From: Naegleria gruberi
Taxonomy: Eukaryota
NCBI GenBank assembly: GCA_000004985.1
Contig: GG739008.1
Reading direction: 5' to 3' (one strand)
Length of the DNA stretch: 11,584 nt
This document shows, piece by piece, positions 1 to 11,584 of the stretch. Numbering within the stretch: the stretch's first letter is position 1; each line of letters starts with the position of its first letter. The notes below the pieces were generated by a model. It was not told where the DNA came from, searched no databases, and worked only from the letters and a program-made list of their open reading frames with translations. A program made the position numbers and the translations under genes.

Positions 1-1
1 T

Positions 2-406
2 TGGAGCGGACAAGAAATTGGAAATGCACTCGATGTGTACAGTTTCAGTATCATTATGTATGAACTGTTCTTTGAGGAGAAACCATTCTTTTCCAATTCT
101 CCTAAAATTCACAAATTTTCTCAATCACCACATCAAGATTCACTTGCATTATCCGTTCCAGTGATGGTGGTGAGGGGTGAACGTCCTAAAATTCCCTGGA
201 ATAACAATGAAGAATTGGAGGTGTGGTTGAGAGAGTTTATTGAACCATTTGAGAAGAAAAATTCTCTAGATCATGAAACTGTTTGTAACGTGTGTAGTGA
301 TTATGTGGAATTGATGAAGCAATGTTGGAATTCCATTCCAAGTAAGAGGCCTTCCTTCAGAGAAATAACACAGTATTTGGAAAAGATTTATTCAAAACTC
401 AAATAA
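2..406 (+). CDS. Protein kinase, C-terminal part of the catalytic domain (TKL/Tyr-kinase-like). The 5' end is outside the window. Stop TAA at 404-406.
   Basis: The frame is open from base 2: WSGQEIGNALDVYSFSIIMYELFF...KPF. This matches kinase subdomain IX (D-x-Y/W-S-F-G-I-x-x-W/YE). It ends with ...CW...P..RPSFREI, the subdomain XI motif seen in TKL/tyrosine-like kinases. AATAAA overlaps the stop. Confidence 0.7.
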   Translation, partial: WSGQEIGNALDVYSFSIIMYELFFEEKPFFSNSPKIHKFSQSPHQDSLALSVPVMVVRGERPKIPWNNNEELEVWLREFIEPFEKKNSLDHETVCNVCSDYVELMKQCWNSIPSKRPSFREITQYLEKIYSKLK

Positions 407-526
407 AATACTACCATTACACCAAAATAATAGTTCACGTAGAAACAGCTTTTGATGATGCTAAAGAAATAAGATAAACATCATGTTAAAATTCATTAAG
501 GGAATATTTTCATAATGAATAAGATT

Positions 527-598
527 CCCGTGTAGTCCAATGGCTAGGATACCTGGCTTTCACCCAGGAGGTCCGGGTTCAATTCCCGGCATGGGAGA
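527..598 (+). tRNA. tRNA-Glu, anticodon TTC (UUC). 72 nt, no encoded CCA.
   Basis: The cloverleaf was read directly. Acceptor TCCCGTG/CATGGGA has one G-U pair, discriminator G. D-stem GTCC/GGAT. Anticodon stem CCTGG/CCAGG with loop CTTTCAC. T-stem CCGGG/CCCGG with loop TTCAATT. The B-box-like GGTTCAATTCC is present and a T-run (tttt) lies about 5 nt downstream. Confidence 0.9.
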
Positions 599-741
599 AT
601 CATTTTAACTTTTCTTGAAATTGCATTCGACCCAACAGGACAACACAAAATCTCCAAAATTGGAAATTTCTTTCTCTTTTAAAATCGTAAACTAAAACTT
701 TAATTGTCCGTAATATCATTCATTCAAAATATTCCTCAGTA

Positions 742-1097
742 CTACTTTGAGTTTGGTTGCTTTCCCTTATTAGCTTCCTCTTGAGTTTGGTGTTCCTTCT
801 TTTCAAGATATTCCAATAAAAGTCGTTGAGACTCTGATGGGAAAAAGGTAATCTTGGCAGCTTTCCAAATGATATTCGGTAAAATTGCAACTACAACTAC
901 TAGTATCGTAGTCAAGGTAGCTTGCACACTCACAAAAGTTTCATAATAAATGTATAAACTCTCAGGATCTCCCAATTCATCTGCAATTGGAGAATAACAA
1001 GCATTGAATGCAAAGTAAAATAAAAAACCAAGTGGCATTAAGATTAAAACTGGAACTGTCAATGTTTTAATCTCCAAAATGTATATCAAAGTGACCA
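742..1097 (-). CDS. P4-type ATPase (phospholipid flippase), C-terminal fragment with the last two TM helices and cytosolic tail. Stop TAG at 742-744. The 5' part is lost in the N gap.
   Basis: Two hydrophobic helices are followed by ...ILPNIIWKAAKITFFPSESQRLLLEYLEKKE. This resembles the conserved P4-ATPase C-terminus (..LLPD..WK..K.T.F.P.....QE.E, as in ATP8A1 and Dnf1/Drs2). The frame stays open into the N run. Confidence 0.6.
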
Positions 1098-3382
1098 NNN
1101 NNNNNNNNNNNNNNNNNNNNNNNNNNNNNNNNNNNNNNNNNNNNNNNNNNNNNNNNNNNNNNNNNNNNNNNNNNNNNNNNNNNNNNNNNNNNNNNNNNNN
1201 NNNNNNNNNNNNNNNNNNNNNNNNNNNNNNNNNNNNNNNNNNNNNNNNNNNNNNNNNNNNNNNNNNNNNNNNNNNNNNNNNNNNNNNNNNNNNNNNNNNN
1301 NNNNNNNNNNNNNNNNNNNNNNNNNNNNNNNNNNNNNNNNNNNNNNNNNNNNNNNNNNNNNNNNNNNNNNNNNNNNNNNNNNNNNNNNNNNNNNNNNNNN
1401 NNNNNNNNNNNNNNNNNNNNNNNNNNNNNNNNNNNNNNNNNNNNNNNNNNNNNNNNNNNNNNNNNNNNNNNNNNNNNNNNNNNNNNNNNNNNNNNNNNNN
1501 NNNNNNNNNNNNNNNNNNNNNNNNNNNNNNNNNNNNNNNNNNNNNNNNNNNNNNNNNNNNNNNNNNNNNNNNNNNNNNNNNNNNNNNNNNNNNNNNNNNN
1601 NNNNNNNNNNNNNNNNNNNNNNNNNNNNNNNNNNNNNNNNNNNNNNNNNNNNNNNNNNNNNNNNNNNNNNNNNNNNNNNNNNNNNNNNNNNNNNNNNNNN
1701 NNNNNNNNNNNNNNNNNNNNNNNNNNNNNNNNNNNNNNNNNNNNNNNNNNNNNNNNNNNNNNNNNNNNNNNNNNNNNNNNNNNNNNNNNNNNNNNNNNNN
1801 NNNNNNNNNNNNNNNNNNNNNNNNNNNNNNNNNNNNNNNNNNNNNNNNNNNNNNNNNNNNNNNNNNNNNNNNNNNNNNNNNNNNNNNNNNNNNNNNNNNN
1901 NNNNNNNNNNNNNNNNNNNNNNNNNNNNNNNNNNNNNNNNNNNNNNNNNNNNNNNNNNNNNNNNNNNNNNNNNNNNNNNNNNNNNNNNNNNNNNNNNNNN
2001 NNNNNNNNNNNNNNNNNNNNNNNNNNNNNNNNNNNNNNNNNNNNNNNNNNNNNNNNNNNNNNNNNNNNNNNNNNNNNNNNNNNNNNNNNNNNNNNNNNNN
2101 NNNNNNNNNNNNNNNNNNNNNNNNNNNNNNNNNNNNNNNNNNNNNNNNNNNNNNNNNNNNNNNNNNNNNNNNNNNNNNNNNNNNNNNNNNNNNNNNNNNN
2201 NNNNNNNNNNNNNNNNNNNNNNNNNNNNNNNNNNNNNNNNNNNNNNNNNNNNNNNNNNNNNNNNNNNNNNNNNNNNNNNNNNNNNNNNNNNNNNNNNNNN
2301 NNNNNNNNNNNNNNNNNNNNNNNNNNNNNNNNNNNNNNNNNNNNNNNNNNNNNNNNNNNNNNNNNNNNNNNNNNNNNNNNNNNNNNNNNNNNNNNNNNNN
2401 NNNNNNNNNNNNNNNNNNNNNNNNNNNNNNNNNNNNNNNNNNNNNNNNNNNNNNNNNNNNNNNNNNNNNNNNNNNNNNNNNNNNNNNNNNNNNNNNNNNN
2501 NNNNNNNNNNNNNNNNNNNNNNNNNNNNNNNNNNNNNNNNNNNNNNNNNNNNNNNNNNNNNNNNNNNNNNNNNNNNNNNNNNNNNNNNNNNNNNNNNNNN
2601 NNNNNNNNNNNNNNNNNNNNNNNNNNNNNNNNNNNNNNNNNNNNNNNNNNNNNNNNNNNNNNNNNNNNNNNNNNNNNNNNNNNNNNNNNNNNNNNNNNNN
2701 NNNNNNNNNNNNNNNNNNNNNNNNNNNNNNNNNNNNNNNNNNNNNNNNNNNNNNNNNNNNNNNNNNNNNNNNNNNNNNNNNNNNNNNNNNNNNNNNNNNN
2801 NNNNNNNNNNNNNNNNNNNNNNNNNNNNNNNNNNNNNNNNNNNNNNNNNNNNNNNNNNNNNNNNNNNNNNNNNNNNNNNNNNNNNNNNNNNNNNNNNNNN
2901 NNNNNNNNNNNNNNNNNNNNNNNNNNNNNNNNNNNNNNNNNNNNNNNNNNNNNNNNNNNNNNNNNNNNNNNNNNNNNNNNNNNNNNNNNNNNNNNNNNNN
3001 NNNNNNNNNNNNNNNNNNNNNNNNNNNNNNNNNNNNNNNNNNNNNNNNNNNNNNNNNNNNNNNNNNNNNNNNNNNNNNNNNNNNNNNNNNNNNNNNNNNN
3101 NNNNNNNNNNNNNNNNNNNNNNNNNNNNNNNNNNNNNNNNNNNNNNNNNNNNNNNNNNNNNNNNNNNNNNNNNNNNNNNNNNNNNNNNNNNNNNNNNNNN
3201 NNNNNNNNNNNNNNNNNNNNNNNNNNNNNNNNNNNNNNNNNNNNNNNNNNNNNNNNNNNNNNNNNNNNNNNNNNNNNNNNNNNNNNNNNNNNNNNNNNNN
3301 NNNNNNNNNNNNNNNNNNNNNNNNNNNNNNNNNNNNNNNNNNNNNNNNNNNNNNNNNNNNNNNNNNNNNNNNNNNNNNNNNN
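1098..3382. other. Assembly gap, 2285 N. All ORF-track translations across it are artifacts.
   Basis: An uninterrupted run of n. Confidence 1.
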
Positions 3383-3403
3383 ATCTGATAGATGGCTCGA
3401 CAT
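3383..3403 (-). CDS. Candidate 5' end of the gap-interrupted flippase gene (MSSHLSD...). Tentative.
   Basis: The minus-strand ATG at 3403-3401 is in good context (acaaacATGtcg, A at -3) and opens a frame running into the gap. The same strand carries the flippase C-terminus at 742-1097. DNA upstream of 3403 looks intergenic. Confidence 0.25.
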
Positions 3404-4027
3404 GTTTGTATCGGTTGCAAGTTTAGGGAAATCAAACTAATCAAAGAATTATATTGATAAACGAATAGTCTGGCTGGGTAGAGAGAACCTCTTTCTTTTG
3501 ATTTTTTTTGAAAATGTCATTTTGATGGCGATAAATAGTTCTTGTCCAAGTTTTCATTGTCCGGTTTCAAAAGCGCTTTTTAGGTGCGCTCAAAGAATCG
3601 TATTGAGATTCAAAGCAAAAACATTTCAACATGCTTAAAAAACACACACCACAAAAAATACACAAAACAACACTATCTTCTTGCCTTTTAACAAGAAGTA
3701 TCTTTTTTTTTTCCTTCCACAACTTGTTGACCATCCACAATGGAGCAAATTTATAATTCTTTTTTTCTCCTTTACATTCTACAGTATTAAAAAAGACATA
3801 TTTTGGATGTATAAAGGAAAGTACATTGAGTATGAGTGGTTCTTGTTCAAACCATTCATAGGAGAGTGAAGAAGACATTTTTTTTCAATATTTATTTTTA
3901 ATAAGAAAAATTTCAATTCATTTGCTTATATTCTTAAATCAATTTGCTTAATCGATTGTAAATAAGCATATTCAATGAACTTTTCCTCATTGTTTTGCTT
4001 TAGCTTTGATAAAATTAAAATTTCAAA

Positions 4028-4108
4028 CGCAGACTGCAGGATTCGAACCTACGAAGGTTTCCCCAACAGATTTCAAGTCTGTCGCCTTAACCACTCGGCC
4101 AAGTCTGC
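4028..4108 (-). tRNA. tRNA-Ser, anticodon TGA (UGA). 81 nt with a long variable arm.
   Basis: The reverse complement reads GCAGACT TG GCCGAGTGGTTAAGGCG ACAGA CTTGAAA TCTGT TGGGGAAACCTTCGTA GGTTCGAATCC TGC AGTCTGC G. Acceptor GCAGACT/AGTCTGC. Anticodon loop CTTGAAA. The B box GGTTCGAATCC is perfect. A T-run follows downstream on the minus strand. Confidence 0.9.
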
Positions 4109-4288
4109 TACATTATCAGTAAAAAATATTTCATAAAAGGGAAAGGTATAGTGTGATTGGCGCCAAAAATTGCTACACTACGGAAATCAACTTGGTTGTA
4201 TGGGAAAGTTGGTTTTTAAAAATAAAAAAATACAATTCAGGTTTGCCTGTAAATTTGGATAATTAATAACTGAGGAAATACAAACAGG

Positions 4289-4291
4289 ATG
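4289..4291 (+). CDS. DNAL1: Putative exon 1 of the axonemal dynein light chain 1 gene. It is the ATG only, followed directly by donor GTAGGT.
   Basis: The conserved N-terminal frame (VFFLRDAVKSWEEK..) has no in-frame ATG. Upstream it is closed by TAA at 4348-4350. The ORF-track start at 4363 is TTG. caggATG|GTAGGT at 4289-4297 with an in-frame acceptor AG at 4352-4353 gives a 62-nt intron. Confidence 0.45.
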
Positions 4292-4353
4292 GTAGGTTTG
4301 GAAATGAACAATAAATTGATCTAAATGTTGAATTTTAATAATCGGAATAAAAG

Positions 4354-4944
4354 GTCTTCTTTTTGAGAGATGCTGTAAAGTCGTGGGAAGAAAAGAGTGG
4401 ACAAAAAGCTTCCGAAGCTGAACAAGTATTATTATATGGATGGGTTCCTCCAATTGAAAAGATGGACACTACTGTGTCTCAAATGAAAAATTGTAAAAGA
4501 TTAGCTCTCTCAACAAATTGTATAGACAGAATTGGTGGTTTGCAAGGATTGGTATCTTTGGAAATTTTATCACTGGCTAGAAATCAAATCAAGAGATTGG
4601 AAAATCTTGACGCTGTTGCACCAACTTTGGAACAATTGTGGTTGTCTTATAATAACTTGACATCATTAGCTGGTGTTGAAAAATTGAAGAAACTCAAAGT
4701 ATTATATTGTGGAAATAACAAGATTAGTTCTTGGTCTGAAATTGACAGACTGAAAGATCTCCCTGACTTGGAAGAAATTTTACTGACAGGTAATCCATTG
4801 GAAAAGAATACTAAGGATGCAGGTGAAAATTGGAGAATTGAAGTATTGAGAAGATTACCATCGTTAAAGAAACTGGACGGAAGACCATTTGATTTGGCAG
4901 AAAGAGAACAAGCTGAAGGTGTCAGAAAGGATATGGGCGAATAA
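4354..4944 (+). CDS. DNAL1: Dynein light chain 1, axonemal (LC1; leucine-rich repeat protein), main exon. Stop TAA at 4942-4944.
   Basis: ..SWEEKSGQKASEAEQVLLYGWVPPIEKMDTTVSQMKNCKRLALSTNCIDRI..LSLARNQIKRLENLDAV..TLEQLWLSYNNL..KLKVLYCGNNKISSW.EIDRL..LPDLEEILLTGNPLE...WRIEVLRRLPSLKKLDGRPF. This is colinear with human DNAL1 over its whole ~190 aa (WEEKTGQ..SEA, PPIEKMD, LSLSTNCIEKI, LSLGRN.I, LEELW.SYN, LKILY.SNN, GNPLEE, KLKKLDG). Confidence 0.85.
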   Translation, partial: VFFLRDAVKSWEEKSGQKASEAEQVLLYGWVPPIEKMDTTVSQMKNCKRLALSTNCIDRIGGLQGLVSLEILSLARNQIKRLENLDAVAPTLEQLWLSYNNLTSLAGVEKLKKLKVLYCGNNKISSWSEIDRLKDLPDLEEILLTGNPLEKNTKDAGENWRIEVLRRLPSLKKLDGRPFDLAEREQAEGVRKDMGE

Positions 4945-5930
4945 AAATTCAAAAGGAATCTTGTTAATTGTACGGTACAATCGTTCAATTTAATTCCTAA
5001 CCACTTTGTTAAGGTACCAACAAGGTCCTACCACATGGCAAACACCTTCATCTTTTTGATTCTTCATTGTCATTTGAAAAACTCTAAGGTAGATAAGGTT
5101 GAAACATTATTGTAATCATGATTCCTTCCACAAACATGTTAATATAACCAAGTCTCCTTTACAGTTTCAATCTACTGTACTTTTCACCAAATTAGTCCTG
5201 TTACTCCTTGACTGGACTTTGATTGGATCGGATTCGCTCATTTCCGGACTGTTACTCGAGACAAAATGCGCTTTCATCCTTTTTCTTAAAGATCTTTTTC
5301 ATTCATCATCAACAACAACTCATCAACAATTTACTCAACCATTCCACACACAAACAATGAAAAACAATGAATTCCACATTACACATTCCTGATCATTCCA
5401 TCATCATCTAAATGAGCCAACCAATTGTCCATATCAAGCATTTTTCAATGTGCTCCATTTCCACGCTTATTGAACATTCCTCAGTCTCTCGGCCAAACTT
5501 TGCCCACCACCACTGTACAGTAGATATTATTATTGTTTGACCTCCACACTCAGGAGACCAATTGAATAAATAACAACATTGTTTGCAGAGCAAATTTGCT
5601 CTTCTTCACTTTTCCGTAAGATAGGAGATGGAGAGTGGAGAAGAAGTTTGGAGGCGAGAAAATTCTTCAAACAAAAAACCCGAACACCACACCTCCAGAA
5701 GGCTCTCTTTTGGGCATTTTCATAAACTTTGAACAAGGACACACAATACACAATATTGGAGTGTTCAATCAATATATATTCATATTATAGATTGAAGAGT
5801 ACTACATTATCGGAAACATTTGTGTCAATCCGTATTATATTAACTCTCTCTACTATTTAAACTTTAAAGAGTTTCAGGTTACTAGTTTGTTTCTAACAAT
5901 TTTATATAACATCTGCACACAGAAGAAGAA

Positions 5931-7661
5931 ATGGAAAATTCGTATCAAAGTACTGCTGATTCAACTTCATCACCTGCAATTATAATTCCTCCTCTTGCTG
6001 GCCTTTCCTCTGTCAATCAAACAGATGACAATCAAGAAGTGCAGAATAATATTGCCTATCAATCACCAGGTAGCGAACCTTCCTCTCCAACCGGTCCTCC
6101 TTCCAAAAAGAAACCAAAACTATTGTGTGGCTGTATTCGAACTGATAGATATTTGGGTTTTATTGAACTGAAACCTGGTATTACGTGGGTTCATATTACT
6201 TGTTTCTATATTTTGGTTGTCATTTTGCTTAGTATGTTCGTATTTATTAATGCCATGTCAAGTTATGTTTTCGAAGCTTATCTGAGAGGTACTGTAAATA
6301 GAAAAGATCAAGGTAAATTGGCTGGTGACTTGTCGTTTTACAATGAATTGTGCATTTTGGCATTTGGCTTGATTTGGGGCGTGCTGACTGATATTTTGAG
6401 AGGTAGAAAGTTTGTGTACATGATTGGTTTCTTATTTATGGGAATTGGATTGTTCCTCTATACATTTGCTGAAACTATTTGGCAATTGATAATCTACAGA
6501 ATTATTTTTGCTATTGGTGCTGCCAGTACAAGTAGTATGTTAACTGCCATTGTTGGTGACTATGTCAAGAATAAGGATAGAGGTAAAGCATCTGGTTTGT
6601 TGGGATTGGCATCTGGTCTTGGTGCTGTTGTCTCTGCTTTGGCTTGTTTAAAGATTCCATTATGGATTCAAAGTGCTGATCCAACCATTTCAACAGGTCA
6701 AGCAGGTATGATTGCCTTTATGATTATGGCCTTCTTCTGTATTATTGCCATGTGTGCCTTAATGATCTTCTTCAAGGGAAGAATTTTCCCAATTTGTGAC
6801 TCTAAACAAGAACGTGAAGCAACCAGAAGAGAAATGGCTGAAAGTAGCGATTGTGAAGAAGAGGATGATGAAGAAAGATTCAACATTAAGAAATCCTTCA
6901 TCAGATTCAAAAATATCATTTGGGAAGGTTTATTTGTTGCTCCAGCAAAGAGACCATCTCTCATTCTTGCCTACATTTCTGGTTTCGTTGCTAGAGGTGA
7001 CTCTATTCTCATTACCACCTTTATTACATTGTGGGTCTCTCAACAAATGATTGACATTCATGATTCATCCAAGGCAGATGCTACTGCTAGAGGTGGTACT
7101 ATTTCTGGTATTTGTCAAACTTTTGCTCTCATTGCTGCTCCATTTGTTGGTATTTTTGCTGACTTGAGATTTAGAAGAAAGAAGAATCAAGATGTTGAAC
7201 AACAACCTGAACAAGAGGATGATTTCAAGACTGATTTTGTTAGAAAAATGTCGAGATTGATTGTTATGGCAATTGTCTCTGCAATTTCAGGTGTTGGTTA
7301 TACCATGTTATCTTTCCTCACTGATGTCACTGGTGGTTTTGTCTATTTACCAATTGCATTGATTGGTATTGGTGAAATTGGTGTCATTATTTGTTCTCAA
7401 ATCCTTGTCACTGCTGAATCACCAAGTAAGGTCAGAGGTAGCGTCAGTGGTATCTTTACTCTCTTTGGTGCTGCTGGTATTTTAGTGGCCACAAAGGTTG
7501 GTGGATATTTATTCGATGATTGGAAACCAAGTGGTCCATTCCTTTTCTATGGAGTTCTCAATTTTGCATTATTTATTATTTCTATCGGTTTCATTATTGC
7601 CCATGTTATTTACAGGTTCAAGGTTGGTAGAAACTCCAATAAAGGAGTTGACCTTAAGTAA
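5931..7661 (+). CDS. Major facilitator superfamily (MFS) transporter, 576 aa, intronless.
   Basis: An ATG-initiated ORF. About 12 hydrophobic segments fall into two bundles separated by a charged central loop (EREATRREMAESSDCEEEDDEERFNIKK). MFS motif A lies between TM2 and TM3 (GVLTDILRGRKF) and a second copy in the C-terminal half (GIFADLRFRRKK). The N-terminus is Ser/Pro-rich low complexity. Confidence 0.75.
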   Translation: MENSYQSTADSTSSPAIIIPPLAGLSSVNQTDDNQEVQNNIAYQSPGSEPSSPTGPPSKKKPKLLCGCIRTDRYLGFIELKPGITWVHITCFYILVVILLSMFVFINAMSSYVFEAYLRGTVNRKDQGKLAGDLSFYNELCILAFGLIWGVLTDILRGRKFVYMIGFLFMGIGLFLYTFAETIWQLIIYRIIFAIGAASTSSMLTAIVGDYVKNKDRGKASGLLGLASGLGAVVSALACLKIPLWIQSADPTISTGQAGMIAFMIMAFFCIIAMCALMIFFKGRIFPICDSKQEREATRREMAESSDCEEEDDEERFNIKKSFIRFKNIIWEGLFVAPAKRPSLILAYISGFVARGDSILITTFITLWVSQQMIDIHDSSKADATARGGTISGICQTFALIAAPFVGIFADLRFRRKKNQDVEQQPEQEDDFKTDFVRKMSRLIVMAIVSAISGVGYTMLSFLTDVTGGFVYLPIALIGIGEIGVIICSQILVTAESPSKVRGSVSGIFTLFGAAGILVATKVGGYLFDDWKPSGPFLFYGVLNFALFIISIGFIIAHVIYRFKVGRNSNKGVDLK

Positions 7662-7744
7662 AAACATAAAATTAACTTATTGAATCAAAATATCTTCTTT
7701 CACGTTATTTAACTCATATACTTATTAATAAGGGGTCAATTCAA

Positions 7745-8071
7745 TCAAACATTAGAATTTTCTGTTGGAATTGTTTGAGCTTTTTTAAACAATGATTTTT
7801 TCCTTCCAGAAGAAGTTTCACTCTGATTATTCAATTCTTTCACTGCTCTTGCAGATTCTGTAAATATTGGCTGATATAATAGAACAGTTACAATTCCAAA
7901 TGTTAAAATTCCAGCAGAATTGATGAAATTATAGAACAGTGTCATGTAACTCCAGTCATCCAAAGCTGTGGCACAACCGATCGCGATGATTTGTGACAGA
8001 GCAGAAAAAACAAGAGCCAACTGCAGTGTAATAACCTTAATGATTGGTCTTTGTGATTGTTGTTTGTTTGT
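7745..8071 (-). CDS. Unidentified multi-pass membrane protein, putative exon 2. Stop TGA at 7745-7747.
   Basis: An open frame (TNKQQSQRPIIKVITLQLALVFSALSQIIAIGCATALDDWSYMTLFYNFINSAGILTFGIVTVLLYQPIF...) with two or three hydrophobic helices. The in-frame acceptor ..caactaAG| at 8073-8072 precedes it. It is joined in frame to the upstream exon through the GTAAGT donor. Confidence 0.45.
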   Translation of the reverse strand, partial: TNKQQSQRPIIKVITLQLALVFSALSQIIAIGCATALDDWSYMTLFYNFINSAGILTFGIVTVLLYQPIFTESARAVKELNNQSETSSGRKKSLFKKAQTIPTENSNV

Positions 8072-8166
8072 CTTAGTTGCTCTTGTTTTAATTGTTTTCA
8101 AAACCTTGAAAGCAACAATCTTCATATTTCGAATAAATTTTTCTCCAATGAAAACTTTAAACTTAC

Positions 8167-8495
8167 CATTGAAATGACCAAATTAATGACAATCTGCAAA
8201 AAGTAAATAATATATCCAATCATAAATAGCAGAAACTGATAATCCTCAATAAACTGAATCTTGATGAAAAAGAAAAGCACTGCAATAGCCACAACAATCG
8301 AACCAAACGAAACACAGAAAAAAATAGTGAATGAATTCTGGATAATCATGAGTCGTTTGGTTAGTCGTGAGTTTGCCTCTTCGAAACTTCCTGCAATCTT
8401 GACAGTTTCTAGAAAGACATGTCCTACAAAGCTCATGATTACAANCATTGTAATGAGATTTCCAACAATGAAAAGAACTTCAATTGAACCTGTGA
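8167..8495 (-). CDS. Unidentified multi-pass membrane protein, putative exon 1, partial. It continues 5' into the 206-N gap and ends at ..ISM followed by donor GTAAGT.
   Basis: On the minus strand the frame is open from the gap edge: TGSIEVLFIVGNLITMxVIMSFVGHVFLETVKIAGSFEEANSRLTKRLMIIQNSFTIFFCVSFGSIVVAIAVLFFFIKIQFIEDYQFLLFMIGYIIYFLQIVINLVISM. It contains several hydrophobic helices. The sequence tcaATG|GTAAGTttaaag lies at 8169-8161. Unspliced, the frame hits a stop 45 nt later. The single n at 8445 causes the X. Confidence 0.45.
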
Positions 8496-8701
8496 NNNNN
8501 NNNNNNNNNNNNNNNNNNNNNNNNNNNNNNNNNNNNNNNNNNNNNNNNNNNNNNNNNNNNNNNNNNNNNNNNNNNNNNNNNNNNNNNNNNNNNNNNNNNN
8601 NNNNNNNNNNNNNNNNNNNNNNNNNNNNNNNNNNNNNNNNNNNNNNNNNNNNNNNNNNNNNNNNNNNNNNNNNNNNNNNNNNNNNNNNNNNNNNNNNNNN
8701 N
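8496..8701. other. Assembly gap, 206 N, inside the minus-strand membrane-protein gene.
   Basis: A run of n. Confidence 1.
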
Positions 8702-8719
8702 TTGTTTGAAAGGTGGCAT
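8702..8719 (-). CDS. Candidate start (MPPFKQ..) of the gap-interrupted membrane-protein gene. Tentative.
   Basis: The minus-strand ATG at 8719-8717 opens a frame into the gap. The ORF-track 'M' further upstream at 8770 is TTG. Frame continuity across the gap cannot be tested. Confidence 0.25.
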
Positions 8720-8948
8720 TTCTTTTTGAGATTTGAAATGATAAGAGATAGAACTAATAATCAAAGGCAATTGTTGAGAGATATATCATAAACAATTAGG
8801 CATCAGCAATCATCAGTATTAAAAAGAAACACCCTTCGCTTTTTCCAACTTTAAGAATTTCCATTTTTAAGGTTCATAAAAACAACAATTTTTTTAATTT
8901 ATTTGTTTTTTTCATATGAAAAAATTGTAAATTTCAATACAGCACGTT

Positions 8949-8973
8949 TACTTCAAGTTTGACAAGATTTGGG
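8949..8973. repeat. Left terminal inverted repeat (25 bp) of a MITE-like element.
   Basis: acagcacgtttacttcaagtttgac is the reverse complement (24/25) of 9311-9335. Confidence 0.7.
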
Positions 8974-9310
8974 GAAATTAAAATTGTTTTTTTTAAAATT
9001 TAAAGTATTTCATCTTTCAATTTTGATTTGGCAAGTAAACTCAACTCCATTTGAAAAGAATCTGTAACGATAATATTTTATTCAACAAAATGCTAATTTC
9101 TCGATGGAATTAAGGTAGTTTTGAAATCTGACTTCAAATTATGAATCCTCGCATTGACATACCCCTTGGGGTGGCAGCATTCTCAAAAATATGTAGAAAT
9201 GAGTAAGAACGAGTTGTTAGGTGTTGTTCTATTGAAATGCTTATTTTGGATTTGACAGCAGAAGAACAACAAAATTTTTTCTAAATAATTTATTTTCTTT
9301 CAAAAAACGC

Positions 9311-9335
9311 GTCAAATTTGAAGTAAACGTGCTGT
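9311..9335. repeat. Right terminal inverted repeat (25 bp) of a MITE-like element.
   Basis: gtcaaatttgaagtaaacgtgctgt has reverse complement acagcacgtttacttcaaatttgac. Confidence 0.7.
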
Positions 9336-9414
9336 AATTAGCGATTAAACATTTAATTTCATAACATTTCAATTTTCAAATTCTGTAAAATTTCCCAAAT
9401 TGATTGAAAAAAAA

Positions 9415-10194
9415 ATGGCTTCACAAATTTGCTCGCAAATGGGCAAACTTTCAATTGCTAAAGTTTTGGAGGGAACCCTCGGAAATCATGGCTTTAAAAT
9501 CATGTATCGATCCATCAATAAGAATACATTCATTTCTCCGTGGCATGATATTCCACTTCAAGCAAGTGCTAATCATTACTATTTTGTTAATGAAATTCCA
9601 ATGCACACTCTGAAAAAGATGGAAGTCAATACAAAGGAGCAATTTAATCCAATAATTCAAGATGAAAAGAAGGGAAAACTCAGAGAATTTACTTATAGAC
9701 TTGATGCTGGTGGAATTCCTTTCAATTACGGAATGCTTCCTCAAACTTGGGAAGATCCAAAGAAATTAATTCATGTTCCTTTTGGACAAGTTAAGGATGG
9801 TGTTTATCAACCAACTGTTGCTGTTCAAGGTGATAATGATCCAATTGATGTTGTGGAAATTAGTGATGTTGCTTTGGAAATGGGAGAAGTTTATAAAATC
9901 AAAGTTTTTGGAATTCTTGCAATGATTGATGAAGGTGAAATGGATTGGAAAGTTATTGGTAGAGTTGTTTCAGAATCTGAAACCTCAACACTACAACCAG
10001 ATGAAGATTTACAGGACATTTATGATATTCCAAAGGGAAAGATTAATGATATCATTGATTGGTTTAGAATGTACAAGACTACCGATGGAAAACCTGAAAA
10101 TCATTTTGGATTCAATACCACAGTGTTAGATAAGGCCTATGCTAAACACATTATCAACCAAACTCACAAACATTGGAGTGCTATGTCAAAATAA
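9415..10194 (+). CDS. PPA1: Inorganic pyrophosphatase, soluble family I eukaryotic type, 259 aa. Stop TAA.
   Basis: SPWHDIPL, FVNEIP, KKMEV, NPIIQDEKKGKLR, YGMLPQTWEDP, GDNDPIDVVEI, GILAMIDEGEMDWKV, WFRMYKTTDGKPEN.FGF. This is colinear with yeast IPP1/PPA1 and keeps all the key Asp/Glu/Lys/Arg/Tyr active-site positions. The real start is ATG 9415-9417. The ORF-track start at 9400 is TTG. Confidence 0.9.
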   Translation: MASQICSQMGKLSIAKVLEGTLGNHGFKIMYRSINKNTFISPWHDIPLQASANHYYFVNEIPMHTLKKMEVNTKEQFNPIIQDEKKGKLREFTYRLDAGGIPFNYGMLPQTWEDPKKLIHVPFGQVKDGVYQPTVAVQGDNDPIDVVEISDVALEMGEVYKIKVFGILAMIDEGEMDWKVIGRVVSESETSTLQPDEDLQDIYDIPKGKINDIIDWFRMYKTTDGKPENHFGFNTTVLDKAYAKHIINQTHKHWSAMSK

Positions 10195-10323
10195 ATTCAA
10201 CCTTTTTCAATCTTCCAATATCCAAATTGACTGGTAAAACACTTGCTAGAATTTCTTGGAGATGAACAAAAATCAACAAGAATAATGATTTTAAATAATT
10301 TTTTTTATAGTTTGGAAAGAAGT

Positions 10324-10770
10324 TTAAGCAGTGAGTTCGCAGACACCACCAATAGCCTTGATCTTTTCTTCAGCAGACTTGGAGAAGAGTCTAGCTCTGA
10401 CGACGATTGGGATCTTTGGCAAGTCACCTCTACCCATGATCTTGTCGAAACCAGCCTTGTGAGCATCAATAACGACAGCCTTACCACCGAATTTACCTTC
10501 CTTGGCTTGTTGGTAGACTTCTTGTCCGGCAACCTTCCACAATTCGTCAACATTGAGACAATTTGTCAAGAAGTGATTCTTATTCATGTGGAATCTTCTG
10601 ATACCGATCTTACCGAAATAACCAGGATGGAATCTGTCAACCCAGATTCTGTGATGGTGTTGACCACCAGCCATACCACGACCACCAGGGTGCTTTCTGT
10701 GCTTACCGATACGACCGTGACCGTGAGAGACGTGACCTCTCATCTTTCTACACTTCTTCTTAGTTGTGGC
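10324..10770 (-). CDS. RPL27A: 60S ribosomal protein L27a (uL15), exon 2. Stop TAA at 10324-10326.
   Basis: [42 protein letters not shown]...[12 protein letters not shown]...N. This matches the L27a/uL15 N-terminus ([29 protein letters not shown]) and the rest of the protein. The frame is closed by TAG at 10773-10771, directly upstream of the acceptor ttatAG|GCC. Codon usage is strongly biased (GGT, AAG, CAC, GTC, AGA), as expected for a highly expressed gene. Confidence 0.85.
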
Positions 10771-10870
10771 CTATAATATGTTCAAGAGTAAGTAAATAAT
10801 TCATACCAAGCAAGTATTAATTAGAAAAGAGAAGGTAAATATTTTTTAAGAGAGTGACTGCAGTACGTAC

Positions 10871-10873
10871 CAT
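10871..10873 (-). CDS. RPL27A: L27a exon 1, the ATG only, followed by a 100-nt intron (10771-10870; GTACGT...TTATAG).
   Basis: The minus strand reads aaagtcaaaATG|GTACGTactgcag... In-frame splicing to 10770 gives [17 protein letters not shown].., a full-length uL15 N-terminus. Without the splice, the conserved N-terminal residues have no initiator. Confidence 0.6.
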
Positions 10874-11565
10874 TTTGACTTTTGCGTATTTTTTTTTCAA
10901 CAAGTTTTTTAATTATTCGTTGACTACATCGTTTTACAACCAAAGTTTGCTATGGCAAAAATGCTCTCATAATATCTGCAAGCCAGAAAAAGAGCAAAAC
11001 AAAGAAGCTTTCATCAGCCTGTATCACTCACCAAAATAATGTAATCATCATTAGAATAATAGAATAATTTGGAATAGATTGGATTATTAATATTAAAGAT
11101 ATAATTCTTTGTTCTATTAAACTCCTCATCATTAACAATTACAACAACAATATTATATATTCTTAGGAAAATCAAAATTAAAGTATCATTGCAACAATTT
11201 TCATTCACTACATTCCTCTCTCAACCGAATAATAACATTGCATTATTATTAATAATAATTCTTCAACAATTGTTATTAGTTTCGACACTAGGATTGATGA
11301 AGACATCTTTACTTGTCATCATAACACTGGGTTGCCTTTTTAATTTTCCACAAAGAGGTTTTTGGAAACTAACCAAATTCAATGTCAACCAAAGATGAAG
11401 AATGGATTCAAATAATAATCAAAAAGATTGTCAATACTTCATCTTTGGGTTTCTACTATTATAATTAATAGCGAATTACTAGTAATAATAATTTATTCAG
11501 ATAATCAAAATTGTCACACTTTTCACAACCGGAAAAAACAAGAATAGAGAGAATTGAAGAGAATC

Positions 11566-11584
11566 ATGAGTGGAGCAACGTTAC
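11566..11584 (+). CDS. Possible 5' end of a further gene running off the window (MSGATL..). Very tentative.
   Basis: ATG at 11566 follows an A-rich leader (ggaaaaaacaagaatagagagaattgaagagaatcATGagt). The open frame reaches the window end. Only 19 nt are visible. Confidence 0.12.

Follow-up and report, generated by a model that had tools for sequence, protein, structure and literature searches.

Outer-arm dynein light chain 1 (LC1) binds the microtubule-binding domain of the outer-arm dynein heavy chain in the axoneme. The closest described counterparts of the LC1 gene considered here are those of Naegleria fowleri (KAF0975534.1), Naegleria lovaniensis (KAG2381905.1), and Willaertia magna (ABK040_015173), which are orthologous and syntenic to it and share an ATG-only exon with an intron at the same position. 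In all three species, this ATG-only first coding exon is the deposited annotation (gene span minus CDS equals the intron length), and the N-termini of the annotated proteins read MVFFLRDAVK or MVFQLKDALK. For N. fowleri, the gene models were produced by BRAKER1 with RNA-seq data (PMC6831594). Start-codon introns, which lie in phase 0 between codons 1 and 2, are a documented class that is over-represented in short, lysine-rich, conserved proteins, ribosomal proteins especially (Nielsen and Wernersson 2006, PMC1626468). The groups surveyed there were vertebrates, arthropods, fungi, and plants, and did not include Heterolobosea (PMC1626468).

We analyzed a whole 11,584-nt scaffold of Naegleria gruberi NEG-M (hereafter, the window). 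Its LC1/DNAL1 gene very probably opens with an ATG, a 62-nt intron, and an exon 2 beginning VFFLRDAVK. As in the class described in PMC1626468, the ATG would be the sole coding part of exon 1, the intron would lie in phase 0, and the host protein is short, conserved, and fairly lysine-rich (197 aa, 9.1% K for the spliced product). The G at +4 of the start gives ATG/G, a proto-splice-site-like context that is also found in this class (here and below, a slash marks an exon-intron boundary), and a ribosomal gene in the same window, L27a, has the same layout and encodes a protein that likewise answers to this description. The N. gruberi gene is unlike the class in being flagellar rather than ribosomal, in its heterolobosean host, in the very short intron, and in a recurrent TCGGAA motif. 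The intron (62 nt, donor GTAGGT) also differs from those of N. fowleri, N. lovaniensis, and W. magna (107, 101, and 78 nt, respectively; donors GTATGT or GTATGG), and the spliced LC1 model is public for these three species but not for N. gruberi. The features at the 5' end of the gene are as follows.

4203-4288, plus strand: ATG-free leader, putative promoter and 5' UTR (nearest upstream ATG at 4200)
4289-4291, plus strand: coding part of LC1 exon 1, the start codon ATG alone (direct reading; orthologous ATG/GT in relatives)
4292-4353, plus strand: predicted LC1 start-codon intron, phase 0, 62 nt (donor GTAGGT at 4292-4297, acceptor AG at 4352-4353)
4348-4350, plus strand: in-frame TAA closing the ORF 5' of LC1 exon 2 (translation)
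4354-4944, plus strand: LC1 exon 2, codons 2-197 (VFFLRDAVK...DMGE) and stop TAA at 4942-4944 (translation, orthologue alignment)
4462-4464, plus strand: internal in-frame ATG (Met38), start of the public 160-aa models

Direct reading bears out the coordinates on which the initial annotation had built this model: an ATG at 4289-4291 with GTAGGT directly after it, an acceptor AG at 4352-4353 that closes a 62-nt intron, and a mechanical ORF call that begins at the TTG at 4363. The in-frame TAA that it had placed ahead of the conserved block is present as well, preceded in that frame by three further stops: read upstream, the frame of exon 2 is GNEQ-stop-IDLNVEF-stop-stop-SE-stop-KVFFLRDAVK. Exon 2 opens at 4354 with GTC TTC TTT TTG AGA GAT GCT GTA AAG, and the acceptor joins the ATG to it in phase 0, giving the 197-aa product MVFFLRDAVKSWEEK.... 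The Met codon at 4462-4464 falls at residue 34 when counted from the TTG and at residue 38 in spliced LC1. Translation of the unspliced sequence from ATG 4289 yields MVGLEMNNKLI, a stop, and nothing more. Because the unspliced AUG opens this 11-codon dead-end ORF and four stops block the LC1 frame, production of the protein depends on removal of the intron. The intron holds two ATGs and has stops in all frames. Across 4177-4574, the window is matched without a difference by an independent metagenome contig, L005, so the ATG and intron signals are not assembly errors. Two features weigh against the model. The N. gruberi intron shows no clear branch-point consensus; the candidates, weak and picked by eye, are TCTAAAT (4320-4326) and TTTAAT (4334-4339). 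The donor GTAGGT has G at intron position +4, where other Naegleria donors seen (GTATGT, GTACGT, and GTTTGT) have T or C. An Rfam scan of the window returned two tRNAs only, with no match in the LC1 intron. One, a tRNA-Ser(TGA) at 4028-4108 on the minus strand, precedes the LC1 start codon by only about 180 nt and lies on the opposite strand from it; the other is a tRNA-Glu(TTC) at 525-598 on the plus strand, near the left end of the window.

We followed the closest homologues back to the DNA of N. fowleri, N. lovaniensis, W. magna, and two uncultured relatives (L003 and L008). Synteny of LC1, an MFS transporter, and a pyrophosphatase was observed in the relatives whose contigs reach that far. 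In all five further genomes, the orthologous LC1 gene has a start codon, a GT donor, and a 40- to 107-nt intron that ends a few codons 5' of the conserved block. The intron position is kept throughout, as ATG/GT in four genomes and ATGCCG/GT in one.

N. fowleri LC1: caagATG/GTATGT, intron of 107 nt, AG/GTG TTC TTT TTG CGA GAC
N. lovaniensis LC1: aaagATG/GTATGT, intron of 101 nt, AG/GTG TTC TTC TTG AGA GAT
Willaertia magna LC1: gaaaATG/GTATGG, intron of 78 nt, AG/GTT TTT CAA CTT AAA GAC
Uncultured L003 LC1 (76% identity): caccATGCCG/GTACGT, intron of 47 nt, AG/CCA TTC ATG CTT AAG GAT
Uncultured L008 LC1 (61% identity): aaaaATG/GTGTGT, intron of 40 nt, ...gACTAACattgttAG/AGT AAA ATG AAA GAT

N. 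fowleri and N. lovaniensis share one 197-aa LC1 (P0122) with the N-terminus MVFFLRDAVKAWEEK. The claim that joining the ATG across the intron restores a sensible N-terminus is supported by these annotated proteins: over its first 10 residues, the spliced N. gruberi product is identical to MVFFLRDAVKAWEEK, and it is nearly identical to the W. magna model MVFQLKDALKAWEEK. In L008 (positions 1409-1458; Logan SRR16235686), the 40-nt intron carries a clear ACTAAC branch site about 10 nt 5' of the AG, and the spliced product, MSKMKDVIK, regains the canonical MSK start of other protist LC1s. Support for the model from L003 and L008 is weaker, because in both an intronless in-frame ATG near the conserved block offers an alternative start. 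At 2685-2746 of L003, the two-codon first exon ATGCCG/GTACGT and the 47-nt intron are accompanied by an in-frame ATG at 2744, immediately 5' of the conserved block. Either start could be usable in this lineage, and the two-start arrangement may represent a halfway stage as the start-codon intron is gained or lost.

To gauge how readily such a structure arises by chance, we enumerated all single-intron GT..AG models with an ATG within 400 nt that keep the frame. Each species has 8 to 19 of them, and N. gruberi has seven besides the favored one; the model combining a start codon with a strong donor is the only one common to all relatives examined. When the 150 nt preceding the acceptor were dinucleotide-shuffled, 14 to 33% of trials, depending on the species, contained a bare ATG/GT. 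For N. gruberi the value was 30%, so its sequence taken alone is weak evidence. ATG/GTAnG was recovered in 1.4% of shuffles for N. gruberi, 2.1% for N. fowleri, 1.6% for N. lovaniensis, and 0.3% for Willaertia. The introns of these four named species are otherwise only 47 to 69% alike.

Under the favored model, transcription would begin somewhere within the ATG-free stretch upstream of 4289, and the first AUG (4289-4291, with A at -3) would serve as the start codon and also form the end of exon 1. Splicing would then remove the 62-nt intron (GTAGGT...AG, 4292-4353, phase 0), which would be of the U2 spliceosomal type, joining the AUG to GUC UUC UUU UUG... and allowing translation of the 197-residue protein. 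The context of the N. gruberi start is aacaggATGg, and A stands at -3 of the proposed ATG in all five genomes compared (L008 apart). In the same five genomes, the proposed start is preceded by an ATG-free run of 81 to 154 nt (joint P of about 2e-5, given local composition), and 2 to 8 ATGs lie within the intron. L008 has a 94-nt ATG-free leader before its ATG. ATG-free leaders combined with intronic ATGs are what one would expect of an mRNA on which scanning starts after intron removal and meets the proposed ATG first.

Both public N. gruberi LC1 entries (EFC35831.1/XP_002668575.1/NAEGRDRAFT_54720 and EFC37368.1/XP_002670112.1/NAEGRDRAFT_74922; UniProt D2W0N5) are instead 160-aa intronless models that start at Met38, and the spliced 197-aa protein has no exact match in a collection of 15 billion proteins. 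The Met38 model has been deposited for both copies and does not require splicing, but we consider it very unlikely to be correct, given what it would discard. The 36 codons 3' of the acceptor, compared between N. gruberi and N. fowleri, comprise 17 identical, 13 synonymous, and 6 replacement codons, with 5, 3, and 17 nucleotide differences at the first, second, and third codon positions, respectively. The first four codons after the acceptor (VFFL) show no differences other than synonymous ones within Naegleria and encode V-F-Q-L in Willaertia. Identity to N. fowleri and N. lovaniensis is 0.77 to 0.81 in the exon versus 0.47 to 0.52 in the intron, and the break falls exactly at the acceptor. 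Judged by these substitution patterns, the stretch between the acceptor and Met38 is coding sequence under purifying selection, with changes mostly at third positions, which argues against a start at Met38.

The same codons are represented in every LC1 aligned and match the solved LC1 structures. Alignment to LC1/DNAL1 orthologues, which had been put forward as a check on the model, showed the spliced product to be colinear with Chlamydomonas LC1 and human DNAL1 over essentially the full length: residues 5-191 align to residues 7-195 of Chlamydomonas LC1 (1DS9) without interruption, with E values of 2e-65 for the Chlamydomonas structures (1DS9, 1M9L, and 6L4P) and 2e-57 for human DNAL1 (8J07). 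Identity to green-algal, bird, and other protist LC1s is 52 to 62%, and Pfam LRR_4, LRR_8, and LRR_9 all exceed their cut-offs. The N. gruberi N-terminus differs from the canonical one in being two residues shorter, with MVFF where others have MAKATT or MSKATT. An AlphaFold model (28-sequence alignment) has a mean pLDDT of 95.4, with residues 1-40 at 90 to 96, and places a helix at 4-15, a first strand at 24-26, repeated strands, and C-terminal helices at 148-193. The predicted fold is thus a leucine-rich repeat with an N-terminal capping helix and C-terminal helices, and its repeat architecture and N-terminal helix are like those of the Chlamydomonas and human proteins. A start at Met38 would remove the helix and first strand, both of which are confidently predicted; the initial annotation had warned that starting at the next Met would cost conserved sequence, and this is exactly the fault of the public models, which are truncated because they start there. 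A Met38 start would also leave the ATGs at 4289, 4304, and 4325 as uORFs on an unspliced leader. On the allelic scaffold, the L27a model (139 aa) is truncated in a like way (see below), which points to weak original gene calling.

A different upstream exon, starting from ATG 4200, is highly improbable, and we rejected it because it is not conserved in relatives. One version has a 41-nt exon at 4200-4240 (ATGGGAAAG...TTCAG/GTTTGC) joined to the AG at 4366-4367, giving MGKLVFKNKKIQFRDAVK; the other has a 12-nt exon with the donor GTTTTT and uses the acceptor at 4353, as in the favored model. Each keeps the frame without a stop, N. fowleri has an annotated GTTTGT donor at another site, and a pyrimidine run lies ahead of the AG at 4366-4367. 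However, no relative has a counterpart of this exon, and N. fowleri has no in-frame model that uses an acceptor there. The donors are weaker than GTAGGT, and the predicted N-termini resemble those of no orthologue. The 41-nt version would moreover turn the VFFL codons into intron sequence despite the restricted changes they show across Naegleria and Willaertia. Intronless initiation at a non-AUG codon, such as the TTG at 4363, is exceedingly improbable: this TTG opens the longest ORF by bacterial rules, and metagenome gene callers settled on TTG for this gene and on GTG for the N. fowleri one (P0001, P0002), but such starts are the output of prokaryotic gene callers run on eukaryotic DNA, the near-cognate codons vary across species (V as GTC, GTG, GTG, and GTT; L as TTG, TTG, TTG, CTT, and CTT) whereas ATG/GT is kept, and the unspliced leader would bear several upstream AUGs and uORFs.

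The ATG-intron layout favored for LC1 had also been claimed for L27a in the same window, and this parallel holds: an ATG at 10873-10871 on the minus strand is followed by GTACGT and a 100-nt intron ending in AG.

10871-10873, minus strand: ATG-only first coding exon of L27a/uL15 (sequence and public 149-aa model EFC35835.1)
10771-10870, minus strand: L27a start-codon intron, 100 nt, GTACGT...AG (sequence)
10324-10770, minus strand: L27a exon 2, GCC ACA ACT AAG... to ...ELTA and stop (translation)

Exact-sequence look-up identified the pyrophosphatase of the window as EFC35833.1 and its spliced 149-aa L27a as EFC35835.1. The window appears to duplicate part of a 216-kb scaffold, probably as an allele. 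On that scaffold, L27a is annotated as 139 aa from an internal Met (EFC37319.1), compared to 149 aa here, a truncation like that of LC1. This shared error suggests that the gene calling behind the original N. gruberi set systematically overlooked ATG-only first exons. The initial annotation had suggested that the layout is common in this genome, which the counts obtained do not show: the window holds two genes with it (LC1 and L27a), and at the sister-species loci 3 of 11 annotated genes have it, these being the LC1 orthologues only.

Elsewhere in the window, the MFS transporter gene (5931-7661) is one uninterrupted 576-aa ORF, the exact product of which is absent from the public collection. 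Its N. fowleri and N. lovaniensis orthologues carry introns of 75 nt and 58 nt, respectively (cag/GTATGT), about 400 nt into the gene. Probably either the public N. gruberi model differs or the intron has been lost. Runs of N (assembly gaps) at about 1100-3380 and about 8500-8750 break at least two genes.

A short motif recurs in the LC1 introns: TCGGAA/TTCCGA was found in five of the six orthologous introns, with one copy in N. gruberi, three in N. fowleri, two in N. lovaniensis, one in Willaertia (in reverse orientation), and one in L003.

N. gruberi window, 4341-4347, plus strand: ATCGGAA motif in the LC1 intron, the TCGGAA core ending 4 nt before the acceptor AG
Locus L006 (N. fowleri), 3026-3032, 3055-3061, and 3098-3104: motif copies
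Locus L007 (N. lovaniensis), 3036-3042 and 3055-3061: motif copies
Locus L002 (Willaertia), 3037-3043, reverse: motif copy
Locus L003, about 2725-2731: motif copy

The last copy ends exactly 4 nt before the acceptor AG in three of these genomes (N. gruberi, N. fowleri, and L003), and related copies occur within about 120 nt upstream of the LC1 ATG. TCGGAA/TTCCGA was found neither in the L27a intron nor in L008. Poisson probabilities per species, with the remainder of the locus as background, lie between 2e-5 and 0.054, values that overstate significance because the motif was chosen after the data had been seen. Across the whole window, ATCGGAA is not significantly enriched (2 matches versus 0.78 expected; 37 of 200 shuffles reach 2). 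The motif is notable solely for its local clustering in the intron. It may be a promoter-proximal or intronic binding site that helps induce flagellar genes at the amoeba-to-flagellate switch, or an RNA-level 3' splice-site element, although we regard such a role as rather doubtful. Most matches to human CFAP20 in a protein search were from animals, and none of the 120 listed was a Naegleria orthologue. A limited literature search found no specific match for Naegleria start-codon introns or for a flagellar cis-element.

Since start-codon introns are a documented class, the favored LC1 model amounts to an annotation correction rather than new biology: it is a correct gene-model repair and a further instance of a known layout, with no new mechanism. 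It adds a heterolobosean, non-ribosomal example to start-codon introns, one that is kept across Naegleria, Willaertia, and two uncultured relatives. For the reference annotation, the correction concerns both N. gruberi LC1 entries, both of which lack 37 residues at the N-terminus and, with them, the capping helix and first strand of the leucine-rich repeat fold. Such missed N-termini matter for comparative work on flagellar proteins that takes N. gruberi as its excavate representative.

Follow-up and report, generated by a model that had tools for sequence, protein, structure and literature searches.

Positions 8940–9334 (or 8939–9335) of a Naegleria gruberi scaffold that is complete at 11,584 bp and is called the window here are moderately likely to be a MITE-type non-autonomous cut-and-paste DNA transposon that inserted in the N. 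gruberi lineage. This reading follows from near-identical terminal inverted repeats, degenerate symmetry just inside them and a direct duplication placed exactly at the boundaries, as well as from the small, non-coding, AT-rich body, the gene-proximal position and the occurrence in one lineage only. Against this reading, only one copy has been seen, in the window, and a duplication of 2–3 bp is expected by chance in 4–11% of cases. In addition, the classified transposable-element content of N. gruberi is 0.28% (bioRxiv 10.64898/2026.06.24.734286), and an abundant family is accordingly less probable a priori. The first-pass annotation had described the unit as a MITE-like element; the anatomy that it described (short, non-coding and AT-rich, with near-perfect terminal repeats and a short duplication) was borne out, whereas its assignment to the PIF/Harbinger superfamily was not (see below).

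The left terminal inverted repeat (ACAGCACGTTTACTTCAAGTTTGAC) is located at 8939–8963 on the plus strand, and the right one (GTCAAATTTGAAGTAAACGTGCTGT; reverse complement ACAGCACGTTTACTTCAAATTTGAC) at 9311–9335 on the minus strand. The two arms pair over 25 bp with 24 complementary positions, as annotated originally; the right arm had been positioned exactly, whereas the left arm had been placed at 8949–8973, which is 10 bases too far right. The unit, previously given as 387 bp, is 397 bp in length (8939–9335), or 395 bp (8940–9334) if the TA reading of its boundaries (see below) is adopted. Pairing of T8938 with A9336 lengthens the stem to 26 bp with one mismatch (25/26); a 26-bp repeat had been proposed earlier as an alternative to a flanking duplication.

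In ungapped scoring (+1/−3), the arm pair has an inverted-repeat score of 22 (highest value among 200 dinucleotide shuffles, 16) and is the sole inverted repeat scoring at least 14 within 3 kb across the window. This threshold was reached by no inverted repeat in the syntenic DNA of N. fowleri, W. magna and an environmental relative (27 kb examined). A search of the window for the terminal-repeat 24-mer, allowing up to three mismatches, recovered both arms only, and two matches were obtained in none of 200 shuffles. The symmetry extends inward in a weaker form: in the subterminal 38 nt next inside the 26-bp stem, 20 of 38 positions are complementary, compared with 11.0 ± 3.0 expected for random pairs in local intergenic DNA (p = 0.003, which is optimistic because the stretch was chosen by the repeat finder). 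No palindromy was seen deeper in the interior than this degenerate stretch.

Two other short sequence relationships were noted within and around the unit. The interior contains, at 9131–9140, one further copy of a 10-nt core of the terminal repeat (ACTTCAAATT); it is too short to interpret, and could be a remnant of an internal transposase-binding site or a chance match. Also, a 13-nt sequence just inside the left repeat (ATTTGGGGAAATT; 8967–8979) is 85% complementary to AAATTTCCCAAAT at 9388–9400, which is located outside the element and 15 bp upstream of the pyrophosphatase ATG. This complementarity is probably due to chance in AT-rich DNA. An assembly artifact was considered as a source of the inverted repeat and rejected, as the repeat is short, its arms differ by one base, the gene order is the same as in relatives, and the repeat is embedded in continuous sequence with the nearest gap 237 bp away.

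The interior of the unit (8964–9310; 347 bp) is non-coding and has a GC content of 28.5%, compared with 29.9% for the whole element and 19–24% for the immediate flanks. In agreement with the earlier description of this DNA as AT-rich, ORF-free and unlike any gene, the longest ORF lying wholly inside the element encodes 33 aa, and one 43-aa ORF spans the right end. The concatenated six-frame translation of the element gave no match at E ≤ 10 among 5.8 billion proteins, and an Rfam search of 8720–9420 at a permissive E-value returned sub-threshold noise only, with no family. Folded as single-stranded DNA, the unit is somewhat more stable than its shuffles (z = −3.5), and its centroid fold consists essentially of the terminal stem plus two short hairpins in the interior, the 345-nt 'loop' being without persistent structure. 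The predicted ensemble stability of the terminal stem alone points to terminal repeats rather than to a folded RNA.

The unit lies between two divergently oriented genes, as had been annotated. The gene on the right encodes a family I inorganic pyrophosphatase (9415–10194, plus strand; Pfam PF00719, E = 3.8e-37) that is 100% identical to an NCBI N. gruberi protein. Its ATG at 9415 agrees with the N-termini of the relatives (MASQ... in an environmental Naegleria-like contig, L003, and MSSQ... in N. fowleri), and the right end of the element is 79 bp from this ATG. The gene on the left (7745–8719, minus strand) encodes a membrane protein and has a putative start ATG at 8719. It is seen as two ORFs in different frames, with no Pfam match and no match in a word-indexed protein search; its reading as an orphan or a pseudogene was overturned by an exhaustive HMMER search and a splice model. 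The HMMER search revealed an uncharacterized family of multi-pass membrane proteins (best E = 1.7e-12). Every named member comes from Naegleria, among them proteins of N. lovaniensis (C9374_000526) and the N. gruberi paralog EFC43405.1, and environmental sequences also belong to the family. In tblastn searches, both ORFs correspond to consecutive parts of the family proteins, and the frame is restored by a 47-nt GTAAGT...AG intron at 8120–8166 with spacing as in the homologs; in the correct frames, the codon scores are positive but weak. On this evidence, 7745–8719 holds a genuine gene, one that belongs to a Naegleria-specific membrane-protein family and for which the public proteome apparently has no model. 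The 5′ part of this gene is lost in an assembly gap (8496–8701), which is abutted by the ATG at 8719. Homologs carry about 145–195 residues N-terminal to the part that starts at 8490, whereas the interval from 8490 to the ATG fits only about 75 codons, provided that the 206-N gap is sized correctly; the homologs thus imply that more N-terminal residues are encoded than would fit into a gap of the stated size.

The gene content of the scaffold is eukaryotic. In addition to the two genes above, the scaffold contains a kinase C-terminus (35–406), genes for tRNA-Glu(TTC) (525–598, plus strand) and tRNA-Ser(TGA) (4028–4108, minus strand), a leucine-rich-repeat protein gene (4363–4944), an MFS transporter gene (5931–7661) and the gene for ribosomal protein L27a (10324–10743, minus strand). 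Both tRNA genes were detected by ARAGORN and by Rfam, and are nuclear genes located among protein-coding genes. Runs of N at 1098–3382, 8445 and 8496–8701 look like assembly gaps, and the 2,285-N gap splits a large minus-strand gene of which the C-terminal membrane segment is located at 742–1097. L27a has 139 aa here, compared with 149 aa in the N. fowleri and Willaertia models; in conjunction with the start of the ORF, this difference makes it likely that a short first exon, followed by a 5′ intron, is present upstream of 10743. A 177-aa plus-strand ORF at 10243–10776 is an antisense shadow of L27a, having a negative codon score in its own frame and a positive score on the opposite strand.

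The corresponding pyrophosphatase loci were compared in N. fowleri (L001 and L002), W. magna (L015) and the 2-kb environmental contig (L003), in which the pyrophosphatase proteins are 72, 72 and 77% identical to that of N. gruberi, respectively. The order of the genes for the leucine-rich-repeat protein, MFS transporter, pyrophosphatase and L27a (minus strand) is kept in the two long loci, and the environmental contig contains the end of the MFS gene, the pyrophosphatase gene and the L27a gene in the same order as elsewhere. The lengths upstream of the pyrophosphatase gene are 217 bp in N. fowleri, 581 bp in W. magna and 138 bp in the environmental contig. What separates the MFS transporter gene from the pyrophosphatase gene differs among these organisms: this slot is empty in the environmental contig (L003 188–324; 138 bp), contains only a doubtful 69-aa call in Willaertia (L015 5420–6000; 581 bp) and in N. 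fowleri (L001 4139–6000) is occupied by an unrelated plus-strand gene for a 489-aa serine/threonine-rich product, whereas in N. gruberi (7662–9414) it contains the minus-strand membrane-protein gene and the inverted-repeat unit. This slot is a hotspot of lineage-specific content in Heterolobosea, with the flanking gene order kept throughout.

No inverted repeat of at least 16 nt was detected upstream of the pyrophosphatase gene in the three relatives, and two weak ones are located inside the N. fowleri gene; a BLASTN comparison of the element with the two N. fowleri loci gave short AT-rich matches only, and in none of the three relatives was similarity to the element seen. The unit is missing from the slot in all three relatives, which are too distant for alignment to an empty site and have only an A-rich run preceding the ATG in common. 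As it is missing from relatives with the same gene order, the unit is lineage-specific and is not a conserved promoter structure. This eliminates the alternative, raised in the first-pass annotation, that the two arms might be conserved as part of a structured promoter.

At 395–397 bp and with no coding capacity, the unit is within the size range of MITEs (under about 800 bp), and its AT-richness and its position beside genes are likewise typical of them. A MITE family is defined by multiple dispersed copies with different flanks in one genome. No second copy of the element was detected in the 11,584-bp window, where sensitive BLASTN against the rest of the sequence gave short AT-rich matches only. 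The terminal-repeat 24-mer had no match in bacterial and archaeal genomes, and a 22-mer and a two-arm 11 + 11 pattern had none in the JGI metagenomes. The two-arm pattern had a single match in bacterial and archaeal genomes, which is located in Leuconostoc coding DNA, is limited to the 11-mers and is attributed to chance. In viral contigs, which were scanned with a 17-mer only, the 10 matches belong to two phage gene families; none could be extended or had a partner arm, and they are likewise attributed to chance. Naegleria DNA is not expected in any of these collections, so the negative results carry little weight. Neither the terminal-repeat sequence nor a report of MITEs in Naegleria or Heterolobosea was found in the literature searched.

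For the flanking duplication, all symmetric boundaries were analyzed at lengths of 2–10 bp, and only two readings were obtained, a 3-bp AAT and a 2-bp TA, both of which fit the same bases. In the first reading, AAT precedes ACAGCACG...CGTGCTGT and is repeated after it, the element spanning 8939–9335; in the second, TA precedes CAGCACG...CGTGCTG and is repeated after it, the element spanning 8940–9334. The candidate target-site duplication is thus located at 8936–8939 in the left flank, as AAT (8936–8938) or TA (8938–8939), and at 9335–9338 in the right flank, as TA (9335–9336) or AAT (9336–9338). AAT on both sides had been reported previously, with the right copy at its present position but the left copy at 8946–8948 instead of 8936–8938. 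No duplication of 4–10 bp is present at any symmetric boundary, with neither TTAA nor an 8-bp repeat. Given the base composition, the chance probability of a direct repeat is p = 0.035 for 3 bp and p = 0.106 for 2 bp; the duplication, observed in one copy only, supports transposition weakly. With AAT as the true duplication and A as the first base of the repeat, a TA reading would be obtained in any case; if the duplication is TA, the added AAT match is a coincidence of about 4%, as estimated from base frequencies. In addition, TA is palindromic, and the same bases can therefore also be read as a repeat that is 2 bp longer. Because one copy has been seen, the AAT and TA readings are inseparable.

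Target-site duplications of PIF/Harbinger elements are TWA (TAA/TTA), Tourist and PIF termini are G-rich, and termini starting with CAG beside TA are the classical signature of Tc1/mariner/pogo (Stowaway-like) elements. The first-pass annotation had inferred a PIF/Harbinger origin from a TWA-type duplication, an argument that does not hold, as the sole 3-bp duplication is AAT, which is neither TAA nor TTA, and TA with CAG fits equally well. A PIF/Harbinger-derived (Tourist-like) MITE with AAT as its target-site duplication is therefore improbable: even though AAT is directly repeated on both sides and would be matched by chance in only an estimated 4% of cases under the TA reading, the termini (ACAGCACG) appear unlike the G-rich Tourist/PIF termini, and the same bases read as TA followed by CAG..., which is typical of Tc1/mariner/pogo. 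TA is present at both 8938–8939 and 9335–9336, but it carries low information (p = 0.106) and also lengthens the palindrome. Overall, TA with CAG termini favors a Tc1/mariner/pogo (Stowaway-like) origin about as strongly as AAT favors a 3-bp family. Other superfamilies do not fit: hAT, as no 8-bp duplication is present at any symmetric boundary; CACTA (EnSpm; 3-bp duplication and CACTA termini), as the termini here are ACAGC or CAGCA; and Kolobok and piggyBac, as the flanks are AATA and TAAT, not TTAA (PMC9587614).

Explanations that involve no mobile element were also weighed. The main rival, although unlikely, is a unique and non-mobile inverted duplication with neither a transposase nor a family: a 25-bp sequence would have given rise to an inverted copy about 350 bp from itself, for instance when the template was switched as the DNA was replicated or repaired. 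Such an event would have happened in lineage-specific intergenic DNA that came with the membrane-protein gene, and the whole 7662–9414 slot is lineage-specific and variable among relatives, which indicates local rearrangement at this site. Also consistent with this idea are the single known copy, with no true match in the window or the other collections scanned, the low transposable-element content of N. gruberi (bioRxiv 10.64898/2026.06.24.734286) and the fact that a flank match of 2–3 bp may be due to chance. However, the repeats are located exactly at the ends of the unit, weaker inverted symmetry runs inward from them, and a direct duplication is present at the bounds together with CAG beside TA; this combination of features is that of a transposition product and is unexpected from a template switch. 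The remaining candidate, a functional structured intergenic element that regulates the pyrophosphatase or membrane-protein gene through paired inverted protein-binding sites or the stem of a hairpin transcript (e.g., a small-RNA source), is very unlikely. Although the location between divergent genes at 79 bp from the pyrophosphatase ATG, the DNA fold that is stabler than shuffles (z = −3.5) and the complementarity of the 13-nt sequence 8967–8979 to 9388–9400 just upstream of the ATG would suit such a role, the unit is not conserved: the three relatives that have the same gene order lack any inverted repeat upstream of pyrophosphatase. Moreover, there is no Rfam match, the terminal stem alone is stable while the 345-nt 'loop' is without persistent structure, and near-identity over 25 bp is far beyond the needs of transcription-factor sites.

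If the unit is a MITE-type transposon, a DDE transposase encoded elsewhere would bind to the 24–26-bp terminal inverted repeats, cut the unit out and reinsert it with a staggered cut. The target would have been the intergenic DNA between the Naegleria-specific membrane-protein gene and the pyrophosphatase gene, and repair of the staggered cut would duplicate 2 bp (TA) or 3 bp (AAT) of it. As the two arms differ at one position only, the insertion is probably young, or else the arms have been kept alike. With its right end at 79 bp from the ATG, the element makes up most of the DNA upstream of the pyrophosphatase core promoter; a regulatory effect of the element on the neighboring genes is conjecture. 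A more extended proposal, which we offer tentatively and consider possible but doubtful, is that the unit belongs to an undescribed MITE family of Heterolobosea whose transposase, Tc1/mariner/pogo-like or other, is still active in N. gruberi, and that a young copy took the place of the sequence upstream of the core promoter in a housekeeping gene, that for pyrophosphatase, and today plays a part in regulating it.

The element is at most one more example of a well-known kind of transposon, and is ordinary in that respect. If it is confirmed, the sparse repeat catalog of N. gruberi would gain one small DNA-transposon family, and a recent insertion beside a housekeeping gene would be marked. The element would also aid annotation of the genome and could be useful for telling strains apart, with the knowledge of MITEs or of Naegleria biology remaining unchanged. 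The repeats of N. gruberi are mostly unclassified, and include DNA transposons and retrotransposons (PMC12344493).

Kolobok transposons occur in Naegleria (PMC9587614), and the unit is similar to them in having terminal inverted repeats. It differs from them in its AATA and TAAT flanks, as Kolobok elements have TTAA duplications and 5′-RR...YY-3′ termini (PMC9587614). With Tourist-like/PIF-Harbinger MITEs, the unit shares size, the non-coding interior, the terminal inverted repeats and a possible 3-bp duplication; unlike in those elements, the duplication here would be AAT instead of TWA, and the termini appear to differ. Compared with Stowaway-like/Tc1-mariner-pogo MITEs, the unit differs in that its TA is inseparable from a longer repeat and in that a single copy is seen, with no partner transposase and no match of its terminus to the families tested. 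Like those MITEs, it is about 400 bp in length, AT-rich and non-coding, with terminal inverted repeats of 24–26 bp, 5′-CAG termini beside TA on both sides and a gene-proximal intergenic insertion.

Follow-up and report, generated by a model that had tools for sequence, protein, structure and literature searches.

An intron directly after the start codon of the ribosomal protein uL15 (L27a) gene in Naegleria gruberi and its heterolobosean relatives

Introns that interrupt a gene directly behind its start codon have been described in several eukaryotic groups. In a survey published in 2006, Nielsen and Wernersson reported that phase-0 introns are sharply over-represented at the position right behind the start codon, an effect seen in vertebrates, arthropods, fungi and plants (PMC1626468). 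[quoted passage not shown] As quoted in that survey, Yoshihama et al. found that the ATG exactly ends exon 1 in 20 of the 73 human ribosomal protein genes. The first-pass annotation of the locus described here regarded such introns as known from ribosomal protein genes, and this survey bears that out (PMC1626468).

The arrangement is also annotated in uL15 genes themselves. In the uL15 gene of Rozella allomycis an intron of 79 nt follows CDS nucleotide 3 (ATG|GTAGGT), and in that of Cafeteria roenbergensis an intron of 177 nt is placed at the same site (ATG|GTGCGT), while a start-codon intron is absent from the uL15 models of Salpingoeca rosetta, Cystoisospora suis and Ramazzottius varieornatus. 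Rozella contains two further introns, after nucleotides 67 and 291, and so does Cafeteria, after nucleotides 67 and 143. According to the annotated models, the position after nucleotide 67 (phase 1) is common to Rozella and Cafeteria and the position after nucleotide 143 (phase 2) to Cafeteria and Salpingoeca.

Here we analyse the corresponding gene of Naegleria gruberi, which lies on the minus strand of a stretch of 11,584 nucleotides (contig GG739008.1, assembly GCA_000004985.1), referred to in its full length as the window. Like the introns of the survey (PMC1626468), the intron proposed for this gene is in phase 0 and directly follows the ATG, its host is a short, lysine-rich and conserved ribosomal protein without signal peptide, and the ATG|G context resembles a proto-splice site. 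Unlike the taxa surveyed, N. gruberi belongs to the Heterolobosea (Discoba), so that the taxonomic range becomes wider while the kind of intron is unchanged. In contrast to Rozella and Cafeteria, the Naegleria gene contains the start-codon intron only. The features of the gene are as follows.

10873..10871, minus strand: initiator ATG, which makes up the whole coding part of the first exon (sequence reading).
10870..10771, minus strand: phase-0 GT-AG intron of 100 nt, GTACGT...TTATAG (sequence signals and orthologues).
10770..10324, minus strand: second coding exon, codons 2-149 of uL15/L27a and the stop codon (TAA at 10326..10324).
10743..10741, minus strand: internal ATG, codon 11, which heads an uninterrupted ORF of 139 amino acids (ORF list).

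Direct reading of the minus strand shows that the ATG, once joined to 10770..10324, yields 450 nt, that is 149 codons followed by TAA. The second exon opens with GCC ACA ACT AAG AAG AAG TGT AGA AAG (ATTKKKCRK) and then reaches the ATG at 10743. These nine codons upstream of the internal ATG lie in an open frame which is closed by a TAG at 10773..10771, and the AG of this TAG is the intron acceptor. The positions and sequence strings given in the first-pass annotation all proved correct when checked on the minus strand. Its description of the first exon as consisting of an ATG only holds for the coding part and not for the transcribed exon, which must also carry the 5' UTR.

This nuclear gene encodes the cytosolic large-subunit ribosomal protein uL15 of N. 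gruberi (L27a in animals, L28 in yeast), as had been proposed from the sequence. In the PDB, the 149-residue product matches dozens of uL15 chains from ribosomes (best E = 3e-55, range about 1e-55 to 1e-35), with residues 1-149 covered and alignments that begin at residue 1 or 2 and extend to the end of the product, and it matches the Pfam family PF00828 (Ribosomal_L27A) with E = 1.6e-13 and 51.3 bits compared to a cut-off of 21.5. Its top database matches are uL15 proteins with 55-90% identity, the closest being those of Naegleria lovaniensis (90%) and Willaertia magna (78%), both 149 residues long. The basic N-terminal extension of eukaryotic uL15, M-x-x-x-x-x-K-x-R-K-x-R-G-H, is present. 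The exact spliced product has in fact already been deposited as EFC35835.1 / XP_002668579.1 (NAEGRDRAFT_82341, 'predicted protein', strain NEG-M), which agrees with the proposed translation residue for residue.

The intron itself carries the usual signals. A single branch-like motif of the form CTNAY is found in it (CTTAC, 18 nt from the acceptor), and its GC content is 28% compared to 47% in exon 2. Reading through the intron would lead to a stop after 18 codons, and its 100 nt are not a multiple of 3. The string ATGGTWYGT, i.e. a start codon fused to a consensus-like donor, occurs once on the two strands of the window taken together, precisely at the start-codon site, compared to 0.30 occurrences expected from shuffled sequences; scaled to a stretch of 300 nt on one strand, the expectation is roughly 0.004. 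The arrangement of ATG and intron therefore exceeds the chance expectation. With regard to length, the median intron of N. lovaniensis measures 80 bp (PMC6125883) and the introns of N. gruberi, which has 1.7 exons per gene, average 203 bp (PMC8296547); a length of 100 nt fits the genus.

Taken together with the comparisons given below, these signals indicate that codons 1 and 2 of uL15 are almost certainly separated by an ordinary U2-type phase-0 intron, the splicing of which in N. gruberi we infer from sequence. The primary transcript would accordingly carry a 5' UTR with the initiator ATG at its end and, directly behind it, the 100-nt U2-type GT-AG intron in phase 0. The spliceosome would excise this intron and join the ATG to GCC ACA ACT, and the ribosome would then produce the full 149-residue uL15, complete with the basic N-terminal tail (K7, R9, K10) found conserved throughout the eukaryotes.

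A structured RNA within the intron, such as a snoRNA, was also considered and rejected, as there is no Rfam match with E <= 1 across 10200..11584 and the interior of the intron is not conserved. The spliced exon-exon junction ATGGCCACAACNAARAARAARTGYAGAAA was searched for in metagenome and metatranscriptome contigs with 0 matches, which is uninformative on splicing either way.

For the comparison with relatives, five loci were used, namely those of N. gruberi, N. lovaniensis, N. fowleri, Willaertia magna and a Naegleria-like contig (L006) from an assembly of the sequencing run SRR13201268. The structures of the orthologues are database gene models, and the intron given for each relative is the only GT...AG placement that reproduces the deposited protein. 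In detail, the following splice sites and intron lengths were obtained.

N. gruberi (window): donor ATG|GTACGT, acceptor TAG|GCC, intron 100 nt.
N. lovaniensis: donor ATG|GTTTGT, acceptor CAG|GCC, intron 85 nt.
N. fowleri: donor ATG|GTTTGT, acceptor CAG|GCC, intron 105 nt.
W. magna: donor ATG|GTATGT, acceptor TAG|GCC, intron 86 nt.
Naegleria-like contig L006: donor ATG|GTACGT, acceptor TAG|GCC, intron 115 nt.

All five heterolobosean loci thus have a coding exon of 3 nt, the ATG, and a phase-0 intron after CDS nucleotide 3. Three of the relatives, N. lovaniensis, N. fowleri and Willaertia magna, carry this layout in their annotation, and in L006 it can be read from the sequence; the deposited Naegleria and Willaertia models (XP_002668579.1, XP_044547580.1, XP_044560242.1 and ABK040_015169) show an identical exon-intron layout. 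The branch-like motif as well as the donor and acceptor features also recur in all four orthologous introns. In the DNA alignment of the five loci, AAATGGT including the donor GT and AGGCCACAAC are invariant whereas the interior of the intron aligns poorly; identity to the relatives is 78-87% in exon 2 compared to 61-68% in the intron, the latter value coming from a forced global alignment. Synteny is also kept across the relatives, with pyrophosphatase and MFS transporter genes adjoining uL15 as in the window. As RNA-seq data went into the BRAKER1 prediction of the N. lovaniensis genes (PMC6125883), there is indirect transcript support for an ATG-only coding exon.

The N-terminus was further examined in an alignment of 14 uL15 sequences from Heterolobosea, fungi, choanoflagellates, stramenopiles, alveolates and animals. 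Five positions, M1, K7, R9, R12 and G13, do not vary in this alignment, and K10 is almost invariant. Of the 13 other sequences, 11 can be aligned to the predicted N-terminus without any gap, the exceptions being Percolomonas with two extra residues and Ramazzottius with one. The gap-free alignment that the first-pass annotation had expected of its 149-residue product is therefore found with most orthologues, and its intron model, ATG|GTACGT...TTATAG|, is supported by this alignment together with the deposited protein and the layout in the relatives.

Two other gene models have to be weighed against the start-codon intron. The first dispenses with the intron and starts translation at the internal ATG (10743), which would give a uL15 of 139 residues lacking the first ten. 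An uninterrupted ORF of this size is indeed present, and records with exactly this product have been deposited, namely EFC37319.1 and gene calls from metagenomes, although the latter stem from contigs without called introns. A protein of this kind would lack K7 and R9, which are invariant, as well as the nearly invariant K10. Moreover, the 27 nt that precede the internal ATG change in the manner of coding sequence: in codons 2-10 each relative differs from N. gruberi by 2-4 synonymous codon changes, whereas the only non-synonymous change in all four relatives is a K to Q replacement in L006. Because the changes among the relatives are almost exclusively synonymous, codons 2-10 show the signature of translated sequence. 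Judging from the codons of the relatives, a start at this site is impossible in four of them because residue 11 is a leucine there; methionine at codon 11 is found only in N. gruberi and two close contigs, with leucine in the other heteroloboseans, and the next methionine in the relatives is residue 34. We consider this model very improbable.

The second model retains splicing and places it elsewhere, either by means of a different 5' exon further upstream or by another in-phase acceptor inside ATTKKK. It is true that ten further in-frame ATG...|GT combinations exist upstream and that direct reading reveals in-phase AAG| sites after codons 4-6 of exon 2. The donors of all these upstream exons are non-consensus (GTCTTC, GTCGAA, GTTGAA and similar), leaving the proposed exon as the only one of 11 possible in-frame first exons with a consensus-like donor, and each of the alternatives would add 2-26 residues that are absent from every orthologue. 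The alignment of the orthologues leaves no space for a first exon of greater length. With respect to the acceptor, GCC ACA ACN directly after the proposed site is conserved in all five loci. The chance that one of these other exons or acceptors is used instead appears to be very small, and the intron between codons 1 and 2 is retained as the structure of the gene.

The internal methionine is also the probable source of the shortened database records. Besides the 149-residue entry, N. gruberi has another record, EFC37319.1 / XP_002670063.1 from a 216-kb scaffold, which represents the 139-residue form beginning at the internal methionine, and two metagenome-derived entries of 139 residues (P0124 and P0125) contain the same product. 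An ORF call of this length is plausible in N. gruberi because the methionine at codon 11 is peculiar to it. In L006, the ORF-based gene call comprises 116 residues and begins at Met34. Such shortened calls would arise because Met11 or Met34 mimics a start when introns are ignored, and the fact that the calls on the metagenome contigs show no introns suggests that the gene caller behind them was unaware of introns. From their sequences, the 139-residue records of N. gruberi and of the metagenomes look like N-terminally shortened annotation errors.

The start-codon intron of uL15 is real, ordinary and already part of the public annotation; a literature search using the locus tags and accessions of the uL15 models found no paper. 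The main value of the present analysis therefore concerns annotation quality: the 149-residue model is correct and EFC37319.1 / XP_002670063.1 is N-terminally shortened, and the calls of 139 and 116 residues on assemblies of metagenomes and sequencing runs can be flagged in the same way. The gene also provides a Discoba example of start-codon introns, whose enrichment among ribosomal protein genes is documented.

Upstream of the ATG, the alignment of the five loci revealed a further conserved element.

About 10881..10902, minus strand: conserved block, approximately CTTGTTGAAAAAAAAATACG (DNA alignment of five loci).

The block, TTGTTGAAAAAAAA(A)TACG, also cited as TTGTTGAAAAAAAAATACG, is about 20 nt long and precedes the uL15 ATG by 6-16 nt. 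It hardly varies among N. gruberi, N. lovaniensis, N. fowleri, Willaertia magna and L006, and the DNA further upstream aligns poorly. In the loci of the relatives it is found at about 2972-2990 (L003), at about 946-964 (L006) and at equivalent positions (L004 and L005). The block is a candidate for an element of the core promoter, of the transcription start or of the 5' UTR. As a possible general motif of ribosomal protein genes, TTGTTGAAAAAAAATACG was also looked for in metagenome contigs, with at least 120 matches; the matches listed look like chance, and none of them has a Naegleria-like context.

One might go further and propose that the start-codon intron of uL15 occupies an ancient, selected position common to Discoba, Opisthokonta and Stramenopila rather than one of recurrent gain, that together with the TTGTTGAAAAAAAATACG block it forms a unit of expression control in Heterolobosea, and that the change from Leu11 to Met could also allow a shortened protein to be made from unspliced mRNA in N. 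gruberi. We regard this combined proposal as unlikely.

The remainder of the window contains the following apparent genes.

9400-10194, plus strand: apparent inorganic pyrophosphatase (syntenic in N. lovaniensis, N. fowleri and Willaertia).
5931-7661, plus strand: apparent MFS-type transporter (syntenic in N. lovaniensis, N. fowleri and Willaertia).
4363-4944, plus strand: leucine-rich-repeat protein resembling axonemal dynein light chain (translation judged by eye).
35-406, plus strand: apparent C-terminal end of a protein kinase (translation judged by eye).

Runs of N at 1098-3382 (2,285 nt), 8445 (1 nt) and 8496-8701 (206 nt) represent assembly gaps, and the very long 'ORFs' across 742-3444 are artefacts of such a run.

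The two close contigs mentioned above, L001 (ENA assembly ERZ929261) and L002 (Logan assembly), go back to one run, ERR1078381, of the metagenome project PRJEB11402. They were the only contigs obtained for the exact 139-residue product, the 216-kb scaffold not being among the results, and for the exact 149-residue product there was no recorded gene position. Both are about 96-97% identical to the window (9347-11380) over 1.4-2 kb, and their uL15 5' region and intron are identical to those of the window in the stretch read. Similarity at this level indicates the presence of an N. gruberi-like amoeba in the PRJEB11402 sample.
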